Shown here: positions 1 to 64,000 of the stretch, piece after piece
Numbering within the stretch: the first letter of the stretch is position 1
Layout of the letters: each line of letters starts with the position of its first letter
Source: Escherichia coli
Lineage (GTDB): Bacteria > Pseudomonadota > Gammaproteobacteria > Enterobacterales > Enterobacteriaceae
Assembly (NCBI RefSeq): GCF_029227855.1
Contig: NZ_CP074356.1
Reading direction: 5' to 3' (one strand)
Length of the DNA: 64,000 bases
The notes under the pieces: generated by a model
What the model was told of the DNA's origin: nothing
The model's input: the letters and a program-made list of their open reading frames with translations, nothing else
The model's database searches: none
Made by a program: the position numbers and the translations under genes

Positions 1-334
1 GACGGGGTGTGTGATCACCCCGTGGATGCTGAGTGCAGTTATCTTCCCCGGCCCGGATCAACTCTGGCCGCTGCGCAAAGTGAGTGAAAAAATTGGTCTG
101 CAACTGCCGTATGGCACCATGACCTTTACCGTTGGCGAACTGGACGGTGTTTCGCAATACCTCTCCTGCTCGCTGATGTCGCCGCTTTCGCACAGCATGT
201 CGATTGAAGAGGGCCAACGCCTGACGGATGACTGCGCACGAATGATCCTTTCGCTGCCAGTCACGAATCCGGATGTACCACACGCAGGGCGTCGCGCCCT
301 GCTGTTTGGCCGCAGGAGTGGCGAAAATGCATGA
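1..334 (+). CDS. hybE: Hydrogenase-2 operon protein HybE, C-terminal part (5-prime end outside window)
   Basis: Open frame runs from window edge to stop at 334, directly upstream of and overlapping hybF start; position in hyb operon order. Identification by synteny and remembered C-terminus only. Confidence 0.65.
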   Translation, partial: TGCVITPWMLSAVIFPGPDQLWPLRKVSEKIGLQLPYGTMTFTVGELDGVSQYLSCSLMSPLSHSMSIEEGQRLTDDCARMILSLPVTNPDVPHAGRRALLFGRRSGENA

Positions 335-668
335 GTTGTCGCTTTGCCAGAGCGCCGTTGAAATTATCCAACGGCAGGCGGAGCAGCACGATGTTAAGCG
401 CGTCACCGCCGTGTGGCTGGAAATTGGCGCGCTCTCCTGCGTTGAGGAGAGCGCCGTCCGTTTTAGTTTTGAAATTGTCTGCCACGGAACGGTGGCGCAA
501 GGGTGCGATTTACATATCGTCTATAAACCCGCCCAGGCCTGGTGCTGGGATTGCAGCCAGGTGGTGGAGATTCATCAGCACGATGCGCAGTGTCCGCTCT
601 GTCATGGCGAGCGGTTGCGTGTCGATACCGGCGATTCGCTGATCGTCAAAAGTATTGAAGTTGAATAA
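327..668 (+). CDS. hybF: HybF, HypA-family Ni-insertion/maturation protein (113 aa)
   Basis: Start moved to internal ATG (MHELSLCQSAVEII...); two Cys pairs CWDC...CPLC typical of HypA zinc site; followed by hybG. Confidence 0.9.
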   Translation: MHELSLCQSAVEIIQRQAEQHDVKRVTAVWLEIGALSCVEESAVRFSFEIVCHGTVAQGCDLHIVYKPAQAWCWDCSQVVEIHQHDAQCPLCHGERLRVDTGDSLIVKSIEVE

Positions 669-680
669 CCGGAGTTAACA

Positions 681-929
681 ATGTGTATTGGCGTTCCAGG
701 CCAGGTGCTGGCTGTCGGTGAAGATATTCACCAGCTTGCGCAGGTTGAAGTATGTGGTATCAAGCGCGACGTGAATATCGCCCTGATTTGTGAAGGTAAC
801 CCTGCCGATCTGCTGGGCCAGTGGGTGCTGGTACACGTCGGATTTGCCATGAGCATCATCGACGAAGATGAAGCCAAAGCCACATTAGACGCGCTGCGCC
901 AAATGGATTACGACATTACCAGCGCGTGA
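681..929 (+). CDS. hybG: HybG, HypC-family hydrogenase maturation chaperone (82 aa)
   Basis: N-terminal MCIGVPGQV motif characteristic of HypC/HybG; size 82 aa; operon position. Confidence 0.9.
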
Positions 930-937
930 TGATTAAA

Positions 938-990
938 GCCGGATGCGGCGTAAATGCTTTATCCGGCTACATAGCGATAAGCCTGCCAAT
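938..990. repeat. REP-like palindromic element between convergent hybG and yghU
   Basis: gccggatgcggcg...tttatccggc imperfect palindrome of the REP type in the 3-prime intergenic space. Confidence 0.4.
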
Positions 991-998
991 GTTGCGAC

Positions 999-1865
999 TT
1001 ACCCCTGACGCTTATCTTCCGTATTCGTCTCGAAATCACTGGCGTCATGGCGTTCATGCAACTGCTCGTTCAGCGGTCCGTTGGTGCGGTTAACAATACG
1101 CCCACGCTTCACCGCCGGACGTTCGCCCACTTCTTTCGCCCAGCGTTGTACGTGTTTATAACTACCTGCATCAAGAAACTCTGCGGCATCATACACGCCG
1201 CCTAACACCACGTTGCCAAACCACGGCCAAATCGCCATATCCGCAATGGTGTACTCATCGCCCGCAACAAACTTATGCTGCGCCAGTTGCTTATCCAGCA
1301 CGTCGAGCAGGCGCTTGGCTTCCATGGTAAAGCGATTGATGGCGTACTCAATTTTCACCGGCGCGTAATGGTAAAAGTGACCAAAACCACCGCCGAGAAA
1401 CGGCGCAGCACCCTGTAACCAGAACAACCAGTTCATTGCTTCAGTACGCTTTGCCAGATCCTGCGGCAGGAAGTAGCCAAATTTCTCCGCCAGATAAAGC
1501 AGAATCGATCCAGACTCAAACACGCGGATCGGCGGATTATGCGTATGATCGCGCAGCGCCGGGATCTTCGAGTTTGGGTTTACTTCGACAAAACCGCTGG
1601 AGAATTGATCGCCATCGCCTATGCGTATCAGCCAGGCGTCGTACTCTGCACCCGTAACGCCCAGCGCCAGCAGCTCCTCAAGCATAATCGTTACTTTCTG
1701 ACCGTTCGGCGTTCCCAGCGAATAAAGTTGCAATGGATGTTTGCCAACGGGCAGCGTTTTTTCATGCGTCGGACCAGAAACCGGGCGATTGATATTGGCG
1801 AACGCGCCGCCAGCGGATTTATCCCACGTCCAGACTTTCGCGGGCTGATAAGTATTGTCTGTCAT
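999..1865 (-). CDS. yghU: YghU, glutathione S-transferase-like protein (288 aa)
   Basis: ORF track ORF 999..1913 trimmed to internal ATG (MTDNTYQPAKVWTWDK...); GST-like thioredoxin-fold N-terminal region; conserved neighbour of gss. Confidence 0.85.
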   Translation of the reverse strand: MTDNTYQPAKVWTWDKSAGGAFANINRPVSGPTHEKTLPVGKHPLQLYSLGTPNGQKVTIMLEELLALGVTGAEYDAWLIRIGDGDQFSSGFVEVNPNSKIPALRDHTHNPPIRVFESGSILLYLAEKFGYFLPQDLAKRTEAMNWLFWLQGAAPFLGGGFGHFYHYAPVKIEYAINRFTMEAKRLLDVLDKQLAQHKFVAGDEYTIADMAIWPWFGNVVLGGVYDAAEFLDAGSYKHVQRWAKEVGERPAVKRGRIVNRTNGPLNEQLHERHDASDFETNTEDKRQG

Positions 1866-2069
1866 AGTGAGTTGCCTTCTGAGTGGTAGTGTTGAAGCAG
1901 TGTAGCAGGTCACTTGCTGTACAGAATGTGAATTTTTTAACCCTTTGCGCCAGCCGCTGCGATGAGGTGTATGATTAGTCTGACCTCTGTCCGGTTAATG
2001 TCGCTGAGCAGGTAATCAGAGCACAACAATTACGCCAACTGCTTAGGTTGTATTGTTAAAGGTAAAGTG

Positions 2070-3929
2070 ATGAGCAAAGGAACGACCAGCCAGGATGCCC
2101 CGTTCGGGACATTATTGGGCTACGCCCCAGGTGGGGTAGCAATCTACTCTTCAGATTACAGTTCTCTCGATCCGCAGGAATACGAAGATGACGCCGTATT
2201 CCGTAGCTATATCGACGACGAATATATGGGCCACAAGTGGCAATGCGTTGAATTTGCTCGCCGTTTTCTCTTTCTGAATTACGGTGTGGTCTTTACTGAC
2301 GTGGGTATGGCGTGGGAGATTTTCTCGCTGCGCTTCCTGCGAGAAGTGGTTAATGACAACATCCTGCCATTGCAGGCATTTCCTAACGGCTCGCCGCGTG
2401 CGCCGGTCGCGGGTGCGCTTCTTATCTGGGATAAAGGCGGTGAATTTAAAGACACTGGCCATGTCGCCATCATTACCCAATTGCATGGCAACAAAGTCCG
2501 TATTGCGGAACAGAACGTGATTCATTCCCCGTTGCCGCAAGGGCAACAGTGGACGCGTGAGCTGGAGATGGTGGTCGAAAACGGCTGCTATACCCTGAAA
2601 GACACTTTTGATGACACCACCATTCTGGGCTGGATGATCCAGACGGAAGATACTGAATACAGCTTACCGCAGCCGGAAATTGCAGGCGAGCTGCTGAAAA
2701 TCAGCGGAGCGCGTCTGGAAAACAAAGGCCAGTTTGACGGTAAATGGCTGGATGAAAAAGATCCGCTGCAAAACGCCTATGTGCAGGCCAACGGTCAGGT
2801 GATCAATCAGGATCCGTATCATTACTACACCATTACCGAGAGCGCCGAGCAGGAGCTGATTAAAGCCACCAACGAGCTGCACCTGATGTATCTTCACGCA
2901 ACCGACAAGGTGCTGAAAGATGACAACCTGCTGGCGCTGTTCGACATTCCGAAAATCCTTTGGCCACGTTTGCGTCTCTCCTGGCAGCGTCGCCGTCACC
3001 ATATGATCACTGGTCGTATGGATTTCTGCATGGATGAGCGTGGCCTGAAGGTTTACGAATACAACGCCGACTCCGCCTCCTGTCATACCGAAGCTGGCTT
3101 GATCCTCGAACGTTGGGCGGAGCAGGGCTATAAAGGCAACGGCTTCAATCCGGCGGAAGGGCTGATTAACGAACTGGCCGGTGCCTGGAAACACAGTCGT
3201 GCACGTCCGTTTGTCCATATCATGCAGGACAAAGATATCGAGGAAAACTATCACGCGCAGTTTATGGAGCAGGCGCTGCACCAGGCGGGCTTTGAAACGC
3301 GTATCTTGCGCGGGCTGGATGAACTGGGCTGGGATGCTGCCGGGCAACTGATTGATGGGGAAGGGCGACTGGTTAACTGCGTGTGGAAAACCTGGGCGTG
3401 GGAAACCGCGTTTGATCAGATTCGTGAAGTTAGCGACCGTGAGTTTGCTGCGGTGCCGATCCGTACCGGTCATCCGCAAAATGAAGTGCGTCTTATCGAC
3501 GTATTGCTGCGCCCGGAAGTGCTGGTCTTTGAACCTCTGTGGACAGTGATCCCCGGCAACAAAGCGATTCTGCCGATCCTCTGGTCGCTGTTCCCGCACC
3601 ATCGTTACCTGCTGGATACCGATTTCTCCGTGAATGATGAACTGGTGAAAACCGGTTATGCAGTGAAACCGATCGCTGGTCGCTGTGGTAGCAATATCGA
3701 CCTGGTCAGCCATCATGAAGAGGTGCTGGACAAAACCAGCGGTAAATTTGCCGAGCAGAAAAACATCTATCAGCAACTGTGGTGTTTGCCGAAAGTGGAC
3801 GGTAAATACATTCAGGTATGTACCTTCACCGTTGGCGGCAACTACGGTGGGACGTGTTTGCGCGGTGATGAATCACTGGTCATTAAAAAAGAGAGTGATA
3901 TTGAACCGTTAATTGTGGTGAAAGAGTAA
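2070..3929 (+). CDS. gss: Bifunctional glutathionylspermidine synthetase/amidase (619 aa)
   Basis: Track ORF starts at GTG 2067; ATG at 2070 gives MSKGTTSQDAPFGTLLGYAPGG...; N-terminal CHAP-like amidase region (HKWQCVEFARRF) and C-terminal ATP-grasp-like synthetase; length matches. Confidence 0.9.
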   Translation: MSKGTTSQDAPFGTLLGYAPGGVAIYSSDYSSLDPQEYEDDAVFRSYIDDEYMGHKWQCVEFARRFLFLNYGVVFTDVGMAWEIFSLRFLREVVNDNILPLQAFPNGSPRAPVAGALLIWDKGGEFKDTGHVAIITQLHGNKVRIAEQNVIHSPLPQGQQWTRELEMVVENGCYTLKDTFDDTTILGWMIQTEDTEYSLPQPEIAGELLKISGARLENKGQFDGKWLDEKDPLQNAYVQANGQVINQDPYHYYTITESAEQELIKATNELHLMYLHATDKVLKDDNLLALFDIPKILWPRLRLSWQRRRHHMITGRMDFCMDERGLKVYEYNADSASCHTEAGLILERWAEQGYKGNGFNPAEGLINELAGAWKHSRARPFVHIMQDKDIEENYHAQFMEQALHQAGFETRILRGLDELGWDAAGQLIDGEGRLVNCVWKTWAWETAFDQIREVSDREFAAVPIRTGHPQNEVRLIDVLLRPEVLVFEPLWTVIPGNKAILPILWSLFPHHRYLLDTDFSVNDELVKTGYAVKPIAGRCGSNIDLVSHHEEVLDKTSGKFAEQKNIYQQLWCLPKVDGKYIQVCTFTVGGNYGGTCLRGDESLVIKKESDIEPLIVVKE

Positions 3930-3943
3930 TACATGTTGTAGCA

Positions 3944-3980
3944 ACCCCGCACTGATTATGAAGAATAATCAGTGCGGGGA
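3944..3980 (+). terminator. Stem-loop downstream of gss (probable intrinsic terminator)
   Basis: Near-perfect inverted repeat ccccgcactgattat / ataatcagtgcgggg immediately after the gss stop, followed by A/T-rich sequence. Confidence 0.5.
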
Positions 3981-4220
3981 TTAATCAAAATATTCAATAT
4001 TTATATATTCAAATATTTATTCATTTCATGTGTGAATGTATTAACCAGTGGAATGCCTGTGTTTTGATTATTTCTAAAGGTTTTGAATGAATGCTTATTA
4101 TCTGATACACAAGAAATAACACTCTTTTTATCGTTAAAAAATGATATTTCACTTTGCCCACGCCGTTAAAGTCACTGATAATGCGTCCGTTCGTAAATTC
4201 AAAATGGCGTAATCTAATAT

Positions 4221-5720
4221 ATGCTAAATTTATTTGTTGGCCTTGATATATACACGGGGCTTTTGTTATTACTTGCTCTGGCATTTGTGTTGTTCTACGA
4301 AGCAATCAATGGTTTTCATGATACGGCGAATGCGGTGGCAACCGTTATTTATACTCGTGCCATGCAACCACAACTTGCTGTGGTGATGGCGGCATTTTTT
4401 AACTTTTTTGGCGTATTGCTAGGCGGACTTAGCGTTGCCTATGCCATTGTCCATATGTTGCCAACCGATTTGTTGCTGAATATGGGGTCAACTCACGGCC
4501 TGGCGATGGTCTTTTCCATGCTGCTGGCGGCGATTATCTGGAACCTGGGAACGTGGTTCTTTGGTTTACCGGCCTCCAGTTCGCATACCTTGATTGGTGC
4601 GATTATCGGCATCGGTTTAACCAACGCGCTGTTAACCGGCTCATCGGTGATGGATGCGTTAAACCTGCGTGAAGTGACCAAAATTTTCTCCTCGCTGATT
4701 GTTTCCCCTATCGTCGGCCTGGTCATTGCGGGAGGCCTGATATTCCTGCTGCGCCGCTACTGGAGCGGGACGAAAAAGCGTGACCGTATTCACCGCATTC
4801 CGGAAGATCGCAAAAAGAAAAAAGGCAAACGTAAGCCACCATTCTGGACGCGTATTGCGCTGATTGTTTCCGCTGCGGGCGTGGCGTTTTCGCACGGTGC
4901 TAACGACGGGCAGAAAGGGATCGGCCTGGTGATGCTGGTACTGGTGGGGATTGCCCCTGCTGGCTTCGTCGTCAATATGAAAGCGTCCGGCTATGAAATT
5001 ACCCGTACCCGCGATGCCGTCACCAACTTCGAACACTACCTGCAACAGCATCCTGAACTGCCGCAGAAGTTGATTGCGATGGAACCTCCATTGCCTGCGG
5101 CATCGACTGATGGCACGCAAGTAACGGAGTTTCACTGTCATCCGGCAAATACCTTTGATGCGATTGCGCGCGTTAAAACGATGCTGCCAGGCAATATGGA
5201 AAGTTACGAGCCGTTAAGCGTGAGTCAGCGCAGCCAGCTGCGCCGCATTATGCTGTGCATCTCTGATACCTCCGCGAAGCTGGCGAAACTGCCAGGCGTC
5301 AGTAAAGAAGACCAGAACCTGCTGAAAAAACTGCGCAGCGATATGTTAAGCACCATTGAGTACGCTCCGGTGTGGATCATCATGGCAGTAGCTCTGGCGC
5401 TCGGCATTGGCACCATGATTGGCTGGCGTCGTGTAGCGATGACCATCGGTGAGAAGATTGGTAAGCGCGGCATGACGTATGCGCAAGGCATGGCGGCACA
5501 AATGACGGCGGCAGTGTCTATCGGCCTTGCCAGTTATATTGGGATGCCCGTCTCCACAACACACGTCCTCTCGTCTGCGGTAGCAGGGACGATGGTGGTG
5601 GACGGCGGTGGGTTACAGCGTAAAACGGTAACCAGCATCCTGATGGCGTGGGTGTTTACTTTACCGGCGGCGATTTTTCTTTCTGGTGGGTTGTACTGGA
5701 TAGCATTGCAGTTGATTTAA
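4221..5720 (+). CDS. pitB: Low-affinity inorganic phosphate transporter PitB (499 aa)
   Basis: Polytopic membrane protein; N-terminus [45 protein letters not shown] with the PiT-family GFHDTANAV signature; length 499 aa. Confidence 0.9.
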
Positions 5721-5768
5721 CCTTCCTGAAAATGCCCGGTCCTGGCGATCGGGCATTTCCATTTTTGA

Positions 5769-6461
5769 CTAGTGATAACCACGCGCGGTCATAAAATCCG
5801 TAATCGCTTTTTCCGCATCAACCAGCACTTGTTCCAGCGGTTGATTGGCATCGATATCAACCAGTTGCGCGCCTCCAAAGGTTAACTGTGGCATTATGGC
5901 TATCTTCCTTTCCAGCGATTCTCTTTTGTGGTCAGGCTTACGCGCGCAGGCCACGTCCAGATCGACATTGAGTTTGATGACCAGATCGGGCTTATGGCTC
6001 GCCATCCAGTGAAACGCTTTACGTTCCTGGCTTGCCAGCCATGAGACAAAACGACCACCTTCAACGTTAGGTGGGAACACCGTACCATCGTAAGCACCAG
6101 GAATTTGGTCCTGAGGATAACGGTCGGTTAGAACAATTAACCCGCGACGACGACAGGCAAGCATATGACGAAAGCGCAGTAAGCGACGGGCGACAAACGC
6201 TGTAATTACCAGCGCCGGAACAGGGCCAGGCAATTTTTTTGCTGTTTTCACCTGATTTCGTTCAATTGTTTTATGTAAGGATTTTCCCATCAACGGTAAT
6301 TTTGTCACTGCACGACCGACATTTCCGGCCTGTTTTCCTAAATGAACTCTTTCGGCAGCACCATATTTTTCGACAACGGTAATGAGATGTTCACACACCG
6401 TTGACTTGCCTGAACCATCGCTACCAATAACGGCAATTAATGGAGGTGTTATTGACTGCAT
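5769..6461 (-). CDS. yghT: YghT, P-loop NTPase of unknown function (230 aa)
   Basis: Walker [14 protein letters not shown] near N-terminus; DRYPQ and ARKPDH motifs shared with YghS and YghR (paralogs). Confidence 0.85.
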
Positions 6462-6634
6462 GAATATATCCTTTAATTTAAATATCCATTAAAAATATTT
6501 ATTTGGTTAATGTGTTTTTATGAAAGCGTAATTCAGGTCAATGTCACAATTAACCATTGTCACAATAAGGTTGAACGGATATTCTGAGCACGGACCACGT
6601 AATATTCAATACATTATTTGCTGCCGGGTTTTTC
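6462..6634. promoter_or_regulatory. Divergent intergenic region yghT <-> yghS (probable promoters)
   Basis: AT-rich 170-bp spacer between divergently oriented starts; no sites mapped by eye. Confidence 0.3.
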
Positions 6635-7348
6635 GTGAATCAACGTAATATGTCAATAATTAATTCCACGCCAGTGCGTGTTATTGCCATTGTAGGATAT
6701 GATGGTTCAGGTAAATCGACCCTCACGGCAAGCCTGGTAAATGAACTGGCAGCAACAATGCCAACAGAACACATTTATCTCGGGCAATCGTCCGGGCGAA
6801 TTGGCGAATGGATTTCACAGCTCCCTGTTATTGGCGCACCTTTTGGGCGTTATTTGCGAAGTAAAGCGGCACATGTGCACGAAAAGCCCTTAACACCGCC
6901 TGGCAATATTACTGCGCTGGTTATCTATCTGCTTTCCTGCTGGCGGGCGTACAAGTTTCGCAAAATGTTGTGTAAAAGCCAGCAAGGCTATCTGCTCATC
7001 ACCGACCGCTACCCGCAGGTTGAAGTGCCGGGTTTTCGCTTTGATGGCCCGCAATTGGCAAAAACCACGGGCGGTAACGGTTGGATAAAAATGTTAAGGC
7101 AGCGCGAGCTGAAGCTGTACCAATGGATGGCGTCTTATTTGCCCGTATTGTTGATTCGTCTTGGCATTGATGAACAAACGGCGTTTGCGCGTAAACCTGA
7201 CCACCAACTGGCGGCGTTACAGGAAAAAATCGCCGTTACGCCGCAACTGACATTCAATGGCGCAAAGATCCTTGAACTGGATGGTCGGCAACCAGCCGAT
7301 GAAATTATGCAAGCGTCACTACGTGCAATTCACGCCGCGCTTCCCTGA
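6635..7348 (+). CDS. yghS: YghS, P-loop NTPase of unknown function (237 aa; start may be GTG 6635 or ATG 6650)
   Basis: Walker A IAIVGYDGSGKSTL; DRYPQ and ARKPDH motifs; paralog of YghR/YghT. Confidence 0.85.
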   Translation: MNQRNMSIINSTPVRVIAIVGYDGSGKSTLTASLVNELAATMPTEHIYLGQSSGRIGEWISQLPVIGAPFGRYLRSKAAHVHEKPLTPPGNITALVIYLLSCWRAYKFRKMLCKSQQGYLLITDRYPQVEVPGFRFDGPQLAKTTGGNGWIKMLRQRELKLYQWMASYLPVLLIRLGIDEQTAFARKPDHQLAALQEKIAVTPQLTFNGAKILELDGRQPADEIMQASLRAIHAALP

Positions 7349-7379
7349 TCACCAAAATGGATAGGGGATGATTTAACGA

Positions 7380-8138
7380 ATGGATGCACTACAAACACAA
7401 ACTGTTAATAGTACAACCGCGCCGCAGCCCAACTACATTCCGGGGCTGATTGCGGTGGTCGGGTGTGATGGCACCGGTAAATCCACACTGACCACCGACC
7501 TGGTGAAATCGCTGCAACAACACTGGCAAACCGAGCGGCGCTATCTGGGGCTGCTCTCCGGCGAAGACGGCGACAAAATCAAACGATTGCCGTTGGTTGG
7601 CGTCTGGCTCGAACGGCGACTGGCGGCCAAATCCTCGAAAACCCAAAGCATGAAAACCAAATCTCCAGCGCTATGGGCGGCGGTGATTATGTACTGCTTC
7701 TCGCTGCGAAGAATGGCGAATCTACGCAAGGTTCAGCGACTGGCGCAAAGTGGCGTTCTGGTGGTCAGCGATCGCTTCCCGCAGGCTGAAATTTCGGGCT
7801 TTTATTATGACGGACCGGGGATCGGCGTCGAACGTGCGACCGGGAAAATCAGCATGTTTCTGGCGCAGCGCGAACGGCGTTTATACCAACAAATGGCGCA
7901 ATACCGTCCTGAATTAATCATTCGTTTGGGGATTGATATTGATACTGCCATCTCCCGCAAGCCTGACCATGACTATGCCGAGCTGCAGGACAAAATCGGC
8001 GTCATGTCGACGATTGGCTATAACGGCTCAAAAATTCTTGAGATTGATTCCAGAGCGCCCTACAGCGAAGTGCTGGAACAGGCACAGAAGGCGGTTTCTC
8101 TGGTTGCCATCGTTTCTGACCGCCGAAGTTTAACTTAA
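7380..8138 (+). CDS. yghR: YghR, P-loop NTPase of unknown function (252 aa)
   Basis: Walker A IAVVGCDGTGKSTL; DRFPQ and SRKPDH motifs; paralog of YghS/YghT. Confidence 0.85.
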   Translation: MDALQTQTVNSTTAPQPNYIPGLIAVVGCDGTGKSTLTTDLVKSLQQHWQTERRYLGLLSGEDGDKIKRLPLVGVWLERRLAAKSSKTQSMKTKSPALWAAVIMYCFSLRRMANLRKVQRLAQSGVLVVSDRFPQAEISGFYYDGPGIGVERATGKISMFLAQRERRLYQQMAQYRPELIIRLGIDIDTAISRKPDHDYAELQDKIGVMSTIGYNGSKILEIDSRAPYSEVLEQAQKAVSLVAIVSDRRSLT

Positions 8139-8183
8139 GGCTGGCGGGATACTTTTTACTATCAACGATAAGGTCAGGCTGAA

Positions 8184-9533
8184 TTGGCGGGTTTTAACAT
8201 CAAACATTGGTTTGCAGATGGCGCGTTTCGCACCATTATTCGCAATAGCGCCTGGTTAGGCTCCAGTAATGTCGTGAGCGCTTTGCTGGGTCTGTTGGCG
8301 CTCTCGTGTGCCGGTAAAGGGATGACGCCCGCCATGTTTGGCGTACTGGTGATTGTGCAATCGTACGCCAAGTCGATCAGCGATTTTATTAAGTTTCAGA
8401 CATGGCAGTTGGTGGTGCAGTACGGAACGCCAGCCTTGACCAACAATAATCCGCAGCAATTTCGCAATGTCGTCTCATTTTCCTTCTCGTTGGATATCGT
8501 CAGCGGCGCGGTGGCGATTGTCGGCGGCATTGCCTTACTCCCTTTTCTTTCCCATTCATTAGGTCTGGATGACCAAAGCTTTTGGCTGGCAGCGCTGTAT
8601 TGCACGCTCATTCCTTCAATGGCTTCCTCCACGCCGACCGGCATTCTGCGTGCGGTAGATCGCTTCGACTTAATTGCTGTACAGCAGGCGACGAAACCTT
8701 TTCTGCGCGCAGCGGGGAGCGTCGTTGCCTGGTATTTTGACTTTGGTTTTGCGGGTTTTGTTATTGCCTGGTACGCCTCGAATCTTGTTGGCGGCACCAT
8801 GTACTGGTGGTTTGCCGCACGTGAATTACGCCGCAGAAATATCCATAACGCGTTCAAATTGAATCTGTTTGAGTCTGCCCGACACATCAAAGGCGCGTGG
8901 AGTTTTGTCTGGTCAACCAACATTGCCCATTCCATCTGGTCGGCGCGTAATTCGTGCAGCACAGTGTTGGTGGGGATCGTGTTAGGACCCGCTGCCGCCG
9001 GGTTATTTAAAATCGCCATGACATTCTTCGACGCCGCCGGAACGCCAGCGGGTTTACTGGGTAAAAGTTTTTACCCAGAGGTGATGCGTTTAGATCCGCG
9101 CACCACCAGACCGTGGTTGTTAGGCGTGAAGTCCGGTTTACTGGCGGGCGGAATCGGTATTCTGGTGGCGCTCGCGGTGTTGATCGTCGGCAAGCCGCTC
9201 ATTTCGCTGGTGTTTGGCGTTAAGTATCTCGAAGCGTATGACCTGATTCAGGTGATGCTGGGCGCAATTGTGATCTCGATGCTGGGCTTCCCTCAGGAGT
9301 CATTGCTATTGATGGCGGGAAAACAGCGCGCTTTTCTCGTGGCGCAAACCATCGCCTCAATCGGCTACATCGTATTGCTGTTCATGTTCTGTCATCTGTT
9401 TGGCGTGCTGGGGGCTGCATTTGCTTACTTCGGTGGGCAATGTCTGGATGTGGTGTTCTCGCTAATTCCGACCTTAAAGGCATTTTTTCAGCGCCATTCC
9501 TTGCTTTATAACTCAGCCGGAGAGAAATCCTGA
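8184..9533 (+). CDS. yghQ: YghQ, polytopic inner-membrane protein, MOP/Wzx-like putative flippase (449 aa as called from TTG start; first in-frame ATG is codon 47)
   Basis: Many hydrophobic segments throughout; N-terminus resembles polysaccharide-transporter family; stop overlaps downstream ATG (ATGA). Confidence 0.8.
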   Translation: MAGFNIKHWFADGAFRTIIRNSAWLGSSNVVSALLGLLALSCAGKGMTPAMFGVLVIVQSYAKSISDFIKFQTWQLVVQYGTPALTNNNPQQFRNVVSFSFSLDIVSGAVAIVGGIALLPFLSHSLGLDDQSFWLAALYCTLIPSMASSTPTGILRAVDRFDLIAVQQATKPFLRAAGSVVAWYFDFGFAGFVIAWYASNLVGGTMYWWFAARELRRRNIHNAFKLNLFESARHIKGAWSFVWSTNIAHSIWSARNSCSTVLVGIVLGPAAAGLFKIAMTFFDAAGTPAGLLGKSFYPEVMRLDPRTTRPWLLGVKSGLLAGGIGILVALAVLIVGKPLISLVFGVKYLEAYDLIQVMLGAIVISMLGFPQESLLLMAGKQRAFLVAQTIASIGYIVLLFMFCHLFGVLGAAFAYFGGQCLDVVFSLIPTLKAFFQRHSLLYNSAGEKS

Positions 9534-10357
9534 TGATGAGAAAATATTTCCCGCTTGAGGCGAGCGAGCGTCTATTTGTTGCGATTGAAGAAGATGATGT
9601 TGTTGATGCACAGGTCAGTTTGCCGCCGACTATCGCACTAAGTTGTACCACCGAAATCATCCATGATAATTACGCGTTATGCCTGCAATTCTGGCTCAAT
9701 GGCGTCAATCGCCAGGAGTTACTGCGTTTAATATGCAAACAGGCCAAAGGCGATGAGCTGACTGCTGATGAGCGCAAACAATTTAAATACATGCGAGCGC
9801 GCTACAAGCACCTGCGTTTTGCGCAACGGCTGTATTTAAAAAAGCATCAGGCCGGATTTTTATTCGGCAAAACGACCGTTTTTTTGGGGCGTTTTCAGGA
9901 CGGCTTTCGTAACGGTAAGAAAAATATTGTGTCGTATTACGGCAACCTGTTACGGGTTTATTTAAGCTCTCCGGTCTGGTCGTTGGTGAACTATTCATTA
10001 CGCCATAGCCAGTTAGAAAGCGTAAGCGGTTTTATTGCCTATCGGCAAAAGCAAATGCATACCCTGAAAGAGATAATTGCCAAATCGCGACTAACTGGCA
10101 GGGAATTTCATGATGTGCGAAAAATCATCAGCCAGCAGGTTTCTTATTACGACACCCTAAGATCGCTTGATCCTGAAAATAAAGAGGCGTTACAGATTTC
10201 CCGCTTCCTCGCCGCCATTAATGGCCTGATGGGGGATAAACACGACGACATGGTGGCGGATGATATGGAAAACCGCCAGTCGTATGATGCACCGATGGCG
10301 CTGGATAGCGATATTCGTCAGCGCTTAGAACTGCTGATTTCGCGTTTTCCGCTATAA
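9533..10357 (+). CDS. Hypothetical soluble protein (274 aa), translationally coupled to yghQ
   Basis: ATG overlaps yghQ stop; no transmembrane segments or signal peptide evident; basic/aromatic-rich helical-looking sequence; no domain recognised by eye. Confidence 0.6.
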   Translation: MMRKYFPLEASERLFVAIEEDDVVDAQVSLPPTIALSCTTEIIHDNYALCLQFWLNGVNRQELLRLICKQAKGDELTADERKQFKYMRARYKHLRFAQRLYLKKHQAGFLFGKTTVFLGRFQDGFRNGKKNIVSYYGNLLRVYLSSPVWSLVNYSLRHSQLESVSGFIAYRQKQMHTLKEIIAKSRLTGREFHDVRKIISQQVSYYDTLRSLDPENKEALQISRFLAAINGLMGDKHDDMVADDMENRQSYDAPMALDSDIRQRLELLISRFPL

Positions 10358-10365
10358 CCGGAGCA

Positions 10366-10929
10366 ATGATGTCATCTCGTTTGATTATTGCGCTGGTTAT
10401 CATGCTCTTAGCCCCGGGTGTGCAGGCGCACAATTTCGTCACTGGTAAAACGGTTACCCCTGTTTATATCCAGGAAGGCGGCGAGCTGCTTCTGAATAGC
10501 GAAGACGAAATTCACTACCAAAAGTGGAACAGCACACAGCTGGCGGGAAAAGTCCGCATTATTCAGTATATCGCCGGGCGTAAGTCGGCGAAGAAAAAGA
10601 ACTCACTGTTAATTAAAGCGGTTGAAGCGGCAAACTTTCCGCAGGATCGTTTTCAGCCCACCACCATTGTGAACACTGATGATGCCATCTTTGGTACCGG
10701 CTATTTTGTCGTTGGCAAAATCGAAAAAAATAAACGCCGCTATCCATGGGCGCAATTCGTTATTGACGGCAATGGACAGGGACGCGTTGCCTGGCACTTG
10801 CAGGAGCAGAGTTCAACCATTCTGGTGCTGAATAAAACCGGGCAAATTCAGTGGGCAAAGGACGGCAGCCTGACGCCGGAAGAGGTAGAACATGTCATTG
10901 CGCTGGCGCAGAAACTGATCAATGAATAA
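10366..10929 (+). CDS. Hypothetical exported (periplasmic) protein, 187 aa
   Basis: N-terminal signal peptide MMSSRLIIALVIMLLAPGVQA followed by hydrophilic mature domain; starts 8 nt after the previous stop. Confidence 0.6.
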   Translation: MMSSRLIIALVIMLLAPGVQAHNFVTGKTVTPVYIQEGGELLLNSEDEIHYQKWNSTQLAGKVRIIQYIAGRKSAKKKNSLLIKAVEAANFPQDRFQPTTIVNTDDAIFGTGYFVVGKIEKNKRRYPWAQFVIDGNGQGRVAWHLQEQSSTILVLNKTGQIQWAKDGSLTPEEVEHVIALAQKLINE

Positions 10930-10959
10930 AAAATTCAAAGGATTGAGGGCGTTAGTGAG

Positions 10960-12030
10960 ATGAAGCTGGTTGAACACTACATCATGCGTGGTACGCGCCG
11001 TCTGGTGCTGATTATCGTCGGTTTTCTGATCTTTATTTTCGCCAGCTACTCCGCACAGCGTTATCTGACCGAAGCGGCAAATGGGACATTAGCTCTTGAT
11101 GTTGTGCTGGATATTGTTTTCTACAAGGTGCTGATTGCACTGGAGATGTTGTTACCTGTTGGACTGTATGTGTCAGTTGGCGTGACGCTAGGGCAGATGT
11201 ATACCGACTCGGAAATTACCGCTATTTCTGCGGCGGGGGGCAGTCCGGGACGCTTGTACAAAGCCGTTCTTTATCTGGCGATACCGCTAAGTATTTTTGT
11301 CACCCTTCTGTCGATGTATGGTCGTCCGTGGGCTTATGCGCAGATTTATCAACTGGAGCAACAGTCACAGTCGGAGCTGGATGTTCGCCAGTTGCGGGCA
11401 AAGAAATTTAACACTAACGATAACGGACGAATGATCCTTTCGCAGACGGTTGATCAGGATAATAATCGCCTGACTGACGCGCTGATTTATACTTCTACTG
11501 CCAATCGAACCCGCATTTTCCGCGCCCGTTCGGTTGATGTGGTTGACCCATCACCTGAGAAACCGACCGTTATGTTGCATAACGGGACCGCCTATCTTCT
11601 CGATCATCAGGGGCGTGACGACAACGAACAGATCTACCGTAATCTGCAATTACATCTGAATCCGCTGGATCAAAGCCCTAACGTCAAACGCAAAGCAAAA
11701 TCGGTCACGGAGCTGGCGCGCTCCGCCTTTCCTGCCGATCATGCCGAACTGCAATGGCGACAAAGCCGTGGCCTGACAGCGTTGTTGATGGCGCTGCTGG
11801 CCATTTCATTAAGTCGGGTAAAACCGCGGCAAGGGCGATTTTCAACGTTATTGCCACTGACGTTGCTGTTTGTTGCCATTTTTTATGGCGGCGACGTCTG
11901 CCGTACGCTGGTGGCTAACGGCGCGATTCCCCTCATTCCTGGTTTGTGGTTAGTACCCGGACTCATGCTAATGGGCCTGCTGATGCTGGTCGCACGCGAC
12001 TTCTCTTTGCTGCAGAAATTTTCCCGATGA
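10960..12030 (+). CDS. LptF-like permease (YjgP/YjgQ family), 356 aa
   Basis: N-terminus MKLVEHYIMRGTRRLVLIIVGFLIFIF typical of LptF/LptG; hydrophobic N- and C-terminal segments flanking a large hydrophilic loop; ~360 aa; RBS upstream. Confidence 0.75.
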   Translation: MKLVEHYIMRGTRRLVLIIVGFLIFIFASYSAQRYLTEAANGTLALDVVLDIVFYKVLIALEMLLPVGLYVSVGVTLGQMYTDSEITAISAAGGSPGRLYKAVLYLAIPLSIFVTLLSMYGRPWAYAQIYQLEQQSQSELDVRQLRAKKFNTNDNGRMILSQTVDQDNNRLTDALIYTSTANRTRIFRARSVDVVDPSPEKPTVMLHNGTAYLLDHQGRDDNEQIYRNLQLHLNPLDQSPNVKRKAKSVTELARSAFPADHAELQWRQSRGLTALLMALLAISLSRVKPRQGRFSTLLPLTLLFVAIFYGGDVCRTLVANGAIPLIPGLWLVPGLMLMGLLMLVARDFSLLQKFSR

Positions 12031-13106
12031 ATGTTTTCAGTCGCTATTTAATCCGTCATCTCTTTCTCGGTTTTGCCGCCGCCGCAGGGCTATTGCTGCC
12101 GCTTTTTACTACCTTCAACCTGATTAACGAACTGGATGATGTCAGCCCGGGCGGTTATCGCTGGACTCAGGCGGTGCTGGTGGTGCTGATGACCTTACCG
12201 CGTACACTGGTCGAACTTTCGCCGTTTATCGCCTTATTGGGAGGGATTGTTGGCCTGGGGCAGTTATCGAAAAACAGTGAGCTTACCGCCATTCGCAGCA
12301 CTGGGTTTTCTATCTTCCGTATTGCACTGGTGGCGCTGGTTGCCGGGATATTGTGGACTGTTTCGTTAGGCGCGATAGATGAGTGGGTGGCGTCGCCATT
12401 GCAGCAACAGGCGCTGCAAATCAAATCGACTGCCACCGCGTTGGGGGAGGACGATGACATTACCGGCAATATGCTTTGGGCCAGGCGCGGTAATGAATTT
12501 GTGACGGTGAAATCGCTGAACGAGCAGGGCCAGCCTGTGGGCGTGGAGATATTTCATTATCGCGACGATCTCTCGCTCGAATCCTACATTTTTGCACGCA
12601 GTGCCTCCATTGAAGACGACAAAACATGGATCCTGCATGGTGTGAATCATAAAAAATGGTTGAATGGCAAAGAAACGCTGGAAACATCAGATAATCTTGC
12701 CTGGCAATCGGCCTTCACCAGTATGAATCTTGAAGAGTTATCGATGCCGGGAAATACTTTTTCTGTCCGTCAACTTAATCATTACATCCATTATTTGCAG
12801 GAAACTGGGCAACCCAGCAGCGAATACCGCCTTGCACTGTGGGAAAAACTGGGACAACCCATCCTGACCCTGGCGATGATTTTGCTGGCTGTGCCGTTTA
12901 CCTTTAGTGCCCCGCGTTCGCCAGGGATGGGTAGCCGTCTCGCTGTAGGCGTCATCGTTGGCTTACTCACCTGGATCAGCTATCAAATCATGGTCAATCT
13001 GGGGTTGCTATTTGCGTTGAGCGCACCTGTTACCGCGCTCGGTTTACCGGTAGCGTTTGTGCTGGTGGCGTTGAGCCTGGTGTATTGGTATGACAGACAA
13101 CATTAA
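12027..13106 (+). CDS. LptG-like permease (YjgP/YjgQ family), 359 aa
   Basis: Track ORF trimmed to ATG overlapping upstream stop (ATGA); MNVFSRYLIRHLFLGFAAAAGLLLPLF typical LptF/G N-terminus; same topology pattern as partner. Confidence 0.75.
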   Translation: MNVFSRYLIRHLFLGFAAAAGLLLPLFTTFNLINELDDVSPGGYRWTQAVLVVLMTLPRTLVELSPFIALLGGIVGLGQLSKNSELTAIRSTGFSIFRIALVALVAGILWTVSLGAIDEWVASPLQQQALQIKSTATALGEDDDITGNMLWARRGNEFVTVKSLNEQGQPVGVEIFHYRDDLSLESYIFARSASIEDDKTWILHGVNHKKWLNGKETLETSDNLAWQSAFTSMNLEELSMPGNTFSVRQLNHYIHYLQETGQPSSEYRLALWEKLGQPILTLAMILLAVPFTFSAPRSPGMGSRLAVGVIVGLLTWISYQIMVNLGLLFALSAPVTALGLPVAFVLVALSLVYWYDRQH

Positions 13107-13107
13107 A

Positions 13108-13136
13108 CCCGCCGTGGCGCAGCGCCACAGCGGGCT
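13108..13136. terminator. Palindromic stem-loop between convergent operons (probable bidirectional terminator)
   Basis: cccgccgtggcgc a gcgccacagcggg inverted repeat in the 34-bp gap between the LptG-like stop and the alpha-oxoamine synthase stop. Confidence 0.45.
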
Positions 13137-13140
13137 CACA

Positions 13141-14313
13141 TTACTGCTTCAGAGTAGCGAACGCTTGAATGATGGCATCAATTTGCTCACGACTGTGGGC
13201 AGCGTTTACGCTACAGCGCAGCAGCGTGATGCCTGCAGGCGCGGCAGGTGGCAGGATAAGATTCACATAAACGCCCAGCGAAATAAGCTCGCGCCAGATG
13301 CGTAAACCGTCCTCTTTCGAACCGATTATTACTGGCACTACCGGGCTAATATGTGAACTTAACTCGTAACCCAGTTTTTGCAGACCGTCATACAGATGGT
13401 TGGCGTTATCCATCAGCTTTTGCCGCAGCTCTGGTTGTGAGGCAATGGTTCTTAACGACGAGCGCACGGTCGCAATGCAGGACGGAGAAGGAGAGGCGGT
13501 AAAAATATACGGGCGGCTGCCGTAGCGCAGCACTTCCATCGCTTCCGAACCGACAGCAAAACCGCCAATCGAGGCCAGACTTTTACTGAAAGTACCAACG
13601 ATAATATCCACATCATCTTCAACGCCAACGGCTTCAGCCAGTCCGCGCCCCGTTGCGCCTAACACGCCAAACGAATGCGCTTCATCGACAATCAAATAAC
13701 CACCGAGACGACGTTTGATATCAACAATTTCCGCCAGCGGCGCAACGTCACCGAGCATACTGTAGATGCCTTCAACGATGATAATCGCCTCTTTTGCCCG
13801 TTCACCGAGGCGAACCATGCGCCGTTCCAGATCTTTAGCATCGTTATGGCGGAAACGAATAATTTCCGCGCCACCGAGAGAACAGGCGTCATAAATACTG
13901 GCGTGGCTGTCGGCATCCAGTAACACCACGGCGTTATGGTCGGCAAGTGCGCTGATGACGCCTAAATTAGCGGTATAACCGGTTGAAAAAACGATAGCGG
14001 TAGGGCGATTAAAAAACTCGGCGATCTCTTTCTCTAACGCCAGATGCGGCGCATAACTGCCGTTTGCCATACGAGAACCGGTGGTGCCGGTGCCTTGGGC
14101 CGCTAACGCTGCCTGACCTTCGGCGATGGCATCATGATTAAAGGTTAAACCGAGATAATTATTGGTCCCGGCCAGAATCACTTTTTTATTGCCGATCCGA
14201 CCTTCGGTGGCGGAATACACTTCATCAATACAGGTGCCAAACGGTGTTAACCCGTTGTCACTAAATTGCAGTCGCTCGCCAGCAAGGCGCGCATATTTAT
14301 CGTATAGCCCCAT
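13141..14313 (-). CDS. PLP-dependent alpha-oxoamine synthase, serine palmitoyltransferase-like (390 aa)
   Basis: Class-II aminotransferase fold signature with Schiff-base lysine in GTFSKSLASIGGF (the TFSKS variant is typical of SPT rather than BioF/KBL); Gly-rich loop TGTTGSRMANGS; start overlaps ACP stop (TAATG). Confidence 0.85.
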   Translation of the reverse strand: MGLYDKYARLAGERLQFSDNGLTPFGTCIDEVYSATEGRIGNKKVILAGTNNYLGLTFNHDAIAEGQAALAAQGTGTTGSRMANGSYAPHLALEKEIAEFFNRPTAIVFSTGYTANLGVISALADHNAVVLLDADSHASIYDACSLGGAEIIRFRHNDAKDLERRMVRLGERAKEAIIIVEGIYSMLGDVAPLAEIVDIKRRLGGYLIVDEAHSFGVLGATGRGLAEAVGVEDDVDIIVGTFSKSLASIGGFAVGSEAMEVLRYGSRPYIFTASPSPSCIATVRSSLRTIASQPELRQKLMDNANHLYDGLQKLGYELSSHISPVVPVIIGSKEDGLRIWRELISLGVYVNLILPPAAPAGITLLRCSVNAAHSREQIDAIIQAFATLKQ

Positions 14314-14561
14314 TATTTATTCTCCAGCCATGGAAGTAGTGTTTCCATTAATTGCGCAGGGGTTTTGACATCCAGCAGAATATTAATAGGAATGGAAATA
14401 TCGAATCTGTCTTCCAGCATCATTAAGAGATCCATCACTTTGATCGACTCCAGGCCAAGATCGTTGACGAGATCGCTGTCGGGCTTAATTTCCACACCGT
14501 TTTCGACCAAATCCTGTAAACAGGAAAGGATGTAATCCATTACTATTTCACGATTTACCAT
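14313..14561 (-). CDS. Acyl carrier protein (82 aa)
   Basis: Small acidic protein with phosphopantetheine-attachment motif DLGLESIKVMDL; located between reductase and alpha-oxoamine synthase. Confidence 0.8.
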   Translation of the reverse strand: MVNREIVMDYILSCLQDLVENGVEIKPDSDLVNDLGLESIKVMDLLMMLEDRFDISIPINILLDVKTPAQLMETLLPWLENK

Positions 14562-14592
14562 AGAAACGTTAACACACCTTTAAACAAGACAA

Positions 14593-15507
14593 TCAAAATA
14601 GCCCGTTGCGTAATGCGTGTTCCAGGCTAATCCCGGGAAACCAATTAATATCTTCAGAAATACGGTTATTACTTGCCGACCAGTCGGCGTGGGTTAATTC
14701 ACGAATTTTCGAGCGGGTCAGCATAGGTTCTTTACCTGCCAGGCGACTCAACGCGGTACTGATATCCGCAAGGCAGGTGAGTACCGGCAGAGGAATACCA
14801 ACCATTCGCACGGAACCACAACGGGCGTCGGCGGCAAGCTGTCGTACGTGTTGCCAGTCATAGCCGCCGGGGACGCCATCGCATAATTCATAGGTTTGCG
14901 TCTGTACAGTTTCGGCGCTTAACCACTGCCCCACGGCTTGCGCAAAATCGGTGATGTGCAGGAAAGAGAGTTGTGTATCTGGCGCACCAAGTCGTGGCAG
15001 CAGGCCGCGCAGCATCCAGTCAAACAGCGGTTTTAACTCTTTATCGCCGGGACCATACACGGCTGTCGGGCGAAAAACGCCCAGCGTAATTTCATCAGCC
15101 ATTGCAGTCAGCCGTTGTTCGGCGACGTGTTTGGAATTTGCGTACCAGGAGAGTTCGGGATGGCGCGCCGCCAGCGAAGAGATAAACAGAAAACGTTGGC
15201 AAAAGCCGCTCTCTTTTGCCGCTTGCATCAGTCGCAGGCTGCCGTCAACGTTACAGCGGGTAAAAATCTCTTCTTTGTGCCCGCGCACTTGCCCGGCGCA
15301 ATGGACCACCGCGCTGGCTCCGGCAACCAGTTCGCTAAGTGAATGAGTATCTTCCAGAGAACCGCGCACCCAGGTGAGATTATCATTGACGTGAGCGCGG
15401 GCAGTACGCGTCAATGCGCGAACGTGAAAGCCGCGGGCGAGCAGGTTATCGATAATATATTTACCGATAAACCCGGTAGCGCCCGTCACCGCGACAGTTT
15501 GATTCAT
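14593..15507 (-). CDS. NAD(P)-dependent epimerase/dehydratase-family (extended SDR) reductase, 304 aa
   Basis: N-terminal Rossmann motif VTGATGFIG; catalytic YANSK (YxxxK); start overlaps upstream stop (ATGA). Confidence 0.8.
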   Translation of the reverse strand: MNQTVAVTGATGFIGKYIIDNLLARGFHVRALTRTARAHVNDNLTWVRGSLEDTHSLSELVAGASAVVHCAGQVRGHKEEIFTRCNVDGSLRLMQAAKESGFCQRFLFISSLAARHPELSWYANSKHVAEQRLTAMADEITLGVFRPTAVYGPGDKELKPLFDWMLRGLLPRLGAPDTQLSFLHITDFAQAVGQWLSAETVQTQTYELCDGVPGGYDWQHVRQLAADARCGSVRMVGIPLPVLTCLADISTALSRLAGKEPMLTRSKIRELTHADWSASNNRISEDINWFPGISLEHALRNGLF

Positions 15508-17228
15508 GCCAGGGATTCCTGCACATGAAGGCTTGCAGCATAAGCCTTCTGATAACGTTTTTTCGCTTCCGCACGGGCAGGCTTGCCGGAGGACGTTCGG
15601 GGAATACTGTGGGGCGGCAACAGATCGATAGCCGCGGTCACGCCAAATTCGCTTTGGATCCGTGCTGCCAGCGCGTGGATAAGCTGCCCGCGACGTTCTT
15701 CATCGCTGATCCGACACTGGATCTGCAAAATGATTTTTTCCTGGGCGGTAACAAAAGCAATCGCATCGCCAGAATGAATTTCCGGTTCCTGTTCCGCAAT
15801 ATATTCAATATCCTGCGGCCAGATATTACGGCCACGAATAATAATCAGATCTTTAATGCGTCCGGTGACATACAGATAACCGTCCAGCAGATAACCGAGG
15901 TCGCCGGTGTCTAACCAGCCCGTCGCGGCAATCTCGTCTTGTGAAATCTGGTCGCCAAAGTAACCGCTCATCAGGCTAGGGCCGGAGATGCAAATATGGC
16001 CTACCACACGTTCCGCGACAGGTATACCTGCTTCATTGCGGATTTCAATGCCATGTTCCGGCAACGCTTTACCGCAGTTGACGAAAGTCGATACGGCGCG
16101 TGTTTCAGCATCCGGCGCGACGGCTTTGCCCTGATATTCGAGGATGTCGCGATCCACTTCGTTAACCACAACCCCGGAAGCTTCATCAGAGAAGCTGACA
16201 GCCAGCGCATTTTCTGCCAGTCCGTAGCACGGCATGAAAGTTTTATCGTCAAAGTTGACCTGACGGAAACATTCAGCGAATTGATGGAGTTGTTCTGCGG
16301 AGATGGGTTCTGCACCAATACCAGCGACGCGCCAGCAGGAAAGATCCAGTTCAGCGAGATCTTTTTCATTCACGCGGCGCTGGCACAATTCATAGCCAAA
16401 CGGCGGCGCAACGGAAACGGTGCCGCGATTTTTACTGATCAATTTAAGCCATTGCAGAGGACGCATGGCAAAATCCTGAGTGCGCAAATAATCTACTGAA
16501 AGCTGCGTGGCGACGGGGGTCAGGAGAAAGCCGACCAGTCCCATATCATGGTAGAAAGGCAGCCAGGAGACGCAGCGGTCGCCAGGGCGTAATTTAATGC
16601 CATCGTGGCTTATAGCACGTAGATTAGCCATCACTTCGCGATGGGTGATAATGACGCCACGGGGAAAACGGGTGCTGCCGGAGGTGTACTGGAGGTAGGC
16701 GATATCGTTCGGAACTGGATGCTGGAGTGCAACATCGGCTTCCGGTAATGCCTTAAACCAGGCGTGGCTTAAAACATGTAATTCGGGGTTGTTGTTATGC
16801 GTCGCGGCATTGACCAGCGGTAACCACTCATCACCAGTGATAATGGCTGCGGGCTGGCAACTTGTCAGTAAACCCTGCAGTTTGGCGCTCCAGGAATCCC
16901 GCTGACCGACGCCCATTGGAATCGCCAACGGGACGGCGACTAAGCCGGCATACTGGCAGGAAAAAAAAGCCTCTACGAACCCGCTACTGGTTTCGGCAAT
17001 CAGCGCCACGCGATCGCCTTTTTTCAGGTTCAGCGATAACAACCGCTTCGCACCAGCTTCGGCACGCGCTTTTAACGTCTGATATTCCAGTTGATCTTCA
17101 AGTTGGCAACGTCTGTCATAAAAATTCATTCCGGCGCTACTCAGAGCGGCGTAGTCCAAAGCATCAACCAGCGTTGGAAAATCGGCATAGCGCATAGGTA
17201 GGGAATGCGTAAAGATTTTATTAGACAT
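15504..17228 (-). CDS. Fatty acyl-AMP ligase / acyl-ACP synthetase-like adenylating enzyme (~574 aa; track ORF extends to TTG at 17255)
   Basis: AMP-binding core YTSGSTRFPRGV; WLPFYHDMGLVG motif and overall length resemble FAAL-type enzymes; first gene of the minus-strand operon. Start chosen at first ATG (MSNKIFTHSL). Confidence 0.8.
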   Translation of the reverse strand: MSNKIFTHSLPMRYADFPTLVDALDYAALSSAGMNFYDRRCQLEDQLEYQTLKARAEAGAKRLLSLNLKKGDRVALIAETSSGFVEAFFSCQYAGLVAVPLAIPMGVGQRDSWSAKLQGLLTSCQPAAIITGDEWLPLVNAATHNNNPELHVLSHAWFKALPEADVALQHPVPNDIAYLQYTSGSTRFPRGVIITHREVMANLRAISHDGIKLRPGDRCVSWLPFYHDMGLVGFLLTPVATQLSVDYLRTQDFAMRPLQWLKLISKNRGTVSVAPPFGYELCQRRVNEKDLAELDLSCWRVAGIGAEPISAEQLHQFAECFRQVNFDDKTFMPCYGLAENALAVSFSDEASGVVVNEVDRDILEYQGKAVAPDAETRAVSTFVNCGKALPEHGIEIRNEAGIPVAERVVGHICISGPSLMSGYFGDQISQDEIAATGWLDTGDLGYLLDGYLYVTGRIKDLIIIRGRNIWPQDIEYIAEQEPEIHSGDAIAFVTAQEKIILQIQCRISDEERRGQLIHALAARIQSEFGVTAAIDLLPPHSIPRTSSGKPARAEAKKRYQKAYAASLHVQESLA

Positions 17229-17599
17229 ATACACCACGAAAAAATTGGATATCAAAAATAAAATGACAATAATGCGGTGGATTATATAGGCATAAAAGAT
17301 AAATGAGATAATATTTTCATCAGTGTGAAAATGAACATTGATTTAAATAATGAGTTTGAGTTTTTTTGTTTTTATTGTGAATGATATTTAATTTATGAAT
17401 GTATTAAGAAGAAGCCTTGTCCGGTCGCCTTAAATCGACAAAAGGCATTGTGGCGCTTCTGTGTAGTCTCTGACCTTATCGTAATCATTAATAAATACTA
17501 TTTATTCGTCGTTTGTATTCATTGGGTTGATTATTAAGGTGCCGTTCGTTGCTGTTGCAACCTGTTTTTCACCGTTAATTATTTGTTACCCACAGAACT
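17229..17599. promoter_or_regulatory. AT-rich divergent control region between lipid operon (-) and yghO (+)
   Basis: ~370 bp strongly AT-rich non-coding DNA with A/T tracts; no ORF with coding character; expected site of promoters for both flanking units. Confidence 0.35.
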
Positions 17600-18742
17600 A
17601 TGGAATGCGATCTGCTGATGATTAAAATTGAAAAAGTAATTAATAAAAATGACCTTAAGGCATTTATCGCTTTTCCGTCATCACTTTATCCCGACGATCC
17701 AAACTGGATACCCCCTTTATTCATTGAACGCAACGAGCATTTGTCTGCGAAAAATCCGGGGACGGACCATATCATCTGGCAGGCGTGGGTGGCAAAAAAA
17801 GCGGGGCAGATAGTTGGGCGTATTACCGCGCAAATAGATACCTTGCACCGCGAGCGTTACGGTGAAGATACCGGTCATTTCGGCATGATTGACGCCATTG
17901 ATGATCCGCAGGTTTTTGCCGCGTTGTTTGGCGCAGCGGAAGCGTGGTTGAAGTCACAAGGTGCAAGTAAGATCAGCGGTCCTTTCAGCCTGAATATCAA
18001 TCAGGAAAGCGGATTACTGATTGAAGGTTTCGATACACCACCCTGTGCGATGATGCCGCACGGTAAACCGTGGTATGCCGCGCATATTGAACAATTGGGT
18101 TATCACAAAGGCATTGATTTACTAGCGTGGTGGATGCAGCGAACCGATCTCACTTTCTCTCCGGCGCTAAAAAAACTGATGGATCAGGTGCGTAAGAAGG
18201 TGACCATTCGCTGCATCAATCGCCAGCGGTTTGCCGAAGAGATGCAGATCCTGCGTGAGATTTTCAACTCTGGCTGGCAGCACAACTGGGGATTTGTGCC
18301 GTTTACCGAACATGAATTCGCGACTATGGGCGATCAACTTAAATATCTGGTGCCGGACGATATGATCTACATCGCTGAGATTGATTCTGCACCCTGCGCG
18401 TTTATTGTTGGCTTGCCAAACATCAACGAGGCGATTGCCGATCTGAACGGATCGCTCTTTCCCTTCGGCTGGGCAAAATTGCTGTGGCGTTTAAAAGTCA
18501 GCGGTGTGCGAACTGCGCGAGTACCGCTGATGGGCGTGCGGGACGAGTATCAGTTTAGCCGCATCGGCCCGGTGATTGCGCTGTTATTGATTGAAGCCTT
18601 ACGCGATCCGTTTGCCCGCCGGAAGATCGATGCGCTGGAGATGTCATGGATCCTCGAAACCAATACAGGCATGAATAACATGCTGGAACGCATTGGGGCG
18701 GAGCCGTACAAGCGTTACCGATTGTATGAAAAGCAGATTTGA
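17600..18742 (+). CDS. yghO: YghO-family protein, intact (380 aa); possible acyl-CoA N-acyltransferase-like fold
   Basis: Uninterrupted ORF, soluble; position matches yghO next to glcC. Fold assignment is tentative. Confidence 0.7.
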   Translation: MECDLLMIKIEKVINKNDLKAFIAFPSSLYPDDPNWIPPLFIERNEHLSAKNPGTDHIIWQAWVAKKAGQIVGRITAQIDTLHRERYGEDTGHFGMIDAIDDPQVFAALFGAAEAWLKSQGASKISGPFSLNINQESGLLIEGFDTPPCAMMPHGKPWYAAHIEQLGYHKGIDLLAWWMQRTDLTFSPALKKLMDQVRKKVTIRCINRQRFAEEMQILREIFNSGWQHNWGFVPFTEHEFATMGDQLKYLVPDDMIYIAEIDSAPCAFIVGLPNINEAIADLNGSLFPFGWAKLLWRLKVSGVRTARVPLMGVRDEYQFSRIGPVIALLLIEALRDPFARRKIDALEMSWILETNTGMNNMLERIGAEPYKRYRLYEKQI

Positions 18743-18748
18743 TGGCAG

Positions 18749-19513
18749 TCACCCCTGCATCATCTCCAGCGGCACCGCCGAGCGAATCAAATGGTGGCCT
18801 TCCAGCTCGATATCGTGGAGATTCTTTTTCACGGTCCGCACATGATCGCGTGCTGCGCGCTGGGCGACGTGCGGCAGCCGCTGCAACACCGCGTTGTAGA
18901 TCCGCGCATGCTGGCGATCGATCTGCTTTTTTTGCTGTGGTCGATGGTAGAGATTATTTACGCTGGCAAACACTGAATTAAACATCAGATCGGTCAATGA
19001 TTGCAGCGTAAACACCAACACCTGATTGTGAGAAGCCTGACAAATGGCGAGATGGAAAGCGTGATCCAACTGCGCATGTTCGATCAGCGAAATCTCTTTG
19101 TTGTTCTCACTGGCGGCGAGCATTTTTTCATAACAGCGGGTTATCACAACAAAATCAGCCTGGGTTCCCAGCGTTGCCGCCAGCCTTGCCGATTCGCCCT
19201 CCAGCAATGCGCGAACGTCGAGCAGATCGTACAGCGTTCGCGGCTGCGTGCTGAACAGATGAATTAGCGGGCTGGTGTCCTGCACCCGATTAAGCCGTGC
19301 GACACGAGAATCGCGACCCTGCGCTGTTTCAATAATCCCGCGCCCGCGCAGCACGGTCAGCCCTTCACGCAGTGCGGAGCGTGAGAAGCCGAGCTTTTCA
19401 CACAGTCGACGTTCCGAGGGAAGCGGCTGACCGACCTTCAGTACGCCGTCGATAATTAACCGTTCGATACTCTCTGCAACCACTTCGCAAATAGGGCGAC
19501 GTTCATCTTTCAT
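18749..19513 (-). CDS. glcC: GlcC, GntR/FadR-family transcriptional activator of glc operon (254 aa)
   Basis: Track ORF trimmed to MKDERRPICEVVAESIERLI...; N-terminal winged-HTH; divergent from glcD. Confidence 0.9.
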   Translation of the reverse strand: MKDERRPICEVVAESIERLIIDGVLKVGQPLPSERRLCEKLGFSRSALREGLTVLRGRGIIETAQGRDSRVARLNRVQDTSPLIHLFSTQPRTLYDLLDVRALLEGESARLAATLGTQADFVVITRCYEKMLAASENNKEISLIEHAQLDHAFHLAICQASHNQVLVFTLQSLTDLMFNSVFASVNNLYHRPQQKKQIDRQHARIYNAVLQRLPHVAQRAARDHVRTVKKNLHDIELEGHHLIRSAVPLEMMQG

Positions 19514-19763
19514 TCCCGGACCTCGTGCACAGGTAGGACCAATTTTTCTGTTCTTAACTCGCAAAACACGCACATCACGTAAGTGATTATGTTACATCAA
19601 TTTAACATTAAGTTAACCAAGACAAGGTCACAGAGCTGGAAAAAAAATGGTCTGACCGGTAGCTAAAGAGATAGACGAAAACGAAAAGCCCGCTTAATAA
19701 CTGTTCACAGAAGCAGCGCGCAAAAATCAGCTGCCACACAACACAACAAAGCGAAGCCTACTC
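19514..19763. promoter_or_regulatory. glcC-glcD divergent promoter/operator region
   Basis: 250-bp intergenic region between divergent glcC and glcD starts; known architecture of glc locus; individual sites not mapped. Confidence 0.5.
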
Positions 19764-21263
19764 ATGAGCATCTTGTACGAAGAGCGTCTTGATGGCGCTT
19801 TACCCGATGTCGACCGCACATCGGTACTGATGGCACTGCGTGAGCATGTCCCTGGACTTGAGATCCTGCATACCGATGAGGAGATCATTCCTTATGAGTG
19901 TGACGGGTTGAGCGCGTATCGCACGCGTCCATTACTGGTTGTTCTGCCTAAGCAAATGGAACAGGTGACAGCGATTCTGGCTGTTTGTCACCGCCTGCGT
20001 GTATCGGTGGTGACCCGTGGTGCAGGCACCGGGCTTTCTGGTGGCGCGCTGCCGCTGGAAAAAGGTGTGTTGTTGGTGATGGCGCGCTTTAAAGAGATCC
20101 TCGACATTAACCCCGTTGGTCGCCGCGCGCGCGTGCAGCCGGGCGTGCGTAATCTGGCGATCTCCCAGGCCGTTGCGCCGCATAATCTCTATTACGCGCC
20201 GGATCCTTCCTCACAAATCGCCTGTTCAATTGGCGGCAATGTGGCGGAAAATGCCGGTGGCGTTCACTGCCTGAAATATGGTCTGACCGTACATAACCTG
20301 CTGAAAATTGAAGTGCAAACGCTGGACGGCGAGGCGCTGACGCTGGGATCGGATGCGCTGGATTCTCCTGGTTTTGACCTGCTGGCGCTGTTCACCGGAT
20401 CGGAAGGTATGCTCGGCGTGACCACCGAAGTGACGGTAAAACTGCTGCCGAAGCCGCCCGTGGCTCGGGTTCTGTTAGCCAGCTTTGACTCGGTAGAAAA
20501 AGCCGGACTTGCGGTTGGTGACATCATCGCCAATGGCATTATCCCCGGCGGGCTGGAGATGATGGATAACCTGTCGATCCGCGCAGCGGAAGATTTTATT
20601 CATGCCGGTTATCCCGTCGACGCCGAAGCGATTTTGTTATGCGAGCTGGACGGCGTGGAGTCTGACGTACAGGAAGACTGCGAGCGGGTTAACGACATCT
20701 TGTTGAAAGCGGGCGCGACTGACGTCCGTCTGGCACAGGACGAAGCAGAGCGCGTACGTTTCTGGGCCGGTCGCAAAAATGCGTTCCCGGCGGTAGGACG
20801 TATCTCCCCGGATTACTACTGCATGGATGGCACCATCCCGCGCCGCGCCCTGCCTGGCGTACTGGAAGGCATTGCCCGTTTATCGCAGCAATATGATTTA
20901 CGCGTTGCTAACGTCTTTCATGCCGGAGATGGCAACATGCACCCGTTAATCCTTTTCGATGCCAACGAACCCGGTGAATTTGCCCGCGCGGAAGAGCTGG
21001 GCGGGAAGATCCTCGAACTCTGCGTTGAAGTTGGCGGCAGCATCAGTGGGGAACATGGCATCGGGCGCGAAAAAATCAATCAAATGTGCGCCCAGTTCAA
21101 CAGCGATGAAATCACGACCTTCCATGCGGTCAAGGCGGCGTTTGACCCCGATGGTTTGCTGAACCCGGGGAAAAACATTCCCACGCTACACCGCTGTGCT
21201 GAATTTGGTGCCATGCATGTGCATCACGGTCATTTACCTTTCCCTGAACTGGAGCGTTTCTGA
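19764..21263 (+). CDS. glcD: Glycolate oxidase FAD-linked subunit GlcD (499 aa)
   Basis: FAD-binding PCMH-type domain, length and operon context. Confidence 0.92.
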   Translation: MSILYEERLDGALPDVDRTSVLMALREHVPGLEILHTDEEIIPYECDGLSAYRTRPLLVVLPKQMEQVTAILAVCHRLRVSVVTRGAGTGLSGGALPLEKGVLLVMARFKEILDINPVGRRARVQPGVRNLAISQAVAPHNLYYAPDPSSQIACSIGGNVAENAGGVHCLKYGLTVHNLLKIEVQTLDGEALTLGSDALDSPGFDLLALFTGSEGMLGVTTEVTVKLLPKPPVARVLLASFDSVEKAGLAVGDIIANGIIPGGLEMMDNLSIRAAEDFIHAGYPVDAEAILLCELDGVESDVQEDCERVNDILLKAGATDVRLAQDEAERVRFWAGRKNAFPAVGRISPDYYCMDGTIPRRALPGVLEGIARLSQQYDLRVANVFHAGDGNMHPLILFDANEPGEFARAEELGGKILELCVEVGGSISGEHGIGREKINQMCAQFNSDEITTFHAVKAAFDPDGLLNPGKNIPTLHRCAEFGAMHVHHGHLPFPELERF

Positions 21264-22315
21264 TGCTACGCGAGTGTGATTACAGCCAGGCGCTGCTGGA
21301 GCAGGTGAATCAGGCGATTAGCGATAAAACGCCGCTGGTGATTCAGGGCAGCAATAGCAAAGCCTTTTTAGGTCGTCCTGTCACCGGGCAAACGCTGGAT
21401 GTGCGTTGTCATCGCGGAATTGTTAATTACGACCCGACCGAGCTGGTGATAACCGCTCGTGCCGGAACGCCGCTGGTGGCGATTGAAGCGGCGCTGGAGA
21501 GCGCCGGGCAAATGCTCCCCTGCGAGCCGCCACATTATGGTGAAGAAGCTACCTGGGGCGGGATGGTCGCCTGCGGGCTGGCGGGGCCGCGTCGCCCGTG
21601 GAGCGGTTCGGTCCGCGATTTTGTCCTCGGCACGCGCATCATTACCGGCACTGGAAAACATCTGCGTTTTGGTGGCGAAGTGATGAAAAACGTTGCCGGA
21701 TACGATCTCTCACGGTTAATGGCCGGAAGCTACGGTTGTCTGGGTGTGCTCACTGAAATCTCGATGAAAGTGTTACCGCGACCACGCGCCACCCTGAGCC
21801 TGCGTCGGGAAATCAGCCTGCAAGAAGCTATGAACGAAATCGCCCAGTGGCAACTCCAGCCATTACCCATTAGTGGCTTATGTTACTTCGACAATGCGTT
21901 GTGGATCCGCCTTGAGGGCGGCGAAGGATCGGTAAAAGCAGCGCGTGAACTGCTGGGTGGCGAAGAGGTTGCGGGTCAGTTCTGGCAGAAATTGCGTGAA
22001 CAACAACTGCCGTTCTTCTCGTTACCAGGTACCTTATGGCGCATTTCCTTACCCTGCGATGCGCCGATGATGGATTTACCCGGCGAGCAACTGATCGACT
22101 GGGGCGGGGCGTTACGCTGGCTGAAATCGACAGCCGAGGACAATCAAATCCATCGCATCGCCCGCAACGCTGGCGGTCATGCGACCCGCTTTAGTGCCGG
22201 AGATGGTGGCTTTGCCCCGCTATCGGCTCCTTTATTCCGCTATCACCAGCAGCTTAAACAGCAGCTCGACCCTTGCGGCGTGTTTAATCCCGGTCGCATG
22301 TACGCGGAGCTTTAA
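21263..22315 (+). CDS. glcE: Glycolate oxidase FAD-binding subunit GlcE (350 aa)
   Basis: Start overlaps glcD stop; FAD-binding domain protein; operon position. Confidence 0.92.
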   Translation: MLRECDYSQALLEQVNQAISDKTPLVIQGSNSKAFLGRPVTGQTLDVRCHRGIVNYDPTELVITARAGTPLVAIEAALESAGQMLPCEPPHYGEEATWGGMVACGLAGPRRPWSGSVRDFVLGTRIITGTGKHLRFGGEVMKNVAGYDLSRLMAGSYGCLGVLTEISMKVLPRPRATLSLRREISLQEAMNEIAQWQLQPLPISGLCYFDNALWIRLEGGEGSVKAARELLGGEEVAGQFWQKLREQQLPFFSLPGTLWRISLPCDAPMMDLPGEQLIDWGGALRWLKSTAEDNQIHRIARNAGGHATRFSAGDGGFAPLSAPLFRYHQQLKQQLDPCGVFNPGRMYAEL

Positions 22316-22325
22316 GGAGCAGGCT

Positions 22326-23549
22326 ATGCAAACCCAATTAACCGAAGAGATGCGGCAGAACGCGCGGGCGCTGGAAGCCGACAGCATCCTGCGCGCCTGT
22401 GTTCACTGCGGATTTTGTACCGCAACCTGCCCAACCTATCAGCTCCTGGGCGATGAACTGGACGGGCCGCGCGGGCGCATCTATCTGATTAAACAGGTGC
22501 TGGAAGGTAACGAAGTCACGCTTAAAACACAGGAGCATCTCGATCGCTGTCTCACTTGCCGCAATTGTGAAACCACCTGTCCTTCTGGTGTGCGCTATCA
22601 CAATTTGCTGGATATCGGGCGTGATATTGTCGAGCAGAAAGTGAAACGCCCACTGCCGGAGCGAATGCTGCGCGAAGGATTGCGCCAGGTAGTGCCGCGT
22701 CCGGCGGTCTTCCGTGCGCTGACGCAGGTAGGGCTGGTGCTGCGACCGTTTTTACCGGAACAGGTCAGAGCAAAACTGCCTGCTGAAACCGTGAAAGCTA
22801 AACCGCGTCCACCGCTGCGCCATAAGCGTCGGGTTTTAATGCTGGAAGGCTGCGCCCAGCCTACGCTTTCGCCCAACACCAACGCGGCAACTGCGCGATT
22901 GCTGGATCGTCTGGGGATCAGCGTCATGCCAGCTAACGAAGCAGGCTGTTGTGGCGCGGTGGACTATCATCTTAATGCGCAAGAGAAAGGGCTGGCACGG
23001 GCGCGCAATAATATTGATGCCTGGTGGCCCGCGATTGAAGCAGGTGTCGAGGCAATTTTGCAAACCGCCAGCGGTTGTGGCGCGTTCGTCAAAGAGTATG
23101 GGCAGATGCTGAAAAACGATGCGTTGTATGCCGATAAAGCGCGTCAGGTCAGTGAACTGGCGGTCGATTTAGTCGAACTTCTGCGCAAGGAACCGCTGGA
23201 AAAACTGGCAATTCGCGGCGATAAAAAACTGGCCTTCCACTGCCCGTGTACCCTGCAACATGCGCAAAAGCTGAACGGCGAAGTGGAAAAAGTGTTACTT
23301 CGTCTTGGATTTACCTTAACGGACGTTCCCGACAGCCATCTGTGCTGCGGTTCTGCGGGAACATATGCGTTAACGCATCCCGATCTGGCGCGCCAGCTGC
23401 GGGATAACAAAATGAATGCGCTGGAAAGCGGCAAACCGGAAATGATCGTCACCGCCAACATTGGTTGCCAGACGCATCTGGCGAGCGCCGGTCGTACCTC
23501 TGTGCGTCACTGGATTGAAATTGTAGAACAAGCCCTTGAAAAGGAATAA
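22326..23549 (+). CDS. glcF: Glycolate oxidase iron-sulfur subunit GlcF (407 aa)
   Basis: Track ORF trimmed to MQTQLTEEMRQ; two 4Fe-4S ferredoxin Cys clusters CxxCxxCxxxCP (CVHCGFCTATCP and CLTCRNCETTCP); C-terminal CCG-type cysteine-rich regions. Confidence 0.9.
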   Translation: MQTQLTEEMRQNARALEADSILRACVHCGFCTATCPTYQLLGDELDGPRGRIYLIKQVLEGNEVTLKTQEHLDRCLTCRNCETTCPSGVRYHNLLDIGRDIVEQKVKRPLPERMLREGLRQVVPRPAVFRALTQVGLVLRPFLPEQVRAKLPAETVKAKPRPPLRHKRRVLMLEGCAQPTLSPNTNAATARLLDRLGISVMPANEAGCCGAVDYHLNAQEKGLARARNNIDAWWPAIEAGVEAILQTASGCGAFVKEYGQMLKNDALYADKARQVSELAVDLVELLRKEPLEKLAIRGDKKLAFHCPCTLQHAQKLNGEVEKVLLRLGFTLTDVPDSHLCCGSAGTYALTHPDLARQLRDNKMNALESGKPEMIVTANIGCQTHLASAGRTSVRHWIEIVEQALEKE

Positions 23550-23553
23550 CAAA

Positions 23554-23958
23554 ATGAAAACTAAAGTCATTCTTAGCCAGCAAATGGCGAGTGCAATTAT
23601 TGCCGCAGGTCAGGAAGAGGCGCAGAAAAATAACTGGTCTGTTTCCATTGCTGTTGCCGATGACGGCGGTCATCTGCTGGCGTTAAGTCGCATGGACGAT
23701 TGCGCGCCGATTGCGGCTTACATCTCCCAGGAGAAAGCGCGTACCGCCGCGCTGGGGCGTCGTGAAACTAAGGGCTATGAAGAGATGGTGAACAACGGAC
23801 GTACCGCGTTCGTGACTGCGCCGTTATTAACGTCGCTGGAAGGCGGCGTACCGGTTGTTGTTGATGGGCAAATTATTGGTGCCGTGGGCGTTTCTGGTTT
23901 AACCGGAGCACAGGATGCGCAGGTCGCGAAAGCGGCAGCAGCGGTGTTGGCGAAATAA
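23554..23958 (+). CDS. glcG: GlcG (134 aa), heme-binding-like protein of glc operon
   Basis: Track ORF trimmed to MKTKVILSQQ; size and position between glcF and glcB. Confidence 0.88.
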   Translation: MKTKVILSQQMASAIIAAGQEEAQKNNWSVSIAVADDGGHLLALSRMDDCAPIAAYISQEKARTAALGRRETKGYEEMVNNGRTAFVTAPLLTSLEGGVPVVVDGQIIGAVGVSGLTGAQDAQVAKAAAAVLAK

Positions 23959-23979
23959 GCGAAAACGAGGAGATAAATA

Positions 23980-26151
23980 ATGAGTGAAACCATAACCCAG
24001 GGCCGTTTACGCATTGACGCCAATTTTAAACGTTTTGTGGATGAAGAAGTTTTGCCGGGCGTGGAACTGGATGCTGCGGCGTTCTGGCGCAATTTTGATG
24101 AAATCGTTCACGATCTGGCACCAGAAAATCGTCAGTTGCTGGCAGAACGCGATCGCATTCAGGCGGCGCTTGATGAGTGGCATCGCAGCAATCCGGGGCC
24201 GGTAAAAGATAAAGCGGCCTATAAATCTTTCCTGCGTGAACTGGGCTACCTGGTGCCGCAACCGGAGCGCGTGACGGTGGAAACCACGGGCATTGACAGC
24301 GAAATCACCAGTCAGGCGGGGCCACAGCTGGTGGTTCCGGCAATGAACGCCCGCTACGCGCTGAACGCGGCGAACGCTCGCTGGGGCTCACTGTACGATG
24401 CGTTATACGGCAGCGACATCATCCCGCAGGAAGGGGCGATGGTCAGCGGCTACGATCCGCAACGCGGTGAGCAGGTTATCGCCTGGGTTCGGCGTTTCCT
24501 CGATGAATCTCTACCGCTGGAAAACGGCAGCTATCAGGATGTGGTGGCGTTTAAGGTGGTCGATAAACAATTACGCATCCAGTTGAAAAATGGTAAAGAA
24601 ACCACGTTACGTACCCTGGCGCAGTTTGTCGGTTACCGTGGCGATGCCGCTGCGCCGACCTGCATTTTGCTGAAAAATAACGGCCTGCATATTGAGCTGC
24701 AAATTGATGCCAACGGACGGATTGGCAAAGACGATCCGGCGCACATCAACGATGTTATCGTCGAAGCTGCCATCAGTACCATTCTCGACTGCGAAGATTC
24801 GGTCGCGGCGGTTGATGCGGAAGATAAAATCCTGCTGTACCGCAATCTGCTGGGCCTGATGCAGGGGACTCTGCAAGAGAAAATGGAGAAAAACGGTCGA
24901 CAAATCGTGCGTAAACTGAATGACGATCGTCATTACACCGCCGCCGATGGCTCTGAAATTTCTCTGCACGGACGCTCGCTGCTGTTTATCCGCAACGTGG
25001 GTCATTTGATGACCATTCCTGTGATTTGGGACAGCGAAGGCAATGAAATCCCGGAAGGCATTCTTGATGGCGTCATGACTGGCGCGATTGCCCTCTATGA
25101 TTTAAAAGTGCAGAAAAACTCGCGCACTGGCAGCGTCTATATTGTGAAACCGAAAATGCACAGTCCGCAGGAAGTGGCGTTCGCCAACAAACTGTTTACC
25201 CGCGTTGAGACAATGCTCGGTATGGCACCGAATACCCTGAAAATGGGCATTATGGATGAAGAACGCCGAACCTCGCTGAACTTGCGTAGCTGTATCGCTC
25301 AGGCGCGCAACCGCGTGGCGTTCATCAATACCGGTTTCCTCGACCGTACCGGCGATGAAATGCATTCGGTGATGGAAGCGGGCCCGATGCTGCGTAAAAA
25401 CCAGATGAAATCGACGCCGTGGATCAAAGCCTACGAGCGTAATAACGTGCTTTCCGGTCTGTTCTGTGGGCTGCGTGGCAAAGCGCAAATCGGTAAAGGC
25501 ATGTGGGCAATGCCGGATCTGATGGCAGACATGTACAGCCAGAAGGGCGACCAACTGCGTGCCGGGGCAAACACGGCCTGGGTTCCGTCGCCAACTGCCG
25601 CTACGCTCCATGCGCTGCACTACCACCAAACCAACGTACAGAGCGTGCAGGCCAACATTGCCCAGAGCGAGTTCAATGCTGAATTTGAACCGCTGCTGGA
25701 CGATCTGCTGACTATTCCGGTGGCTGAAAACGCTAACTGGTCGGTGGAAGAGATCCAACAAGAGCTGGATAACAACGTGCAGGGGATTCTGGGGTACGTG
25801 GTGCGTTGGGTGGAGCAGGGGATTGGTTGTTCAAAAGTGCCGGATATTCACAACGTGGCGCTGATGGAAGACCGCGCAACGCTGCGCATCTCCAGCCAGC
25901 ATATCGCCAACTGGTTACGTCACGGCATTCTGACCAAAGAACAGGTGCAGGCGTCGCTGGAGAATATGGCGAAAGTGGTTGATCAGCAAAACGCTGGCGA
26001 TCCGGCTTATCGTCCGATGGCGGGGAATTTCGCTAACTCGTGTGCTTTTAAAGCTGCCAGCGATTTAATTTTCCTCGGCGTGAAACAGCCAAACGGTTAT
26101 ACCGAACCGTTATTACACGCCTGGCGTTTACGCGAAAAAGAAAGTCATTAA
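23980..26151 (+). CDS. glcB: Malate synthase G (723 aa)
   Basis: Length 723 aa; N-terminus [27 protein letters not shown]; operon position. Confidence 0.95.
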
Positions 26152-26505
26152 TAGCGTCAAAAAAGCCCCGGCAAGTTTTATTGTCGGGGCTATGATAGTA
26201 ACTGCGGTAGTACATTTATCCCGGAAATAACCGGAGCGATTATCAGGGTTTAACAATATTAAATACCCGTAGCGCATTACTAGCGGGCCTAAAACAACAA
26301 TATGGACATCTTAACGATATTCTGCGCCTGCGTGTGCGGAACAGAAACCCTTACCCGATATACTTGTTATGCCAGAGGTAGCAATTGCGTTAGCAGCGTA
26401 CTGTTGCTGTAAAGTATAACGCCTATATTTTACAGTTCAGTCCTCTTTTGCTTATTACAACCTTAAGTATATCAAGCATATAAAGATAATAAGAGACTGA
26501 ACAAT

Positions 26506-28188
26506 ATGGTTACCTGGACCCAAATGTATATGCCGATGGGAGGACTGGGGCTATCCGCTCTGGTCGCCCTGATCCCGATAATATTCTTCTTCGTTGCACT
26601 CTCGGTATTACGTCTGAAAGGACATGTCGCTGGAGCAATAACCCTTATATTATCTATCCTGATTGCAATATTCGCCTTTAAAATGCCGATTGATATGGCA
26701 TTTGCTGCTGCGGGCTATGGCTTTATTTATGGATTATGGCCTATTGCGTGGATTATTGTTGCGGCGGTATTCCTGTATAAATTAACCGTTGCCAGCGGTC
26801 AGTTCGATATTATCCGCAGCTCGGTTATCTCCATCACTGACGATCAGCGTTTGCAGGTGTTACTGATTGGTTTCTCCTTTGGCGCATTGCTGGAAGGGGC
26901 GGCTGGCTTTGGTGCGCCGGTGGCGATTACTGGTGCTCTGCTGGTGGGCCTGGGCTTCAAACCGTTATACGCGGCGGGGCTGTGTCTGATTGCCAACACT
27001 GCGCCGGTGGCGTTTGGTGCGTTGGGCGTGCCGATTCTGGTCGCCGGTCAGGTAACGGGAATCGATCCGTTCCACATTGGCGCAATGGCGGGACGTCAGT
27101 TACCGTTCCTGTCGGTTCTTGTGCCGTTCTGGCTGGTAGCAATGATGGACGGCTGGAAAGGGGTGAAAGAGACGTGGCCAGCGGCGCTGGTTGCTGGGGG
27201 AAGCTTCGCTGTCACGCAGTTCTTTACCTCTAACTATATTGGTCCGGAACTGCCGGATATTACTTCGGCGCTGGTGAGTATCGTCTCACTCGCTTTATTC
27301 CTTAAAGTCTGGCGGCCGAAAAATACCGAAACGGCAATCAGCATGGGACAATCCGCAGGTGCGATGGTGGTGAATAAACCACCTTCTGGCGGTCCCGTGC
27401 CTTCAGAATATAGTCTGGGGCAAATCATTCGTGCGTGGTCACCGTTTTTAATCTTAACGGTGCTGGTCACCATCTGGACCATGAAGCCGTTTAAAGCGTT
27501 ATTTGCTCCGGGCGGCGCGTTTTATTCACTGGTGATTAATTTCCAGATCCCTCATTTGCATCAACAAGTGTTGAAAGCGGCACCCATTGTCGCCCAACCA
27601 ACGCCAATGGATGCGGTGTTTAAATTCGACCCTCTCTCGGCTGGCGGCACTGCTATTTTTATTGCGGCGATTATCTCTATCTTCATCCTCGGCGTGGGCA
27701 TCAAGAAAGGGATTGGCGTCTTTGCCGAAACGCTAATTAGTCTGAAGTGGCCGATATTGTCGATTGGCATGGTGCTGGCGTTCGCCTTCGTCACCAACTA
27801 TTCCGGTATGTCCACCACGCTGGCGCTGGTACTGGCAGGTACAGGCGTGATGTTCCCGTTCTTTTCGCCATTCCTCGGCTGGCTGGGGGTATTCCTTACC
27901 GGCTCGGACACTTCCTCTAACGCCCTGTTTGGTTCACTGCAATCGACCACGGCGCAGCAAATCAACGTCTCTGACACTCTGCTGGTGGCAGCAAACACCA
28001 GCGGCGGCGTAACTGGCAAGATGATCTCCCCGCAATCTATCGCCGTGGCCTGCGCCGCGACGGGCATGGTGGGCCGGGAATCTGAACTGTTCCGCTACAC
28101 CGTGAAGCACAGTCTGATTTTTGCCAGCGTTATCGGCATTATCACGCTGTTGCAGGCGTATGTGTTTACTGGGATGTTAGTCTCGTAA
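26506..28188 (+). CDS. glcA: Glycolate/lactate permease GlcA (560 aa)
   Basis: LctP-family polytopic transporter, 560 aa, downstream of glcB. Confidence 0.92.
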
Positions 28189-28197
28189 ATCAATAAT

Positions 28198-28226
28198 GCC
28201 GGATGATCGTTAATATCATCCGGCTT
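28198..28226 (+). terminator. Stem-loop after glcA (probable terminator)
   Basis: gccggatgat...atcatccggc inverted repeat directly after glcA stop followed by T-containing tract. Confidence 0.45.
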
Positions 28227-28673
28227 CATTTACATTATTCTGTCTTATTAATGGGAAATCATTTCCTGCTTTATTATCCATGAAATAATAATATTTTGCG
28301 TTCAGATAACCTGCTAAATAATTAAGAGCGTGAGAACATCTGTTTTTTTATCACGCAAAACAAGCCTGTATTAATTATGTTCGCTTGATGAGCAAACACC
28401 GTTCTATCTGTTGCTTTTGCAATCTTAATCGTTAAAACTACCAACAAATTTATATAGTTACGTTGTGAAAGATTGTTAATTTTTTGTTTATTGAAATTCC
28501 GTAAAAATAACCAGACAGACATCAAATAGGGGTTGTTCTTATAAATTTCACCTGTTTTTCTATCAGTGATGCCGTTTTCTTAAGAATGGAGGAAGTTATT
28601 AGAGAAGATAAAACATAAAACTATTTCTCCCAGTTACGAATTTTTTAACATTGTTTTGTCACTTGCGTTATTA

Positions 28674-50220: not shown

Positions 50221-52179
50221 TTATCCAATATTGTTTTTATAGTCAATGGTTTTTTTTATTAAGTTATAAGAAGCGATAGGGTTTCGTTTAACGCTTTTGA
50301 TAAAGACAAACGCCAAAGCTGTTTTCTTATTCTCTTGAGATAACATGATATGATTGGAGTTTAATAGACCAATAGGAGATTCAATATTTTTAGTTTTAAA
50401 AATACTGTTGTGAGTAAAATATAAGTTACATTCTTTTTTTGCGAACTTTTCGAACCCCAAATCACTTAATAATATTATGTCTGAATAGTCTTCAGTATAT
50501 ACTAAATTTGGATTGATAAGGTTGTATTCTTTATTCGGGTATTTAGAAACTAAAGTGTCTAGCAATAATTTGTCTGAGACAATATCTATACAATCAAAAC
50601 AATCGGTGTTGTCTAAGAGTGTATATAATTTATGTTGATTTATGTCTTTATACCCTTTCGCCCAGATAAGTAATCTTTTTGATAATTTATCCTTTAGTCT
50701 ATTGTTTCCTGCTTTTACTCTACGATAAAGTAAATCAGAATTCTCTCTGAATCCAAGAGGGTCTAATATATAATCATTCGAATCAATTGGTGACTTGAAA
50801 CTATAAAGAATTGGTTTGTTTGCTTTTTGTCTTATTCTATATAGATCATTTATGTGCAAGCTTAATGATTCATCAAAAATAATAAGTTCTGGGTTTTCTT
50901 TTGAAATGATTTTCAAAATGTCATCTTGAGCGAGATTTTGCGGGAGAATATGTTCACAAAATTGACTTACTTCTGAACCATATCGACCTGAATAAATAAA
51001 GACAGGGATAATATTACTATCATTATATAAATTAAAATAGAACTTAATTGCATGCACAGTGGATGCAGCAATTAACACTTTTACAGGGGTTATCGGTAAT
51101 GAAATATCCTGTTCATAAATCTCGTATGGGATATAATCCCTTTTATCATGTTCTGATTTAAATGTTATTCCTCTATATATTTTTTTCTCTAATCCCGTAA
51201 TAAATCTTTCAACGTGTCGCAACCCTTTTAAAAAATCCTTTCTTAATATGTTACATGCTGTTTCAAAACAGCTTGGGTTTACTGGTTGATTAATAAACTC
51301 AATGATTTCTTTTGCGAAGGTTGATATATCCCCATAAGGAACAACCCTAATAATTTCAGGAGGGGCTATTTCTGAGTTTCCGCCAACATCCCAACAGACT
51401 ACAGGTGTATATGTCGATAAAGACTCCAAAATAGCCATTGAGCAGTTTTCAAATTTGCTTAGAGATATAGCTACCTTAGCTCGGGATAGAAAATTAAATT
51501 TTTCATTTCCCTCAATATGTTCAAGGAAAGAAACATTAGAATACTCTTTAGATAAAGTGATTTTTTTCTCTTGTTTTCCGACAATAAAAATACTTAGATC
51601 ATTAGGTAAATTTTTTATGAGTGGTTCAATAAATTCAATTCCCTTAAGGTTGTTAAATCTGCTGAAGAAAATTACATCTATGTCTTTTTCAATTACACTT
51701 TTAAGAAGGTCTTTTTTTAGTGTGATTGGATTTTTATATACATGTATATTTGTAATGTCTAAATCATCTTTAAGTAGTTCTAACATGCCGTAAGATGGAG
51801 AGGAGACGGCTTTGGCTTTATAAATCGCTCTGCATTCATCTGAAAAACGAGCCTCATCAGGCTCTTCATTGATGATTCTTTTATATAGATGAAAGGGGCA
51901 ATGTAATCTGATATGTATATTTGCATCTTTTGGGAATAAAAGAGTTGGAGATTGTGATTCTGCTGCTTCAATTATTGTAGTGTGGTTTATTGCTTTTTTA
52001 TTTAAATTTAGATACGTGAATTTTCTAAAGTCTGGCATCGACATATCGTAAGGCTTTACAAACTCTTTATATGGGAAATCATAAACTTCATTGACTGTTT
52101 TAATATAATTAGTCACACCATTGCTGAATTCTGGATTATAGATAAAGTGATTGATGGATATTCTTTCAAGAGATTTCAT
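50221..52179 (-). CDS. Capsule region-2 protein (652 aa), probable glycosyltransferase (GT-B/GT4-like N-terminal part)
   Basis: Segment ...AISLSKFENCSMAILESLSTYTPVVCWDVGGNSEI resembles the GT4 E-x7-E/nucleotide-sugar binding region; AT-rich; between kpsT and the 800-aa gene. Confidence 0.6.
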   Translation of the reverse strand: MKSLERISINHFIYNPEFSNGVTNYIKTVNEVYDFPYKEFVKPYDMSMPDFRKFTYLNLNKKAINHTTIIEAAESQSPTLLFPKDANIHIRLHCPFHLYKRIINEEPDEARFSDECRAIYKAKAVSSPSYGMLELLKDDLDITNIHVYKNPITLKKDLLKSVIEKDIDVIFFSRFNNLKGIEFIEPLIKNLPNDLSIFIVGKQEKKITLSKEYSNVSFLEHIEGNEKFNFLSRAKVAISLSKFENCSMAILESLSTYTPVVCWDVGGNSEIAPPEIIRVVPYGDISTFAKEIIEFINQPVNPSCFETACNILRKDFLKGLRHVERFITGLEKKIYRGITFKSEHDKRDYIPYEIYEQDISLPITPVKVLIAASTVHAIKFYFNLYNDSNIIPVFIYSGRYGSEVSQFCEHILPQNLAQDDILKIISKENPELIIFDESLSLHINDLYRIRQKANKPILYSFKSPIDSNDYILDPLGFRENSDLLYRRVKAGNNRLKDKLSKRLLIWAKGYKDINQHKLYTLLDNTDCFDCIDIVSDKLLLDTLVSKYPNKEYNLINPNLVYTEDYSDIILLSDLGFEKFAKKECNLYFTHNSIFKTKNIESPIGLLNSNHIMLSQENKKTALAFVFIKSVKRNPIASYNLIKKTIDYKNNIG

Positions 52180-52372
52180 AATTTCTTTGCTCCTAACTAT
52201 TTGGGGTTATTGAAAATTATTTTTTGTTTGTTTCCACCTAAGGTTTATTTAGGATGATTGTGTAACTAACTATGTCTTAATTTACGTTTGATAAAATCAT
52301 TATTGTGTTGATAAATGTGATTAAAATAATATCATTTAAATTAAGTGTTAAGGTGCGTCAATATTATCGGCA

Positions 52373-53062
52373 TTACAGGTTAAATTCAGGGAGACATATG
52401 TTTTTTTCATCATGTCTATATTTGTCTATGGCAAGTGATATATCCTTGTAATATAAGGTGTGATTATTCCTCCCAAAGTAAATGGCCTCATCGCAATATT
52501 CTTTTAATAAGTTAAGACTATGAGAGACTATCAAAAAATTTGATTTTTCATGTTTTTCCCTAAATAAGGAAAAACATTTCTCTTTAAATCTGGCGTCTCC
52601 CACAGCCATAACTTCATCAACAAGATAATAATCAAAATCAAATGCCATGCTGAGTCCAAATCCTAACCGAGAACGCATGCCAGAAGAATATGTTTTTATT
52701 GGCATGTCAAAGTATTTCCCCAGTTCGGAAAATTCCTCTACAAATGAAACCTTATCTTGCAGCTCATCTTTTTTAGCATAAAGTCTTGCAACAAATTTAA
52801 CATTTTCACGCCCTGTCAGACTGCCTTGAAAACCACCAGCTAAACCTACTGGCCATGAAATGGTTTGATCAGTAAGTATTCTCCCCTTATCTGGTCGATC
52901 TATACCACCTATTATTCGAAGCAATGTTGATTTACCTGCACCATTGCGTCCAACTAAAGCAACACTTTTTCCTGTGGGTAATTCAATATTTAAATCTTTA
53001 AAAACATAATGTCTTCCTTTAGGTGTACGATATGATTTGGTGAGATTCTCAATACGTATCAT
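52373..53062 (-). CDS. kpsT: Capsule export ABC transporter ATP-binding protein KpsT (229 aa)
   Basis: Track ORF trimmed to MIRIENLTKSYRT; Walker A GRNGAGKST; ABC signature YSSGMRSRL; Walker B YYLVDE. Confidence 0.9.
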   Translation of the reverse strand: MIRIENLTKSYRTPKGRHYVFKDLNIELPTGKSVALVGRNGAGKSTLLRIIGGIDRPDKGRILTDQTISWPVGLAGGFQGSLTGRENVKFVARLYAKKDELQDKVSFVEEFSELGKYFDMPIKTYSSGMRSRLGFGLSMAFDFDYYLVDEVMAVGDARFKEKCFSLFREKHEKSNFLIVSHSLNLLKEYCDEAIYFGRNNHTLYYKDISLAIDKYRHDEKNICLPEFNL

Positions 53063-53838
53063 GAGGTTAACATAGCCTCCTCTTTGAAACGGTAAAGGCA
53101 AAGTCCTACGAAAAACACTACTAAAGAAAAAAATGCAAGATAATTAATACTAACACCTTCACTTATATATCCCGGTACAACAGATTGGCGACTTAACTCC
53201 ACAACATGTACTAAAGGATTCCATAATAAATATCCCCAGTATATTTTAGGGATAGAATGGAGAGGAAACATTACGCAAGATATGAAATAAAGAGGTTTAA
53301 TCATTATGGGCAAAAATTTTTCCGTTTCTGGGAAAGTTTTACCTAACACCATGAAAATTAAACCTATACCAAGAGAAAATATAATAAGTAATCCCCAAGT
53401 TGCAGCGAGTATAATGATGTTTAAAAATGAAAATTCTTCTCCAAGTAGACCTACAATTGACATGAGGATTATGTAAACACCACTATATATTAATGCTTCA
53501 AGAAGGGTTCGTGAAATTATGGTGTCAATAGGCTTTATAGGCCTGTAATTAAATAAGCCCTGATTAGAGTTTATTGCTCCAATAGAGCGGACAGCAATAT
53601 TACTAAAAAGAAAATAAGGGATAAGTCCGTTTAGAAGAAACACTGGGAACGATATATCTGGCATAGTTCTATGCATAATATATCCAAATATACCAATCAA
53701 GATTATCAAATGTGCTGTTGGCTCAAGGAGTGCCCATAAATACCCCAGACGATATTTACCAAAACGAGTCTTAATTTCACGAAGAAATAAAGCTTTTACT
53801 GCTGCTATTTGAACTTCAAAACCACTTCTTCTAGCCAT
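53059..53838 (-). CDS. kpsM: Capsule export ABC-2 permease KpsM (259 aa)
   Basis: Track ORF trimmed to MARRSGFEVQ; ABC-2 polytopic permease; immediately upstream of kpsT with overlapping stop/start. Confidence 0.9.
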   Translation of the reverse strand: MARRSGFEVQIAAVKALFLREIKTRFGKYRLGYLWALLEPTAHLIILIGIFGYIMHRTMPDISFPVFLLNGLIPYFLFSNIAVRSIGAINSNQGLFNYRPIKPIDTIISRTLLEALIYSGVYIILMSIVGLLGEEFSFLNIIILAATWGLLIIFSLGIGLIFMVLGKTFPETEKFLPIMIKPLYFISCVMFPLHSIPKIYWGYLLWNPLVHVVELSRQSVVPGYISEGVSINYLAFFSLVVFFVGLCLYRFKEEAMLTS

Positions 53839-53865
53839 TTGAGATATAACCTTAATATATTTTGG

Positions 53866-53877
53866 TACGCTACCGCC
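53866..53877 (-). promoter_or_regulatory. ops (GGCGGTAG) element in kpsM leader; RfaH antitermination site
   Basis: Plus-strand ctaccgcc (reverse complement GGCGGTAGCGT) about 30 nt upstream of the kpsM ATG on the coding strand. Confidence 0.5.
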
Positions 53878-54247
53878 CTTGGCTCTAGCTACCAGCATGC
53901 TCGGGCGTACCATATGAGACAAACCAGAATGGACAGATAAATATTTCGTCTGGTATTAGTTTGTCTTTTCTTTACGAAAATACTTATAGATTGGACAATG
54001 AAAAATTTGGTTTAAGGCAGTCCAACCTATGTAATGTTATTGAAACATCCTGCTAATAATCTTAAATTTAATGTTTCATTAAGTTCTATCAATTTAAACA
54101 CATTGATTTGCGAATTCTATCATTTAGACTTACAGATAACTCCAGTGTTTAATATGTAAACATGCCTCATAAATTGCAAGGTAGATTGCAGGTTGCTAAT
54201 CTTTTGTTACTTATATAAAATCTGTTTTGTTTATTTTATATCAAATT

Positions 54248-55480
54248 TTATTTATTGTTCAATGCAGAATTGGTTTCTAATGTAATAGTGTCGCAGTGTA
54301 ACTGTGACTCCCCATAATAAACCCCATTAACCTGCGTCTTCACCAATAAATACCCCCGAAACTTCTTAAACAGTTTCATATCCGGTTTAAAATCGGCCTG
54401 CCAGAACTGGTGCAAATGCCCTTGATACGTCAAGCCTTTGATGTCGTACAGGGCATTGCCCATCACTTTGAGTGGTTTGTTATGAATCAGCGCAGAGATC
54501 CCCGCCGTACTGTTAATCGTCACTACCGCTTTTGCATGGCGTAATAATTCCGGCATCGGGAGATCGTGCACATAAATGACTCGCTCATCTAAGCCATATT
54601 CCTTACTCAATCGCTTAATTAATGGTCGATAGAGTCTGTGACCACGATCCATCGGATGATGTTTGATCACCAAATAACTTTCTTTCGGCGCTTTACGTGA
54701 AAATGAGTACATGACTTCATTAATATAGTCACGCACATCGTTATAATTACTGTGGTTACGAATCTGGCTATCGTTATATACCTGCAAAACGGCAAGATAA
54801 TAACGCTGGTCCAGCTCGTTCATTAACCTCGGTAATACCTTACGCTGTGTTACCTTGTAAAGTTGCTTGCGCCAGTATGCACGAACCCAGCAACGAGCCT
54901 CATACCAGGGGGAAAACGATTTATGGTGGCGGTAGCGAGGGAACTCATGGCGGTAATGCCAGCCCATCAGGTAATACCACATCGCATGACCTATACGTTT
55001 CATCGTTGAAGGTTTAAAGTTCTCAACGTGCGGCGTAGGCATATCTGGTAACTTACGATAAAAATCCGGATCGCGCGGTAGCGATGAATATGCGTTTACT
55101 CCGCCTTCTTCAACGGTAATAAATTGCGGGCGTAAATATCCTTCCTCAAATGCCAGAAAGCGGATCCCTTTCGACTTTGCCCAACGTTTTGCTTCTTTGT
55201 GCAATGGGCGGCAGTCACCAAAGCAGAGGATGGTATCAAAGTCATATTGCCGGTGGAGATCCCGTAACCATCCGGGGAACTCTTTCGGCGTTTGGTAGTA
55301 AGCCAGGTATTGTCGATGGCGGCAGTAAAAACGATCCCCACCGTTGAATACAACATTCACAGCGTTACGTCCTAATGACTCTAACCATTCGGCGACGTCA
55401 TTGAAAAAAGGTCCCATCGGCCCCTGCAATAGCAGATATTTTTTACCGGATAATAAAACGGTTAGAGCATTACCTTGCAT
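54248..55480 (-). CDS. kpsS: Capsule biosynthesis protein KpsS (410 aa)
   Basis: N-terminus MQGNALTVLLSGKKYLLLQGPMGPFF; Capsule_synth-type protein downstream of kpsC. Confidence 0.88.
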   Translation of the reverse strand: MQGNALTVLLSGKKYLLLQGPMGPFFNDVAEWLESLGRNAVNVVFNGGDRFYCRHRQYLAYYQTPKEFPGWLRDLHRQYDFDTILCFGDCRPLHKEAKRWAKSKGIRFLAFEEGYLRPQFITVEEGGVNAYSSLPRDPDFYRKLPDMPTPHVENFKPSTMKRIGHAMWYYLMGWHYRHEFPRYRHHKSFSPWYEARCWVRAYWRKQLYKVTQRKVLPRLMNELDQRYYLAVLQVYNDSQIRNHSNYNDVRDYINEVMYSFSRKAPKESYLVIKHHPMDRGHRLYRPLIKRLSKEYGLDERVIYVHDLPMPELLRHAKAVVTINSTAGISALIHNKPLKVMGNALYDIKGLTYQGHLHQFWQADFKPDMKLFKKFRGYLLVKTQVNGVYYGESQLHCDTITLETNSALNNK

Positions 55481-55514
55481 AAATAATTTCCGTAATAGTC
55501 AACTATGAAATTGT

Positions 55515-57542
55515 TTAGCCAAATCTGACCTTGCAGAACATAATTAATTTGCGGTAATAACGTATTACTCGCCCCGCTTTTTTTCTGGTAATAAACAACG
55601 GCTTGCGCGGCGTCTGGATCAAATATTCCGCCGCCTCTTCAACCGTAATAGGTTGTAGCCGTGTTGGGTGGATATAGGTTGGATAAACAATCAACGCCTG
55701 ATAGATCAAATCTGCTAACGTTAATTTTTGCTCGCGGCGCGGGCAGTGATGTTCATCAACGGTTAAACCCCAACCGGCATAGAAGGGCAGGCCGTAACAA
55801 TGAACTTGCTTGCCATGTAATAACGCTTCAAACCCGGACAATGATGTCATGGTGTGCACTTCATCTGCGCGCTGAATGCATTGAATAATATCTGCGTCCA
55901 GTGCCTGATAATCAGCGAGTTCAGCAATTAGTTCTGCCGGAATGTCGCCCTTGCGATTCCCCACCAGTACATCCGGGTGCGGTTTATAAACAATGTAGGC
56001 GTGCGGATTACGCTCGCGTACTGTGCGTAATAACTCAAGGTTGCTCTTAATCGAGACAGTGCCTGTTTTAATAGAGGCATCGTCCTCTACCTGACCCGGC
56101 ACCAGGATAACTTTTTTATCTTTGGCTTCGGCTGGTAGAGAGAAATTGGCTCCCAGGTTGTACTTACTCAGTTTGCTTTCAACCAGTCGCTGGCGTAATT
56201 TTTCAGCTCGCATCTGCTGCGCCAGCGTTAACTGGCTGTGATTAAGCAGGACTTCCAGGTCGCTGGGGCGCGTGGCGTCATAGTAGATCCCGCGTTTATC
56301 CAGTACCAACGATAGCGGCGGCAGCAGGTCAGAGCCAAGTCCGGATGAACGCAGAAAACCATCTTCCATTCGCCATAACGGCAGTGATTTTTGTTGCGCT
56401 TCGGCTAGCCATTGCTGTTCTCCCTTTACACCCCATACCACGCAAGCCGTCGCCGCAGTACAGCGGCGTGAATAACTCAGTCTGTTTGTTGCGGTACGCA
56501 AGAAAGGTTTCAGGATTGCCGACTTCCACAGCGTTAAGCCTGGCGACCATAAATAGCCATTACGCTGTTGCTGATGGTTGCGCTGTAATTGCAGCCATTG
56601 CAGTACGGTAAACAGATCGCTTGCGGCCCCCGTGAGCGGGTCGATATAGCGACAGTAACGCAGGTATGCAGCGGCAAAAAGTTCTTCCAGCGTGGCAGAA
56701 CCGCGTCGGGCAGATAACAAAGCGGACTGCGGATGGCGATCGTCGGTTAAGCCCCAGCCTGCATACCAGGGCTGGCCGAAACATGTTACTGGTTTTCCTG
56801 CCAGCAAGGCTTCAAAGCCGTATTGGGATGTCACGACGTAAACCCGGGAAACGTGTCGCAACAGCGACTGCGGGCTGACATTCTCGGCAATCAAACGTAC
56901 TCGTTGCGTGGCGCGCAGATCAGCGAAATAACCTGTTTTCTTTCCTTCCAGGACATCCGGATGCACCTTCACCCAAATTTCGGCTTGAGGATTTTCCGCC
57001 ATCGCGGCTTCCAGCATGGCAGCAAACTCATGCGGGCCAGCATTGCCATACGTCACTGACATATCATTAAATGTCTGATCGACAACCAGAACGATGTCTG
57101 AACGTTCTGACTCATCAGCCACAAACGCAGGTGCCAGGTTATATTTCGACAAATCCCCGGTCACGATGGTGTGCATCGCTTCTCTGGCCAGGCTTATCAG
57201 AGCTGTATTTCCGGCTTTATCCTGTACCAGTTTCTCCAGTGCTGAAGGCTTGCTGGCATCGTAGTAAATGCCACAATCATCCACCACCAGAGAAAGCGGC
57301 GGCTCGCCATTGACGCCAAGATCCAGCGAACGCACAAATCCATCTTCCAGACGAATGACGGGTTTTCCCGCTGCTTTGGCGATGGCGACTGGTTTCGCCG
57401 CGCTGGGACGATGTCCCCACACGGCGATAGCATCAACTTCTTGTGGAACAGGGCGCAGCAGAGAAAGTTTCTGGCACGGTTGCGCCAGAAATTTCTCCAG
57501 ATGCGGAATACGCCAGATACCGGACGAGAAAATGCCAATCAT
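55515..57542 (-). CDS. kpsC: Capsule biosynthesis protein KpsC (675 aa), beta-Kdo transferase
   Basis: Duplicated domains each with HPDV and FYAGWGLT motifs; 675 aa; overlaps kpsU stop. Confidence 0.92.
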
Positions 57543-58279
57543 GCGTTTTCAGCCAGTTCCTGTGCCATCAGGGCGCGCACTTTTTCCAGGCATGCTGGGG
57601 TGTCGACGCCCGGACCGGTTGCGGCAACCTCAAATGTGCGGATGTTGATCCCCGCGCTCATCAACCGCAGCTGCTCCAGTGATTCTGCCTGCTCCGGCAT
57701 GGACTCCGGTAACTGGCTGTAGTTTTGCAGCACATCACGACGATAAGCATAAATACCGACGTGTTTCAGGTAGCGCGCTTTTTCAGCATTACGCGGATAC
57801 GGAATCGGCGAACGGCTGAAATAAAGTGCATCCTGGCGGGTATTCACAACCACTTTTACCGTGCTTGGCTCGGCCGCTTCTTCGGCAGAAATCGCGTGGC
57901 ATAGCGTTGCCACTGGCAACGCGGGATCGTCACGCATTCCTTGTAGCAGCGTTTCTACATCCCGCGGGCGAATCATTGGTTCATCGCCCTGCAAGTTAAT
58001 GTAGATATCTGCTTCCACCGTATGCATTACCTCGACCAGCCGATCGGTGCCGGATTCATGATCGTTGCGCGTCATGATGGCTTTCCCGCCAAATGCCTGC
58101 ACGGCCTTTTCAACACGCGGGTCGTCTGTTGCCACCCAAACTTCCGCAACGCCCGCCACCTGTAACGCACGCTCGTAAACATGCTGGATCATCGGTTTAC
58201 CAACAATATCGAGCAGTGGCTTACCCGGCAGACGCGATGAGCCATAACGAGCCGGGATGACAATAACAGCTTTGCTCAT
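57539..58279 (-). CDS. kpsU: CMP-Kdo synthetase KpsU (246 aa)
   Basis: N-terminus [22 protein letters not shown] typical of KdsB/KpsU. Confidence 0.92.
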
Positions 58280-58288
58280 TTCAACTCC

Positions 58289-59965
58289 TTACAAAGACAG
58301 AATCACTTTTGCACCCACCGCCAGCTGATAGAGGATGGTGGAAATACCACGGGTAACTTCAATATTTTTCGATTCATATTTCGGTAGAACCATAATCTCA
58401 TCGCCCGGCTTGAGTGAATCCACGTCTTCTGCGTTGACGGCTGCACCGTTCTGACGAATGACGATAATTCTGGCGTTACCCGATTTCTGCGTCAGGCCAC
58501 CACATTTCTCGATGTAATCCTCGGTGGTCATACCCTTCTGCCAGCTCACCGCGTTCGGGAACAGCACTTCGCCATGAACCATAACCAGCGATGTTTTCTC
58601 CGGAATATTGATGACGTCGCCATCTTCAAGCAGAACAGAATCAATATTGGATTCGTTGAGGATCACTTCACCTTTCGGAACCACGGTGCGTGCTTTCGCC
58701 ACAAAGCGGCTGATCAGTTGTGCTTCCTGCATTCGCAGGCTGGCTTCTTCTTTGGTGGATGACTGGGCAGAAAGTGAGGCTTCCTCCAGTTTTTGCAGCG
58801 AGAGATTCAGCATCTCTTTCTGACGCTGAGCTACTGATGGGCGATAAAGCTGAACCGCGTTCATCTGCGACATGCTGTTCGGGCGGACTTTTTCCAGAAC
58901 CGCACGCATAGTGGAACCATAAGGCAGTACCATGGCATGTTCACCGGAGTGCGCGCCTTCAACCCGCACCTGAATGGTGCCGGCATAGCGGTCAGTGCTC
59001 ACGATTAAGGTATCGCCATTTTGCAACATACGGCCTGGTGCAGAACTGATCGGATAGTATTCGCTGCGTTTTTGCAGCCCCTGTTTACGCATAATCGTAA
59101 TGTGAGTCGCGCCAGGCTTAGGGCGCGCCCAGCTCAACGCTTCCGTTACGGGAATGCTGCTTTCGCGGAACTCAAAGTCGTAGCTGTTAAAGACATCGCC
59201 CTGAACGCTGAAAGTATGCTGACGCGGCCCGACGATGATGGTGTCACCATCGGCGAACTGCGAAAGCCCCAGTTTGCCGTTCAGCAGGAAGTCGTACAGG
59301 TTGACGTTGGAGCGCACGCGGTTACCGCGCTTGACCACAATATCAACGTAACTTCCGCGCTCTGGATCAACGCCGCCAGCCTTGATCAGATAATTGAGTA
59401 ACGAATCAGACGTCACACCGCCATACAGACCAGGATTACGCACAAATCCGGTCACGTACACTTTTACTGGCTGCGCCTGTAATAAGGAGGCGTAGACGTT
59501 GACGTTGGACTGGTACACTTCCTTCACTTTTGATGTAACCAGAGTGTTCAACTGACTATTGCTAACCCCGGCAACTTTCACCGGACCAACGTTTGGCAGA
59601 AAAATATTACCTTTGGGATCAATCTGTAATGCACCATCAAAGGTGAACGCACCCCACAAGCGAACCTGAATGCTATCACCCGGATTCAGAATATAGTCAG
59701 GGTTGAATCCTACCGTCGCACCGCTATCCGCGCTGGTGCCGTTGAAAAGTTGAGCACCAAACATACGGCTCATTACCACCGGCGGTGCGGGGGGTGGAGT
59801 ATTGTCGAAGCCGCTCATGTTTTGCGTATCCGACTGTTGCCCGTTCAGAATACCGGTAAGCGGCGCGGCTCCTGTCAGGTTTGGGTCAGCGTTAATATCA
59901 ATGGCCGCGCTGGCCTGCGCCGCGTGACAGGCGGCAATCAGTAAAATTGATTTAAATAATTTCAT
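58289..59965 (-). CDS. kpsD: Capsule export outer-membrane/periplasmic protein KpsD (558 aa)
   Basis: Signal peptide MKLFKSILLIAACHAAQASA; size; region-1 order. Confidence 0.9.
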   Translation of the reverse strand: MKLFKSILLIAACHAAQASAAIDINADPNLTGAAPLTGILNGQQSDTQNMSGFDNTPPPAPPVVMSRMFGAQLFNGTSADSGATVGFNPDYILNPGDSIQVRLWGAFTFDGALQIDPKGNIFLPNVGPVKVAGVSNSQLNTLVTSKVKEVYQSNVNVYASLLQAQPVKVYVTGFVRNPGLYGGVTSDSLLNYLIKAGGVDPERGSYVDIVVKRGNRVRSNVNLYDFLLNGKLGLSQFADGDTIIVGPRQHTFSVQGDVFNSYDFEFRESSIPVTEALSWARPKPGATHITIMRKQGLQKRSEYYPISSAPGRMLQNGDTLIVSTDRYAGTIQVRVEGAHSGEHAMVLPYGSTMRAVLEKVRPNSMSQMNAVQLYRPSVAQRQKEMLNLSLQKLEEASLSAQSSTKEEASLRMQEAQLISRFVAKARTVVPKGEVILNESNIDSVLLEDGDVINIPEKTSLVMVHGEVLFPNAVSWQKGMTTEDYIEKCGGLTQKSGNARIIVIRQNGAAVNAEDVDSLKPGDEIMVLPKYESKNIEVTRGISTILYQLAVGAKVILSL

Positions 59966-59988
59966 CACAAACTCATTCAGCGACAGCG

Positions 59989-61137
59989 TTAGTCTCGGTG
60001 ATCTTCAATAACAGCCAGCAACAGTTTCAGGGTGCCGAACAGCAGGCAGCACACCAGTAACCAGCAGGCGATCAAATAAGGGATATTTGGAAAAGACGAT
60101 TCCTGCGGCAACTGTGGCGAACTGATCACTGACAGCACCTTGAGCTTACGAGCCGCTTCTACACGGGTCTTTTCAATGGAGGTCAGGGTCAGTTTGTACA
60201 GCTCGGTGTTGAACTCTACTTTTGATTTGATTTCTTCAAAATCCACCGCCATACGGTTTAGCTTGTCACCCTGCGGCGCTGTGATTTTGCTTTTTTCTTC
60301 GTCAATTTGTGCCTGCAATGACTGAATCGCATTACGCGCACTCACAACTTGCGGGGCGTCCTCACGCAGATACGTCAGCAAGTTCCGCAGGTCCGCTTCC
60401 ATCTGGATCTTCTGGCCCATCAGCGTATTCACTAACGTGCTCGCCGCCTGTGCCTGTGCCTGTGGATCCAGAACGTTGTTGTTGTCTTGATAAGAGAGCA
60501 ATTCCGCTTTGCTGGCGTCCAGACGCTGGCGTGCCTTTTCCATCTCCGTTTCTGCAAAGGCAAGCTGGTCACGCGCGATGCGATGTGACATCTCATTGAT
60601 AAAGCGCTCTGACTCTTTCAGCACGGTTTGGTTAAACTTAAGCGCAAATTCCGGGCTAAAGCCCTGCGTCTGAATATTCAGTAATCCGGTTTTATCGTCA
60701 TACGAGACGTTGATACGGTCCTTGTAGTACTTCAGGAAGCCTTCTGCGGTTTCATCCTTGCTAAGATGATTAAGAAAATCGAGCCCGCTGTGGCTAAACG
60801 CTTCACGAAAATTTAGTTGCTTATCCAGCGCCGCCAGCATATCCGGCGAGTTGATGTACTCTTTCAGATACAACGCATCTTCTGCGGAACTGGGGTTAGA
60901 GGCACCCAGAAGCAGACCAAAATTCAGGCTGCCGCTGTTTAAATCATCCGAGCGTTTAATGGCGACTTTCGACTCGCTCATATAGCGAGGCTGGCTGAAG
61001 ATAGCCAGATAGATCAGCAGCACCGCCATCGGTGCCAGAATGATGATTTTCGCCAGGTGTTTTTGGATATCTGCCAGTGAGATGGCAGACAGACGAGCAC
61101 GCATCCAGGATACGGCAGACTTCACTTTTATCAACAT
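59989..61137 (-). CDS. kpsE: Capsule export inner-membrane protein KpsE (382 aa)
   Basis: N-terminal TM, long coiled-coil periplasmic region, C-terminal TM; 382 aa. Confidence 0.9.
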   Translation of the reverse strand: MLIKVKSAVSWMRARLSAISLADIQKHLAKIIILAPMAVLLIYLAIFSQPRYMSESKVAIKRSDDLNSGSLNFGLLLGASNPSSAEDALYLKEYINSPDMLAALDKQLNFREAFSHSGLDFLNHLSKDETAEGFLKYYKDRINVSYDDKTGLLNIQTQGFSPEFALKFNQTVLKESERFINEMSHRIARDQLAFAETEMEKARQRLDASKAELLSYQDNNNVLDPQAQAQAASTLVNTLMGQKIQMEADLRNLLTYLREDAPQVVSARNAIQSLQAQIDEEKSKITAPQGDKLNRMAVDFEEIKSKVEFNTELYKLTLTSIEKTRVEAARKLKVLSVISSPQLPQESSFPNIPYLIACWLLVCCLLFGTLKLLLAVIEDHRD

Positions 61138-61208
61138 GTAACGATTATCAAAGTTTCAGTGGGGCGCAAACTCAATGAGAGACTAACCTCTCGCACCCCG
61201 TTGCTTAA

Positions 61209-64000: not shown

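Follow-up and report, generated by a model that had tools for sequence, protein, structure and literature searches.

A predicted GT4 glycosyltransferase with a putative, catalytically degenerate GT107-like module in the Escherichia coli K126 capsule locus

Why does a capsule glycosyltransferase carry, behind its recognizable catalytic domain, some 300 residues that resemble no catalogued domain? The question is raised by a 652-amino-acid open reading frame (ORF652) in the kps locus of an Escherichia coli genome (NCBI RefSeq assembly GCF_029227855.1, contig NZ_CP074356.1), in a stretch of 64,000 nucleotides that was analysed as a whole and is referred to here as the window. A sequence-only reading of the window had suggested that these residues might form a second catalytic domain or one that determines chain length. 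We examined the fold, ancestry, conservation and gene neighbourhood of both halves of the protein.

The ORF652 gene and its locus

ORF652 occupies positions 50221–52179 on the minus strand (1959 nt), starts with ATG and is preceded by an AGGAG Shine–Dalgarno sequence; its RefSeq name is 'glycosyltransferase family 4 protein' (WP_000838177.1). It is a genuine gene and not a chance reading frame, because a frame of 1959 nt stands in DNA of 30% GC and 25 full-length homologues, 31–50% identical, are found in other bacteria. Among 5426 complete E. coli genomes, 4 carry a copy with 100% identity. The GC content of the gene is ~0.30 (0.29–0.32) compared with ~0.55 in the flanks, and ORF652 is a serotype-specific (region 2) gene. 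Its initial description as an AT-rich region-2 protein was accurate in these two respects, but the arrangement of the locus is not the typical one: kpsM and kpsT come straight after kpsS in the same orientation, with region 2 at the gsp-proximal end.

Immediately upstream of ORF652 is an AT-rich, kpsT-like gene for an ABC transporter ATPase (52373–53062, minus strand), followed by a kpsM-like ABC-2 permease gene (53059–53838, minus strand) and by the region 1 genes kpsS, kpsC, kpsU, kpsD, kpsE and kpsF (54248–62192, minus strand), which serve the synthesis of the lipid-linked poly-β-Kdo linker and export. An ops element, GGCGGTAG, lies ~32 nt upstream of kpsM (53870–53877, minus strand), where it is expected for kps region 3. 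As a candidate binding site of RfaH, the element could allow read-through into ORF652 and the adjacent ORF800; one match per window is expected by chance. ORF800 (47812–50214, minus strand) is followed by genes for a GalE-like UDP-hexose 4-epimerase (46772–47800, minus strand) and a hexapeptide-repeat O-acetyltransferase (46102–46683, plus strand).

The E. coli kps locus of the window matches the published 'K126' genotype, in which these four genes, beginning with ORF652, are K126_9, K126_10, K126_11 and K126_12 (PMC13171606). The K126 set consists of a 652-aa GT4 protein, an 800-aa protein with PF05159 (residues 96–332), TPR and GT29 segments, a 342-aa GalE and a 193-aa LbH acetyltransferase, and the reading-frame lengths and domain coordinates in the window agree exactly with Supplementary Tables 3 and 4 of that study. 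Its CAZy table enters K126_9 as GT4 alone, and the N-terminal half is placed in dbCAN-sub subfamily GT4_e1638 (PMC13171606, Supplementary Table 4).

The N-terminal half is a predicted retaining GT4 enzyme

Pfam recognizes ORF652 at residues 164–299 alone, where Glycos_transf_1 (PF00534; 53 bits, curated cut-off 26.4) and Glyco_trans_1_4 (PF13692; 52.1 bits, curated cut-off 27), both describing the C-terminal Rossmann domain, match with E = 4e-14. This agrees with the earlier remark that only part of the protein resembles a GT-B glycosyltransferase. The surrounding module comprises residues 1–345 (51145–52179, minus strand). Across the 26 sequences of the ORF652 family, the first glutamate of the EX7E motif (FENCSMAILE), E244, is invariant and the second, E252, is at least 90% conserved. 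R174, K179 and G180, which include basic residues for the nucleotide-sugar diphosphate, are likewise invariant, as are HCP at 93–95 and SSPS at 126–129. In total, the N-terminal half has 57 invariant columns and a mean pairwise identity of 51%. A Foldseek search with the full-length model returned the GT4 enzymes GlgM, BshA, WaaG, MshA, PimB′, TarM and sucrose-phosphate synthase, with E values of 1e-9 to 1e-7 and target-normalized TM-scores of 0.55–0.72. Domain matches, conservation and the structural model predict that the N-terminal half, which is strongly conserved, is a retaining GT-B enzyme of the GT4 type. Stand-alone N-modules of ~365 aa exist (P0040–P0054), and the GT4 chemistry itself is therefore independent of the C-terminal half.

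Fold and ancestry of the C-terminal half

Searches of Pfam, NCBIfam and PDB sequences gave no match to residues ~330–652, in keeping with the earlier observation that about 300 C-terminal residues bear no recognizable motif. PF05159 did not match ORF652 even at E ≤ 1, and no such match is on record for P0002–P0026. A 'B12-binding' match (E = 0.06) merely reflects a Rossmann-like strand–helix pattern. The AF2 model of the C-terminal half alone, built from 23 sequences, reached a pLDDT of 93.2 and a pTM of 0.88, and the model of full-length ORF652 also reached a pTM of 0.88. A disordered linker is ruled out by these models. The C-terminal half (residues 346–652; 50224–51144, minus strand) is a separate domain with a predicted GT-B-like fold of two Rossmann lobes, so that the protein is not a single domain followed by linker. 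The full-length model further implies that the two modules would be packed against each other in a fixed, rigid arrangement.

When profiles were compared with HHalign, the C-terminal half matched the C-terminal halves of proteins in which GT4 is fused to PF05159 (98.4%, E = 4e-14, 302 columns) and a KpsC-N-anchored GT107 alignment (95.1%, E = 3e-8). When 1.84 billion representatives were searched exhaustively with the C-half profile in HMMER, the matches outside the family were chiefly GT4–Capsule_synth proteins (P0035, 5e-14; P0034, 1.5e-6; also P0066 and P0068, which are GT4–Capsule_synth by Pfam); the rest consisted of fragments and of P0061, a single Ig-repeat protein that is unrelated. 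At the level of sequence profiles, these results indicate that the C-terminal half shares common descent with the β-Kdo transferase modules of GT107 (Capsule_synth, KpsC/KpsS-type). A homologue search with the C-terminal half alone gave no match, not even ORF652, which reflects a limitation of the word index and not absence; a query with the whole protein and the exhaustive profile search did retrieve the family. Kinship with TagF-like and Stealth-like enzymes was considered as well, but neither found sequence or profile support, the best profile matches being GT107 modules.

The catalytic motifs of Kdo transferases are lost

KpsC and KpsS (GT107), the N-domain of WbbB (GT99) and KrkA (GT140) are retaining β-Kdo transferases, and D-to-C variants of live enzymes from the three families label themselves with Kdo. 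QxxxD, HP and Glu motifs make up the conserved catalytic core of the three families (PMC12887879; PMC10148158), for which a double-displacement mechanism has been established (PMC10148158, PMC9587256, PMC12887879). The 26 members of the ORF652 family were compared with 24 live GT107 modules, with columns numbered after KpsC. The columns of R45, E66, Y93, Q156, D160, H194 and P195 are variable across the 26 family members, whereas the live modules keep Q156, D160, H194 and P195 in 24 of 24 cases and E66 and Y93 in 23 of 24. In ORF652, Q156 corresponds to K508 (S, N, D, K, P and others in the family, with Q in none of the 26), H194/P195, the HP motif that binds CMP and provides His as general acid, to L538/L539 (both columns variable), Y93 to I471, and E66, the Glu general base of the EDGF motif, to F461 (5 of 26 members have E). 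The D160 column holds D512 in ORF652 and Asp in just 3 of 26 members. The helical segment with K133/Y134 is deleted in the family; like Y93, these residues belong to the helical subdomain by which the Kdo adduct is held. An alignment-free scan found no positional QxxxD and HP pair in any of the 26 members, and the C-terminal half of ORF652 contains no HP dipeptide. Unlike KpsC/KpsS, WbbB and KrkA, the C-terminal half thus has no conserved nucleophile Asp, Gln, HP or Glu base and no helical subdomain, and because these elements are gone no double-displacement mechanism is predicted for it. Judged by its residues, it is most likely a pseudo-glycosyltransferase that has lost every catalytic motif.

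Could the module nevertheless be the second catalytic domain that the sequence-only reading had envisaged? ORF652 would then be bifunctional, with a still-active glycosyltransferase or other transferase working from a non-canonical active site. The two-lobed GT-B-like fold would suit such a role, and β-Kdo transferases are highly divergent, with negligible sequence similarity among GT99, GT107 and GT140. They may also recruit catalytic residues from different elements, as does KrkA for its general base (PMC12887879). P365, S481 and K597 are invariant in the C-terminal half of the family, D473 and G476 nearly so, and an unconventional active site may lie around the first three. However, the QxxxD and HP motifs, which each of the three known families of retaining Kdo transferases possesses, as do 24 of 24 live relatives, are absent in 26 of 26 members, and the adduct-holding helical subdomain is gone. 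Three invariant positions among ~300 residues, with a mean identity of 21%, compared with 57 of 340 in the N-terminal half, are not the pattern of an enzyme. Moreover, a neighbouring gene already provides a Kdo transferase in every ORF652-family locus examined. A homologue of GT107 the C-terminal half is, but we consider it very unlikely to be catalytic.

The same low conservation would be expected if the C-terminal half were an evolutionary relic without a function of its own, kept through the structural dependence of the GT4 module on it. The rigid packing predicted by the whole-chain model is also compatible with this reading, as are the stand-alone N-modules, in which GT4 chemistry needs no C-terminal half. 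However, the length of ~300 aa is preserved (271–322 aa in 24 of 26 members, with a TPR tail on the remaining two), and the reading frames are intact down to 9–20% identity. As few as 23 sequences sufficed for a confident AF2 model, and the motifs DxxGFxxxS and SxxxNKNI are maintained. Kept length, confident fold, motifs and added TPR tails point to continued selection beyond tolerance, and we regard a functionless relic as likewise very unlikely.

Live relatives and the gene neighbourhood

The closest comparison is offered by GT4–GT107 fusions (PF00534 + PF05159, ~700–840 aa), such as those of Aeromonas veronii (P0034), Vibrio europaeus (P0032) and E. coli (K118_12), which are putative single-protein Hex-β-Kdo capsule polymerases. 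They share with ORF652 the order of modules, a kps-type locus, an N-terminal half that is 34–41% identical and includes the 'YKG(I/L)' junction motif, and the homologous C-terminal half detected by HHalign. In contrast to ORF652, they match Pfam Capsule_synth and keep the catalytic residues (QxxxD/HP in 24 of 24, Glu/Tyr in 23 of 24). They are also the sole glycosyltransferase of their serotype-specific region, whereas ORF652 is always accompanied by a GT29-like neighbour. A GT29-like gene adjoins the ORF652-family gene in seven of seven contexts (the window, L002/L003, L004/L005, L006, L007, L008 and L009), and the live fusions are without such a neighbour in three of three (L010, L011 and L012). 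In Vibrio cholerae the ORF652-type pair measures 662 aa and 459 aa. Adjacency of the ORF652–ORF800 type is kept in L002, L003, L006 and L007. Nothing could be learned from the genes around P0060, a stand-alone C-half-like fragment, or from those around P0045, a stand-alone N-module.

In the window, the neighbour is the sialyltransferase-like ORF800, which combines a GT107 module (residues ~80–335), a TPR segment (~428–564) and a GT29-like domain (~565–800). Its GT107 module contains both QVEED and HP, and ORF800 is predicted to be a live β-Kdo transferase and the partner that supplies Kdo transfer to ORF652. The GalE-like epimerase probably supplies UDP-Gal or UDP-GalNAc to the GT4 module. A related combination occurs in E. 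coli K111_9, where one chain of 1089 aa joins a GT4 module of the ORF652 subfamily, GT4_e1638, to a GT29-like domain. When GT4–X–GT29 fusions were sought with the GT29-like domain of ORF800 as the query, short GT29-like proteins alone were returned. The catalogue tables consulted from PMC13171606 carry no annotation for the C-terminal halves of K111_9 and of K6_7, a 655-aa relative from the K6 locus.

A proposed role for the degenerate module

Starting from the modelled fold and from the observed homology, motif loss, asymmetry of conservation and gene-neighbourhood pattern, we propose that ORF652 is probably a monofunctional GT4 hexosyltransferase with a non-catalytic, GT107-derived scaffold domain, Kdo being transferred by its partner ORF800. 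ORF652 would descend from bifunctional GT4–GT107 capsule polymerases. Its N-module would be an active retaining hexosyltransferase, probably the one that adds α-Gal or α-GalNAc, derived through the GalE-like epimerase, to a Kdo-containing acceptor. The C-module would have kept the fold of a KpsC/KpsS-type β-Kdo transferase and lost its catalysis, and Kdo addition would have passed in trans to the adjacent ORF800, with its live GT107 module and GT29-like domain. As a rigidly packed scaffold, the dead module would most likely dock ORF800, a Kdo-terminated chain or both, and such docking would couple the GT4 step to Kdo addition. A part in chain handling or chain length may be one form of this non-catalytic role. 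Against the proposal, the C-terminal half is so poorly conserved that one exact ligand site shared by all members seems doubtful.

A similar logic is known from GtfA–GtfB, the O-GlcNAc transferase of streptococcal serine-rich adhesins, in which a catalytic GT4-type GT-B subunit is paired with a second protein of GT-B fold that is no longer catalytic and whose task is substrate binding or stabilization. The likeness to ORF652 lies in the combination of a live GT4 with a dead GT-B module. Unlike the dead module of ORF652, GtfB forms a polypeptide of its own, has a protein as acceptor and is not known to be related to Kdo transferases.

The K6 type strain bears on what the K126 polymer might be. 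It has a homologous three-gene cassette, in which K6_7 (41% identical to ORF652) stands with K6_8 and K6_9, again a GT107+TPR+GT29 protein and a GalE, and MALDI species of a Kdo homopolymer have been reported for it (PMC13171606). These species argue against a simple Hex–Kdo copolymer. If the K126 and K6 polymers were essentially poly-Kdo made by ORF800 and its counterpart, ORF652 might act once per chain: its dead module would recognize the linker end made by KpsS and KpsC, and the GT4 module would add just one Gal(NAc) to prime or cap polymerization. The presence of a GT4 and a GalE, although no hexose has been reported, would then be accounted for, transition transferases are known in other ABC-transporter capsule systems (PMC11666461), and strict pairing with GT29-like genes fits equally well. 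However, the linker is chemically identical in all these bacteria, so a domain that reads it should be conserved, which three invariant columns and 21% identity do not suggest. The live ancestral module of the fusions would have met a hexose-terminated acceptor and not poly-Kdo, the K6 structure is regarded as unknown by the very authors who reported the K6 data, and a whole epimerase for one residue per chain, while possible, would be uneconomical. We hold this priming role to be a minority possibility. With the same reserve, it may tentatively be extended to K6_7 and the relatives in Vibrio, Aeromonas and Ignatzschineria, in which a KpsC-like dead module would read the poly-β-Kdo linker in a long-sought linker-to-(poly-)Kdo 'transition transferase'. 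If true, a catalytic module would have been recycled as an acceptor-recognition module that joins the conserved linker to a (poly-)Kdo capsule made by GT29-like enzymes.

Under the scaffold reading or the priming one, ORF652 offers a specific possible answer to what GT4 and GalE do in the K6/K126 group, where poly-Kdo may be the polymer, and it is also a candidate for the linker-to-polymer transition step of E. coli group 2-type capsules. Structure-based capsule annotation now counts 'GT99/GT107-like' folds, 29 such domains in one catalogue, as Kdo transferases (PMC13171606). The C-terminal half of ORF652 has the predicted GT-B-like fold and, by its profile, the ancestry of a Kdo transferase with the catalytic motifs lost; calls made at the level of fold can therefore yield too many Kdo linkages and lead predictions of unknown K-antigen structures astray. 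The family would also capture an evolutionary transition from a live GT4–GT107 polymerase to a protein with a GT4 and a dead GT107 module that works with a GT29-like partner. Both cassette types are found in A. veronii, where loci L007 and L010 have their flanking genes in common and differ in the cassette alone, as though one had been exchanged for the other between the shared flanking genes.

Domain organization of ORF652

ORF652 (50221–52179, minus strand) comprises 652 codons with an ATG start, preceded 12 nt upstream by AGGAG, and lies on the E. coli chromosome within a block of ~9 kb with a GC content of ~0.30, compared with ~0.55 in the flanks. RefSeq annotates the product as 'glycosyltransferase family 4 protein' (WP_000838177.1), and at 100% identity it occurs in only 4 of 5,426 complete E. 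coli genomes. The four serotype-specific ORFs of the window correspond, by length and domain coordinates, to K126_9 to K126_12 of a recent E. coli capsule catalogue (PMC13171606, Suppl. Tables 3 and 4). The gene is already catalogued as K126_9, listed in the CAZy table of that work as GT4 only, subfamily GT4_e1638 (PMC13171606).

The sequence-only reading held that only part of the protein resembles GT4 and that about 300 C-terminal residues carry no recognizable motif. This was borne out: the sole Pfam match, Glycos_transf_1/Glyco_trans_1_4 (E = 4e-14), covers residues 164–299, and sequence searches of Pfam, NCBIfam and PDB returned nothing for residues ~330–652. The N-half (residues 1–345) has the conserved features of retaining GT4 enzymes (EX7E, R/K) and a predicted GT4 fold, with Foldseek matches to GlgM, BshA, WaaG, MshA and PimB′.

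A full-length query identified 25 further proteins of 640–780 aa with identical architecture. Aeromonas, Vibrio cholerae, Ignatzschineria and Paraglaciecola are among the named sources, and the remainder are metagenomic. A second group, of ~700–840 aa, has only the N-half in common with ORF652, its C-half being Capsule_synth (PF05159, the KpsC/KpsS family, GT107); stand-alone N-modules of ~365 aa were also found. When the 26 full-length members were aligned, the N-half had 57 invariant columns and a mean pairwise identity of 51%, versus three invariant columns (P365, S481 and K597) and 21% for the C-half (residues 346–652). Even so, the C-half keeps a length of ~300 aa, 24 of the 26 members falling at 271–322 aa. 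The remaining two, P0022 and P0025 (779–780 aa), carry an extra TPR tail of ~110 aa behind this module, a tail reminiscent of the TPR region in the neighbouring ORF800 and of TPR domains found in other capsule polymerases.

Descent and catalytic state of the C-half

AlphaFold2 modelled the C-half alone (23 sequences) with a pLDDT of 93.2 and a pTM of 0.88, as a two-lobed structure of alternating β/α topology. Full-length ORF652 gave a pLDDT of 89 and a pTM of 0.88, which predicts a fixed mutual arrangement of the two modules. For descent, profile homology is decisive and the fold alone is not. The C-half family profile matched the C-halves of the GT4–Capsule_synth fusions (98.4%, E = 4e-14, 302 columns) and a GT107 alignment anchored on KpsC-N of the window (95%, E = 3e-8), which indicates that the C-half is a diverged GT107-type module. 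A search of 1.84 billion representative proteins with the profile found only 27: the target family, then mainly GT4–Capsule_synth proteins, a few fragments and P0061, an unrelated Ig-repeat protein. In a word-indexed homologue search, the C-half alone gave no match and missed even its parent protein, which the full-length query recovered; negatives from this search are untrustworthy for low-complexity domains encoded by AT-rich DNA.

A double-displacement mechanism is common to the retaining β-Kdo transferases of GT99, GT107 and GT140; it involves QxxxD (the Asp nucleophile and Gln), HP at the CMP phosphate, a Glu base and Tyr/Lys of the helical subdomain (PMC10148158; PMC12887879). On the KpsC of the window these are Q156–D160, H194–P195, E66 (in 'LEDGF'), Y93 and K133/Y134; 'His94' of the cited paper is evidently His194. 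We compared 24 live GT107 modules (KpsC-N, KpsC-C, KpsS and ORF800-N of the window, and 20 fusions). Q156, D160, H194 and P195 are present in all 24, and E66 and Y93 in 23. The equivalent columns vary in the 26 target-family C-halves (Q in 0, D in 3, H in 1 and E in 5), and the K133/Y134 segment is deleted. An alignment-free scan found no positional QxxxD and HP pair in any of the 26, and neither motif in ORF652 itself. Remnants of structural motifs persist as 'DxxGFxxxS' (equivalent to 'YYDxxxPS' of KpsC) and 'SxxxNKNI'. These losses leave the earlier suggestion of a second catalytic domain unsupported, and we consider it very probable that the C-half is GT107-derived and catalytically dead. 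That it is still an active, non-canonical enzyme is improbable. GT107, GT99 and GT140 are the closest characterized families for the C-half of ORF652, but it fails their defining catalytic features and ought not to be classified among the Kdo transferases.

Partner enzymes and proposed role

Proximity to a gene for a GT29-like protein is obligate in the contexts examined: the family gene directly adjoins a GT29-like gene in 7/7 (the window, two metagenome contigs with the same cassette, kpsM-kpsT-653-804-epimerase, and V. cholerae, A. salmonicida, A. veronii, Ignatzschineria and Paraglaciecola). The partner is either a GT29-like protein alone (459–583 aa) or, as in ORF800, a live GT107 module, a TPR region and a GT29-like domain in one chain (780–806 aa). 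By contrast, the GT29-like gene is absent from all three contexts of live GT4–GT107 fusions, where the fusion is the only recognizable glycosyltransferase of the serotype-specific region. Two A. veronii genomes (L007 and L010) have identical sets of flanking genes (kpsM, T, E, D, F ... kdsA, kdsB, kpsC, kpsS, pagP) and are distinguished only by swapped serotype cassettes, one encoding an 806-aa GT107+GT29 protein and a 657-aa GT4–dead-GT107 protein, the other a 753-aa live GT4–GT107 protein and a 251-aa protein without assigned function. E. coli K111_9 is one 1,089-aa chain that combines the GT4 subfamily of ORF652 with a GT29-like domain.

GT29-like enzymes use CMP-ulosonic acid donors. The GT107 module of ORF800 (47812–50214, minus strand) retains QVEED, HP, EDGF and SKYN, as expected of a live β-Kdo transferase. 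The E. coli K6 type strain has a protein of the same design as ORF800, a dual GT29–GT107 ORF interpreted as transferring Kdo and linked by the authors to a possible Kdo homopolymer (PMC13171606). For K15, a sialyltransferase-like α-Kdo transferase has been predicted (PMC7387560).

These patterns are most simply explained by a shift of Kdo transfer from the in-cis GT107 module to a GT29-like enzyme, after which the GT107 module would have decayed catalytically, yet been retained. The GT4 module would place an α-hexose on a Kdo-containing acceptor; since a GalE-like epimerase is encoded within the cassette itself, the hexose is probably Gal or GalNAc. That epimerase (46772–47800, minus strand) reads '...GDVAECWSTP...', with Cys at the probable equivalent of the Tyr299 gatekeeper of E. 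coli GalE; this suggests that it can also interconvert UDP-GlcNAc and UDP-GalNAc. The dead module would serve as a scaffold, docking the partner enzyme, the Kdo-terminated chain or both. On balance, we favour this overall account of a dead GT107-derived module that acts in scaffolding or docking. The main rival, a distinctly weaker candidate, is that ORF652 is a transition transferase acting once per chain, its dead KpsC-like module reading the poly-β-Kdo linker. This would explain why only Kdo-homopolymer species were seen by MALDI in the K6 type strain, which has a homologous cassette (PMC13171606), but the extreme variability of the C-half speaks against recognition of a universal linker. 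Least likely, marginally behind residual activity, is that the C-half is a pure relic.

Under the favoured scaffold reading, the nearest functional analogy is GtfA/GtfB, in which a GT4 enzyme works alongside a GT-B partner that has no catalytic activity; the closest relatives of ORF652, the GT4–GT107 fusions, are themselves uncharacterized. What is new is the identification of the C-half as a pseudo-GT107 module and the complementary distribution with GT29-like partners, on which we found no paper in the literature searched, the Foldseek table of the K126 catalogue aside. The result represents no new kind of system; its value is to specialists in capsules and as a warning for annotation based on folds.

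Layout of the kps locus

All on the minus strand, kpsF-E-D-U-C-S (62192 down to 54248) is followed by kpsM-kpsT (53838 down to 52373), ORF652, ORF800 (50214 down to 47812) and the GalE-like gene (47800 down to 46772); a hexapeptide acetyltransferase gene (46102–46683, plus strand) and the gsp operon come next. The order is atypical because kpsMT lies behind kpsS on the same strand, and region 2 is at the gsp-proximal end. A comparable arrangement has been described for KL112 of ST131 and, according to the same paper, occurs in other atypical K-loci (bioRxiv 10.64898/2025.12.15.689991). An ops element (GGCGGTAG, 53870–53877), a candidate RfaH site of a kind expected once per window by chance, lies ~32 nt upstream of kpsM. 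Read-through that depends on RfaH and reaches ORF652 and ORF800 thus seems to be retained, in contrast to the KL112 report.

Between gspM/yghD and the acetyltransferase gene is an unannotated, AT-rich spacer of 965 bp (45137–46101), which shows 91% conservation across 12 further complete E. coli genomes with a different region 2 in the same atypical orientation. In one, MS14384, the spacer is followed by an acyltransferase gene, an IS3 fragment, a CDP-glycerol transferase gene, kpsT and kpsM. For loci of this class, the spacer may mark the recombination boundary or contain a regulatory element. Just past kpsF, at 63003–63459, are an IS110-family transposase fragment and tRNA-Phe, called from the RefSeq annotation of the identical region in strain MRSN346647; kps islands usually insert at this tRNA-associated site.

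Follow-up and report, generated by a model that had tools for sequence, protein, structure and literature searches.

In extraintestinal Escherichia coli, group 2 capsules rank among the major virulence factors. Their regulation has been modelled on the canonical, convergent layout of the locus, with promoter PR1 serving region 1, and PR3 together with ops and RfaH serving regions 3 and 2. What, then, would carry transcription through kpsMT and the serotype genes in a locus where they follow region 1 on the same strand? In the canonical K1 and K5 loci, the account of Stevens et al. (1997), as reviewed in PMC8960920, gives region 3 three leader elements: PR3; a 741-nt 5' untranslated region; and a JUMPstart/ops element about 28-33 nt before kpsM. 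Expression of region 2 in canonical loci needs both RfaH and ops (PMC8960920).

Departures from this layout are on record. Gladstone et al. (Nat Microbiol 2026, PMC13171598) catalogued nine 'atypical G2' K loci with the order region 1-region 3-region 2, without regulatory analysis: promoters, ops and RfaH are not mentioned. The kTYPr paper likewise describes kpsMT as often rearranged, and reports rearranged group 2A clusters (PMC13171606). One study did address regulation. In KL112, from ST131 clade C, both PR3 and ops were reported lost, yet kpsMT is still transcribed (Potterill et al., bioRxiv 10.64898/2025.12.15.689991), at an RNA-seq level below that of region 1 (bioRxiv 10.64898/2025.12.15.689991).

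The DNA analysed here (the window) is a 64,000-nt stretch of E. coli chromosome with the gene order hyb, gss, pitB, glc, sslE, gsp, kps, pheV, yqgA. Over 19.5 kb, it differs at 4 bases from strain MRSN346647 (NZ_CP018206.1). Open reading frames, Pfam matches and RefSeq annotation place every kps gene on the minus strand (Table). The original prediction had described an AT-rich spacer of some 410 bp between kpsS and kpsM, with region 1 directly upstream in the same direction. Its gene identities were right, kpsS and kpsM both lie on the minus strand, and the spacer comprises 409 nt of 31.1% GC, at exactly 53839-54247.

This layout is that of an atypical group 2 locus: kpsFEDUCS is complete, kpsMT follows at once, and region 2 lies outside regions 1 and 3. 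In the canonical K1 and K5 loci, by contrast, kpsMT occupies the yghD edge of the cluster and faces region 1, whereas in the window it stands directly behind kpsS on the same strand, with region 2 distal. Nor is the order that of group 3 (kpsD-M-T-E ... kpsC-S, without kpsF and kpsU), since kpsF and kpsU are present and the genes run FEDUCS-MT. (Group 3 loci L004 and L005 served for this comparison.) Gene lengths and the 409-nt kpsS-kpsM gap equal those of the 'KL105' entry in Supplementary file 12 of PMC13171598, a provisional label from a figure-input file that is matched here by gene sizes only. KL112 resembles the window in having kpsMT co-oriented behind kpsS, region 2 last and PR3 gone. 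It differs in the reported loss of ops, which is intact in the window together with JUMPstart; also, gsp still adjoins the kps locus of the window, and IS1 is absent from it.

Table. Features of the kps locus and its kpsS-kpsM spacer, in the direction of transcription (window coordinates).
Feature	Position	Strand	Remarks
pheV tRNA	~63,387-63,459		
Conserved region 1: kpsFEDUC and most of kpsS	54308-62192	(-)	co-oriented with kpsMT
kpsF	61209-62192	(-)	
kpsE	59989-61137	(-)	
kpsD	58289-59965	(-)	
kpsU	57539-58279	(-)	
kpsC	55515-57542	(-)	
kpsS, 410 aa, final gene of region 1	54248-55480	(-)	Pfam Capsule_synth, E 7e-91; RefSeq annotation of the near-identical MRSN346647 locus
Cassette-specific kpsS 3' end	54248-54307	(-)	junction of conserved region 1 with low-GC cassette; GC drops here
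Promoter-like candidate TTGAAC-18-TAAAAT, or TTGAAC-16-TGaTATAAA (extended -10)	54233-54262	(-)	overlaps kpsS stop; conserved in the 83% variant
kpsS-kpsM spacer	53839-54247	(-)	409 nt, 31.1% GC
Lineage-specific AT-rich part of spacer	53903-54247	(-)	28.7% GC; unlike canonical PR3 or its 5' UTR
Extended -10-like candidate TGaTAGAAT	54112-54122	(-)	in a 47-nt conserved block, kept in both spacer variants; score not above shuffles
Interrupted inverted repeat AGACAAAC(TAATA)CCAGA ... TCTGGTTTGTCT	53917-53966	(-)	conserved; just upstream of JUMPstart
Promoter-like candidate CTGTCC-16-TATGGT	53909-53936	(-)	conserved between spacer variants
JUMPstart: upstream TGGTAGCT hairpin half plus ops	53866-53902	(-)	full-length match to Rfam RF01707
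ops element GGCGGTAGCGTA	53866-53877	(-)	exact 12-mer; predicted RfaH recruitment and pause site on non-template DNA strand
kpsM, 259 aa, ABC-2 permease	53059-53838	(-)	ATG 53838-53836; Pfam, RefSeq annotation
kpsT, 229 aa, ABC ATPase	52373-53062	(-)	4-nt overlap with kpsM; Pfam, RefSeq annotation
Serotype-specific region 2, three genes	46772-52179	(-)	30.6% GC; presumed RfaH-dependent distal section of the unit
GT4 glycosyltransferase (region 2)	50221-52179	(-)	Pfam, RefSeq annotation
Capsule_synth and GT29-like protein (region 2)	47812-50214	(-)	Pfam, RefSeq annotation
GalE-type epimerase (region 2)	46772-47800	(-)	Pfam, RefSeq annotation
Terminator-like hairpin and T-run downstream of galE	46666-46695	(-)	pattern match only; plausible end of the kpsMT-region 2 unit

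The kpsM coding strand of the spacer ends ...GAGCATGCTGGTAGCTAGAGCCAAGGGCGGTAGCGTACCAAAATATATTAAGGTTATATCTCAAATG, and on this non-template strand GGCGGTAGCGT(A) is found at 53877-53866, followed by about 7.1 kb of co-oriented genes. The prediction of an ops element some 30 nt upstream of kpsM was borne out: the exact 12-mer was found again, and 31 nt separate its 8-mer core, GGCGGTAG, from the kpsM ATG (53838), a gap within the canonical range of about 28-33 nt. The 12-mer agrees at 11 of 12 positions with the ops consensus GGCGGTAGCGTG, in which the GGCGGTAG core is invariant, and is identical to the canonical K1 kps ops. A motif scan of the minus strand detected no ops-like sequence within region 1 or upstream of kpsF.

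Short intergenic motifs may arise by chance, and the 8-mer by itself is not significant: the window has three copies where 1.23 would be expected, and 14 of 100 shuffled sequences also reach three. (One of the other two copies lies within glcD, and one lies within kpsS on the wrong strand.) Set against this are the uniqueness of the exact 12-mer in the window; a full-length covariance-model match; an identity of 21 nt with the canonical leader, in a homology that runs on into kpsM; and a position conserved over 31 loci. Together these refute a chance match, the probability of which is negligible.

The covariance model is that of the JUMPstart element (Rfam RF01707), and the match spans model positions 1-38, its full length, with 32.8 bits (E 5.7e-4). 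Here CTGGTAGCTAGAGCCAA is followed by GGGCGGTAGCG, and the upstream half of JUMPstart (GGTAGC repeat/small hairpin) aligns to model positions 1-25. The window element does not reach the gathering threshold of 35 bits, because the outer stem pair is mismatched (C.A) and ops position 12 is an A. An orthologous JUMPstart in YZ22MPE6 with one different stem base (a G at the mismatch position) scores 41.4 bits; those of Phytobacter relatives score 45-48 bits, and the canonical element scores 58.5 bits. The kpsM leader of K1 strain NU14 shares 21 contiguous identical bases with the window, GCCAAGGGCGGTAGCGTACC, and this alignment continues into kpsM at 77% identity.

Conservation extends well beyond E. 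coli. KpsM loci were fetched from other Enterobacterales species (32 in all), and 31 ops-containing kpsM leaders were aligned, E. coli references included, 27 of them from other species. The interval between GGCGGTAG and the kpsM start ranges from 22 to 37 nt (median 29) in these 31 leaders. The GGCGGTAG core is unchanged in every one, while adjoining bases are free to vary, a pattern that indicates purifying selection on the element. The leaders and KpsM proteins closest to those of the window are found here (Phytobacter, Kluyvera, Rahnella, and others); unlike the window, none of the 32 loci has kpsS within 3 kb upstream of kpsM. At the species level, the nearest relatives of KpsM are those of Kluyvera and Phytobacter, at 78-79% amino-acid identity. 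Because the 12-mer is unique, the JUMPstart match full-length, and 21 bases identical to the K1 leader, the ops/JUMPstart of the window is judged to be a real element, part of a deeply conserved kpsM-leader module.

The original prediction had called the whole spacer a region-3-type leader, and had proposed alignment with the known kpsM leader as a check. The segment from JUMPstart to the ATG justifies the description, with its 21 bases identical to those of NU14. The other ~335 nt do not: they are unlike canonical loci, the PR3 segment is absent, and blastn against the NU14 yghD-kpsM region detects likeness only from about 58 nt before the ATG, with chance-level matches for the upstream part. 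For the last ~85 nt of the spacer, the best alignments are with Phytobacter/Kluyvera-like kpsM leaders (82-95% identity over 39-80 nt), and beyond position -85 the spacer has no match among the 32 kpsM loci of other species. A distant search of 5,426 complete E. coli genomes with the remaining ~335 nt recovered nothing but copies of this part, in 36 genomes, and a plasmid search with the same part gave a single match, a copy of the same locus.

Neither the spacer nor the yghD side of the window contains the canonical PR3 segment, which falls within the first 429 nt after yghD; on the yghD side, canonical homology stops 5 nt past the yghD stop, at window position 45141. At the opposite edge, about 1,700 group 2 genomes match a kpsS 3' query only to ~54307-54314, and beyond this point only the 36 genomes that carry this spacer do. 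The cassette delimited in this way (45,142-54,307) measures 9.2 kb and has 30.8% GC, compared with 50.4% for kpsF-kpsS, and its outer boundaries are those of an ordinary region 2+3 cassette. Its kpsM shares only about 70% nucleotide identity with common kpsM alleles.

These comparisons point to a composite leader. The final ~65-85 nt, at about 53839-53920, have every mark of a genuine kpsM-type JUMPstart/ops module, alike to canonical K1 and K5 loci in core, strand and distance to the kpsM ATG, and in being followed by kpsMT and then AT-rich serotype genes. Upstream of JUMPstart, about 335 nt of lineage-specific, AT-rich DNA appear to have taken the place of PR3 and the 741-nt untranslated region.

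Is the window an isolated case? A chimeric query, in which the conserved 3' end of kpsS is joined to the 5' end of canonical JUMPstart-kpsM, was used to find both on the same strand within ~850 nt. It retrieved 74 of 5,426 complete genomes. These form three classes, and upstream of JUMPstart the spacer of each is unrelated to those of the others; the upstream part of the window spacer likewise has no similarity to the class B spacer, the class C spacer, or the group 3 upstream region. Class A, that of the window, has the 409-nt spacer with JUMPstart/ops (32.8 bits) and comprises 36 genomes, 34 with copies at >=99% identity and two at ~83% (variant A2). Class C, with a 155-nt spacer, also has JUMPstart/ops (51.9 bits), with GGCGGTAGCGTG 30 nt before the ATG; its region 2 is of Stealth and TagF type, and it numbers at least 17 genomes, perhaps ~31 if 14 further records also belong to it. 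In class B (seven genomes among the matches listed), the spacer is 817 nt long, JUMPstart/ops is absent, and homology to canonical kpsM begins 17 nt before the start codon.

Within class A, the 34 near-identical genomes carry at least three region 2 sets, and a fourth accompanies the A2 variant; the set in the window is present in just 4 of the 5,426 genomes. The segment from JUMPstart to the ATG is invariant in the 34 near-identical copies, and their single SNP lies upstream of it. The chimeric query, over all 5,426 genomes, retrieved these classes but no obviously KL112-like allele, and a search with the HAD-hydrolase gene for a KL112-like locus returned only a relative of canonical layout. 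Since class B lacks ops, and KL112 is reported to lack it yet is expressed, kpsMT transcription in co-oriented loci does not strictly require it.

The element in the window could accordingly be a non-functional passenger, linked to the 5' end of kpsM and carried in by recombination of the kpsMT-region 2 cassette, expression now being independent of RfaH. Class B junctions, with canonical homology starting so close to the start codon, and KL112 (10.64898/2025.12.15.689991) are compatible with this reading. The 34 genomes are too nearly identical for selection to be detected, and conservation of the element within the 36 class A genomes could reflect a young cassette. A passenger, however, accounts poorly for four observations: the 12-mer is intact and the same as functional E. 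coli kps ops; two independent junction classes have kept it at the canonical distance; its core is invariant in the 27 ops-carrying leaders from other species, with diverged flanks; and the distal genes are long and AT-rich, as is typical of RfaH-dependent units (PMC9765446). It is less likely than a functional ops, and on the whole improbable.

The favoured explanation, which we regard as likely, is that ops at 53877-53866 recruits RfaH to polymerase on the minus strand and so permits full-length transcription of kpsMT and the serotype genes. We infer the loading step from the established RfaH mechanism: as polymerase transcribes the module, ops would be exposed on the non-template strand, the enzyme would pause, and RfaH would be recruited. 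RfaH would then stay bound, so that Rho- and H-NS-dependent early termination is suppressed in kpsMT and the three serotype genes, a stretch of ~7.1 kb and ~31% GC that extends to the terminator-like site near 46,690. RfaH would probably also allow efficient translation initiation at kpsM, which has a weak Shine-Dalgarno sequence.

Several observations argue for RfaH control. The downstream genes, at ~31% GC, resemble the H-NS-bound DNA that needs RfaH in the kps locus of CFT073, where ChIP-seq has RfaH loading at the kps ops and driving polymerase through H-NS-covered, AT-rich genes (PMC9765446). Twenty-one bases match the canonical K1 leader though the flanking kpsM is just ~70% identical. 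And class C, otherwise unrelated, also retains JUMPstart/ops, at 30 nt from the kpsM start. It is thus reasonable to expect, as the original prediction did, that elongation through kpsMT and the serotype genes depends on RfaH.

Group 3 loci offer a further example of a kpsM-derived ops that loads RfaH for several kps genes in one operon, the first complete gene being off its canonical position. The leader in K10, K54 and K96 consists of a promoter, ops, a kpsM' remnant, and a long untranslated region, followed by kpsDMTE (PMC13410964), and the K96 capsule requires RfaH and ops (PMC13410964). Unlike the window, group 3 loci have kept PR3-bearing DNA beside yghD, with an internal deletion of ~530 nt. 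(The first 429 nt after yghD, the PR3 segment, are retained in group 3 strain M12, in which the promoter was mapped; PMC13410964; PMC8960920.) Their ops is ~1.3-1.5 kb away from the first complete gene, and the window has instead a full group 2 region 1 with kpsF and kpsU.

The source of the polymerase that reaches ops in the window is a separate matter. Because canonical PR3 and its untranslated region have been replaced, polymerase would have to arrive by read-through of region 1, from PR1 upstream of kpsF, and/or from a promoter inside the spacer. The two sources are about equally likely, and both may contribute. The original prediction took the lack of a transcription start in the spacer as a refutation; this does not follow, because ops acts on any polymerase that transcribes it, and read-through from kpsS would serve it equally well.

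Signals for stopping and starting transcription were sought in the spacer. A pattern scan recognised no intrinsic terminator between kpsS and kpsM, and no marked C>G, rut-like composition was found in the spacer. (An A/U-only hairpin straight after the kpsS stop, seen in the minimum-free-energy fold, was rejected as a terminator, as it has neither a GC stem nor a U-tract.) Promoters were scored by a consensus scan and by log-odds for the -35, -10 and extended -10 elements against local background, with shuffled sequences as control. The consensus scan yields 7 promoter-like sites in the region compared with 2.9 +/- 1.9 in shuffles. The top log-odds score, 9.2 for the site at 54262-54233, is not significant against a median best score of 9.1 in shuffled sequence.

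On one reading, kpsFEDUCS, kpsMT, and region 2 form one operon of ~16 kb, driven by PR1 across a promoterless spacer, with ops loading RfaH mid-operon for the AT-rich distal half. The genes are all co-oriented, no intrinsic terminator follows kpsS, spacer promoter scores never exceed those of shuffles, PR3 is missing, the class C spacer is a mere 155 nt, and KL112 expresses kpsMT without PR3 (10.64898/2025.12.15.689991). Yet polymerase would have to cross ~370 nt of untranslated, AT-rich RNA before ops, where Rho or H-NS could halt an uncoupled enzyme; several promoter-like sites are kept in both spacer variants; in CFT073, a search outside leader regions revealed no functional ops (PMC9765446); and simple scoring captures extended -10 and AT-rich promoters poorly. 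A single PR1-driven operon is a tentative proposal.

Equally tentative is the reading in which two operons persist, after the canonical pattern: PR3 would be replaced by a new spacer promoter, for instance at 54,262-54,233 or near 54,120, and Rho would end region 1 transcripts within the spacer. The promoter-like sites at 54262-54233, ~54120 and 53936-53909 are common to the 83%-identical variants, the number of such sites exceeds that in shuffles, and the K96 group 3 promoter was mapped only ~150 nt upstream of ops (PMC13410964). Against a spacer promoter, the top score merely equals the median of the shuffle maxima, and AT-rich DNA gives many spurious sites; against Rho-dependent ends, neither a terminator signature nor a marked rut-like composition is present.

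A more specific suggestion, possible but somewhat unlikely, is that of a ~16-kb unit transcribed from PR1 in which polymerase crosses kpsFEDUCS, the conserved half of normal GC, free of RfaH, and RfaH joins it mid-operon, only on its entering the AT-rich, horizontally exchanged half. If true, this would place the PR1 regulators (H-NS, SlyA, IHF, and temperature) and RfaH in series on one transcript. The retention of ops and loss of PR3 in two unrelated, co-oriented classes of junction would then also be explained.

Both the JUMPstart/ops of kpsM and the rare co-oriented layout (catalogued in 2026) are already known. What is new is the regulatory annotation of the junction, with ops kept without PR3, in contrast to the published statement for KL112. 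That combination is present in class A (36 of 5,426 complete genomes, with at least four sets of serotype genes) as well as in the unrelated class C. Two predictions arise for class A and class C loci: RfaH would remain a control point, and possibly an anti-virulence target, for these capsules; and control by temperature and H-NS through PR3 would be rewired. The practical value is that of a testable annotation rather than a new mechanism.

Other candidate features of the leader were examined and set aside. The coding strand of the spacer holds only one small open reading frame, of 24 aa with a GTG start, and it has no sign of being a leader peptide. RNA folding of the whole leader gives a z of -2.0, which is not compelling at 31% GC. 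For an outer stem, GGUACGC/GCGUACC, around JUMPstart, some ACGC/GCGU pairing is always possible, but inspection by eye of Phytobacter-like leaders reveals no clear covariation. The inverted repeat just upstream of JUMPstart, considered as structured RNA, has folding z values of -1.7 and -0.6 in the only two sequence variants (not significant). Between these two variants, no other part of the spacer, JUMPstart excepted, is as well conserved as this repeat.

Two further classes of junction place kpsS and kpsM in the same orientation, with spacers that differ from the 409 nt of the class A junction in the window (see table). The 817-nt spacer of NZ_CP129252.1 contains neither ops nor JUMPstart; in this record, the kpsM start codon is annotated as GTG, and region 2 includes a second KpsS/LipB-like gene. 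The class C spacer of NZ_AP022173.1 carries a high-scoring JUMPstart (51.9 bits) in a locus whose kpsT is annotated as frameshifted. Because 155 nt leaves scant space for a promoter, transcription by read-through from region 1 is particularly plausible in this class.

Features of the window and of co-oriented kpsS-kpsM junctions in other records
Feature	Record	Coordinates	Strand	Location or content
Second GGCGGTAG copy	window	20789-20796	+	coding strand, within glcD
Promoter-like site, TTGACA-18-TATAGT, near-consensus	window	45647-45676	+	AT-rich gap upstream of acyltransferase gene
Hexapeptide-repeat acyltransferase gene	window	46102-46683	+	between region 2 and yghD
800-aa region 2 protein	window	47812-50214	-	KpsC/KpsS-type Capsule_synth domain, GT29-like domain, TPR match
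193-nt untranslated gap	window	52180-52372	-	kpsT to first region 2 gene
IS110-family transposase remnant	window	63003-63185		between pheV and kpsF; from comparison with MRSN346647 annotation
Third co-oriented junction class, 817-nt spacer	L007 (NZ_CP129252.1)	9371-10187		kpsS-kpsM
Class C junction, 155 nt	L006 (NZ_AP022173.1)	9398-9552		kpsS to kpsM

In group 3 strain M12, the stretch from yghD to kpsM' (L005, 8535-9100) is the canonical PR3 region of group 2 (L003, 2003-3059) minus about 530 nt inside the UTR, a deletion that leaves the promoter about 150 nt from ops. The canonical-layout K locus of NZ_CP128958.1 (L041) has a region 2 with HAD-hydrolase and acyltransferase genes, which is distantly related (about 68% nucleotide identity over part of it) to region 2 of the atypical A2 locus, a class A variant. 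Related serotype cassettes thus occur in both orientations.

The closest match to the leader in the window lies in QFQM01000458.1 (L011), a 2.4-kb contig whose label assigns it to a Flavobacterium psychrophilum MAG. It carries JUMPstart, kpsM, and kpsT of enterobacterial type and probably is mis-binned. NZ_CP137739.1 (L043), a 187-kb record whose annotation describes it as an IncHI-type plasmid, includes an entire kps locus of class A (13476-41883). The spacer there is identical to that in the window, and region 2 (acyltransferase, GT29, and GT2) is different again. This locus is bordered by pheV, yqgA, and speC, which are chromosomal genes; the record is either a plasmid with a captured pheV island or an assembly chimera.

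Region 2 of the window was found in only four of 5,426 complete genomes. The domain make-up of its 800-aa protein suggests a polymer containing Kdo or another ulosonic acid. The neighboring acyltransferase gene is convergent with galE and lies on the strand opposite to the kps genes; it cannot be controlled by the kpsM ops. An AT-rich gap of about 960 nt (45142-46101) precedes this gene, which may encode a capsule O-acetyltransferase expressed from its own promoter. The published gene map of KL105, the K-locus entry that matches the window in gene sizes and 409-nt gap, lacks the acyltransferase gene.

The GGCGGTAG copy within glcD arose by chance inside a gene and is of the same kind as the intragenic matches reported to be non-functional in CFT073 (the strain used for RfaH ChIP-seq). 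The gap between kpsT and region 2 contains promoter-like matches on either strand. The IS110-family remnant is present in further class A and class C genomes too.
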